NCBI GenBank assembly: GCA_951406725.2
Contig: OX597820.1
Location: forward strand, 64,728,001-64,792,000
DNA length: 64,000 bases
Source: Octopus vulgaris
Lineage: Eukaryota
Reading direction: 5' to 3'
Under the pieces are notes generated by a model. That model was not told the origin of the DNA. It saw only the letters and a program-made list of their open reading frames with translations, and ran no database searches. The translations under genes were made by a program, and so were the position numbers. This document shows, piece after piece, positions 1-64,000 of this stretch (within the stretch, counting starts at the first letter, position 1; each line of letters opens with the position of its first letter).

Positions 1-644
1 AGTATTTACGTTCCTGTAACATAGTGGTTCAGTCAAAGAAACTGATAAAATAACTGCCAGACTTCAAAATAAGTATTGGTGTTCGATTAGTTCGACTAAA
101 AGTTTCTCGAGGCGGTGCACTAGTAGTCTAATCAGCGAAACTAGTAAAAGAATACTTAAATAAAAGATGTACCCCAGCTCTTGTTCGGCAATTCGTTTCG
201 GAAATATACAAGGTTTAATAATATACAAAGCTGTTCAGAGTTATGACCCATCATAAATTATATTTTACAATTTTAATTAATTTACATTCCGAGTATGTGA
301 CAATGACTTTTCTCCACACTGAACGTTTAATCAAAATAATTAGAATGTCTTCATTCGGTGCATTTAGTATGTTAACAGCCACTATACTCTCATCTTAATA
401 TACACTGCAGGAATCCATGCAATTTTACGCATTTAGCATTTTTTCATCTTCTGGGCGATCCTCAGTGATTTACTATAAATTCGAAAACTTGATTATATGC
501 TAATTATTAGACGAAGGTAATTCATAAGTAAACACGCTAGAGTTGAAAGCGTTATAATGCATATATAGATATATTCATTTAAATTCCATCTGTTGATTGT
601 TATCGTTTATTTTCCGATTAAATTTAACCGTTTGTGATGCCATT

Positions 645-646
<2 letters not shown>

Positions 647-710
<64 letters not shown>

Positions 711-719
711 CAGACAGAC

Positions 720-811
<92 letters not shown>

Positions 812-822
812 GGATAGATAGA
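647..822. repeat. Compound microsatellite (TA)n-(GACA)n-(GATA)n
   Basis: Direct reading. Confidence 0.98.
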
Positions 823-2524
823 TATAATGCTACGCTAGACACTTGACGTTACGCCGACTAAAGTATTTTAGAAAGCGGAAGCAGTGTATTGACTATATTT
901 GATAAAATTATGCTTAATTTCATTTACTTTATTGAACGAGCAGATAAGAACAAAAGCGGTAGTTGAAAGTTTGCGTCCACGGTGAAAATAATTTTAAGAT
1001 TCCACTAGCTGTTTGAAAACACAAAGGTATAAGTTTATGTGAGAAATAATTGGTATAGGTATCTGAATATGGTGAGAGAAAAAAACCCAGGAGAGTTTCG
1101 AAATCTAAACAGATTCTTAAAATAGAGTCGGCAGAAAACAATTCGAATTCATGAGATATCATAATCGTTTGCAACGACGGTGACGAATAGTAAATGTAGA
1201 ACAACAGTCAAATGCCTTGCATTATTCTGAAAAATTCCGGTACATCCTTCTTCCGACGGTCTTACAAATTGTTTAAAGCTTCAAACAATAGTCTTTGCAG
1301 CATTTATTCCGGTTGTTTTCATCCGGAGTTCAAGTCACATTGAGATCGACTTTTCTGGTTATCCATGTTTCTCTCAGTTCGATATAATAGAATATTAGTT
1401 AACTGCTGGGATCGATTGTGTTGAATATCCCTTGCAATAAACCCTGGTCGTTAGAAACAATTTAGATAAAAAAAAAAACCTTAATTGAAGGAGCTTTTAG
1501 ACTACAATAGTTCTGTGAAATAATTATTTTATTTTATGAATATTTTTCTCCTCTACCAATTCATTTTTTGACCAAAATTCTCAAATCTCAACGTTCTTTT
1601 CAATTGCTTTTAACCTTTTGTATATTTAACATAATTTAGATATTTGGAGATGGTTGTCACTTTAAGATTTTAGATATAGCGTGAAATTCAGACATTTACA
1701 TAACGTGAAGGTAAATGATTAAATTGAACGATATTGAAAACTTTGAAATATTAAAAGATATTTGTATAATTTTATACTGAAATAAACTTGCAGTAAGCAG
1801 AATTTCAATCTACTTTACCACAGAAAAAAAATCAGTGTTCTCTTTCTTCAGACATGTCAAATCGTATTAAATATATAGATGTTGGCCAGTACGATATATG
1901 ATATAAAATGTAAAAAAAGCATTTTAATTATATAACATATAAATGATATTATACATAATATATATCACTCAATATATAATATATTACATAATATATCATA
2001 TAATATGTAATAATTAATATATAATTATATGCTACATATAACATGAAGCTCTAGACTTTTAATTAAATAAGATAATTACATAAAGGCAGTAATTTATGTA
2101 AAATGATGGCCTTGTAGACTTTAAGTCGGTAAATTCATCTCTTAATATGCATATATCTATTAGGAGTGGAAGCTGATAGAATCGTTAGCACGCCGCGCGA
2201 AATGCTTGCGGCATTTCATCAGTCATGACGTTCTTAGTTCGATAGTTCGAATTTTGCCGAAGTCGACTTTGCCTCTCAACGTTTGGGGTTTGATAAAATA
2301 AGTACCAATTGAGTATTAGGGATGTAATTGACTTCCTCACCCCTACATTGCTGGCCTTGTGCACTGAGGTCGATGTAATCGGCTTACCGCCATCCCACCC
2401 CAAATTACTGGTGTTCTGCAAAAACTTGAAACCAGTGTATTTGTACCTATTTTAATTACAATTTATATACACTAAGATATTCGATTTGTGGATACATTTA
2501 TATGAAAATAATAACTGTTATGCA

Positions 2525-2698
2525 GGCGCAGGAGTGGCTGTGTGGTAAATAGCTTGCTTACCAACCACATGGTTCCGGATTCAGTCCCACTGCGTGGTAC
2601 TTTGGGCAAGTGTTTTCTACTATAGCCTCGAACCGACCAAAGCTGTGAGTGGATTTGGTAGACGGAAACTGAAAGAACTTCGTCGTATATATAATATG

Positions 2699-2735
<37 letters not shown>

Positions 2736-2926
2736 TTGTGTGTCCGTGTTTGTCCCCCCAACATCGCTTGACAACCAATGCTGGTGTGTTTACGTCCCCG
2801 TAACTTGGCCGATACAATAATTACTTGGCTTCCAAAGAATATGTCCTGGGGTCAATCTGCTCGACTATAGGCGGTGCTCCATCATGGTCGCAGTCAAATG
2901 ACTAAAACAAGTAAAAGAGTAAAAGA
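2525..2926 (+). mobile_element. tRNA-derived SINE family B (CORE-like segment, internal TA/TG microsatellite), full length
   Basis: ggcgcaggagtggctgtgtggtaa...ggattcagtccc...ttgggcaagtgt; tail aagtaaaagagtaaaaga; many copies in the window. Confidence 0.9.
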
Positions 2927-5261
2927 TCCTGGTAATCGTTTTTTTTTTTAGCGCGCGTATGAACAACCTATAAAAAAACTATTATAATATAAGTTTATAT
3001 TGAAATAAAATAAATGGAAGTGTAGATATCATCTGTGATATTTTAGTAGATAGGAACTTACGTTGTAGCTCTAATAATCGAGATTCATGACTGAGTATAG
3101 TTTTACTGCGTCAATGTATCTGAACAATAAATATTACAAAACTAGTTTCCGCAATGCTTGCTTTCACTTTAGGCGCAATACTTATGAAACGGGGGGATAA
3201 TACTATGTTGCTTTTCCTGGTAGTTAATATTTAATGATTGTTTAAACAATACAGTAGGTAAATTGTATCTCGATACAGTTGCATCACAGTCTTAGAAAGT
3301 ATCCTTTACCTTGTATTAGTTCTACCATTGCAGAATGCTCTCTCATAATGACGGGTACATTTTTATAAACGAGGTTTTAAAAAAAATGCCTAGTTAACTT
3401 TAGTATAGTGTGTTAGATTTATTCCATTTTTTGTCGAACTACTGTGTTCAAATTCTATTGAAATAAGTTTTGCCTACGTCTTCTATAAATAAATAATAAA
3501 TTAGCATTACTGGCATTCTACCCGAAAATATATGTATTTAGACGAATTATATTTACACTGAAATACTGAATTATGTTGAGACAACGGAAGTTAATGTTTG
3601 TATAATAATTCCTGTGATACTAAGCATATTAGAAATAGTCTCCGATACAATAAGTTTTATATTTTCTTTTGTAGCCGTGTGATTATTGCAAATTCTTATG
3701 TTAATATTCATTGCATAAAGTTAGTTTACTCTAACAAAATTCCTACATCCTTCTTAGACATTTAAATGTGTTGTACCACGATTAGATTATATTTCTGTGA
3801 CAAGGACGCTATCGTGCCCAGCGCCATTCTCCTGAGTACTGAGCTATGCTAAATAACCATCTTTGGATTCAAAAACACTATTGGATCCTAAATATTGGAC
3901 CATGGTAAATGTTATTTACTTTGTACATTACTAACTCTCTCTCTCTTTCTGCTTCTCTCTCTCTCTCTCTTTCTCTCTGTTTTTGTTAAACATTCCAAAT
4001 GGATGAAAGTTGAGGTTGTTTGTGCAGGAAGCAGGTGTTTACCAATCCAGTTCTAGCCATAAAAAAATATGCTTTACAAACAAACAAATCTGGTGTTTAA
4101 CAATCCAGCACTCGTCATAGAAAAATAAAACTATGGGGTTTCAAGAATTATTTTGTTTTGACGTTTTCAGCGTAGAAAAGGTCAGCATACACGAACTTCT
4201 TTCCAGATTTTCTACATTGATAACATGCAGAGAGAAAAAAGCAAAAAAAGCAAGATTTCTAATGGACTGCAAACAAACAGGTATTATGTAGGCGTGAAAC
4301 AACAGTTAAGTTGTCTTGCGTTATTTTTTGAAATCTCCTGCATTCTGTGTCAAATTAGCAACTATGTCAATTTGAATATCATCTTTCTGGCTTCTGTAAA
4401 AAAAACAAGACTGAATACATTTTAATCAACGGAATTCCTCTACAAGGAGATTTTCTGTCACGCATCCATCTTAGAGATCATATATTAATCATTAATAATA
4501 TCTGTATCCACTACGTACTCTTGTTTTTAAAGCAACTACACAAGTTCTACTTGCTTATCAATCTATCAATAGTTTTGATAAATTGCAAGCAATTAGGTAA
4601 TTAAGATGGTTGTTGAATAAAATGTTTGAATATAAGTTTCGTTTTAATATAGAGAGAGAGGTTATAGAATTGTAGGATACAAAATTATCGACAAAGAAAT
4701 CTAATTAAATATTGTCGAAATTATGATAAAAGTGTTAAAGGAAAATTACTCAGAAAAGAACTGCAAGTAATTGGAATTCACCACGTGATTAGTACACTGA
4801 AAGCAAAAATCACTCCGTAAGTAAATAGTACACGTCTTGTAAACAGTACACAGAAAGTAAATACATAAGTGAGACGTGCAAAATACATGACATTTTCGCT
4901 AAGTGCGATGCTATGAATGTTTAATATTTTGAGTTCATTTTAGTTATATTCCCAGAAGCAATTCGGGCTGCTTACAGATAAGCTATGGACATATCCATTC
5001 TTCGTCTGAGAGAGACGCAACAGAAAAAGGTCGACGGCGAAATATTTCTTGGTATATACTTCCGGTAAATATTTCTGAAAGTACAAATTGTGACGTAAGT
5101 TACTAAAATATGAATGAATAAGACAAGCAGTATTGTTATATACTATATACAAAATAAATTACATGGAGCGTCTCAGAATTAACTATCTATTTCAATAAAA
5201 TTGGGCTAAGTAATAAAAACGAAAAAAAAACTGACACAAATGTGTTTATTACTTAATTATG

Positions 5262-5594
5262 AAGGCGCATGTCTCAGTGGTTAGAGCGTCGAGCATACGA
5301 TCGTGAGGTTGTGTGTTTGAATCCCGGACAGGGCTGCGTGTTGTATTCTTGAGCAAAACACTTTATTTCACGTTGCTCCAGTTCACTCAGCTGTAGAAAT
5401 GAGTTGCGATGTCACATGTGCCAAGCTGTATCTGCTGTTACCTTTCCCTTGGATAACATTGGTGGCGTGGAGGGGAAGGCCGGTATGCATGGGCGACTGC
5501 TGGTCTTCCATAAACAAACTCGCCCGGACTTGTGGCTAGGAGAGTAACTTTCTTGGTGCAATCCCACAGTCAGTCATGACCGAAGAGGGTCTCA
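5262..5594 (+). mobile_element. tRNA-derived SINE family C, full length
   Basis: Head ggcgcatgtctcagtggttagagc...gtttgaatccc (A/B boxes); 11-bp TSD acttaattatg at 5251-5261 and 5595-5605. Confidence 0.9.
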
Positions 5595-6704
5595 ACTTAA
5601 TTATGGTACCAAAACAAATGAATTTATACGTTAGGTCAAACCTTTATTGAAAATTCTCAACACTCGCTCCGTCTATATACTTCCAAATTTGACATCTATC
5701 CTTAGCGCACCAGTTTAAAGTATTTCAGGAGTTATCTCCCTCAATGCTAACTGAATGCGTTCTTTAAGTTCATCTAAACCACTGCTTCATCCTGTGGATG
5801 GGAGTAGAGAGATGGGTTGCTGCCAAATTGTAGAAAAGCAGTTATGGACAGATAAGTGGGATCCAACAGAAATAAAGATAATATCAATAACAATTATAAA
5901 AGTTATAACATTATAAGCAAAATATAAAATTTATACATTTTTAACACATTAAAAATAATAAAGATACATAAAGAGAGTTATTAAAAAAATTGTCAGATTT
6001 CACCGAGATTGTTCATACTCGGACATTTTGTATGTTAATATGCTGTATGTTAACATATATATTAATATGTTGAGAGTTCCAGTAATTTGTGGATACTTGC
6101 TGTGTGCGTGTGTGTGTATGTGCGTGTCCATGTGTATGTGTGTGCGTATGTCTGTGTGTAGTTAGATATATAGATATAGAAATATGTATATTTAGACATA
6201 TATGCTTATGAATGTGTAAGTGTGTGTAAATATATTTATACATAAATACATACAAGTGTGTGTCTTTGTTCATCTTAGCTCGCCCCACCACTCCACCGCT
6301 TCAAATCCGGTATTGGTTTACGTTCGAGTAAATTTGGTTCGGCAAATGTGACCGATTGAATAAATCTCAGACATAAAAGTCAAGGTCCAATTTGTAGTAG
6401 TTAATTGAAGGTTGTGCATCAGAATAAGAACCATGGCTTTTTAAGAGGAGTAATACGCCTGAACATATGGCATATTGTAAACTATGAAATCGACTAGCAT
6501 TTGACACTTACAATGCTCGTTTTATGAACATTACACTGTTTGAACATTATACGGTATCAAGGAGGTGGGTTTCCTCAGAATAATGGGATGAAATTTTTAC
6601 GATACGTTTATTCTACAATAAAACCATATCAATAGGCGTAATTCTGTTGGTTATATACATATACAAGCACATATATGTACGCTTTCATACATCTTTGTAT
6701 ACCA

Positions 6705-6705
<1 letters not shown>

Positions 6706-6738
<33 letters not shown>

Positions 6739-6803
6739 ATAATTCATATAAATATGCATATATATATATATATGTGTGTGTATGTATATAATTCATATAA
6801 ATA

Positions 6804-6848
<45 letters not shown>

Positions 6849-6869
6849 ATGTATAAATATATTTATATA

Positions 6870-6947
<78 letters not shown>

Positions 6948-6960
6948 TATGAATATATAT
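6706..6960. repeat. Interrupted (TA)n microsatellite
   Basis: Direct reading. Similar tracts at 16790-17125, 28737-28822, 32168-32330, 33962-34045, 35505-35587 and 40868-40913. Confidence 0.97.
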
Positions 6961-6969
6961 AAATACATT

Positions 6970-7165
6970 CGCCATACTAGAGCGTTGAACTCTATACGTT
7001 TTTTTATAATTCTCTCTCCGCTGATTTTCTCTTATTCCTTTCTGTTTAAGTGCGTAGGCTCAAACGGTAAAATACTTTTTCATTTTTCCCGCACGTTAAA
7101 CCAATACAATTGCGTGTTGTTCATACACCTGCCTACGTCTTCTGTTTTGCTATAAATTTCAATTA
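6970..7165 (+). mobile_element. Decayed copy of the 53160-53361 Penelope-like terminal repeat
   Basis: ttcctttctgtttaagtgcgtaggctcaaacgg...aaatttcaa aligns by eye to 53233-53361; starts next to a (TA)n tract. Confidence 0.5.
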
Positions 7166-7299
7166 TATTAATATATACTTACATAAATACATACATCCGC
7201 CCATCTATCTATGCATGCACACATACATACATACATACATACATACATACATACATACATACATACATACATACATACATACATACATACATACATACA

Positions 7300-7852
7300 T
7301 GGCGGCTGCCCCCTCGTTATCGAGTATGGCCATTGCACGAAGCTTAATCAATGTTGTTATCATACAATGCCTGTGCAAGACGATTTCTTTTAAAGTGAGG
7401 AAAGGCTGTGCACCGAGTCAATCCCACTCGCTAAGCAACAGCAGCCATAATCCGAAAAGACGAACAAGTCAACATCATCGGTAACCACTGAGCCGCAAAT
7501 TTTATGTCGGAGTTATCCCAGTTACCTGAGTTACCTTCTCCTAGAAGGATACCCTAACAAAGGCTAGGAGTCCTTCACTTCCAATGTTTTAAGCGCGCGA
7601 TCGGGTATTCAGTCCGATTATTTCTATGTCCCCGCGCATGATACATCCTTAAGACATTTATTAGAAGGCCGATGACTCTCAAGAGTTCCTCCGCCCTTTG
7701 ACGGGTTTTGTTTTTCATCCCGCAGGGTGTCCAATAAACACCCTCCTCACCAAGCAAACTTGGTGGGGTTGGCGGTTTAGTCGCTGACGACCCGACCATG
7801 CAACAGGTTGTACTGGGTTACATGTTACTAGTATTACTCGAAAGTGACCTGA
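7300..7852 (-). mobile_element. Non-autonomous RTE-derived element (5'UTR-like part joined to 3' end) with (TATG)n tail
   Basis: Minus-strand ctagcctttgttagggtatccttctaggagaaggtaact resembles an RTE 5'UTR motif recalled from memory; GC-richer insert between (CATA)n tracts. Confidence 0.5.
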
Positions 7853-7878
7853 CATACATACATACATACATACATACA

Positions 7879-8025
7879 TCATCATCATCATTGTTCGACC
7901 GTGGTCGAGACAATGGCATTTACTATGTTACGCCAGACTTCACGGTCCATCATAGCATTACGGAGGTCCTGTTGCTGGATGCCTGTATCCCTGGAGATTA
8001 CATCCTGGAGATTACATCCTGGAGA

Positions 8026-8031
<6 letters not shown>
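7879..8031 (-). mobile_element. RTE-clade LINE 3' end with (TGA)n tail
   Basis: Minus strand reads DVISRDTGIQQQDLRNAMMDREVWRNIVNAIVSTTVEQ*; 14-bp unit cctggagattacat x3 at the truncation point. Confidence 0.7.
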
Positions 8032-8069
<38 letters not shown>

Positions 8070-9443
8070 CGGTGATCATTTATCTTTTTCTTGTTTCATT
8101 CATTCGTCTGCGGTCACTCTGGAGCACTTCCTTGAAGGATTTTAGTCGAACGAATCAACTCCAGTACATGTTCCATCTGTCACATTTGCCGAAACGCTAG
8201 TTTCGAGAAGAATAAAAAATCCGGCACTGGTTGTCAAACGCTGGTGGTAAACAAAAGCAACCACACACATAGAAACACATAACTCACTTATTCCCGTTTC
8301 CGACTACCACATACACTCACAAGCTATTCGTTGGATTGGTGCAATAGAAGAATTGCCCAGGGTACCATGCAGTGGTACTGAACTCGGAACTCTGTTGTTG
8401 GAAGGCAAACTTCATACCACACAACTAATGTAAATAATTATTATCGTTATGGGAAAATAGGAATTGCTGCAAAAATTTTTTTCAAAAAATCATGTTCAGA
8501 ATATATATGTTTACTTATGTTATTTGTAGCTGTTAAATAGTTTTATCGCTATAATAAAACAAGCAAAAAAGGAAATAATAATAATAATGCGCATAGCTAA
8601 TAATGTTTTACGTAATAGCGCTTAAAAAATTGACACATACACATCACTAAAAGCATTACGTCTCTCTAAATAGATATCTATCTCTGTATCTAATGATCTC
8701 TCTTTCTTTCTCTCTCTCTCTCTCATATATATATTTATATTTATATATATATATATGTATGTATGTATATATATACATATATATACTTATATATATGTAT
8801 ATGTGTAACATGTGTGTTTGTCTCTCCTTACATGTATGGGAGTATGCGTTAGTGTATGTGCAATTTTAAGGATATATATATATATATATATGTATGTATA
8901 TATACATGTATGTATCAAATTGTGTATGTATAGAGACTTTTGCGTTAACGTGTGTATGAGAAAAATTGTAACTGACTATAAATATTTACCGAATCAATAA
9001 AAATATTAGTCAAATACTAATATTTTTTCTCATATTATAATTATTTCTAGTTCAATTTTTAACTTAATATTAAATAAGATTTAATATGTTTACTCTGAGA
9101 CTATTGGCTTGCATTAATTAGGTTTACACTGATATAGAACATTCCTGTGCCACACTGACGTATATGTTTAGTATATTATATTAAATGTGAAGCGCAATGA
9201 GGAGATTAAATAAGACCGAGACGCGTGTGTTTAGAAATCCAAATGCAGATACATATATATGAATTTAACTAATACGGTGGTACTCATAAAAATCTCCTTT
9301 ATGGATCCGACCAGAAATCACATAATAATCAAAACAATGCAATGCGATACGATTATAGTTGTATGGGAGTCCATTGGCGAAAGAACTTTTTTCATCTTAT
9401 AGCTCCTCTCGTTCTTTATATTTTATACAAATATATAAGTATA

Positions 9444-10125
9444 CATGGGGTGAACAAAACAACAGAGACATCTTAAAATCTGAAATTTATTTTAATATGG
9501 GGTAGAACCGTCATTGGCAGTTATTACTGCTTAAGTTGTACAAGGTACGAACTCCTACAAAATTTGAATTAGATCCAAAGGAAATTTTGTGCTTTCTTCA
9601 GCTAAAACAGTATCCAGTTCTTTTAGTGATGATGGTAGAGGATATCGACTGACTCCTTACTTGTTTTTCAAAAATGCACCATAAATGTACAATAATATTG
9701 AGATTTGGGGACTGAGGCAGACTGATAAGATATTCAACTTCACTAGAATGTTCCTCGAGCCATTCAGTAACAATTTTAGCAGTGTGATTTGGTGCATTTT
9801 CATCCCAAAATATTGCATTTCCCTCTGGAAACAGTTCCGTAACTATAGATTGAATTTGATCAGATAAAATGATTAAATAGTCTTTACTATTAATTCTACT
9901 ATAAAGGGAAGCAATTGAACCAGCGGATTTCCAAGACCTAGCCCCCCCCCCCCCACCAGATCATCACAGATACTCCTCCATGTTTAAGAATTGGAAGAAG
10001 GCAGTTTGCGTTAAATCCTTCTTTGGTTGTCTCCACACGTATACTCGGCTGCTGGTAAAATAAAGTAAAAGGTGACTCGTCCAACAAAATAGCATTCTTC
10101 CACTGCTCTAGGGACCAATTCCGTA
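9444..10125 (-). mobile_element. Tc1-family transposon remnant (catalytic region + one TIR)
   Basis: WSLEQWKNAILLDESPF, LKHGGVSVMIW, WDENAPNHTA, SPNLNIIVHLW motifs; TA followed by catggggtgaacaaaa TIR-like end at 9444. Confidence 0.85.
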
Positions 10126-11027
10126 GGGGCAACTGCTCTAGGGACCAATTATGAATACATATGCACTGACAGAGAAGCAGGTCTGGAAAAGGCCGAATCG
10201 AGTGGTTCTTACTGATGAGGCTATGGAATTAGACGAAAGTGACCGATCAGTGTATGAAATTCTTGACCAGTGCTTTGGGGCATTTACGATCCCTGTAGAT
10301 ATGTATACAATTATGTGCTTTAACTACAGTATTAGAGCATTTTTGCTCTTATTTTTAGCAATAGATATATTACTAAATATATATATATACACATATATAC
10401 ATATATATACATAATAATATATATCTATTCATTTATATAGATAGATAGATATTGAAGCGTGCATTTCTTAAGTACGTGTGAATGTATGTATATATACATA
10501 ACAACTTTCCTCAAAAGTATATAAGTATATCAAATAAATTTTCAGACACAACTTATTCATATCTGTTTTGTCGACCAATTATTAGCTTACATTCCGTGCC
10601 ACTGAATTATTTTTATCGTTGTGTCATAACATTAACTGCTAAGTAATAAATGCTCTTTATTAACAGCAGTATATGCGTGGTTCTGCCTCTGTATTTATTA
10701 TAACTAGAAATAGTTTTTAGTCACGGTCGGAACTACTTTTCGATAAAGAACCAAAATGTATGCATATGTTTAATGGTGTGTTACGTAATATTACTTCAAA
10801 TATAATTGGCAAATACATATTACTAAACACTTTGTATAGGTATATGTACTATATATATGTGCGTTTGTGCTTGTGTGTGTGTTTGTGTGTGCGTGTATAT
10901 GTATGTCTATGAATATATATCTTATATATACATATATATGCATGCATATTCATAAAGTGCTTATATGCATACTCCTAGAGATATATATATGTATATATTT
11001 ATATTCTTATATATGTTTTATATATAT

Positions 11028-11081
<54 letters not shown>

Positions 11082-14000
11082 GTATGTATTCATGTTTGTG
11101 ATTATTAAGTCCTTCCTAACATGTTTAATTCGGGGAGGATTAATCTAACTAGTCTAGAGACACATTCAAATATATCTCAGGAAACGCTTGATTGACATAT
11201 AAACAATAGCTAAGTTTATGTTAAGAGTAGTTAATACAGAAATCATTAACTGAATAGAAATATTTGTTGAATCAATAAAAATGATATTTGGCAATACAAT
11301 AGTAATATTTTCATCGTTGCATAATTATCTCCTGTTAGATTTTTAAATACACACAACATCAAATATATTTCCACTAAGTTATTTAATGCTCCTTGCATTA
11401 ATTTTGTTTCTACTAACTTGCGGTATTTCTATACCAATTCTGTCATTTTAAGTTCTGGCAATACATTTATAAGTGTATGGCTTCAAAGAAGCTCAAACAA
11501 GTTCTGGTTTTTGAATTTATTGCATAAGACGAAATTAATCCTCACTGTCTTATACATTTTGTGGATTTTTATTTAATTTCCGGGTTAGTCTCCAATGCGT
11601 TTTTAAACAAAAGCGAGCCATCAAGATAACGTTATCTAATTAGTGTAAATTAGAACTGATTATAGTATTTGACATATTACATGAAATATTACAGCATCTC
11701 AGTGCCCATATATTATCCGAATGCTTAGAATAATTTGATCTTTTTGGTACAGTTGAGTTATTGCCACCGGAGCCTTCTAATTCCATTCAAACTTGCAATA
11801 TTGTGTTTGCGACTAAAGCGGCAAGCTGCTTGAATCATTAACTCGTTGGGCAAAATGCTTAGCAGTATTTCCTTCGTATTCACACTCTTTGTTCAAATTC
11901 CACCGAGGTCGACTTTGTCTTTCCCCTTATCCGGGTTGATGAAATAAGTACCAGTTCAGCAATAGCATCTCTGTAATACTCAGCCTCTTTCTCGAAAGCT
12001 CTAGCCTTGTGCCAAAATTTGAAACCACTATATTGGTTGTGATTTCTCAATCGCTGTTTTCTGAACACATGGCAACAATAATTATATGCCATTTTATTTC
12101 CTGTGCTAGCTTTTTCAGTGCTTTGGTGAATCTGAATGAAAAACTTTTTTAATTGGTTTGAAGAGAGTAACATACTGATAATTTATTGTTCTCAAATAGC
12201 ACAATTTTATGTAAAATGAAGTCATTGAATTCCTCCTGTATGTACCATTGTTATATTCTTTCTCATATTTCAACCCCGTCCTGAAAACATACTATTACTG
12301 TAGCATTGCCTTAATGTGACTTGCCCGAATGCATATTCCGATGTAGTGCTTATTTCATCGACATTTATTTGTTTAATAACGAAGTGTTACAGTAAATGTA
12401 TGAAATAACTAAACACGAATGCAATGTGCTTTACCTGTATACATGTGTGTTAGTGCTTGTGTGGGAGCATGTCGTGCAAGTGTATGTGCAAATAATGGAC
12501 GAGATTCTGCCATGAGTCCATCTGTAAAATTTCAAAAACAACTGATATTGTTACGTAATTGTTAATTTCTCTTACTTCTCAATAATAAACTATTGAATAA
12601 TTTATTCTATTATCTCATAATTTAGCCAATATATTATAAACATTCTTATTAAGAGGGCATTTGTGTTTCTGCCTGCTAATTTATAGCACTAAAATTATAT
12701 AAAAGTGATGTGTATGCTTGTAAAAATAACTGAAAAATATATATTGGCAAATGATTGATATTCTCGTGCACAAATTATGGTTGAATTAGAGTTAACATAT
12801 ATCATGCAGGGAGCTTTTAAAAAACTAAAAATGCTTGCAAATACATATCATACAATTACTCTGTGAAAGACATTAGGAGAATATTCATAGACAGTAAAAC
12901 TACATGTATTTTACTTTTTTGTATACATACAACAAAAATAAACAACTTCCGATCTAACTGGTACAATAATGCAATAATGCTTAAACAGCACATACTTTGA
13001 AAGAACAGGTTTCAAATAGGTTATATCGAACCGAGAAGTATAACATCTTTGATGACAATTTTAATGAAAGGGTGGATTTCACAAATCTACTTTTAGAAGA
13101 GATTTAAAAAAACAAAACATTGACAATACAAGAGTTAAATAGAATAAATTTGGTTACACAATATGATTGACATATTAACTGTGCATATCGTGTTGCAGAA
13201 AATATTATGGAAAACTTACATGAATATGTTTGTGATATATCAGTTCAATAAGTTGTTTTACAGGAAATGTTCAACTTTCCAGTTTATAAAATCAAGTTGC
13301 CCAAGTGGATAATGGCCAGCTGCAAACAGAAACGGAATAAATAGATATGATGTTGTTTCAAACAAGTAAAAGTTATTCGTCGGATGAAAATACAAGAGGC
13401 AACTGTTAACTAGCAGAAAAAGATGCAACAGGTGATGTGTTATTTCTCGAGTCAAAACGGGAAGAGTGAGTGAAAAGCTTACAAATGCGCGTAAGCAAAC
13501 GTTTCCTGTAGATATAACCAATAACTCAATTAATATCTGTGTATTTAAATGAAGTAATTACCGAAGCAGTGAAAATCATTTTAGTTAACGACAAAAGTTA
13601 CTTTGCTCTCACCACAAAGTTAATTCTATTTGGTATTTCAGGGTTTTGCATTAGATTTCTCAAAAGAAACTCACAATATCCGTATCCCTGCTTACCATAC
13701 AGACATCTGGGAACATAGCCAAATACGTTTTTCTCATGAGCTACAATATTATCGGAAGCATATTCGTGGTTGCGTATGTAACCCCTTATCACTGAACTCT
13801 CTGTTTAATCAAATGTCCTTAAGTGACACATATTTTGATTTACGTTTTGAGTTTGAGGATTTGGGTATTCACAAATAAGACTTTTGCATATAATTTGTTG
13901 TTTAAAATGTCCAAATGCATAATTGGACAATGTCCAGTCATAAAAAGAGAATTTAACGTACGTATTTCGAAACAGAAGAATTTGTTCTGTCGATTTAATT

Positions 14001-16900
14001 GCATGGGTATAGTTGACTAAGAGAAAGAAAGTGATCGAAATTAAGCATGATGTTAGCTGGCAATGGAAAATATGAAGAGAGAAAAAGTATTTTACTAATA
14101 CATATCAGTAAATGTTTGATTCGGATATAACCAACAATTAAGTTTGTATCAAACACAACGAAACTTATTACATTTCTAGCACCGTCTAATTGAAATTATT
14201 TCAAATTTATCTTTTACATTAACACAAAGACACGAAATTACTGTATGTTCAAAGCACAGATTATACTTCCCCAAGAACAGACTATCCTTCACTGATGAGT
14301 TGTTATAAATACAGAAACAATTTCAGGTTCGGACTTTAGATGCTTAACATTAAATTATATATTTAATTAAATCTGATTAATTTAAATTCTTAGTTGTTTC
14401 TCTAATTATTTTATCACATCTTGCTAGTAATGCAATAACCTTTTTCACATGAAATTTGATGCATAAAATGTGGATAAAAATTTGAATTGACTAACTAAGT
14501 CTCCTTTACATTTGCATCCTCCTTACTATCTAACATTAATTCAGTAGCGATCCCGGTTATTTTTGCTTAAGCCATTTTAAAAAACATATTGCTTTTATCT
14601 GCAAATGATTGGCCCTAAATCCATGCACAACGTTAAATTTTTTTTTAGATTATGCGTATTACTGAATAAACTTGCTATTATTAACAAAATCTGTTCACCC
14701 CTCTTTTTTCAGAGTGCGTGATAACATTTCAACATTTTTAATGTTACATAGAATAAAACTTCTGTATAACTAATGATTATGTAGGCTCTCGATGTTTTGA
14801 GTTGAAAGTAGGAACTATTGTTTCTGGTAAAAAAAATTCTTTGTAAACAACAACTGAAAATTTAGCTGATTGAATGAATGACGCCAGTAAAATCTAGGTA
14901 TTGAATTTATTTGTAACAATTGATGGATTTTCAAGTGAAGACGTCACTACAAAGCTGTCCAATCAGATTTGTTGTGGGTCTTGTAAATAGAAATTATTCT
15001 ATAAACCACACAGTGTCGCATAGAGAAGAGACCAGGTGCACAACATTGTTGTGTGTTATGTTTGGCGAAGTTTATATCAGATGTTGTTTAGCAACCAGTC
15101 TTGTCAGCATGAAGAGTTTGTGACACAAACGACTAAGACCACTGTTAAAAACAATTACACTAAACCAAGGTCACGAGTCACTCAAGATCTTTCGACCGTC
15201 CATTTCTCTTCCTCTCACTATATATCTCCATTAGACATAACCACAAAGCATTTCCAACCAAAGCGCTGAACAATGGGAACTTTCTATCATTATATTTGGA
15301 CGTTTACTTCGAATATAAACGAATTTTCTATTCATTGATGTTAAAATTATTCTGCGTTCGTGTTGGGACTGAAACATTTCGAAGGAAAGAATAGAGTCTA
15401 CAATGGTACTTAATTTATCGAATATAGATATATAAACTCATAGATTTTCAATCGCACTCACATCAAGTCACATTTTGTCTTACTGTCTTTTCAGCAAGTA
15501 CGTGCATGGCATGTAGAATGACACATTTAGAGCATAAATATCTTCTAGAGAGAAATTTAGCGAATGCCTCTTTGCTTCTCGTATTTTACAATATTGTGAA
15601 TATATTTTCTGCTTCTAATTAACGTTTACCAAAACTTCACAAATTTCAACAAGCTAATTTCGGTATTTGAGGAAGAAGATTAGAAATCTAAGCTTTTAGA
15701 AACAGCGTAGAGTATAAATATCTATAATACATACAATGTCTAACGATTCTAATAAAGCAAAGCGAAAAATTAAATTAAATCCTAAAACGAATGAATACCT
15801 ACCTATAGAAATATTCAAATAATATGCTGTAAGCAGAATTTAAATCTCAATTACCATGACAAGACTTCAGCTGCAAGTAAATATATAGATGTGATGAGTA
15901 AATTATAGCCAGATGATACTCGATATTCAAAAATAGTGCCTCATCTGAGTTCTACTCTTAATGTTTATTTATTATGATTCCAAATTTTATAAAATAACGA
16001 AGATTCTTTGATGGCATAAACTTACAATAAAAGGAATATGACTCGGCATACACTTGCTGCGTGTGTGTGGTTCTATGTGTTCAACAACAATTGTTACGTA
16101 TGTTTATAATTTATTATTGAAACAGTGGACTGATATCCTCCCTCGTCAAGTCTACACCAGTTTCGAATCTTGATCACGGCAATCACTTAAATCTCCTCTT
16201 TTTTAATTGTTAAAGAACAATATATTTTCGCGAAACAACGTATTGGCAGACATTAAACTCTGTCACTCTATATCGTTATCTTTATTAATTCTACATTGCG
16301 AAATCTGCTTACTAGATTAATAGTTTCTTGTAAGTTATCAAAACGAAAATACATGCTTGTATTCCCGTCGGCAATCAATATTTACACTGACACATCGAAT
16401 TAAATTGAGACAATGTACACGAAAGCTATTTTAATGTAACCTATATACATTTTTATATTGAATAAATGGATTGTCATCCTCTCTGATGATAAGCTTGTAT
16501 TGTTTCTCCGATTTCTGCAACTAGCCTGTGTTTATATTTTAAAGACCTAAAATTTACAAATACATACACACACTTAATATGTGTGTGTGCTTGTGTGTGT
16601 TTGAATGTGTATGTATGTATGTATGTATCTATCTATCTGTCTATATATAAATAGATATAGATTGATAGATAGTTAGATAGATGGATATATAGATACATAG
16701 ATGCCTACATACATACATAAACACAATCACCTATCTATATATCTATCAATTACTCTGCCTTATATATTATAAGCACTCATATATACATAGACATATATAT
16801 ACATACATATATGTACATATATATACAAATATATATATGCATACATATATACATATATATATACCCATGAATATATACATAGACATATATATATATATAC

Positions 16901-16967
<67 letters not shown>

Positions 16968-17078
16968 AAAAATGGTAAATAATTTTCCTGTGGTTTTTCA
17001 TGTAACCAACAATTATTTACCGGTAAATTTCGGTATGTAAATACGACAAAATAATTGTCAAGACCTTTGTAAGGTTCA

Positions 17079-17126
<48 letters not shown>

Positions 17127-18049
17127 ATACACACATACACACACATATATTTATTATAGATACATACTTTTCTGTTACGGACAACCACTTGTAAATTTGA
17201 AAGTATAACTTAGATCTATCCTTAACGGAATAACCTTTCCTAAATATTAATTTAGTGCATAATTTCTCTCTGCATTTTAATATAATAATGTACTAAGCGG
17301 CTATTTCCCTCCGGTAGAGTCTAGTATTGTATATTGTCTGCATTCATTGCTTCATCCTTTATTTTTTGTTCAGACTTGTAAATTTAATATATATATACTT
17401 GTAAATTTGATATATATCTCAGATATATTTTCAAAATGCTATATCCATAACCGTAGGTACTATTTCTCACCAATTGATTAGTATATGATTACTATACTTA
17501 CATATGACTAGAATCTTAGACAATTCATTCCTTAAATATTTTTATTTTTTGTTTTTATTTGTCTTTCATTTTATTGATAGATTGAACGGCCCTGAACAAC
17601 GCCATTGTTTTCCAATGTTAGCGAACCAATTAAGTTATAGGTTTAACTATTGTCTCACCCTACTCTTCATTGGGTATTAGGATGAGGTTTATGTTAATAA
17701 GTAATAAGTAATAATATCGCACTAAGGTTTTACCCAAATTATTCTTTCGTTGATAAACTTATGTATTGATTTCCCAAAACAAGCTCACATTAGTTTACTT
17801 TCTCAATTCTTTTTATGATGCTGTAGTAAATAGATGTTAGCCTCAAACTTTTGACCCCTGTGATGTGGACCATCCCATTAATCTCACTCCACAACATCAT
17901 ACCCTCGTATGGCTGTGAGTGTGTATGTATGTATATGCATATGCATACGAACACACGAACATATGCACTCATACATACGACTACATATTTACGTATACAG
18001 GTGTGGGTGTGCCTGTATTTATCTACGCATGCATTCACGCCCACATGTA

Positions 18050-18722
18050 TTTTTTTTTCTACTCTAGTCACAAAGCCCGGAATTTTGGGGGAGAAGACAA
18101 CTGGATTGGATCGACCAAAGTACGCAACTGGTACTTAAATTTATCGACTTCGAAGGATGAAAGACAAAGTCCACCTCGGCGGAATTGGAACTCAGGGTGT
18201 AAAGACAGACGAAACGACCACAAATATTCTTTTCTCCTTTAGGCACAAGGCCTGAAAGTTTTGGGGAGGGGGCCAGTCGACTAGATCAACCCTAGTGCGG
18301 AACTGGTACTTAATTTTATCGACCCCGAAAGGATGAAAGATAAAGTCGAGCTCGGCGGAATTTGTATTCAGAACATAAAGACAGACGAAGACCGCTAAGA
18401 ATTTCGCCCGGCGTGCTAACTTCTCTTGGCACAAGGCCCGACATTTTGGGGGAGAGTGCCAGTCGTTTAGATCGACCCCAATACGCAGCTGCTATTTAAT
18501 TTATCGACCTCGAAAGGATGAAAGGCGAAGTCGACCTCGACGGACTTTGAACTCAGAACGTAAAGCCAGACGAAATAACGCTAGGCATTTCGCCCGGCGT
18601 GCTAACGTCTCTGCCGGCTCGCGGACTAAACGCCCACAGGGGCTAAACAGACAAAGGGACTACAACGTAACGGCAGACGAAATTCAGCTAAGCATTTCAC
18701 CCGGCGTGCCAGTTCGCCGCCT
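18050..18722 (-). mobile_element. Cluster of ~4 SINE family A copies
   Basis: Repeated ggtacttaa..ttatcgacc.cgaaaggatgaaag.caaagtcgacctcggcggaa.ttgaactcag blocks. Confidence 0.85.
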
Positions 18723-19307
18723 TAACGCCTACACATATCAAGACTACTTAACGTACTAATAACATTTCAAGAGGAGTAGCATTGAGCTGACTTGAAGAAC
18801 TTGCATATGATTACTATACTTACATATGACTAGAATCTTGAGAAAATATAAGCAATAGGTAAGTTAGTGTCTACATATTTAATAAACGAACAATTAAGTA
18901 ACGTAACTTGATTAACAATAAAAAATATTTTCATTGTCTGGCTAAATTCTTTCTTTTTTTCCCACACCGAAATTCTTGTTAACTTTTTAGTGCTGATTGC
19001 ATTAGATTAGTTTCTACGAAGTTGCAATACTACACGATGCCTGCGGCAATTTGAAAATACTTTTAGTGTGCGTTTCATTCGAATGGAACGGAATCATGTT
19101 CGAATTTCTGAACCAGCTCCGCTCAAACAATTCACACAGTTCATTTTATATTTTAATAAATTCTAAGTAATAAAATTCCTACTTTATCCATCCTTGACTT
19201 TTTGACCCTATCTATCATTACGACATCGGATTTCGTTTCCTGTCCGGCATTTTATTTAAATTAATTTCTCCTCACTGACTATGTCGGGTGATTTAACATT
19301 CTGGTAT

Positions 19308-19497
19308 ATTTTCCCTTTGAACGGCAGATCGAGAAATTAATTAACTAAACACTTTCAAACTTCAGACACTGGTTGAATGTGTCATATAAAACATCTTTTA
19401 CTCTTAGTGTTGTTGAGAAAAGTTTATATTTTCAAAGTTATTTCGTGTTAAAGTAGTCGTATTTCGGTCATTTCAACCAATCAATGCTGTGTATTCA
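19308..19497 (+). mobile_element. Partial MITE related to 58770-59198
   Basis: Shares tttgaacggcag...aaactt...actggt.gaatgtgt...ttgagaaaa...atttcaaccaatca with the left half of the 58.8-kb MITE. Confidence 0.6.
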
Positions 19498-19501
19498 ACG
19501 T

Positions 19502-19835
19502 GTATTTCGTCTGCCGTTACGTTCTGAGTTCAAATTCCGCCGAGGTCCACATTGCCTCTCATCCTTTCGGGGTCGATTAAATAAGTACCAGTTACGCACT
19601 GGGGTCGATATAATCGACTTAATCATTTTGTCTGTCCTTATTTGTCCCCTCTGTGTGTAGCCCCTTGTGGGCTGTAAAGAAATAGGTATTTCGTCAATCT
19701 TTACGATCTGAGTTCAAATTCCGCCGACGTTAAATTTCCCTTTCATGATTTCAGGTTCAGTTGATAAGTACCAGTTCAGCCCTTGGTACGATGTAATCGA
19801 CTTACTCTCTCCCCATAATTTGCTAGCCTTGTTTT
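19502..19835 (+). mobile_element. SINE family A, tandem partial copies
   Basis: Two cores joined at aaagaaataggtatttcgtc. Confidence 0.8.
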
Positions 19836-20097
19836 AAGATAACATGATTAGACGCAAGTCTTTCCGTGACATGTATATCAAATAATGTATTTGCTATAGA
19901 TGTTATTATTCTGAAGATACCAGCTGGCTGTCATTCGTGATTGCCTAGCGGTGAGTCCTTTACGGTTTTAGTTCACCTTTTTACCCATTTTATAATGTGG
20001 AACATTATCTGTGATAACTTTTATTACGCTTTTCTAATCAGGCACATTATATTACAGGCTGAAAGTCACCTTTTACTAAAATTTAATATTCTCTATA

Positions 20098-20320
20098 CAT
20101 TTTAGAGAATACAATATTAGATGCAGCACGGACTTTGTCAGTGAACAGGTCGCGGATTTTAGCGACGAAAATATTTTGACAAATTAAACTTAAATGTTGG
20201 AGTGAATCGAACGGCTTTTGTGTGTTTCTTAAATGGCTTATAAACACCTTCCACGCTGCAATTGTTTTCGTTTCAGCACACGATCTCAGATCAAATTACT
20301 TGCTATGCGAGTACATCTCC
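20098..20320 (+). mobile_element. Short insertion carrying the variant hammerhead, with 13-bp target-site duplication
   Basis: aatattctctata at 20085-20097 and 20321-20333 flanks a ~220-bp insert. Confidence 0.6.
20134..20183 (+). ncRNA. Variant minimal type I hammerhead motif (G3/C8 swapped core)
   Basis: tttgtca-GTGAACA-g-gtcgc ggatttta gcgac-GAAA-atat-TT-tgacaaa: 7-bp stem I, 5-bp stem II, GAAA and palindromic AAATATTT in hammerhead order; core GUGAACA instead of CUGANGA. Confidence 0.6.
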
Positions 20321-20883
20321 AATATTCTCTATATTTTATCAATACCGTAGAGATTGCAGATAAAATACATTTAAAAGAGAAAAAAATAGATATGAATGTA
20401 TTTTGGGCATAGTGAGTAAAATGATACAAGCTACAACGTAGAACTAAGGCCTCAACTTCAATGTCCGCCAGGTTACTTTTAAATTAAAGATATAGTCATT
20501 GATTGACGGCTGGCATCATCCTTCTCAACAATTTATTAAAATGAATATAATATATTATTGAAATATGACTACATACATACATCCATGATGCGAAAAAGAC
20601 GGTTTCGTAATTTCATGTGAACAAGTGTCACAAATGACTTCTTTATAGTGATCAACAGTGAGTGTTGTATATCAGCTCGGCGTGGCCTGAGCAGGTGCAC
20701 GGTGTACCATGCATCAGGTGCCGATTTGATCGTTGAGCAATGGGAAATGAAGTGTTTAACTCAATGACATGACGCAACACCCGGTCCAGGAATTGAAACC
20801 ACTATCTAGCGATCATCAGTGCACCAACTAATGCATGCGCTCTCTCATTTATAAGTATATATATATATATATATATATATATG

Positions 20884-21070
20884 TGACCGCGTGTTGGGGA
20901 TTTTTTTTCCTCCGTCTTCCCTTCTTTGGATCTTTACTTTTCCTATGTTTCTGACTAAGAGCTCCGCTCGAAACGTTAAACCCTCCTTCTTTCCCGAGCG
21001 TCCAATAAAACTATACTTGTTCTACGTCCTCGCGTTGTTGTGTTTTCTCTTTGTGTTTTCATGTTTGGAT

Positions 21071-21075
<5 letters not shown>
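20884..21075 (+). mobile_element. Penelope-like terminal-repeat fragment with degenerate hammerhead, in (TA)n
   Basis: gttt-ctgactaa-gagc tcc gctc-gaaa-cg-tt-aaac at 20947-20981; (TA)n on both sides; homologous to 28900-29115. Confidence 0.6.
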
Positions 21076-21108
<33 letters not shown>

Positions 21109-22029
21109 CATTACAGATATAGGGTGAAAGATAATTAATTTAATAAAATCAACAAATTTCACCTAGTAGTTTTTCGGTGTCGTCGGTCTTAGCTGGCCGA
21201 AATTTCGAAGTCACTGTCAACAATATTCTTGTATAAGAATAATGAATATCTGTTCTCTGTAAATATATAGAGTAACTTATCAAATTAACGGGAATTGTTT
21301 TCATTATAACTGAACATAAATACCAACATTAATAAATTTTTATATATAGAAATCTATACTTAACACAGATGAGCACATGTACCCGCATACACACTACCCC
21401 TGATATCCGCGCTGATTTGTAGTTTCTATTTACGAAAATATATCACCTAATCCAACATTGGTATCAAATAAAAATGCGTCTATAATAGACAAAACGTAAG
21501 TGTTGAATTTAGATATTTCACAACTACGAAAGACTAGTTATGTAATATATGCATTTTAGATTACCACGTCTCTGTTTTTAATCGCAGCTTTACATCAGAG
21601 AAGAAAAGAAGGACTAGGAAGACATGATGGGGGTTGCCGCGGCAATCTAGATGCTATTCTGCTTAGCACGTTTTGTCTTATAATTTCTCTCATATATATA
21701 AATGTATTCATTCGCTTTGCTACTTGAAAATGTTCGACAACGTTTAACCAGAATGTTTACATATGTTTAATATATTTTAGAAGTTTTTCATAACCAATTT
21801 CTAATACCTCAGATTCACAAAATCATTTTATAAGTATCTAAATCATTGAGATATTCCAAGTATTCAATACTATTCATATGCGTGATTGACTTTAGAAGTT
21901 CAGGTAAATATGAAGTACAAGTAGATAAAAAAATAATGATACGACAAAACATGATTTTTAAGATACACAGTGACTATAGCTCTTTATAGATGGACATCCT
22001 CGAATAAAGGATGAATACAACATAGAGAA

Positions 22030-22247
22030 AGCGGCAAGCTGGCAGAAACGTTAGCACGCCGGGCGAAATGTGTAGCCGTAATTCGTCTGCCGTTACGTTC
22101 TGAGTTCAAATTACGCCGAGGTAGACTTTGCCTTTCATCCTTTCGGGGTCGATAAATTAAGTACTGGGGTCGATATAATCGACTTAATCCGTTTGTCTGT
22201 CCTTGTTTGTCCACTCTATGTTTAGCCCCTTGTGGGTAATAAAGAAA
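22030..22247 (+). mobile_element. SINE family A, full monomer
   Basis: Same head and core; tail tttagccccttgtgggtaataaagaaa. Confidence 0.9.
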
Positions 22248-22764
22248 CATATATCAATAGAACATAGAAGTTGAATAATGCCTACGTTGAAACGGGTGAG
22301 TTTGGGCTCAGAATGTAATGGAAAACTTAACAAAAATCCTTTGGCCATCGTTCTACAGCAACTCTCAAATAATGACCAATATAACATCTCATCAGCTTGA
22401 AATATTTCCTGGCTAATATATATATTTTTTTAATAATTTAACAAGACCTTCTGCTTCTTCCCTAGCATAATGATCACGGAACTAGCATAATGATCCCGGA
22501 CACCAATCTCCTATCTCTGAATAGGTTAAGTAAAATAATTGTAATGTAATCATAAATATTCTCTTTTTTATTTTATCAAATATGGTGAGACAGAGAGATT
22601 GGCAAAGACTTTTCAGCCTCGGCTTTGCCTTTAATTTACCTAGTTTAGATAATTAATATAACATTAACCTTTTCTTATCCATTATATTGACACGTACATT
22701 TCACAACCCTGAAATATTTATGTTCTTAGAAGAACTGAAGTATATGGTTATATTTACTGTATAA

Positions 22765-23170
22765 GCGCGGGGGTGGCTGTGTAGTAAGTATCATTCTTAC
22801 GAACCACATATCTCCGGGTTAATTCCCACTGCATGGCATCTTGGGCAAGTGTCTTCTTCTATAGCCTCGGGCCGACCAAAGCCATGTCAGCGGATTTGGA
22901 AGAAGCCCATCGTATATATATATGTGCGTATGTGTGTGTGTGGGTGTGTGTGTGTGTATGTATGTGTATGTATGTGTGTGTATATGTTTGTGTGTCCGTT
23001 TGTCGCCCCAACATCGCTTGACAACCGATGCTGGTGTGTTTTCAGTCCCCCCGTAACTTAGCGCAAAAGAGACCGATAGAATAAGTACTAGGCTTCCAAA
23101 GAATAAGTCCTGGGGCGATTTGCTTGACTGAAGACGATGCTCCAGCATGGACGCAGTCAAATGACTGCAA
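22765..23170 (+). mobile_element. SINE family B copy
   Basis: Colinear with 2525-2926. Confidence 0.85.
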
Positions 23171-23821
23171 CATACTTGTTGGAAAAGAGGGACAAACTCG
23201 AAATAATATATGAGATAAAAGAGTAGAATAGTAAGAGATAGCAGCATGAAAATATTTTGACATCAGTTGTCTAGTAAAATCACAGAGCCATTATACATAC
23301 ATGTGATGAACATATAAACATTTGAATTCAACATCACACCGCAGAAAAACTAGATTAAAATTTGTTGATGGTAGTAACAGGATATACGTTAAACAATAGC
23401 GCATATTTATCATTCGCTATGTTCTAATAATTTGCATCTAATTTTCTACCTGAATTCAAGACCAGTTGGGATAAGTCAGAAAATCATGAGCATGCCTTGG
23501 GACGCCTAGTGCATTCTAAATCATTGTCTTAATTTAATGTCATTTTAAATGACAAATTTATGTATTTACTTACAGCTGCAATTAGCTAGAGAGTATGAAA
23601 GCATAAGCTTTTAGCCAGGCTAAATGAGATTTAAATTTCACTCATCACATATTCTATTATCCTTCCTTTCTAGTTTAAAAATGTATTAATCTCTTCTATA
23701 ATTTTAAAATTATTCTCTAATATTCTCGTTGATTACATATTTTACAAAATATAATTTCTACACTGCACTTCAAAACTTATATTTGCAAATGTCCTTGTCA
23801 AGTATCTAAACTCTATAAATA

Positions 23822-24757
23822 TTGGGTTGTCCGGAAAGTTCGTACCGATTTATAGTAGCTTACATTTCGACTTATTTTAGAACTTGGTTGAGTCCATAAA
23901 ATAGGATTTGACTACACCTCCATTTAGAGCACAGTTTAAGCTATTGGGGAAGAGTAGAAATACCAGATAGCTGGCTTGAGGGAATGGAAGTGGTATTGTC
24001 TAAAATCAGGTGGAGGAACTTAAAGATGAATTTGGAAATGTATATATGTTAATAAGGGGAAGGTTCGAACAGGAAAAGAGGGACAAACTAGAAATAATAT
24101 ATGAGATAAAATATGGGGACTTAGTGATTTTCGCAGTGAAATAGGAAAAAGGACACGTAAGGGATGTTGATTCATGGGGCAGTTAACATCACTTTCATCT
24201 TTCATTTTTCACCCTTTTTCTCATCTTATCATACGATTATTTTTTTCATGTTCTCTATCTCCATTATGTTGCAGTGTCCCCTCTGTGTAGAACCGTATGG
24301 TGAATAGAGCACAGATGAAGCTATCTTTTCGTGGAAGAAGGTTTATGTTCCTATAATCTGTGTTAATTCTGTAACCCTTTAAAATGGAAGATAAGAAAGT
24401 TGATTTTCGGCATTTGATGCTTTCAGAACCAGACGAAAATTGCTGCAGCTCGGCTGGGATGTGTTACCCCACCCTCCATATTCACCAGATATTGCTCCTT
24501 CGGATTTCCACTTACTCAGGTCTCTGCAGAATAGTCTTAATGGTAAAAAATTTCAATTCCTTGGATGACGTAAAAATATACCTTTGCCATGAAACCACCT
24601 CAATTCTGGGAAGAGGGTATCTTCAAGTTAAAGGAAAGATGAAGACGCATGGTGCAACAAAATGATTCATATTTGGTTGATTAAAAATGTAATGGCAATT
24701 ATTTATTGGCCTTTTTCTTTTCTTTAATAACCGGTACGAAATTTCCGGACAACACAA
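23822..24757 (+). mobile_element. Internally deleted mariner element with both TIRs
   Basis: TIRs ttgggttgtccggaaagttcgtaccg and cggtacgaaatttccggacaacacaa, TA on both sides. Transposase start MEDKKVDFRHLML is joined to C-terminal GWDVLPHPPYSPDIAPSDFHLLRSLQNSL. Confidence 0.9.
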
Positions 24758-25571
24758 TATTTAATGTGTTAAAAACCAAACGAGAAGTTGGAATTTGATA
24801 AGTTTTGGTAAAATGAAATTCAAATGGAAAGCGATATTCATTATACAGCAAAATTTAATTTCTAAACAATGAATAACAGCACAATTCTTTTGTAGAGGGT
24901 TACTAATCATGCACCAAAAACCGATTCGAGTACATGATTAATACATATGTTAATCGATTGCAGAAAGGTAAATTCTAAGTTGAAACAGGCATTGATTTAA
25001 CGGAGAATATCACAAAACAATGTAAGACATCTTGATCAGTGTAAGGAAGCAGTTGTCTAATCACTTTTCCGCCTGAATGTCAAAAAGGCTCTGTAAACTC
25101 TTAGACTATGCCATAATATTACACACTTTACGTAAGCCAGCGGGGCACTCTCTGAGCGCTCTAATATTTTCACAGTGAAAGTACTGGCCGCCTCGGACAC
25201 TCGGCAAAGAGAACTCTTGTGTCCGTAGATAGAAAAAGAAAGAAAATGGAATGTACAAGATTTTTTTTTTTTTATTATTCACTATTTTTGCTTCGACTCA
25301 TTGTACATTAGTCCCTCACGGATGGGATCCAGTACAAACAGCTGTGGTGCATCATTGGTACAGATGTATCTCGTCGGGTTACATCTAGAAATGTACCTGG
25401 TTTTTTTAATATGGCTTTCGCTAATATTGATTAGAATACAATTTGGCAGTTGTCCGTAACTAAACACATTACCGAGAAACTTGTGTTAAATTGAAGAACA
25501 CTTCTCGTAAAAGTAATAAATTTATTACCCAGGATATATTACATACATACATACATATATATATTTCTCAT

Positions 25572-25800
25572 TGCTCTTAGACCCTCCAGTACTGTCAACA
25601 AAACGGGTAAAAAGATTTCTCCAAACATCCCGATTGATAGCCTTCCTCCTAGCCCCCTTCGGGTCAACTCCCATCGCTAGCGTGTCCAACTCGAAGGTAA
25701 AACATTACATTTTTCTTGGTATTTCTTTCGGCTTTTTTCTACCTCCAGCATCCACCCCTTCAAAATAGCGGTATGCATCACAACTTTTCTTGCTGAGTAG
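25572..25800 (-). mobile_element. Decayed RTE-clade LINE 3' end
   Basis: Minus strand reads GRKKPKEIPRKM*CFTFELDTLAMGVDPKGARRKAINRDVWRNLFTRFVDSTGGSK, typical of an RTE ORF C-terminus. Confidence 0.6.
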
Positions 25801-26089
25801 GATAATATTTAGACATCCTGTGTGATAGAAATCGCGACATGCCAAAGGGTGGAGAACTCAGGAGAGCAACGATTATTCGGTATAGTAAAGAATCCTCACC
25901 GATGGTAATGAAGACAAGCCATCTTGGAGAAGGAAATATTTAGTGTGGACTTACAGTCAGCTGATAACATTCATTTGCACAGACAAAATTTTGAAGGTGT
26001 TATAGTTTCATAGAAATGGGCGATATGCCGCTAAGACATTTTCTAACCGTGCTCGGCGCCATACCACTGTTAAAATATTAAAAATAATA

Positions 26090-26131
<42 letters not shown>

Positions 26132-26339
26132 GATAAATATCAAAGTGAGTTATATACAGTAGCGGTAACACATCGTGACGTATTTTTGCCATGTCAATAT
26201 GGCTAACCCCTAAGGGTGGATGCTACTGTAGTTTTTAGCCCCAGGAGGACACACTCCTCCAGCTGGCCATAGACACACTATCTGTGTCCTGTCAGTATTT
26301 GCAAAGGGAAGTCATCCTTCCCGTCTTCAACTTATGATA

Positions 26340-26384
26340 CACACGGACTCGAGTTTCGAGGTATTGACCTCTCGTCAGCGTGTG
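26340..26384 (-). ncRNA. Type I hammerhead ribozyme, mirror copy
   Basis: Exact reverse complement of 26793-26837. Confidence 0.9.
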
Positions 26385-26792
26385 ACAATCATAGTTGTCG
26401 CCGAGAATTAGATTTCCTTCACAAATACTTATACTTTTTCCAGCGTCCACTGTCGCTGATATTGAAAAAGTGAAATCAAACAATGATAAATATCAAAGTG
26501 AGTTATATACAGTAGCGGTAACACATCGTGACGTATTTTTGCCATGTCAATATGGCTAACCCCTAAGGGTGGATGCTACTGTAGTTTTTAGCCCCAGGTA
26601 GCATCCACCCTTAGGGGTTAGCCATATTGACATGGCAAAAATACGTCACGATGTGTTACCGCTACTGTATATAACTCACTTTGATATTTATCATTGTTTG
26701 ATTTCACTTTTTCAATATCAGCGACAGTGGACGCTGGAAAAAGTATAAGTATTTGTGAAGGAAATCTAATTCTCGGCGACAACTATGATTGT

Positions 26793-26837
26793 CACACGCT
26801 GACGAGAGGTCAATACCTCGAAACTCGAGTCCGTGTG
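26793..26837 (+). ncRNA. Type I hammerhead ribozyme, canonical core
   Basis: cacacg-CTGACGA-gaggt caat acctc-GAAA-c tcga g-TC-cgtgtg: stem I cacacg/cgtgtg, intact CUGANGA and GAAA, stem II gaggt/acctc, short palindromic stem III, GUC cleavage triplet (predicted cut after 26831). Stem I can extend via tatgat/atcata. Confidence 0.9.
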
Positions 26838-26998
26838 TATCATAATTTGAAGACGGGAAGGATGACTTCCCTTTGCAAATACTGACAGGACACAGATAGT
26901 GTGTCTATGGCCAGCTGGAGGAGTGTGTCCTCCTGGGGCTAAAAACTACAGTAGCATCCACCCTTAGGGGTTAGCCATATTGACATGGCAAAAATACG

Positions 26999-27030
<32 letters not shown>

Positions 27031-28577
27031 CTCTTACCTATCAATCTATCAGTCTATTATCTATATTCAATATATATGTACATATAATATTTACAACACA
27101 TACACACACACTCACTCACACAAACACACATACATATGGATATCCTCAATCATAAATTTAGTGTTCGTAGTATTGAGCATTAAGTAACTAGAAATAAATG
27201 CGAATAAACATCAAACGTTTCTTTATACATGTTGAAAATCGAGAAATTGTGGACAAATATACAAATAGCATGGTGCATTCTATTTTATTTTGCTTTTAGT
27301 TTCCAAATACCATCAGAAAAAAAAACCTATTTCCTACTCTCTAGTTAGAACAATAATTCAATTGTGTTTAAACAGTACGGAGTTTATGAGTGGATATTAG
27401 AACTATCACAGAATACTGGCGTACAACATTACATAGTTTTGTTTTTTTTTGAAAACTTCAGGCAATGGAAAGGTGCAAATGTGTCTGAGAATACAGGTCA
27501 AAAATATAACATTGGAAATAACAAAACGAAAAGTAATATGGCATGGTAACAAAATATCAATAAAAGCGTAGTTATGTGCTTAATGTCGTTGCAGGGAAAT
27601 AGTTATGGGAAATGTACAAACATATATGTTCGTGTTTTAGGAAAACAGTTGCGAATAAAATGTGCAGTAGCAATTGTCGAGTAGATAATTTCGTTTTTAT
27701 AAGGTCATTGTTTACAATTGTATAATGTCCTAGCCTAAAGAGTGAAAAAAAAAATAGATAACGTACGAAATTTTAAACTGGTAGAATATATTCTATGGGC
27801 GAGCCTACGCTTTGTTAAAAACAGAAATAGAGCGAAAAGTAACAGCTGACTCATTTTCCATTCCGATAGAAACTACGAACGAGAGATAGGAAGAAAAGTG
27901 TGATTCTCTCTCTCTCAATCTTTCTTTCTCTCTCTCTCTCTCTCTCTCTGTTTATCTCTCTATCACTTTATGCACCCATCATACACTATCCATATATCCA
28001 TCAATGCACTCTTAATAAAATCTTACTGAACACACGTGACAAAATCTCAGTAACTAAACGACATCGCTATAATCACTCACACACACACATACTCATCGGC
28101 ACACGCGCATAATTAATACTAATTCATCTAGTGTAAAAGCATTGACTAGAAAAAACTCTGAAGTATTTATCCCCAGAACCTTGAGACAAATATAACCGAT
28201 ATTCTTTTTTACATAAATTATACCGTGAGTACACAGCGAGATAACTATAGATGTTGAGGGGATAAAAATTAAAATTGGCGTATAACTAATATTACTTTTT
28301 CTTCGCTGCACAATTACTTCTGGTTATATTCTTATTTTCAATATGTTAAGTTGCCTGATCTTCCCCAGACTTTCTGAACTTTAGTAAACAGTTATCTCCT
28401 TGTTTATGAAGCTTTCTAATATAGAGATCTTTTAGAAGTAACACTGTACTCCGCTTGCTTTTTTTTTTTATCTCCCATCTACTTTTTTTCAGTTACTGGA
28501 CTGCGAGTTTGCTAAAGCAATAACTTGAAGTGAGTTTTCGAATAATATCTACTGAATTACTTCTTTAAGTATTATAT

Positions 28578-28613
<36 letters not shown>

Positions 28614-28733
28614 AGTTGTTTGCATATAAAATTATCTTCCAGGCCCCTTTTAGCGACGACGGTTGTCATGCAGTATGGAAGGACGAGCTTAAAGACCTAC
28701 ACACTCGTACATACATACATTCAAGGATACATT

Positions 28734-28825
<92 letters not shown>

Positions 28826-28899
28826 CGTATGTATTCATGAATGTATGTATGTATGTACTATGTACGAATGTGTAGGTCTTTTAAGCTCGTCCTTCCTTC

Positions 28900-29157
28900 A
28901 AAATATCACCACGTGTGAATCGTTGGCGATTTTCTTCCTCCATCTTCCTTTCTTTTGGACTTTTTTCTGTTTTTGAAGAAGAGCGTTGCTCGAAACTTTA
29001 AACCATCAATCTTTCCTTCATTGAGCGTCCGCTAATACTTTACATACACTACGTCCTCGCGTTGTTGTGTTTTTTGTGCGCTTGTTCTCTTTTTTGGTTG
29101 GGGATTTACTATGTATATATATGTGTGTGTGTGTATATATATATATGTGTTTGTATA

Positions 29158-29225
<68 letters not shown>

Positions 29226-29290
29226 TATACATAGTAAATCCCCAACCAAAAAAGAGAACAAACACACAAAAAACACAACAACGCGAGGAT
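28900..29290 (+). mobile_element. Penelope-like terminal-repeat fragment with degenerate hammerhead and an inverted partial copy
   Basis: gttt-ttgaagaa-gagc gtt gctc-gaaa-cttt-aaac at 28969-29003; segment ~29055-29120 recurs inverted at ~29222-29290 across a (TA)n tract. Confidence 0.6.
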
Positions 29291-31001
29291 ATATATATAT
29301 ATATATATATATTTACCAGGGCTTCCAGACAGTTCTCGCCTACCAAATTCGCTAACAAGGCACGCTGCAATAACTGAACACTTTAGGTCAAGTTGCGGCA
29401 CATTGGGACTGAACCCGATACCATGATGCTGTGAAACGAGTTTCTTTAAATCCTCACTTGTCGTGTCATTGCTTCAACTAGTGTGTTATCCTAAATGTCT
29501 CACCCTTTCTTTAGACGCAACATTAGATATTTTTCTGTTAGATGTTGTTATATTTGTTTGGTTTTAAATCACTCTCGTTTCAAAATATACAATTGATATA
29601 TTCTGTAACTTACATATATACATTGTAATGTTTTATTTTTCCAAATGGGTGAGGTTAAATTTATACATTTATAATGTAACTAACTATATGATATTACCTC
29701 AGTCACAAGACGTTACACATTTAATAAGTTCTAACTGCGATGAACATTCAAAATAATGATTCTTTTAAAGCTCATCTTCGCACAGAAATATTTGCCAGAG
29801 CGGTTGACAATTTGGATCCAGGATATTACGCATCTACCATCGTTTACAAGAGAACGAAGTTTAAATCAACGTCAAAACTAATTTTAGGATTTATTCAGGA
29901 GAGAAATTGCAAAGCTAATGATGATTTTGTTGTCTTTGAGAATCATGGCTGAAAACGGTGAAACCGGATGAGTTGAGATAATTCTTATTAAAGAATGGAC
30001 TGCAAACAATTCCAATTTATGATATATGTAAGTATAGATTAACAGTATTTAGTAATAATTGCCGAAAGACTGGCAAGATGCCTCACGTTCGTTTGTGAAG
30101 AACCGTTAAACTCCAAGTTCAAATCCATGTCAATTTAGATATGTTGTTTACGGAATCGATTAAATGTGCTCGCTGTAGTCTTCAGTAAAATCTATCGACA
30201 ATACGCTTCTACAAATAAATCTAGTATAGCAGCTTTGCTATTGCATCTGAATCAGGAATCCTATTTAGCTTTATCAGAAATATTTTATTCTCTTAAACAT
30301 TTTTATACAAACTTCATGAATGCCAAACTTGTTTCTCTCTTATTCTGAATATTTTAAATACATAAATAAATTAGATATTTGCCGAAGACGTTTGTGAATT
30401 CGAGCTTTTAGACACCATGTAGAGTAGACACTTTGAAAATATATAAACAAAAGCAGAAAATGTAATTAAATATTGTTGAAAATTTTAAAATTGTGAAACG
30501 AATGAATGTAATGCTATAAAAGAAATTAGTAGACAATATTTGTTATGCATAATTTTGAAGATAACTGCAGAAAATTGTGATGTTCTCTTTACAGCTGCAA
30601 TCAAAATAAGTAGCAGTCGTCTGAAATATATTTATTAGATTTTACATAAACAAAACGAGTGTTTTCCTAGACTTGAAATCGTTAAGTTTAACATATAGTG
30701 ATTATCTTTTATAGCGACAATTATGTACGATGTCAAAGTCGATTTGATCATACATTAGTAACAATAAAGGAAATACGAATCAACGAGGAAATCGTTGATG
30801 ATGCATGTTTTATTTCAGTTACATGCACAAACGGATATCAGGGGCTCATAGTTTTATGCGGGTAACCCGCATAGAAAGCATAGTCCCGTCATCTACATTG
30901 CATTTCGTTAATATCCATGCATGGGATGCATTATTAAACCTTTTTACTTGAGTGAGAATGTGGTATTTTTTGTTTGGGAAATTCAGGCATCATAATCGAC
31001 A

Positions 31002-31049
<48 letters not shown>

Positions 31050-31902
31050 CGTGGGCTTCCACACAGTTCCCGCCTACCAAATTCGCTAACAAGGCACGCT
31101 GCAATAGCTGAATATTTTAGGTCAAGTGCGGCACAAGGGGTTGCAAATTTGGATGGTATTTGTAATTAATTATATCTATATTATGAGTAATAGAGGAACT
31201 GTTTATCTCATACACATAAATTCTATCTGAATGGAAGTAGGAGAAATTCCCCTAAAGAGGATATATTTGTTACAGTGACTGAAGTCTATAACTACACCAT
31301 ATCAGCTAGGTTAACCTGACTTTATCAAGAGCACTTGAATAAATATATCTATCAATATGTAATCGGCTCTATTGGACTTCTGCAGAGAGCATGTATTGAT
31401 TTACAAAGTAAATATTTACAGTGATACACAGAAATACGTTGAGAGTGTACATGATGATAATTTATATAAAAACAATGTACAGTTTTGTATGCAATAGATG
31501 ACATATTGTTCTTTGATATGTATTTACTTATATTTATTTTATTTTTTAATCAATGGACAGTGCCCCTTCTGGATGACCGCCTAAATGAGACAGATTATCA
31601 GCAGTAATAAGTCGATCGCATCAACATCAATACTTATTTCAATCTACTACATTGTTTATATATAGATTCTCATCTGCTTTTAATTATTTGAAATCTTCCT
31701 CTGAGGAAGGAGCTGGTTTCTAACAGAGATATAAAATTTCGTGGCTGGAATGTAGATAATGAAACAATATCATATTTTACACTTTAGAAAAGTCTTGCAT
31801 ATCCTTACTGTTCTCTTTACAGATTGTATTTGTAATGTATGAGTTAGTTGGTTGCCCTCTTTCTCTACAAACCCTAGCTTGTTCAGATCGTCATATTTGT
31901 AT

Positions 31903-31963
<61 letters not shown>

Positions 31964-32176
31964 ATAATAAGGGTTTTTTGCAACAAGTTGCTTACACCAC
32001 GTACCGAAAATATTAGAAATAGTAGCCAAAAAACTACAATTTCTTTTACTACAAAAATAAGTCTCCACAGACAACAATATTTGTAACTCACATATGGCAA
32101 AACAAAGAAGAAAAACAGTGAAATCACACAGTCCTCGGATTAATTATGGACGTACGTTTCTGGAACATATATATAC

Positions 32177-32294
<118 letters not shown>

Positions 32295-32479
32295 GTACAT
32301 ACATACATATACATATATATCTATATATACATTTCTCATCTTTAAAGCTATAGTCATGCTGAGGCACCGCCGTTGGCTGTGCTATACCATCATTTGAAAC
32401 TTCCTCCTCTATGTGGCATTTGGCGAATCATTGAGTTTGATGATGATGATGCTGCTGCTGCTGCTGCTGCTGCTCCTCC

Positions 32480-32790
32480 TCACATCTGCTTTTCCTGCCG
32501 TGAGATAGGTTCAACTAAAATCCTTGACAATAGGAGATCTAGTTTTGATTTGAAATCGCCAATATCTACATCATACAGATCTCTTAGGCATTTTGGATGA
32601 TACTGACAACCTATGGGCGTTTGAAACAAGAGCTGTTTCAGTATCTTGTCCTATATTTGGTTGTCAATACTGGGATCTGCGGTACTATGAAGAAGCTCTC
32701 TTTTCAGATATTTGTATATCTTTAAATGCCAAAGTTTGGTACAAGACTTTCCAGAATTTTCCAGATGTAGATCACCCGAATTTCCCTGCC
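32480..32790 (-). mobile_element. CR1-like LINE ORF2 C-terminal remnant
   Basis: Minus strand reads WKILESLVPNFGI*RYTN...VPQIPVLTTKYRTRY*NS, then CLRDLYDVDIGDFKSKLDLLLSRILVEP after a frameshift. Confidence 0.7.
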
Positions 32791-33654
32791 TCAAACTGCA
32801 TGTCATTGTCTTGAGCCCACCTGGCCCATCTGCATATTGCGTCCAACATCCGTTGCAGAGCGCAATATTTTCAAGGTTTTGTCTGAGAGAGATTTGTGTT
32901 ATCTGCACGGCTAGCAAGTGTGGCTCGCTGAGCAGCTGAGGGTATATCTGAGAGGACAATATATATATATATATATTAAGAAGTTAATAGTTAAATTAAG
33001 TCATAGAGTGGCCATCGGTTTTGGACCTATAAAGCGCTTAGTAAAGACGACGCGTCAGACTCAAATGGCAGAAGGCACACAACTTCTCTAGAACACTCTA
33101 GATATACGCAATGGTTAGTTGGTTTTGTAAGTAAAACAATAACTGTTCGTACTGCTCGATAGATTCAGCGGGATGGCATTATTTCCCTTATATCGTTTCC
33201 GGAAACGGTAATATTCGAAGAAGCTGTTGTGGGACTATTCAACGACTAGGGAATTCCAAGTCTGCTTTAGATGATGACATTGACTTAATGCCTCTTTATT
33301 TGATTTTAAAAATTACCCCGGCTCTATCGAGTATTTTAGGACGGTTGCCCTCTCAGACCAGCAAAGCTTACTTCGTTTCTTGGGTACCGGAAAGGCTAGC
33401 CTTGTATGGTGCTTAAAAGAGAAAAGGGCCTCACAGAGAAGTAAATGGAAACACCTTGAACAACCACTGGCTAATATGAACAAGACGAAACGCTGCAACC
33501 TTTGCTAAACTGAGAGGGAATGAATATAAAGAAAAACGTGATAAATCCGAGGATCTTTTTAAACTTCATGCTAGAGGTATTCAGTCTATGACCTGCTCTA
33601 AAATCTTTCCCACTTCATACTTAAAATTCCTCATTCGTCATATTATCCCATCAC

Positions 33655-33892
33655 AAACACATTGTTGTTCATGGAAGACCGGCTGTCACCCATGCCTACC
33701 AGTATACCCTCTCAACGCTATCAATGTTATCCAAGAAAAACGCAAAGACTGATACAGCTTGGCACCAGAGACATCGCAACGCATTTCTACCGCTCACTGA
33801 ACTGCAGCAAAGTCAAATAAGTATCTTGGTCAAGAATACAACACGAAGCTCGGCTCGTGAATCGAACCCACTACCTCACGATTTTGAGCTCG
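33655..33892 (-). mobile_element. SINE family C copy
   Basis: Reverse complement aligns to 5290-5520. Confidence 0.7.
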
Positions 33893-33959
33893 ACGACTGT
33901 AAGCCAGACGATCGATCCTTCTCAGAGGATATGGTAGACAGAAACTTAAAGAAGGGTGT

Positions 33960-34041
<82 letters not shown>

Positions 34042-34221
34042 TATAAGCCGAACTAGGTAATTTCAAATATGTTTGCCACATGTTACAACAGCTAAAATGC
34101 AAATACACTTCAATTATATATATATAATTGATGATATCAAAGTGTAATCTGAAATATTAGAAATTCCCATTACCAGTGGCCTAGCACGTAAAAAATTTAG
34201 TCAATAGACTATATATTATTC

Positions 34222-34446
34222 ATATAAATACAGTGCACATTTAAACAAAAACGAGGTATCCATCATACGACTACCTGAACGCTAGAGAGGACAGTTAAGT
34301 TCCAAACTACTATTAGGGATAACATTTCGAATGGAATGAAAAATAAAAACAGTTTTATCCCTGATAGTGGTTTGGAATTTAACTGTCCCCTATACCGTGC
34401 ATGTAGTCCTATGATGGATATCTCTTTTGCATTTGAATGTACACTG

Positions 34447-34454
<8 letters not shown>
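34222..34454. repeat. Imperfect long inverted repeat (~100-bp arms, ~32-nt loop)
   Basis: 34222-34322 pairs with 34355-34454 at roughly 80% by manual alignment. Confidence 0.85.
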
Positions 34455-34496
<42 letters not shown>

Positions 34497-34886
34497 TATA
34501 CACACACACACACACACTACATATACAAGCACACACATATATACATACATCTTTCTCTTTGGCGTAGTTATACTACTAACCTCGTGTTAGAACTCAAGAC
34601 ACATATGCTTCAGGCAGGAGCGTTAGTCAAGTACAGAGAATTATAATTGAATGACAGGTGAAGAAAACGTTATGGACTTCATTATTTTACTGGTGCAATG
34701 CACTCAATGTTGAGTTCCTCTGTACCACCCTATAGCTTAGCTGGAACTTCACAGGTACTCACCCTCGACTGCATTGCATTTTATAGCAGAGACACGTGTA
34801 AGCAACTGAAGTTCATTACATAATTTCTTGATCTTTTGTCATTTATGAAACTTTATATATAAACGTGTTTACGTGCTTGAGTGTTT

Positions 34887-34949
<63 letters not shown>

Positions 34950-35524
34950 CTTTGTAAGCAAACAGTTCACCAAATGAAAGTTCGATAGAATATGTACCAA
35001 GATTAAAATAAAACAATAAAGGGGTCGATTCGCTCGAGAAAAATTCGTAAAGGCCATACTCCAGCATGTTTGTAGTGTAATGACAGAAACAAGTGGGGAA
35101 TACATGCACGCCTACACACATGCATACATACATACATGCATTCATACATACCTGTTTTTTTTTTATATATCTATTGTGCTGGTTTTCTTCTCAGTATGCG
35201 TACACGTTATTGATAACGTTCAAAGAGACCGAAATGCATCTAACGTTCTCATTCACTACTTTGAGAGGTGTCTCGTTTTCTAATTTGTACTCATTGTATT
35301 TTTTTTTTTTTAAATGCAACGTGGCCATAGGAGATGTTATCTGCCGACAAACAACGCTGTGAAATGTCTTCATCATGATATATTTATATACATTTTGATA
35401 CATGAATTAGTATTTTAATCTAACAAGACATCTATTACACATAACGCCGATCCTCTGTCAGCTGGTGGCTATTTGCAACGCCACTTATTGCTTTTCACTG
35501 TTGATATATAAATATACATACATA

Positions 35525-35589
<65 letters not shown>

Positions 35590-35927
35590 TGAGCGATTTG
35601 TGTAAGGATGCAGGCTGTGAAGACACCTTATTGATAACAAACAATAAGGCAGAAATTCAGCTAATGTTCTCATTCACCGCTGCTGGGAGGTGTTATCATT
35701 TCTGAGTGAAAACTGACTCTCTCAGTATATATTGACATTAATTACGACATCAGATTGTTATATCGCTATTTTAATCTAATAATGTTTCTCTTCCACACAT
35801 CAAATATATCAATTATAAATGTGTGTGTTTGTGTGTATACATATATATCTACATACACACACACACACACATATATATATATATGGATTGACACCTGTAC
35901 ATTTTATTTTATAGTTATATATACAGT

Positions 35928-35968
<41 letters not shown>

Positions 35969-36280
35969 AGAGAGAGAGAGAGAGAGAGAGTGAGAGAGAA
36001 ATATAGATAGATGTATATACGTGTGTATTTTGTGTGTCTGCATACATATAGTTTTAAGCATGCACATTTAGATACATACATACATATATATACATATGCG
36101 CATTTTCATGTTTATATATATATAAAAAAGTAATGATACTCACTCCCACATATACACGCACTCATACATACGCATAAGCCCACACTCATGCCCACCCCCA
36201 CTCAATCTCGTACACGTATATACATTATGATTTTTTTACATATGAAATAACAATTAAGTAAAATCTACGCTGGATTCTAG

Positions 36281-36700
36281 TATTTTAAGGTATATATTTC
36301 TAAGGTATATATTTTTAAGCTATATATATTTAAGGTATATACATTTAAGGTGTATATATTTAAGGTGAAATTATTTAATATATATATTTTTAAGGTATAA
36401 TTATTTAAGGTATATATTTGTAAGGTATACATTTTTAAGGTATATATTTTTAAGGTATACATTTTTAGGTATATATTTTTAAGGCATGTATTTTTAAGGT
36501 GTACATTTTTCATGTATACAATGTTAAGGTAAATACTTTTAAGGTAAATGCTTTTAAGGTACATATTTTTAAAGCATACGTTTTTAAGGTATGAGTTTTT
36601 AAGGTGTATATTTTAGGGTACACTTTTTTTAAGGTATATATTTTTAAGGTATATATTTTTAAACTCTACATTAAGTTATATATTTTCAGGTATATATATT
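36281..36700. repeat. Minisatellite, ~16-bp unit (taaggtatatattttt), ~25 degenerate copies
   Basis: Visible tandem periodicity. Confidence 0.9.
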
Positions 36701-37634
36701 TATATATATATACACACACGATGGGCTTCTTTTACCTTCCGTCTGCCAAATTCACTCACAAAGCTTTGATTGGCTCGAGGACGTAGTAGAAGACACTTGC
36801 CCAATGTGTTACGCAGCGGGACTAAACCTGGAACCATATGGTTGGGAAGCAAGCTTCTTACCACACCGTCATGCCTGCGCCTGTACTTTGTTTTTCTGCA
36901 AATACTCCTAACTGTCATTTTGTTGCTAAAAGCTGAAGCGATCAACTTGGAAATATAAATTGAAAATCCTATCTTCAATGTAGTGTGTTCAAATTAATTG
37001 CTATTATAAAATATAGATATATATTGTAGACAAGTTGTAATTCTCTATAATATGTCTACTTTCATATTTTACCAATTTGTTTATAGTAAGTAATTGTCTC
37101 TATGAAACATGTATTCGAAATCTCATTCTCACATTTAAACAAACCTAAATTATTGTAGCTGTTTCAAATGTCGTTCACTTGCTTCTATGGCTAAGCAAGT
37201 TCTGTTTTGGAAGTTCAGGTGAAAGTGAATTAGAAGATGATAGATGTAGTACTCAACCAAATTAATCATGTTCTATGATTGATTTCTTCAAGGATATTCA
37301 CAGCATTACTGACTGGCATAACCAATTCTTAAGGCGGACCAAGTGTTGCACTTCATTATATTTTATGTACGAATATTTAATTAAACTTCCACTTGTATGT
37401 TCATATAGTTAACAGAAATATATACATTTCCTGGTAAAAGACTAATAAACAATATAAATGGAATAAATAATAGTTTGTTAGCCAAACCAGTTAGTAGAAA
37501 ATATATATTGTATTGTGTTGGTTGGTTGGGCGGCTGGCTGGTTATATCTCATTAAAGTGGAGATCTATTCTGCTGTATTCCACCTTCATTCTCTATTTCG
37601 TTGCTAAAATAAATATAACTACTTTTAAATGCTT

Positions 37635-38060
37635 TATCTTTTATCTGTTGAAGTCATTTAACTGCGGCCATGCTGGGGTATCACCATGACGTATTTAGTC
37701 GAGCATATCGCCCCAAGAGCATATATTTCATAAGCTTAGTATTTGTTTTATCGGGTTCTTCGTGCCGAACTGTTAAGTTAGAGAAACTTAAACAAACCGA
37801 CGCCAGTTGTTTAGTGGTAGACAAACACACAGATGCATGCACGCACATGTACTCACACACGCATCCACACACAAAACACACACAAACATATTCGATGGGT
37901 TACTTTCAGTTTCAATGTCGTCCAGCAAAGCCACACACACAAAGTATTGTTCGACCCGGGGGCTCTACTGGACAACAGCTGCGCAAATGGCTGTACAGTG
38001 AGACCGAACACGGGACAATATGATTGGGAAACAAACTTCCTTCCTCACAGCCGAGCGTTT
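37635..38060 (-). mobile_element. SINE family B, older copy
   Basis: actgcggccatgctgg end and degenerate head. Further partial copies near 1-150, 8090-8425, 36715-36880, 52545-52700, 53420-53885 and 59470-59570. Confidence 0.7.
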
Positions 38061-38170
38061 TCCTGTAAATTTCACAACCTAAAAATACTTCCTGGTTTAT
38101 CGCAAAACTTAAATCTCAATTTACATATATAAAATGAATCGGCTTTTTTAGATAACCGTACAGCAACATG

Positions 38171-38475
38171 TGGCGGCACATGGCTTAGTGGTTAGGGCAG
38201 CGAATTCGCGGTTGAGGGATCGCGGGTTTGAATCTCAGACCGGGTGATGTGTGTGTTTATGAGCGAACACCTAAGCTTCACACGGCTCCGGCATAAGGTA
38301 ATGGTGAACTTCTGCTGACTCTTTCGCCACAACTTTTTCTCACTCTTTCCTCCTGCATCTTGCAGGTCACCTGCGACGGGCCGGCGTCCAGTCCAGGTGG
38401 AGAACCTATACGCCTAGGAAACCGGATAACTGGCCCTACGAGTCAGGCATGGCTTGAGAAGGAACAAGCAACAAA
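38171..38475 (+). mobile_element. SINE family D relative
   Basis: tggcttagtggttagggcagcgaattcgcgg...gtttgaatc head; near-TSD acagc(a/g)acatg. Confidence 0.8.
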
Positions 38476-38879
38476 ACAGCGACATGACCCTGTCTGAATG
38501 CCAAACTGATTTCAGTGTAGTCAGGTTTACTGATCTCAGAAATGATTTTTATCTAGTTTTTGAAGGAATTAAGAGTAAGTGGAAACTCATTACAGATAGA
38601 CCGAAGGACGGGAGTAATTTTCACGTACGTGTTTCAACCCGTTAGTTCATGACATTCTAAGGGATTCGCGGTCAACCGTGTCATGATTCCTATGTATCCA
38701 CATGTTGTTTTCGAAATTCCTCTTTAAGGGGATTACAGCCAGAAACATTTGGGTGATCTTATTTTCTTTAATGTTGGTGTAAATTGCTCGGCCACGAAGA
38801 ACATCGAAAAAAAAAAAATGCTACTATTCTCTATTTCGTATCTTACGGCATTCTTATTCAGCTTCAGCTTCATTTCTCT

Positions 38880-39190
38880 TTTGCTATTACCCCACAGATC
38901 TCTTTTCTACTATCTCTGACAGACGATTCATCGTCAACGTTCTTTTGCGACCTTTAATTTTAAACTGGCTTGGTAGTTGGCATATGGAAGCTCTACAATG
39001 TCTCGCGCGCCAACTTCCAATGCTATTATTATCTATATGTAAACTTCTTTTCTCAGCTCTTTCAAACAATTATCATGTTTCTTGTATTAGAGTAAGAACA
39101 TAATAGATTTACCTTTGGTGATACGTTCCAAATTGTAAGACACTTCGTTGTCTATATAGGCAACAATTTCGACACTTCTCTTCAGATGTC
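38880..39190 (-). mobile_element. Highly decayed RTE-like 3' fragment
   Basis: WRARHCR...KGRKRTLT loosely matches the RTE C-terminal W.GHC.R...GR pattern. Confidence 0.3.
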
Positions 39191-40864
39191 AATTCCATGA
39201 ATTTATAAAGTATTGATGTAAAATACAGGAAATATTGAAAAACTATTTCATAATTGTTGTATCATAATGCATAATTGACATTCACACAAACAAATACATA
39301 ATAGAAAATGAAATTAATTTTGTATCCACACAGTTTTCATACAATAAAAAAAATTCATATTTGTATTCCGTTTTCTATCCGGGGTCGATACAAATTATTC
39401 ATGTACACACCAGTCCTCACGAAAGATCGGAAAACTATTTTGGGGAATAAAAATATAAAATGCGCATAGAGAAATATTTATGAAAATAAAAATATTCCAT
39501 AAGCAGGATTGAACCAAGCCACCTACAAATTTTATATATATATATATGTGTGCATATGTGTAAGTACCTTTGCCTGAAGTTTATATATATGTGCATGTGT
39601 ATGAATGTATGTGTGTGAATATACATGTATAGTGCATGTTTGTGTGTATGTGTTTATGGGGGGGGGTATAATACATATGATCGAGATGGAAAATAGAATA
39701 TACGAATAGCTTTATTGCTCACAACGATCGTTTCGACTCATCCTGCATCAATCCTTGACGGATAGGAAATTGTACAATTGGTAGTGGTGTACCCTCGGTG
39801 CAGAAACATTCCCTCGGATGATGTTATAAGGGGTTGGTGTCTCGTTAAATAAACTCTATTTCGCTCGATCTTAGTACAAGATGATGCTAGGGACAGCATT
39901 AATGGATAGATAGAATATATAGAGAGAGATAGATAGATATCGGTGCCGGTAGCTTCACTGTGACAAGACGTACATGTCATAGCTCTGGTCAGTCAGAAGC
40001 CAAACACACAACTTTCAACTCAAACCAGCTGTAACTCATCTTAGTCCCAAGACCCCTATATTCTATCTTTAACATCTGAGAATAAATTTACAGAAGTTTC
40101 TATACTACCTGGAGAAACAAATATCGACTAGCATTGCTATCAAAAGACTAATTTCAAGACTATTCCTAATACCAGACTCGTGAGTACAATTAATTTCTCT
40201 TCATCTTTATGTTACACATAGCTCTTTCTGATTTGTACTAAATACACTGAACTCTTTTGCACGCACTCGGACATAGCCAGGCATTTCTGAATATATCAAC
40301 ATAAACTTCGCTACGGTATTTTCACGACCATACATCAAACCAACAATAGCTAATGTGCCGTGTATAATACTGTTCTATCCACTGAATAAGGCCAATACAA
40401 TTCTAAAACGCCACTGGGTAGAAAATGAAATCAGTGCACTGATAAACGTTTGGTACGATCACCATATAGTGTAAAAGCTATTACCTACGATAAAATCGCC
40501 GGAAAATTAGCGCTACATTATTTTTACAGATCTGTAAAACAGATCGAAAACAAAACAATATAAAAGAAATCGCAAGATCGTTTCATACCTTACACACGCA
40601 CATGGTAACACTAGTAGCTATATTTGGATGTAAAGGATGATTTTAAATGGATATAAAGATGACCTTTTGCTATTAATACTGCTTCCATCGCAAACGTCGT
40701 GGGTTCACCGCTTGAAGATTTTATTCAATCAGCTGAACCTTAGTTTTTATTTTGTGCCAGGTACTTATTCCAACATTTTCTTTTTGTGGGAGGGGAGCGT
40801 AAACGAAGACCTGTATGGAAACGGTAAGAGACAAACACAAACACAAAGGTGCATACACAAACAC

Positions 40865-40914
<50 letters not shown>

Positions 40915-41349
40915 TCGTTAGCAACGGAAGCGATATTCGTACCAAACAGTAATCTTTATCTCAAACTTCATGTGGATGGCTCTCTCCCTCTCTCTCGCTA
41001 GAGAGATAGATAGATAGATAGCCAAGAGAGAATGAAAGAGAGAGAAACATACATATATGTGTGTATGAAGAAAAAGCAATATCACATAAACTTAGGCGTC
41101 AAAGAATTTGATGGCAAACAATGTGTGCAGAATATGTGAGGGATCGAACAGACATTAATTTTCACAGAGTATATAATATTTGCTGTAACTTTATCGAAGT
41201 ATTTCATTCTCTCATTAATCACATCTAATATCTTTGGCTTCGCCGGCAGAACGCTCGTTAAGGACTCAAATATTACCCTGAAAGGTGAACAAGAATAATT
41301 TTATTACTTGACAAATTTGTCACATGTACAATCCTGAGTAAATTTTATT

Positions 41350-42550
41350 CAAAACAATGTTTTGATAATTTACCAACTTTCAATGAAAGAAGAGTCGCAT
41401 TGTTGATACTCAAAATTGGTAAAAGGTTTATCAATACAATTTTCAATGACATGTTACAATTATAAGAAAATATCAAACGCTGTATATTCTGCACGAGATT
41501 GTGTAATTCTGTGAGAAAATGTTACGGTTTCTAAAGTCTGGAGGGATGCGTTGATGAAGGTGTTGTCCAAAGGAAACTTGTAAAGACATTTATATGCAGA
41601 AATTCGTGATACATATGTCACCTCAGTTCTGTTGGGAAAATAAAATAAGAAAGTATCCTTGATAGGCTCCACCTTCATGTTGTGATACCCCTTACTTTCA
41701 AGTCACAGTTCTGGGTCGCACAATTGTGTGCTTTTCACACAGATTGTCAATAAGATATTTCTCCCCACAGAGATTCCACACTGAAGGTCTTTCCTCTTTT
41801 AACTCTACACGAACGTGATAAATATAATTGTACACACCTATGTTTTAATCATCAATGTTTGGTGTGCCATTAATCAATAATTGATACGAGATTTTCTGTT
41901 CTTCAGCAGATGCGGAGACCTCCTTCTTTCTCATTGCTTCATTTATCTCACTAAGGTCTTTGATGTACGTAATCGTGAGTCGTTTATGAGCAATCCTCAG
42001 AAATACTAGCTGTTCCCATAAATCTACAAATATTATCAAGCCATTCCACGAAGATATAAGAGCATATGTAACAATTAATGGAGCATGATCAGATTAATTT
42101 TCAATTAGTGATGGTATAAAATAAGGTGATATAACTGAATCATTTTTATTTACTTAATTTTCACGGTCACTTTCAAAGACCTTTCTCGGGGTGCTTATAA
42201 ACACTACCAAATAAATGGTAAAATATTCAACCTCAGTCGGCTTTATTATGAATCACACACTTTCGTAACTCTGATAACATGCCTCGTGTATCTTCAAAGT
42301 CGTATGGATAGAAGTTAATTATGCATGAAACATGTTATGCCCCGCAATAAATATTGATAAAACTGTTATTCTTTATCAGTCTTGCACCAAAAGGCTTCAT
42401 GTAACTCATAAAATAATAGTATATGGTAAAGATATCTTCCTTCAGATATCTTGACAGTATGTTAAACAGGGATGGAATTCTGGTTGACAATAAAGTGAAT
42501 AGAATTCGCAAGACATGGATATCTTTTGGAAAATTGCAATATTCAAAAGA
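41350..42550 (+). pseudogene. Decayed RTE-clade LINE reverse transcriptase
   Basis: Manual translation across stops and frameshifts gives RT motifs in order: PTFNERRVALLILKIGK, WRDA, LSSVGKI..SILDRL, FIYLTKVFD, IIKPFHEDIRAYVTING, GIK*GD, FRYLDSMLNRDG...RIRKTWISFGKL. Confidence 0.8.
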
Positions 42551-43229
42551 GTCTTATCGATATATAAAAAAAAAAACAGCTATATAATTTTTTGTTTTCA
42601 TAAAACGATGCATTTCCTCTGTTTTATTGAATAGCTGTGAAACACAGAGATTATCTTCAAAACATGTTAAACGGTAGAAGTGTTCTTCAACAAAAATATG
42701 TTGGAAGTATTTTACATATAAGAAGTTGCAAATGTACACATAAAGGACCATATAGTAAATGTAGTAAACGTAGTAGACTGAGGTGAATAACATTAAACAT
42801 GAAACATTCAAACGCGACTGGAAGCCATAAAGATATCAGTTATAGTTTAATTAGTCAAAATCGCTTACGATATAAACCAAGGCAAAACTATATATATTTT
42901 CCCAAGGAACAATATTACACCCTCTCTCTCTCCCTCTCTCCCTCTATTATCTATCTCTCTCTAAAACTTTTCCCTTCCCAAACAATCGCAATAACGTCAT
43001 TTTATATTCTCAATTTCTTTATTCTGTCTCTCTCTCTATTTTATTTGTGCTACATATGTAAAACTACCATCTGAACACATACACAAATATCTTCAGCAAA
43101 ACAATTATATAGAAACATTTATTTTGGGATGGATACCTATTGGTGTAGTTTCACTTTCACATCTTTTATCTTCTATTTGTTTCACTCATTAGACTGCGGC
43201 TATGCTGGGGCAGCACCTTATATAAAATA

Positions 43230-43529
43230 GATAACGTCACCCTTTTCAACCCTAGCCAAGCTCATGGGCCCGGTTTCCCTGTTTCTGTGGCGTATGTGTT
43301 CACCCCAGCTGGACGGGACGCCAGTCCATCGGAGCGTTTACTCAAGAAACAGGAAGAGAGAGTGAGAGAAAGAGTACAACAGGGGTCGCCACCACCACCT
43401 GCCGGAGCCTCGTGGAGCTTTTAGGTGTTTTCGCTCAATAAACACTCACAACGCCCGGTCTGGGAATCGAAGTCGCGATCCTCCGACCGCGAGTCCGCTG
43501 CCCTAACCACTGGGCCATTACGCCTCCAC
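43230..43529 (-). mobile_element. tRNA-derived SINE family D, full length
   Basis: Head gtggaggcgtaatggcccagtggttagggcagcggactcgcgg...ttcgattcc; 10-bp TSD atataaaata at 43220-43229 and 43530-43539. Confidence 0.9.
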
Positions 43530-44074
43530 ATATAAAATATATGGTAAACATATTTACCGCTTATGGTCAAAATGGATAAAGTCGTTGAAGAAGCGTAGCA
43601 TTTTAATTCCACAATTATACATTGGTAAAATAAATACAAAACTTAAATTATCGGGGTCGACATGCTTGTATAATTCCTCTCAGAGTGCTAGCTCTGCATA
43701 GCCACAATTCAAAACCTGATGAGGTACTAAATGACTATAAGGAGTATGTTCCTAACATTATTTAAAACATTTTTATCGGTCTTAAATGTTGTTTCCGGTT
43801 TTATTTCTTTTGGGGGCGAAATATAAAACATAGGTAGGTTGAACACGTCAGGCAAACTGCTTCAGTGGGTACGTTCTTCGTTTAAATTCCGCCGAGATCG
43901 ACTTCGCTTTTCATCCTTTTAGGTTCGATAAAATAAGTACCAGTTGTTTACTGGGAATTGTTGTAAACTTTTCCCTCCCAAAACCTAAATCATTTCCCTT
44001 CCAAAAATTCCTAATCCTGTACCTATATTAAGAAGAAGTAAGGCATAGACAATAACAACGAAACAACAAATATT

Positions 44075-44320
44075 TGATGAAGATGATAAAGAGGAGGAGG
44101 TGGAGGAGGAGGATAACGGCAACGACGATAGCGATGAAGATGATAATGAGGATGACGATGATGATGAGGAAGAGGAGGAAAAGGAAGCGGGTGCAATGAT
44201 GTTGATTATGATGATAGTTATTATTACGATTATGATGATGAGGACGTCGACGATGACAACGACGACAACAAAGATGATAATTAGATGATGATGATGATGG
44301 TGCTAAGGGCGATATCGATG
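44075..44320. repeat. Degenerate trinucleotide low-complexity (GAT/GAG/GAC)
   Basis: Direct reading. Confidence 0.9.
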
Positions 44321-44559
44321 ACAATGGTGTTAATGTTATCTTTTAGAGTCAACAATACAGAATGCAATGGCAAACAACAAACGAGTAATAGTGGAGGTAA
44401 TTTACAAGGCATAAATTACCCTCACTGGCGCGATCGACAAGAAACGCAAATTAATTTATGGATAGCAATAAATATGAAGAATGTGAAACATCAAAGTAAC
44501 AACAAAATATCACACGTAAAAGAGAAAGGTAGCAACACAGGTTCATTCGCGGTCAAACA

Positions 44560-44602
<43 letters not shown>

Positions 44603-45025
44603 GCACGCACGCACGCACACACTCAGATGAGATCGCATTACTCTGAAATACGAAAGAGGAGTCTCTTCTCCCAATTCGTGCCCCCAACCATGAGACAAAT
44701 ATTTAGTGTATATTTATTTAGCCTCTTGTTATGATAGTACTTCCCCTATCATTGCTATCATCAACCAATCTGTGAAGAAATTCACTGGGAATTTACCAGT
44801 GAATGAAAACATCTGACCTTAAACATTTCAACAGCGATGCCCCACAATAGATTCATCCTATAATCAGATCCTTACAAAAGAAAAAAAAACAAGCAGTGGG
44901 TCGATTTTCACAAGAGTAATTGGATTCATCAAGAGCTTGTGAAGCACTGTTCAACACAGATCTTACAGTTCAACAATGCACGGACACTGGATAAGTGCTT
45001 CTAAGACGGTTTTGTCACTCTAAGC

Positions 45026-45350
45026 CAGTGGTTCTTAACCGAGATACATATGATCCTTGGTGGGCCACATGATTTTGTTATTACAGTTTATGTTCATTAA
45101 TTGCTTATTATTTTACAATACACAAAATATTGTAATCATTTAAAATTTATACTGAGAGCAGTGTCCACGAGATGACATCCCAGATTTCAAGCACCTATCG
45201 GCGGCCAGCTCTTGAATCAGGACAGCTTCTCAGACAAGCCGACGCGCTGTTTGTCATAATAATTAATCATAAAAATATAGTAGGATCTTTAAAACATGGA
45301 ATGCCTATGTGGATCCAGCCGAATAAAGCAGAAATCTAAGGGATCTTTAG
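45026..45350 (+). mobile_element. Possible hAT-type MITE remnant with a ~100-bp insert
   Basis: Starts cagtggttcttaacc (hAT/Charlie-like terminus); right TIR not seen. Confidence 0.35.
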
Positions 45351-46164
45351 TTTAAAAAAATTCCTTTCTAATATAGGCACAAGACCTGACATTTTGAGGT
45401 AGTGGCCAGTCGATTAGATCGACCCCAGACGCATCTGGTACTTAATCTATCGACCCCGAATGGATGAAAGGCAAAGTCGACATCAGCGGAATTTGAACTC
45501 AGAACGTAAAGAAAAACGAAATAATGTGCTTTGAAATATTCTTTTCTACTCTAGACACAAGGCCGAAATTTTTGGAGAGGGGACCAGTCGATAAGATCGA
45601 CACCAGTATGCAGCAGCTGTTACTTAATTTATCGACCCCGAAAGGATGAAAGGCAAAGTCGACCTCGGCAGAATTTGAAATCAGAACGTAAAGACAGACA
45701 AAATAACGTGCTTTGAAATACTGAAATAGCTAATACGGTATTGCTATTATATGAGAGTTGTTTGTATTTATTTGACCGGATATCACTCTGATTCACTACT
45801 TTTATAACGGGAGGCGTCCCAATCATGGCAGTCCTATTTTATTAGTGACCTCTATAACTACATTATCTACTGCAGTAGTTCCAACATTGGCTGCAACAAT
45901 GTTTTTGGCCATGAAGCTTTTTGATTCTTATTTTAGTCTACAGGACCCTTATAGACCTTCGACGTTTAAGAGACTCCTAATGCATTATTATAATTAAATA
46001 TTATTAATCGGAATTGTATATTAATAGAATTTTTGTATTGTAGGAACATAACTAATTTTATTGCGCATAAAAATTCCCAAAAATCTTTTATAGAAACACC
46101 AAACCCCTCAGGTACATAAGCTCCGCAGCTGAGAACTACTGATGTGTCTATTGTCTGTATGTAT

Positions 46165-46579
46165 AGCGGCGAGCTGGCAGAAACGTTAGCGCGCCGGGCG
46201 AAATGCGTAGCTGTATTTCGTCTGTCGTTACGTTGTGAGTTCAACTTCCACCGAGGTCGACTGTGCCTTTTATCCTTTCGGGGTCGATAAATTAAGTACC
46301 AGTTACGCACTGGGGTCGATGCAATTGAATTAATACCTATGTCTGTCCTCGTTTGTCCCCTCTATGTTTAGCCCCTTGTGAGTAATAAAGAAATAGGTAT
46401 TTCGTCTGCCGTTACGTTCTGAGTTCAAATTCCGCCGAGGTCCACTTTGCCTTTCATCCTTTCGGGGTCGAGGAATAAAGTATCGGTTTCGCACTGGAGT
46501 CGATGTAATCGACTTAATCCCTTTGTCTGTCCTTGTATGTCCCCTCTATGTTTAGCCCTTTATGGGCAGTAAAGAAATA
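46165..46579 (+). mobile_element. SINE family A (Meta-domain-like core), dimeric insertion
   Basis: ggcgagctggcagaaacgttagc...gagttcaa...gccttt(c)atcctttcggggtcga...aagtacc; second unit starts at gtatttcgtc; flanking direct repeat tattgtctgtat at 46149 and 46580. Confidence 0.9.
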
Positions 46580-48176
46580 TATTGTCTGTATCTACATCTT
46601 ACGACGGAGTTTATGATCTGAGAAGAATTTAGTAACTATTTGAAGCAGGTCAAGCTACGAGATAAGAAGCTCATATCCACTGCATAAGCGGGTGACATGG
46701 ACTTACTAAGAACATAACAGTTCAGTTGAGTGTTATCATGTACAACAACAGAACCAAAGAACTGCAGAAAATATGGAATCCGTTCAGATATTGCACATCT
46801 TCTCTCTAAGCATCTGAATTTAATATAAAGGACAAACATACGTCCAGCGGATTATTGAGACGGAGAATTGAGTAGAATAACCTTTACATTCCGTGGATTA
46901 AACTCTGTCTGTAAAGAACAATTTATTTTCAGATAATGTGCTTCAGAAAAACACACCGAGAACATAGAATTAAACAAAACTTTATGGCATCATATGTATA
47001 TATGCGTGTGTGTGTTTGTGTGTGTGTATGTGTGTACATAATTATATATATATATATATATATATATAAACATATATACATATACGTATATATGTATATG
47101 TGAATACAGATAAATGAATATAAATACACGTGTCCATAAATATAAAAACATACATATGTAAATATACAGAAATAAAAATGTATGCGCATGTGAGCGTTTT
47201 TGTGTGTGTGTATGTGCATGCGTGCACATCTATGTATGTGTATGTAAGTATGAATGCCAACAAATATTACATGAAGAAATTTTCGTTTTATCAAGGTATT
47301 ATTAGCATTCAAACAATGTTATTGACGTGCGTGTGTATATACCTTAATACATGCATAAGTATATACATTCTTGTATGTTGACCGTGTTGCGTGATTCTAT
47401 GTCACACATTTGTAAGCTCGTGTGGATATAACTGCATATGTTTCTATGGCGATGTCTATCTAGAGATGTGTGTGTATGTATGGTTGTGCTTGGTATTTCA
47501 TGTATTTAACAAATAATATTCACCAGCAAAGCACATATATGTGTATGTATATACACGTGTACCTGTCTGTAGTGCCAGTGCATATTCCCATATATGTTTG
47601 TCTGTGTGCTTATATGTGTCCATGCATCTATAAATATGTACGTGTGAATTTGTGTGTATGTATGTGCGTAGTTGTATCGTTGTGTGTCTGGGAACGAGTG
47701 CTGTGAGTGCTCTTTAGTGGAGAGCTTAGCTAACTAACCTAACTTAAAGATAACATTTTGTTTCTAAGCTATCATGAAGGGTTAGCAGATTTGTCTGTTA
47801 AGCCTCCACCACAAACATTACTATAACCTTTAATTCTTAACTAAGATCAGGATTAACTCGAACTGTTAACCTTTAGACTGTCTCATCATCCTTCCCTCGT
47901 CTACCTCTTCCATTTTAGCTTTCTTATAAACGTATGTAGCATTCTCCGTTAAATAATTCAAAACAAGCGACAAAGCCAACGAGATATTCGGTACGCGGAT
48001 ATTACAGCTGTTACAAAATGCTCTCTAACGGATGCAGATATAGCTGTATGGTTAAAACGCTAGATTAGTAACTGCCTTGTAGCGAGTTCGATTACAATAT
48101 GAGTCAATATGCAGCAGTGCTTTCTACCGTGAGCTCTGATTTACTAGTAACTTACAAGCGGAATTTGATGGAAGAA

Positions 48177-48179
<3 letters not shown>

Positions 48180-48209
<30 letters not shown>

Positions 48210-48275
48210 TGTATGTATGTATGTATGTATGTATGTATGTGTGTGTGTACGTACGTACGTACGCATGCATGTATG
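48180..48275. repeat. (TATG)n microsatellite
   Basis: Direct reading; further tracts at 48392-48447 and 49183-49297. Confidence 0.97.
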
Positions 48276-48276
48276 T

Positions 48277-49182
48277 CATTATTCAGTTTATTTCAAGATT
48301 TCTTGCCAACAGAGAAAGAATCAGTTTCTCACCTAGATCCAAGGCTCCTTCATTCGAATTTCAACATCTACAAGAGGTTATTCTTGCTTTTATGTACGTA
48401 TGTATGTTTGTATGTATGCATGTATGTATGTATGTATGTATGTATGTGCAGATTTGTATGTTTTATGTACGTATTCTCATGCATATTGTTGCACATCTAG
48501 ACATGGTCATATATATTTAAATGACAAACTTCTGGAAAGTCTTCCAGAATTTTACAGTTCCAGTGATGGATTGGATCTGTAGACTTCGAATTAGCTTTCT
48601 CCTTTATGGTTTTGAGAAGCCTAATTTCTCAAGATTGGTATTTAGACAGTATGTTATATATCCCAGGGCCCCAATAATTACAGGTACAAATCTGAACTTG
48701 TAATCTGGATAGAGTAACTGCATATTTCTCGGTAGTTCAGCGTAGGTGTTCTCTTTTTCACTGATCTTCAGCTTTATGTTAACATCCGCTGGGCAGCGAA
48801 TTTCCACAACCGTTTCTCTATCCCAAATTATTATAACAGATCTGTTGTGCATATATTTTATTGAGATCTTCAGTGGTACATTCCACCCGTATTCCTTTTT
48901 ATTGTGAGTGGCTATGGCTTCTACCATATTGTGGCGTCTTATATCTTTGTGCTCGGGATTATCCTTCTGATGGATTTCATTATAGATTGTCCTAGCTGCA
49001 ACATCATATCTTATCGGTAGGTAATACCGTAATGACATTTTCGAATAACTGCTTATAATATGGGTGATATCTTCAGTGTGAAGTCCATAAAGTCTGCATC
49101 GGTTGTCACATTTTACGGCTTTTCCTGCATCTCTATCCCTTTTGTGCATCAGATACTAGGATTATATTTGCTGTTCCTGGAT
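48277..49182 (-). mobile_element. 5'-truncated R4/Dong-like non-LTR retrotransposon (zinc knuckle + restriction-like endonuclease), decayed
   Basis: ORF 48604-49149: CRL..HTEDITHIISS (degenerate CCHC), NRSVIIIWD..VVEIRCPAD...KISEKENTYAEL, FVPVIIGALG (RLE motifs). The frame continues past a stop to ~48517; 3' UTR to ~48277; embedded in (TATG)n. Confidence 0.85.
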
Positions 49183-49296
49183 TGTATGTATGTATGTATG
49201 TATGCATGTATGTATGTATGTATGTATGCATGTATGTATGTATGTATGTATGTATGTATGTATGTATGTATGTATGTATGTATGTATGTATGTATG

Positions 49297-49495
49297 TGCA
49301 GATTTGTATATTTTATTATCGTATTCTCATGCATATCTAGAATTGCTCATATATATTTAAATGATAAACGTCTGGAAAGTTTAACAGATTTTTACAGTTC
49401 CAGTGATGAATTGGATCTGTAGCCTTCGAATTACCCTTCTCCTCTCTGGCTCTGAGAAGCCTAATTTCTGAAAACTGGTATTTAAGCAGTGTATT
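49297..49495 (-). mobile_element. Second, shorter fragment of the same R4/Dong-like element
   Basis: Clearly homologous to 48447-48650 (gcagatttgtat...ttacagttccagtgatg...gagaagcctaatttct). Confidence 0.8.
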
Positions 49496-49501
49496 GCGGT
49501 G

Positions 49502-49570
49502 ACCAGTAAATTCCAACGCGGTAAATTCCACCACGGGATATCCCACCATGGTAAATTTCACCATAGGTGA
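49502..49570. repeat. Short 14-15-bp tandem (ggtaaattccacc..) x4
   Basis: Visible periodicity; possibly a transposon subterminal repeat. Confidence 0.55.
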
Positions 49571-49889
49571 AATTATTATTATTACTATTATTATTATTAG
49601 TAGTAGTAGTATGAGTATTAGCATTAGTATTATATGGGTTACGATATTATGGACATGGAAAAAAAAAAGAATGCATAAATATAATATCAATAATGTGAAT
49701 GAATGGAAAAACTACGAAGGAGAAAAATAATTAAGGAACAATCAAACAAAGAAATACACGGTGAATACTTTAAACACCTGACTGAGAAAGGAATATCCAA
49801 ATGAGACTCATTGAAATTTATAAAACAAAGCAAATATTCAATGAGTTATAAAATAATTAAAGGGTTCAACGTTAGTTCTATGTCAGCGT

Positions 49890-50352
<463 letters not shown>

Positions 50353-51149
50353 TGACACATTTTCTAAACGTATTTATGGAAAATATATATTTATCTGACG
50401 AGCTAGCTGAAACGTTTGCAAGCGGGATGGAATACTTTACTGAATTTTGTCGCTCTTAACGTTAGGAGTTCAAATTACGTCGACATTGCTTTTTATTGTT
50501 TTAGAATCGATTAAATAAGCGATATTTGAGAATGTTTGTCGAAGAAATCGACTGGCTTTCTCCTCCAATATTTCAGGTCTTGTGTCTATAGAAGAAAGAA
50601 TTATTATTGTTGTTGTTGTTGTTGCTGTTACTGATGTTTAGTGTGTTTTATTTGAAGGGTCACGTTTTACAAAATTCCAAAGAGAAAATATTTTCATCCG
50701 GGATTAACTGATGAAAACCTTAAGAAATAAAATCATCTTTTTGCCTCTCTAGTTCAAAAGCCTTCAGAATATGTCTACGCTGGCTAGAAAAAATGGTGTC
50801 ATGAGTGAACTTAAACTATTTACACTTATTTGACTGTTGGCCAACAATATTTATTCACGTTGTATGATGGTCACCTCAGACGAGAGTGTAGTAGCTGCTC
50901 TCTGGCGCAGTTGTCGCAATACAGTAATTGAACAAACAATTTAATTTCAAACGATGAAAATTGAAACACACAGAGGAAACGTCAACCATAAACGATTATA
51001 AATTATATACAATAGAAAACAGATGAAGAAATTTTCGTGCTAGGATTATTAATATTGGTAGGAAAACAGTATTAGTTGCGACCACGGAAACATTGATACG
51101 ACTATGAACATAATATTCTCACTAACACCATCACAACAACACCAACAAT

Positions 51150-52312
51150 AATGGTGGTTTGGGCACACAGCCAGAAATATCAGGGAATGGTGTTAAGTCG
51201 ATTACATCGACCCCAGTGTCCAACTAATACTTACTTTATTGATCGTGACAGGATGGAAGGCAAAGTCTACCCCGGCGGCATTTGAACTCAAAGCGTAAAG
51301 AAATGCTGGAAAGTATTTTTTCCGGAGCTATAACGACTCTTCCACCTCATCGCCTGAAGAACAACAATATTAATAATATCAATTTCAAATTTTGGCATAA
51401 AGCCAGTAACTTCGGGAGAGGGGTAAGTCGATTATATGGAGCCTAATATTCAAGTGGTACTTAGTTTACCGACCTCTACCACTCGCCCTCGAAAAGATGA
51501 AAGACAAGGTCAAATTCGGTGGAATGTAAACTCAGAACGTGAAGACGAACGAATGCCGTTCAGCATTTTGCCCGGCCTGCTCATGATTCTGCCACCACAA
51601 CGCCTTAACAATAAAGATTTCAAATTTTTGCCGCACGGACAGATTGTGAGAGGGGATTAAGTCGATGACATCGACCCCAGTGTGGAACCGGTATTTAGTT
51701 AATCGATCCCGAAAGGATGAAAAGGAAAATTCCACCTCGGCGGGATTTCAACTGAGAACGTAGCGGCTGACGAAATACCTATTTCTTTACTACCCACAAA
51801 CCGCTAAACACAGAGAGGACAAACAAGGACAAATAAACGGATTAAGTCGATTATATCGACCCCAGTGCGTAACTAGGACTTATTTAATCGACTGGAAGTA
51901 CAGGGCCTCATATTTGGGGGAAGAGATTAAGTTGATTACATTGACTCCAGTATGTATCTGGTACTTATTTAATCGACCTCGAAAGGATGAAAAGCAAAGC
52001 CGATCCGGTGGGATTTGAACTCAGAACGTAGCGACGGACGAAATACCGCAAAGCATTTCGCCCTGGGCATTAACGATTCTGCCAGCTTGCTGCCTTAACA
52101 ATAATATCCTTTTCTATTCTGGGCATACGGGCCGAAATTTGGTGGGAAGGGGCAGTTTATTAGATCGACTCAAGTACGCAACTGGTACTCAATTAATCGA
52201 CGCTGAAATTATGAAAGGCCTCGGCGGAATTTGAGCTCTAAACGTAGAGAAAGATGAAATACCGGTAGGAATTTCGCCCGACGTGCTAACGTTTCTGTCA
52301 GATTACCAACTT
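51150..52312 (-). mobile_element. Cluster of 5-6 SINE family A copies
   Basis: Same block repeated head-to-tail. Other copies near 2165-2430, 11815-12030, 43830-44030, 45360-45720, 50395-50600, 54080-54290 and 62775-62940. Confidence 0.85.
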
Positions 52313-52749
52313 AATAATAATATCAACAGCAACAACAACCAAGCAATTTAAACTTTGTTGACGTTGTGGTTCAAATTGACCTATTTGTGTGAGCTCCAGG
52401 AACAATAGGAGAGACAGCATTTATGTTACTAGACACTATGACGTTGCTGAAGTAATCGTTGAATAGTCGAGTTGATGTGCTCCCTACATGAAAAGGAAAC
52501 AAAGGGGAGGAGAATACTACCGTATGCTATCGAAGGAAGAACATTCTTTTATCTTTTATCTGTTACTTGTTTCCGTCATTAGACTGTGGTCATGCTATGA
52601 CTTAATTTCTTAAGCATTGTACTTATGTTAACCTTAATTTACGACGACGTAAACACACTAGCACTGGCTGTCAAGTGGTGGAAGGAGAAACACACACAGA
52701 CACATAAAAACACGTTTTTGTATCCCTGTTAGTATGTTTGTATACAATT

Positions 52750-53361
52750 ATGTGCTTTGGCCGCAGCATTAGAGTCTTTTAGCTATTATTTCTAGCAATG
52801 TAGGTGTTTTAGCACCCTCAGTCATATTTAATGACGGTTATAGTTTTCCGTTTTGGCAAAGCATTGCACACACCACTGCTTATATTAATTATATATGTGT
52901 GTTTATAGCACTGGCCACTTCCCAGCACCCACACCACACACCATCATCTGCACAACCACAGACAAAATATCCGCACACCCAAATACCATCACCCACACAC
53001 CCACACATTACAGATTCACACACACACGCATAAATCCACACTAACCCCTATCCACACGCACACAATCTGACATACACATACGCACGCGTACCTTAGTTTT
53101 GGGATCACCAGTACTTTATTATCTCCCTTCCTTTCTAGCCCTCCTGCCCAACTACCTTTTTTCGAACCACTCGCCATGATTGATCGCTAAATCCACAAGT
53201 CATTCTTTATTCTCTCACTTTATTTCCTCGTGTTCCTTTCTGTTGATGAGCGTAGGCTCGAAACGTAAAAGACTTTCTCACCTTTCCGAGCGTCAAATCA
53301 AAACACTTGCTTGTTGTTTATAGACCTGTGTTCGTCTTTTGTTTTTCTGTAAATTTCAACT
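52750..53361 (+). mobile_element. Penelope-like 3' end: CA-rich region then hammerhead-like motif
   Basis: cttt-ctgttgat-gagc gtag gctc-gaaa-cg-ta-aaag at 53236-53271. Upstream reading IISSNVGVLAPSVIFN weakly resembles a GIY-YIG C-terminus. The 3' part is homologous to 6970-7165. Confidence 0.5.
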
Positions 53362-54351
53362 GCATGCATACATACACATATACATACATACATACATACT
53401 TATATAGTATATGTGTGCATATACGACGAGTTTGCAATTTCCATCTATCAAATCCTTTCACAGGGCTTTCGTCATCCCTTGGGCCTTGCAGAAGACACTT
53501 ACTGAGGGTGTCGCCTACTAAAATTGAAACCCGAACCATGTGGTTTGGAAGCAAATTTCTCCCCACACTGTCATGCTTGGCCCCATTCGTAGATAGTAGT
53601 CCTTGGAAACCATTTCAGATGTGCAACTAACGCTCATTACCTATTGATATGTTCTCAAAGGAGCGAGCTGGCAGAGTCGTTAGCACGCCAGGCGAAATTC
53701 TTATCGGTATTTCGTCTGTTGTTACGTTCTGTTCTTCCAGTTTCCGTCTACCAAATCCAGTCACAAGGCTGTGATCGGTCTGCGACTATAGTAGAAGACA
53801 CTTGCCCAAGGTACTACGCAAAGGGATGAACTTGGAACCATGTGGTCGGGAAGCAAGCTACTTACAATACAGCCACACCTGCTCCTATATGTATAGAGAG
53901 AGAGATAAAGAGAGAGAGAAGAGAGACAGAGATACAGAGACAGAATGAAAGAGATCTATATATTTGAGTAACTTCATCGTGGCTTGATCCGCAAGAAATA
54001 ACAGCCAAATCTCTATCAAATTACACTAAAAACTAAGTCAAGAACGTAAGTCAACACTGGGAAATTGGATAATATGGTTTCAAAGTTTGGAACAAGCCCG
54101 GAAAGTCTGTATGTTCGGGTAAGTCGATTACGTCGACGCCAGTGCTCAACCGGTATTTATTTTATTGACCCCAAAAGGATGAAAGACAAAGTCGACTTCG
54201 ATGGCATTTGAATTCAGAATGTAAAGACATACGAAATGCCACACAGCATTTTGCCTGGCGTGGTAAAGATTCTGCGAGCTCGCCGCCTTAATAGAGAATA
54301 ATATTGTCTTAAATTATTTCTTGCGCGTACACGCACTAACACACACACACA

Positions 54352-54798
54352 CTATTTCTTTATTACCCACAAGGGGCGACGAAGAGGGGACATTACAAAA
54401 CATTGGGGACATAGAACATTATAATTAAAATTATGAGCAATGAATTATTAAATGAGAAAATGATAATATGAAAAGCGATACTAACGGCCCCATCCGCCAG
54501 CATCACTTACCTGTCCTTTATCACCCATTTCCCATTACAATTCCTAGCTTTTCTATCACACACTTCATTTTCCTTTCATACATCTCTATCATTTCATCCT
54601 GCATTGGCACTGTCATCCATTTTATACGCTCTTCCTCACACTTCCTCGCCAATATCTCCATAAGTTCATATTCCAAAACCGCGTAACTACCATCTTCATG
54701 TTCGCACCATAAGCCTTTATGTATCATCCTTTTCGAGTTCTGAGGGTCCTTTTTCCTCGCAACACATAAAAAATAGGTCCTGGGCCTTTGTTGGTTCT

Positions 54799-54800
<2 letters not shown>
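54352..54800 (-). mobile_element. Retroposed fragment: purine-rich ORF end + 3'UTR ending in the SINE-A tail
   Basis: ~92 open codons to the stop at 54521, then ...tgtcccctcttcgtcgccccttgtgggtaataaagaaatag. Confidence 0.45.
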
Positions 54801-54835
<35 letters not shown>

Positions 54836-55214
54836 CAGATAAAATGTTTAAGACAATGCATTAATAGCTAGTAAACTAGTACCGCGGGCGAAGCTGCAGG
54901 GGTTTATTCACGTGGTCTGTATTCACAGCAAATCTGAATTTATTAGACATGATATACAACTTCAATATATACATAGTTATTCAGAACCACTTTGTATTAG
55001 TGCTTTATAGTTATTAATGTCTGGCCTTTAAACCTTGTACTATTATGTAAATTTCATCATGCTTATCATACCGTCTTATTTACTAATTGTTTAATTTCTG
55101 TTGGAGGCAGACTACATGGTTTTCAGAATCTAGTTGTATGAATAAGATAGTAGAAGCCGTCTATTTAAATTTTCAGAAGTATTTATGTTTATGTTCATGT
55201 ATGTATGAGTCTGT

Positions 55215-55257
<43 letters not shown>

Positions 55258-57442
55258 TCTTTTTGTGTGTAATTACGTGTATATTCTCAATTGATTAGCG
55301 TTGTATATGACCAAGGAATATAACTCGAAAATAGTCGATTCAGGCAATGCTTGATATAAGTTAGATTTGTTTTATATTTATATGGCTTAGTCAAAAGTGG
55401 AAGAGGGGTATCCAAGATGTTTGAGAAGTGTCTCAAATACTACTGGGACAGCAAGGAATTATAACTCGTGGGTTTTCCTCGGACTGAACACCCGCAACAA
55501 ACTGCACTGAATACATGCAACCAAAATGGGCTCGGCTCAACTTACCCGACGACAAAATTGTGGTATTAAATGGTCGTATATTATGTTCACCACCTAGCAA
55601 AGAACATGTACGTTTAACCGTACGTCAGCAAACCTGCGCATTGATTCCGTCTACTGAATTACTGAGAAAATTTGAATGGAATTGTGTTTATGGTATATTT
55701 GGCCAAAGGGTCGATTACCGAATCATGTTATTTTGAAGCTATTTACTTAATCACACTGTTCCATCTTAATCGTTCATTCCGCAAGCGGTTGTATAAAACT
55801 GAATAAAGCTTTGTCAGCCTCCAGCGAACACTTGTTGAAGATAACGAGTTTTCTCTACCGACTGGCAACTCTCACGAGTCATTACATAAACATAAAATTG
55901 TCACTGGTAAATGCCAACCTGTGATACGAAGCAGTAGCTTACTTTTAAAAGCGGTAAGCGATGGAATCGGAGGAGCACTCGCTATAATCAATGTGAACCG
56001 ATATTTTAGTTGCATTGTTGCACAAAATGAGCCAAAAAGCCTTGTCAGACGGCATCAATTTTGCTATACAGTATTTCGAAGCTAAATTAAATTAAATACC
56101 ACTCATGTACTTGATTTTGTTAAATCGGTTGCTTTAAAGTTAGAAATCAGTATTTAGTGTCAATGATCAATGTTCAAAGATAAAACCTAACCCCACTCGA
56201 ATTTATTTCCTTCTCATCCATGATTATAGGCAATACTATGTTATTGAGCATTGTGCTTCCCATACATGTGATCTTGGATAGGAACTCTATTTCGTGGTTC
56301 CATGGCTGAGCATAATTTTATAAAGCTTCAGCACAACTCAAATAGTGAGACAATTAAGCAGACGGAAATTTATGGATGTCCGTTGAGTGATTCTACTTGG
56401 CACTAGGTGTTTGTGCGGTCGACTTAATACAAAGCGGTTTTATAATATATGGCCAATACAACCCTTTCAAATCTAGGTCACCGTGCCTAACTTTACAATC
56501 CACCTGGTCTCCTGAGGAAAAAAAGTAAATAGTTGCATAAACAGGCAAACTAATGGACAAATTCGGCTGCGTCATCTTTTTCTACGTGTTTTTTTTATTA
56601 CCTTTTTACCCAGAATCCCGCAGAGATAACGTTTAACCATCATATACATAACGGGAATACAGCGTGACAGGGTTAAGTCATCCGCTTTCAGTTTAGTGGA
56701 ACCATGAATGTTGCAAGTATTTGAACGAAGCCTCCTGTCTGAAGATATTTACATACGACATCCCCTATCGCAGTCTCCCACCAGCCTTGGAGACTCTGCA
56801 AATTATCATGAGTGATGCCCTTTCTGTTTTGATAAAACCATTTAAACAAAATCCAAATAATTCTAGACTTGTACTAGTTTCATTTAATTAACTATACTTT
56901 TCTTACACAAATGAATTGCAATGTAGAAATGTTACAAATCAATTTGCATTAAAAAGAAAACACAGCTATTAAACAAACATACCGAGAGAGAATAAAGGCA
57001 ATGTGAAGAGATTGCGTTTCAGTATTTTCAAAGTGTAAACTATTTTGAACATCTGAATGAAAAAAAACACTCCTTTAAGTGGCTACTTAGAAAAGCCAAA
57101 CAAGAATGTTTTTAATGAAATTCCAACTTAATCTATATCTTTAGTATTTACGTTGTTAGATTTGCAAACAAATTTCGGCTACCGCTATGTAATCACAGAC
57201 AGAGCTCGAGTTTATAAAAGATTACTGAATCATTTACTACGTCTATATAAATATGTGTAACCGACCGTTAATTAGTACTTTAGATATATACACTCACTAA
57301 CACACCCATACACTTATCTTTCTATATAATTTTCACTTTATTCCTCCTTTACTTTCTTTCTTTCCTCTTTTCCTGTCTACTTATAGCTAGCTAGTCAGAT
57401 GTCTGCCTATCTATCTTTCCATTTCTCTCTACATATATACTT

Positions 57443-57479
<37 letters not shown>

Positions 57480-58037
57480 CACACATACATATATATTCTT
57501 ATGCATGTATGTATGTCCCCTTACGCGAGATAAATATTATCTTTACAAGGAATTGAATATTTATAATCTATATTAGATATTAGAAAATTCACGTCTATAT
57601 AATATACATATAATAACTCCAGGACAAAGAAGAGCAAACATTCTAAATGCTAGCGATATTAATCCTATCTTTGGTACTATAGTGTATCCATAATTACGAC
57701 AATCGCCTTGGAGCTGTCTAGTTAGCTAACCTGACCCCATCCAGGTAGGCACACATGTGAGATTACAACAAACTGCTTGCATTAAAGACGATACAGGCAA
57801 TATAATTTTGCTGCAGAGTGATATATTGGGATGTTTTATTGCGTAAAAAACGTCAACAACCTAACTGGATTTTCTTTTTTCTTTATCCGAAACTTTCTAA
57901 GTAGATATCCGTGAACTGAGTTCAACAGGGAAAGTTGACATACAGTATTCAATTCATTGCGTTCTGTATAGAAATACACCGGCAGAGGAGGTTATTCACG
58001 GTTGTTTCTCCTCTTGGGTAAAGAAATAACATGAAGG

Positions 58038-58700
58038 ATTTCATTATTAGGCATAAATCCCGAACACAGAGGCGACTCCACAAGGACAGACAAGGCCACA
58101 GTGGGGACAAACACATAAAACGAATGTAAATGAGATGAAATTATATAAAAATGAAAGGATGAAAATGGTCGCATGGGCCCCACTCCCATGCGGTACCATT
58201 TGAACCGTTATATACATTATCTATAATTGTTCTCCGATTTTTTTCCCTTTTTCACCATTATTTTAAACATAACATAAACCACTTTACTATTTCTGTTTTT
58301 TTCTCTTCAATTTAACATACTTATTTTCTTTTTAATTGTACTTCATCAATGGTTCAATGTCTATTTTATCCACTACTGGTGGCAACTCTTTGAATTCCAC
58401 CCACACACTCGGTGGGTCAACACTGTCTCCGCACATCTTCAATTCCCTGTAGTTCTCCTTTTCAATCACTATTGCCTTCATATCCTCTGCATATATATGC
58501 GATGGCACCCGCACTCTTACTATTGAATTAAACTTAATTATCTTCTTCTCTGTTTCTACATTCTTTGGGTACTACACATAATACCATACTCCAATTCCTC
58601 CTCGTATTTTCTTTCCTTTATTTTCAACTCTTTGTTCTCACTTTTTTTCCTCCACTCTAAAAAGTCTCTCCATAAAGAAATAACAAGAAGACACTACAAA
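58038..58700 (-). mobile_element. Retroposed short decayed ORF + 3'UTR with SINE-A-like tail
   Basis: ~115-codon purine-rich frame (one stop, one frameshift) ending at 58332; 3' region ttgtctgtccttgtggagtcgcctctgtgtt...taataatgaaat. Confidence 0.45.
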
Positions 58701-58769
58701 CCTACAGCTTTGTACTTTTATACAAGGTCGTGCAAGGGTAGACATACAATTATGAAAAAAAGAAAACAT

Positions 58770-59198
58770 ATCTTTTCGGTTTGAACGGCAGTTTTTAACA
58801 TAATTTCTAGGTAACTAGAAAATTTTAAACTTTGTAAACTGGTAGAATGTGTTTATAAGATATCTTTTTCTCTTGGCTTTATTGAGAAAATTCTATAGTT
58901 TTTAAGATATTTGTTGCTTTTTTTTTCTTCAATTTCTGCAATTTCAACCAATCAAATACGTCTATTGAGTTAAAAAGCATTCTGTGCCGTATGAATATGT
59001 CCCCCGTTTAAGAAACAGATTGGGTTTATTTACATTTCTGAAGATAAAAAGATACCCTCTCCCCACCCCTAACCCTAACCCTAACACACCCTAACCCTAA
59101 AAGAGACTGAAATGCAATAGATCGATTATAGGGTCATAATTATGGGTGACAATTTCATATGACACCGCTAGACAAACTGCCGTTCAAACCGAAAAGAT
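58770..59198. mobile_element. MITE with 25-bp TIRs and internal (CCCTAA)n
   Basis: atcttttcggtttgaacggcagttt ... aaactgccgttcaaaccgaaaagat; ccctaa repeats at ~59067-59100. Confidence 0.85.
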
Positions 59199-59912
59199 CC
59201 CAAAACAAGTACATGACTGATTTATTTTTATCAAAAATATTAATGGTTATGATAAAATTATTATTATAGTTATGATAAAAGTATTATTATGATTCATGAC
59301 ACTGAAAATACCAAAAATGAAGCTAATTGAATGTGCTAATAATTTTCAAGAATTAAGTATTATGACATCGATATGATACTGTACATCTATTTTGCACCTC
59401 CTATATACACACATACATACATAGTACATTTATTTGTATATACGTGTGTGATGTGTGTGTGTGTGCATGTCTCTTTTACTCTCTTTTATTTGTGTCAGTC
59501 ATTTGACTGCGGCCATGCTGGAGCACCGCCTTTTAGTCGAGGAAATCGACCCCAGGACTTATTCTTGAGAAGTTAAATGAAGATCCAAAAACACATACAA
59601 ATAACAGGAAGATACCATTTCAGACATGCATTTCTATAGACACTATCCTGTAAATGTGAGTGAGGTGGTCGTTCCAGATAAAAAAAAGAAAAAAAAAACT
59701 CAAGTAATAAACCATCATACTTACTAAGTGGTGATGTGTGGTGGAAGAAAAAAATATCATGCTGCTTACAGTTGATGCTACAAAATAGCATGAATATTTA
59801 TGGGCACCTATTTAAATAATGAAATACCCCTTTATGTATGTGCGTGTGTACACACACACACACACACCCATATATATATATCATTCCTGTAAGCTTGGAT
59901 TAATATTCCCTC

Positions 59913-60096
<184 letters not shown>

Positions 60097-60129
60097 CACA
60101 CATATATACATGTATATAGCCTTCTTAAA

Positions 60130-60327
60130 ATTCTTTTCAGTCATTCGACTGTGGCCATGCCTTTAGTCGAACAAATCGATCCCAGGATTTATTCTTTGTA
60201 AGTCTATTACTTATCCAGTCGGTCTCTTTTACGGAACCGGTAATGTACAGGAACGTAAGCACACAGACATCGGTTGTCAAGCGATGGTGGGGGGACAAAC
60301 ATAGACACACAAAACACACACACACAA

Positions 60328-60377
<50 letters not shown>

Positions 60378-60538
60378 TGGGATTCTTTCAGTTTCTGTTT
60401 ACCAAATCCACTCACATGGCTTTGGTTAGCCCGTGGCTATAGTAGAAGATACTTGCCCAAGATGCCACGCAGTGGGAATGAGGCCAGAACCATGTCGTTG
60501 GTAAGCAAGCTACTTACCCCACAGCCACTCCTACGTCT
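60130..60538 (-). mobile_element. SINE family B copy
   Basis: Reverse complement colinear with 2525-2926. Confidence 0.85.
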
Positions 60539-61325
60539 ATATGTATTTATTTTGAAAAGGTAATCAAAAGAGGAAGTGCAGTACATATGAACTTTGTTAA
60601 AATTTCTATACTTTGTCCGTAAGATAAGGAAGAGTCTCAAAATACACACGTAACCAGTATTGAAGTACGTAACCGTCCATTTTAACTGCCGAAAGTTACT
60701 GAAAATCAATAATGCCTTCAGATACTGCCAAGAAATAAGGTACTTTTTTAATGTTTTTTTGGGGACTTGTTGTAAATCCAGATGGGGTGTGATCACTGAT
60801 GAACGTATCTTGACAGAACATTGACGACACAAATGAATGAACAATAGGGTTCATCACAACAAAATATCGAATTATTTTCAGGCCGAGGACCAATTTCGCT
60901 TGCTTGCTTCAGAGTGGTACATTCCGCTAAAGTCACGCAACCGTCGAGAATGAATTATAGATATTATCACCGTTATTGGCTTTGTGCCATTCGAATAAAC
61001 TACATTCTGTCTTTCATCTTCCTGGTATCGATGAAATTCATACCGCTCAAGTACTTAACGTGATTATACATCAGACCTAATCATTTTTCCGTTTGTCCAT
61101 ATAGGAAAGCATTAACATTTACAGTAATAAAGATGGTGACGTTTGGAATGTCAGTAGACCTGTATACTATGTTCAAATCTCGTCTGAATAACTTTATTTT
61201 GCACCATTCTGCGCTACATAAGAATAGTATTAATTATTACTGCTATTATTACTGACTATTCCGACTAGTAAGGATTCAGCTGCCCTTTCTAACATGCTTA
61301 GCGACATGGATAAACGACAGTGGAG

Positions 61326-61520
61326 TGGAGGCGCAATGGCCCAATGGTTAGGGCAGCGGACTCACGGTTGTAAGAACGCAGTTTCGATTCCCAGACCGGG
61401 CATTATGAATGTTTATTGAGCAAAAACACCTAAGCTCCACAAGGCTCTGGCGGTGGGGGGAACCCCAGCTGTACTCTATTACCACAACTTTCTCTCACTC
61501 TTTCTTCCTACTTCTGTCAC
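61326..61520 (+). mobile_element. SINE family D, 5' part
   Basis: gtggaggcgcaatggcccaatggttagggcagcggactc head and body match 43230-43529. Confidence 0.8.
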
Positions 61521-62942
61521 AAAGCAGAGGAACCATGGTCTAACCAACTATGGTGTGGTAAAACTTTCAGACCCTAGTCTAGATTGCGAATCCTCTGTAT
61601 CCCAGGATGGTTCAGCTCTCCACCCGTTAAAAGCCACCGTTTACGGAATGAGGATAACAACGTAGCTTTCGCGCCCGTGCAACCGACCGCTAGTCTATCG
61701 TGTGTGGTGGGTGTATATTCAAGTTGTCACACGCATTCTTAGTAGCTTTGAGTAGGTTCGGATTTGTGATTATTCTTTGTGGCTAATGGTGAGAGTCCTG
61801 ATTGGAAGAAGACGACAGTGGATGCGGTTTTGTATTATCTCGTATTATCAGTTAAATACTGAAAGCGGAGAATTGACAGGATCTTTAGCATGCTGGGAAA
61901 GATGATTAGCAACATTTCCTCCCTCAAACTCCGGCCAGGTTGACTTTGCCTTTGACCCTTTCGGATTCGATAAAATAAGTACAAGCCTAGTACTGGGATC
62001 AATGTAATTGACTTAACTCCTTCCTTAAAATTATTGGACTTTTGCCAAAATCTGAGAACAATACTAAGGTCGATGAAATGGAATATACAGACCAAGTGTA
62101 GCGTTAGATTTGATGTGATTCTGCTTTTTGATTCTTAAATTTGTGATTCAGAGTCAATATTAGAAATTAATAATACTTTTTTTTTAAAATCCAAACATTA
62201 GCAAACTCCTATAATATAAATAGGGTCCACTATTTGATTGGTACTTTATTTTGTCAAAGAAACAAATATGAACTCGATAAATTGAACTGAGAAAGCAAGC
62301 AGTTATAACAAAATTCTTTACTGTAATGGCTTTGAAATCCACAAATCTGAAATGGGCCGAATTGTTATTGCCTTGCACATACTGATTTGTTTTATTTAGT
62401 TACGGTTGATTACGTTCTCAATGGCCCTGGAAAATATATGCTTTTCATTCTTCCAAGATCAGAAAATAAAGTACCAGACGAGTACGAGCCTTGTAATCGA
62501 CTTGTCCTCTCTGCTTGTACCAAACTTAGAAAGAAATTGTATTACTAAAATGATGGCAAAATCGTTTCAACATTAGAAAAATTCTTAACATTCTATTTTT
62601 GTGGTGTAGTTGGGCTCTATACGCTCTGATTTCAAATGCTACAGCGATCATCCTGGTCATCCATTTTGTGCTCGATTAAAATTAGTACCCGTCAAGTACT
62701 GAGCTGCATATGATCGACTGAAACATTTCTCCCACAAGTGCTGAGTCCTGCCAAAATTTGGAAATGTTATTATTATGGGCTGGCAGAATCGGGAAAATTA
62801 CGTCATTTCGTCCGTCTTTACGTTCTGAGTTCAAATTCCACTGAGGTCGATTTTCCTTTCATCATTTAGGAATCGATAAAATAAATACCAGTTGAATACA
62901 CCCTCTCCCAACATTTCAGGCCTTGTGCCTATAGTAGTAAGG

Positions 62943-63550
<608 letters not shown>

Positions 63551-64000
63551 TGTTATGACAATGTAGATGAATAAGTAGGAAATTTAGATTTCGGGAATCA
63601 ACATTTTTCTGCATTTTTGCGGCCCTTTACATTCTTCTTTCAAATACAATGAAACGGAATTTCTCTTTCGTTATTTCGGTGTCGATAACGTTAGGTACCA
63701 CTCCAGTACAACGGTCGATGGTAACCTCTAACTCTCTCCGCTCAAATTATTAGTCTCCCCGCAAAATCAGAAAATATTAGATATATCCTTGACAGTGTTA
63801 GTAGCCGCAGCAGCAGCAAACGTAGTAGTAGTAGTAGTAGCAGCAGCAGCAAGGAATTTATTTGTAGCGAACTCAGTACATTCATTTAACCTTGATTTAT
63901 CCTGCATCATTATTAAATAATAAAACATTTTATAGGCGGCATTGAAAACTGAGTATAAAAGTACTGGAATCAATAGATTAACGATCTTACTCTTTATTAT

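What the first reader, a model, noticed from the sequence alone, without database searches (positions are those of the whole stretch)
26778..26850. Hammerhead has an extended stem I with internal loop and a palindromic stem III
Seen: canonical CUGACGA/GAAA/GUC core. Stem I extends (tatgat/atcata) past a UGU/U internal loop, loop II reads (U)CAAU(A), and stem III is only ACUCGAGU, which is self-complementary. Established: loop II to stem I contacts accelerate natural hammerheads, and very short stem III motifs cleave as double-hammerhead dimers. Inference: cleavage would be efficient mainly in multimeric transcripts, releasing unit-length RNA. A competing hairpin gacaa-ctatga-ttgtc (26778-26793) overlaps stem I and could act as an off-switch.
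Basis: partly seen in the sequence, partly recalled or inferred. Interest (0 to 1): 0.75.

Follow-up and report, generated by a model that had tools for sequence, protein, structure and literature searches.

The report
Hammerhead retrozyme, Penelope-type inverted insertion
This hammerhead motif is the predicted self-cutting RNA of a young, protein-less jumping repeat of a known kind (a retrozyme) with hundreds of copies, likely pasted into TA repeats by a Penelope-type enzyme; it is predicted to cut best as a pair in tandem copies, and this copy sits in a mirror-image insertion that would likely keep it switched off.

Summary
The type I hammerhead is real (cut predicted after C26831) and covaries across older subfamilies. 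It lies in a 353-nt non-coding unit, inserted here as a head-to-head pair (26129-27002) inside (TA)n, with a second hammerhead on the minus strand. The genome holds 439 exact copies of the core. Copies end at two fixed sites 46 nt apart: 25 of 29 inverted pairs use one of each, none uses one site twice. This is the Penelope 'tail' footprint, shared by young intact Neptune elements in the genome. The palindromic two-pair helix III is the ordinary metazoan type. The 'off-switch' hairpin is predicted only until stem I's 3' strand is made; its arm then extends stem I. This locus has one ribozyme per strand, so it cannot release a monomer, and read-through RNA would form a 408-bp duplex. Verdict: new member of the known non-LTR retrozymes. 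The scan reported the same kind several times elsewhere in this genome. Cleavage and circles are untested.

The parts
26129..27002 (.). Whole retrozyme insertion: two head-to-head arms of a 353-nt unit, 5' ends joined at 26598, 3' ends pointing outwards
   Evidence: 408-nt inverted arms 26172-26579/26598-27005; direct repeats at period 353
26598..27002 (+). Right arm, 1.15 units, 3' end at site 1 (unit position 353)
26129..26598 (-). Left arm, 1.3 units, 3' end at site 2 (unit position 46)
26129..26174 (-). 46-nt Penelope-type 'tail' between the two fixed 3' ends, present at this end only
   Evidence: tail concept from PMC11167929 and PMC8557442
26784..26844 (+). Canonical type I hammerhead; predicted cut between 26831 and 26832
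26333..26393 (-). Second hammerhead, identical over this span, on the inverted arm
26823..26830 (+). Palindromic helix III (2 bp plus UCGA loop as a monomer; 8-bp duplex, -10.7 kcal/mol, in a double hammerhead)
26810..26815 (+). Loop II UCAAUA; its last A is the inferred partner of unpaired U1.7 (26838)
   Evidence: both kept in 50 of 52 copies; contact described in PMC11875169 (passages)
26770..26859 (+). Long extension of stem I (26770-26783 pairing with 26846-26859) that closes the unit on itself; this copy has G>T at 26846
26778..26793 (+).
26094..26129 (.). (TA)n target, left
27003..27030 (.). (TA)n target, right

Best explanation
The motif is the type I hammerhead of a young non-LTR retrozyme, a 353-nt non-coding unit present in hundreds of copies and likely inserted into (TA)n by a Neptune-clade Penelope-like reverse transcriptase. 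Shown: the unit, the family, the head-to-head layout, the two fixed 3' ends, the TA target, and purity of the units within each insertion. Inferred working cycle: tandem copies are transcribed; the unit between two ribozymes closes on itself through the long stem I; the two palindromic helix III halves pair as a double hammerhead and cut out a monomer; the monomer is ligated into a circle in which the lone ribozyme is mostly misfolded; the Penelope enzyme nicks both strands of a TA tract and primes at site 1 and site 2, copying past the unit junction, and the two cDNAs join head-to-head. This locus is likely a dead end: each strand has one ribozyme, and read-through RNA would fold as a 408-bp duplex.
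For: Family: 439 exact 33-nt cores and 488 with a relaxed pattern, controls 0; copies mostly 97-100% identical; period 353, GC 42.5%, longest stop-free frame 93 codons; circular fold -112.5 kcal/mol, z -6.1, 0 of 100 shuffles as low. Ribozyme structure in 52 distinct copies from three subfamilies: 86.9% of cells paired, 7 of 18 pairs changed on both sides, slid controls 18-54%. Penelope footprint in 61 regions of contigs C1-C3: 29 head-to-head pairs, 25 of them site 1/site 2 and none with the same site twice; 25 of 32 single arms end at site 1; 76 of 90 3' ends abut TA. Older subfamilies use the same two ends. Autonomous partners exist: 16 of 150 scored GIY-YIG hits lie in 781-aa open frames with RT and a CxxxxCxxC linker, and a second family has 784-aa frames in 2 of 6 loci fetched; both end in (TA)n at two sites, and the 6 inverted pairs of the second family with both ends printed use one site each. 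Monomer bottleneck: 323 of 325 locus-by-site cases are pure at subfamily-diagnostic sites (213 expected if units were drawn independently); this locus carries a private variant in all 4 copies of one position. Folding costs.
Against: No cleavage, transcript end or circle was observed. 5' ends of insertions do not gather at the cut site (2 of 90 within 175-190, 4 expected). One locus (L200) shows the same mixed order of alleles in both arms, which fits a multimeric rather than a monomeric template. Purity also follows if sources are homogeneous arrays. A subfamily with a U4C core change has amplified, including an array of 8 or more units, and U4C lowers activity in vitro (PMC3088659, passage); the ribozyme was not needed for insertion by an anole Penelope protein in vitro (PMC11167929). 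No sequence similarity was found between the unit and the terminal repeats of the Penelope loci examined, so the partner family is not identified. The folding model lacks tertiary contacts, which favour monomer activity.
Confidence: 0.8

Rival explanations
1. Same element, but the ribozyme cuts efficiently as a monomer through its loop II-stem I contact; the palindrome is incidental.
For: Coral (0.8/min) and mussel (0.1/min) retrozyme ribozymes cut as single motifs, and two pairs plus a tetraloop is called the invertebrate type (PMC7229834). U1.7 and the last loop II A are kept in 50 of 52 copies.
Against: Model cost of the lone active fold is 6.6 kcal/mol against 1.2 for the double form, with a predicted core misfold. 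The axolotl ribozyme with this helix III build cut 22% in 1 h alone and better as a dimer. The one subfamily-wide loop change keeps self-pairing, a weak sign because it is a transition.
Confidence: 0.35
2. The template is an uncut linear multimer and the ribozyme is a passenger; no circle is involved.
For: No 5' pile-up at the cut; mixed allele order in L200; spread of U4C cores; ribozyme dispensable in vitro for a Penelope element.
Against: Diagnostic and private variants are fixed across all units of an insertion, which needs a one-unit bottleneck; arrays would shrink by 5' truncation without one; core and helices are conserved with compensatory changes across subfamilies about 20-25% apart.
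Confidence: 0.2
3. The upstream hairpin (26778-26793) is a selected off-switch for the ribozyme.
For: It is predicted at about 0.5 occupancy in nascent prefixes. In 23 older copies its register is 86% paired, and 7 copies show a two-sided change at one pair.
Against: Occupancy falls to 0.01 or less once the strand 3' of stem I is made and is 0.02 in the whole unit. The same arm pairs with the distal strand, where the covarying pair is never broken (23 of 23) against 5 of 23 broken in the hairpin, and a second hairpin pair is broken in 12 of 23.
Confidence: 0.2
4. The unit is only the detached terminal repeat (pLTR) of an autonomous Penelope element not yet found.
For: Xenopus retrozymes are related to pLTRs (bioRxiv 10.64898/2026.07.22.740005). 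Four loci abut Neptune sequence directly.
Against: Copies are pure tandem units with no ORF of their own; the four adjoining pieces come from at least two lineages and join at different points; Neptune terminal repeats seen here carry minimal U3-A8 ribozymes and do not resemble the unit.
Confidence: 0.1

Closest known systems
Metazoan non-LTR retrozymes (Cervera and de la Pena 2020, PMC7229834; coral 220-245, mussel 350-390, axolotl 330/350 nt)
   Same: Canonical type I hammerhead in each unit of a short, GC-poor, non-coding, highly self-paired tandem repeat; Penelope elements with minimal ribozymes in the same genome.
   Different: Expression and circles not shown here. About half of the sampled insertions are head-to-head pairs with two fixed ends in (TA)n; a word search of that paper found 'inverted' 0 times (supplements not read).
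Penelope-like elements, Neptune clade (PMC8557442; mechanism in PMC11167929 for a Poseidon element)
   Same: Inverted 5'-truncated copy, tail between two RT start sites (46 nt here, 30-40 described), microsatellite target, partial tandems.
   Different: No ORF; canonical rather than minimal ribozyme; no detected similarity to the terminal repeats examined.
Newt/axolotl satellite and double-hammerhead ribozymes (PMC4209133, PMC7229834)
   Same: Short palindromic helix III able to pair between tandem copies.
   Different: Two pairs plus tetraloop (as HHR_Amex2 and invertebrate forms), not the one-pair amphibian form.
Rfam Hammerhead_1 (RF00163)
   Same: Whole-model match, 32.2 bits, E 6e-6.
   Different: 1.8 bits under the gathering score.

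Membership tests
Type I hammerhead ribozyme | Conserved core CUGANGA, GAAA, NUH | tested here: met
   position 7 varies (C 8, U 44 of 52)
Type I hammerhead ribozyme | Helices I, II, III, with helix I open | tested here: met
   86.9% of cells paired, 7 of 18 pairs changed on both sides
Type I hammerhead ribozyme | Rfam RF00163 gathering score (34 bits) | tested here: inconclusive
   32.2 bits, E 6e-6, model positions 1-45 of 45
Type I hammerhead ribozyme | Self-cleavage after C17 | not testable with these tools
   only assembled contigs were offered, no raw reads
Metazoan non-LTR retrozyme | Tandem units of 150-450 bp, each with a canonical type I hammerhead | tested here: met
   period 352-353; 21 of 61 regions have 2-5 ribozymes in one arm
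Metazoan non-LTR retrozyme | Non-coding, GC under 50%, strongly self-paired monomer | tested here: met
   93 codons at most, GC 42.5%; z -6.1
Metazoan non-LTR retrozyme | Two consecutive ribozyme units at the locus ('active' copy as defined by Li et al. 2026) | tested here: not met
   this locus has one ribozyme per strand; met by other copies of the family
Metazoan non-LTR retrozyme | Expressed as linear and circular unit-length RNA | tested here: inconclusive
   contigs only, RNA status guessed
Metazoan non-LTR retrozyme | No primer-binding site or polypurine tract | not tested
   no LTR layout seen; PBS and PPT not searched
Penelope-type insertion (works like) | Two fixed 3' ends with a tail, inverted 5'-truncated partner, microsatellite target | tested here: met
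Autonomous Penelope-like element | RT plus GIY-YIG ORF | tested here: not met
   no such ORF in the unit or the window
pLTR-derived non-autonomous Penelope element | Similarity to the terminal repeat of an autonomous partner | tested here: not met
   blastn against 50 Penelope loci and 36 more found only separate or adjoining retrozyme insertions; only 150 of 6136 GIY-YIG candidates were scored
Minimal Penelope hammerhead (min-HHR) | Long helix II, short helix I, no tertiary loops | tested here: not met
   6-bp helix I, 4-bp helix II and conserved loops (definition)

The most novel reading that the evidence does not exclude
A viroid-like RNA circle, unrelated in sequence to its host retrotransposon, is gated by an obligate double hammerhead (on in multimers, off in the circle) and hijacks Neptune reverse transcriptase dimers through a structured 3' domain with two fixed priming sites. 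One enzyme complex can carry a retrozyme RNA and a Neptune RNA together, leaving fused insertions (L004, L099, L184) that record which enzyme families move it.
Probability: 0.3. Interest if true: 0.6.

Novelty: new member of a known kind. Interest (0 to 1): 0.3.

Why it matters
How animal retrozymes get back into the genome has been proposed (PMC7229834; bioRxiv 10.64898/2026.07.22.740005) but, in the parts of those papers read, not shown. A young family with fixed priming sites, intact candidate enzymes in the same genome and a published in vitro Penelope assay (PMC11167929) makes the route directly testable. The ribozyme's anatomy is ordinary, and the scan has already noted sister families with the same footprint in this genome.

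Tried and rejected
1) Cleavage footprint in DNA: the 26-mer just 3' of the cut has 930 exact hits against 439-488 for the core, which suggested truncation at the cut. Rejected: of 41 such matches fetched from 31 core-less regions, none began at the cut, 3 began 3-8 nt upstream, and the rest kept 24 or more of the 40 upstream bases, mostly as other subfamilies with a variant core. 2) Expression: no RNA holder listed. Four runs guessed to be RNA hold the unit as contigs; two contigs are 383 nt and one closes on itself at period 353, which fits a circle or a tandem equally. The unique left flank 24750-26080 had no cover in these runs, which proves nothing. 3) Partner by sequence: no similarity to Penelope terminal repeats. 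4) Partner by fusion: 2 of 61 census regions (L184, L210) and 2 loci from other searches (L004, L099) abut Neptune sequence. Not decisive: both element kinds use TA tracts (34 tracts in this window), so insertion beside an older copy with deletion explains them too, L210 especially. 5) 3' domain: the consensus fold keeps an 8-bp closing stem and two small hairpins, but only 2 of 15 pairs change on both sides, and the hairpin at site 1 is not in the consensus (its 5' end was fixed by my selection pattern), so a conserved RT-binding fold is unproven. 6) Hairpin count on alignment A1 (35.8%) was spoiled by a one-base offset between subfamilies and was redone on B and C copies only. Rows dropped: 5 of 57 (4 truncated, 1 shifted) for A1; 1 of 24 for A2; 6 of 39 with indels for A3. 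7) Rfam microRNA hits at the junction reflect the perfect inverted repeat. 8) Paper searches listed no paper on an octopus retrozyme; the library lacks most subscription journals and supplements were not read.

Full report
Observation. Read with standard numbering, C3 is 26799, helix II is four pairs with the six-base loop UCAAUA, G12 is 26820, C17 is 26831, and the unpaired U of the internal loop (26838) is the seventh base after the cut, U1.7. A Hoogsteen contact between U1.7 and the last A of loop II is described for full-length hammerheads (PMC11875169, passages); both bases are kept in 50 of 52 distinct relatives. Rfam gives no hit at gathering level in the window but a whole-model Hammerhead_1 match at 32.2 bits, E 6e-6, on both strands.

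Context. The motif is not solitary. 26129-27002 is one insertion of two arms of a 353-nt unit joined head-to-head at 26598, with a 408-nt inverted repeat, a second hammerhead on the minus strand and (TA)n on both sides. The genome is 2.8 Gb in 227 contigs; that it is an octopus is my inference from size and repeat make-up (recalled) and the scan's earlier notes. A DNA search gave 2542 candidates, 40 scored, with full-length matches mostly 97-100% identical. The exact 33-nt core occurs 439 times, a relaxed pattern 488 times, controls 0. The unit is 42.5% GC with no frame above 93 codons and folds as a circle at -112.5 kcal/mol, z -6.1.

Insertion footprint. I took the 61 regions on contigs C1-C3 listed (53 fetched already held; all selected for holding a ribozyme core). 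In one search, 29 are head-to-head pairs: 25 have one end at site 1 (unit position 353-3) and one at site 2 (41-50), 4 have one end elsewhere, and none uses a site twice. Of 32 single arms, 25 end at site 1, 3 at site 2 and 4 elsewhere. 76 of 90 3' ends abut TA; 5' ends are scattered. This locus is a typical site 1/site 2 pair. Two older subfamilies (about 73-89% identical to the unit) end at the same two sites. Frangieh et al. (PMC11167929, parts 1-2 of 4 read) showed that a Penelope protein nicks both strands of AT-rich DNA and starts reverse transcription at two internal sites whose spacing is the genomic 'tail'. Craig et al. (PMC8557442, passages) describe inverted 5'-truncated copies, tails and microsatellite bias.

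Candidate enzymes. A GIY-YIG search scored 150 of 6136 candidates; 16 lie in 781-aa open frames with RT, a CxxxxCxxC linker and GIY-YIG, which I call Neptune-type from the linker. They end in (TA)n, with a tail in 5 of 18 ends printed. A second family, 67.5% identical in protein, has 784-aa frames in 2 of 6 loci, and its inverted pairs also use one site each. Neither resembles the unit. Four loci join retrozyme and Neptune sequence directly; template sharing is one reading, insertion beside an older copy with deletion the other, and I could not separate them.

Template. At seven diagnostic positions in 77 loci, 323 of 325 cases with two or more copies are pure, against 213 for independent draws. 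This locus has a private C at unit position 335 in all four copies. Divergence is 1.0% within loci and 1.8% between them (including some alignment noise). A one-unit bottleneck, most simply a cut and ligated monomer copied round, explains this, but homogeneous source arrays do too, and L200 shows a mixed order repeated in both arms. 5' ends are not enriched at the cut.

Helix III. As a monomer it is two pairs with a tetraloop. Cervera and de la Pena 2014 (PMC4209133, parts 1-2 of 4) give this as the usual metazoan form and state the multimer-on, circle-off idea. Their 2020 paper (PMC7229834, Results parts 1-2 of 3 and passages) found coral and mussel ribozymes active alone and axolotl ones better as dimers. 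Constrained folding of 7 real tandems gives a cost of 0.7-1.2 kcal/mol for the double hammerhead, 10.2-10.3 for one monomer fold in the tandem and 5.8-6.6 in the circle. The double form is cheap because the inner unit closes on itself through the long stem I. The model has no tertiary terms, so I put dimer-favoured cleavage at about 0.6. In the lone form the predicted competitor is a misfold of the core itself.

The hairpin. It is predicted at 0.4-0.5 in most prefixes that stop before stem I is complete and at 0.01 or less afterwards. Its 5' arm then extends stem I; that extension is 86.6% paired in 23 older copies, with a C-G/U-A covariation never broken. The hairpin register is also 86% paired there, with the same base covarying but broken in 5 of 23. 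It may be a transient folding aid; a selected switch is possible but unshown.

This locus. With one ribozyme per strand it cannot release a monomer. Read-through RNA folds at -803.7 kcal/mol with the ribozyme inside the duplex, and forcing the ribozyme costs 81 kcal/mol. Sources of new copies must be among the 21 of 61 regions with two or more ribozymes in one arm.

Novelty. This is a new family member of the non-LTR retrozymes, with Penelope mobilisation already proposed and argued from phylogeny in vertebrates (bioRxiv 10.64898/2026.07.22.740005, parts 1-3 of 5). After forming this reading I looked up the scan's notes: sister families of 352-590 nt in this genome carry the same interpretation; no look-alike stretch was indexed. 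These notes are not support. Supplements of the cited papers were not read and may show inverted retrozyme insertions.

Noticed in passing
L061-L079 (for example L072:1281-5972): Young two-ORF Neptune-type Penelope family (479-aa ORF1, 781-aa ORF2) whose terminal repeat holds a minimal hammerhead-like motif with U3/A8 in place of C3/G8 and a palindromic helix III.
   Followed up: partly
L231:3045-5396, L232:3061-5412, L143-L172: Second young Neptune family (784 aa, copies 97-99% identical) with a degenerate minimal ribozyme and site 1/site 2 inverted pairs.
   Followed up: partly
L262:2061-4877 and L235, L241, L247, L249, L250, L253, L254, L257, L260, L263: Subfamilies with a CCGAUGA (U4C) core have amplified, including a 352-nt array of 8 or more units.
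   Followed up: partly
L004:309-1962, L099:883-1740, L184:1929-3703, L210:1-2557: Retrozyme joined directly to pieces of Neptune elements of at least two lineages; chimeric insertion or shared target with deletion.
   Followed up: partly
L157:409-631 next to a Neptune 3' end: Short retrozyme copy whose 5' end lies 3 nt before the cut site, tail to tail with a Neptune copy in one TA tract.
   Followed up: no
L008 and L009 (G000:C9, 6.3 kb apart): Two nearly identical insertions with the same flanks, probably a segmental duplication or assembly duplicate; L209 shows a similar pair.
   Followed up: no
window 18242-18612, 45356-45720, 46213-46579: Three tandem pairs of a 182-186-nt SINE-like repeat.
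   Followed up: no
window 26516-26661 and the whole insertion: The perfect inverted repeat would be a long double-stranded RNA if transcribed through, a possible source of small RNAs or an editing substrate; about half of the sampled loci share this layout.
   Followed up: no
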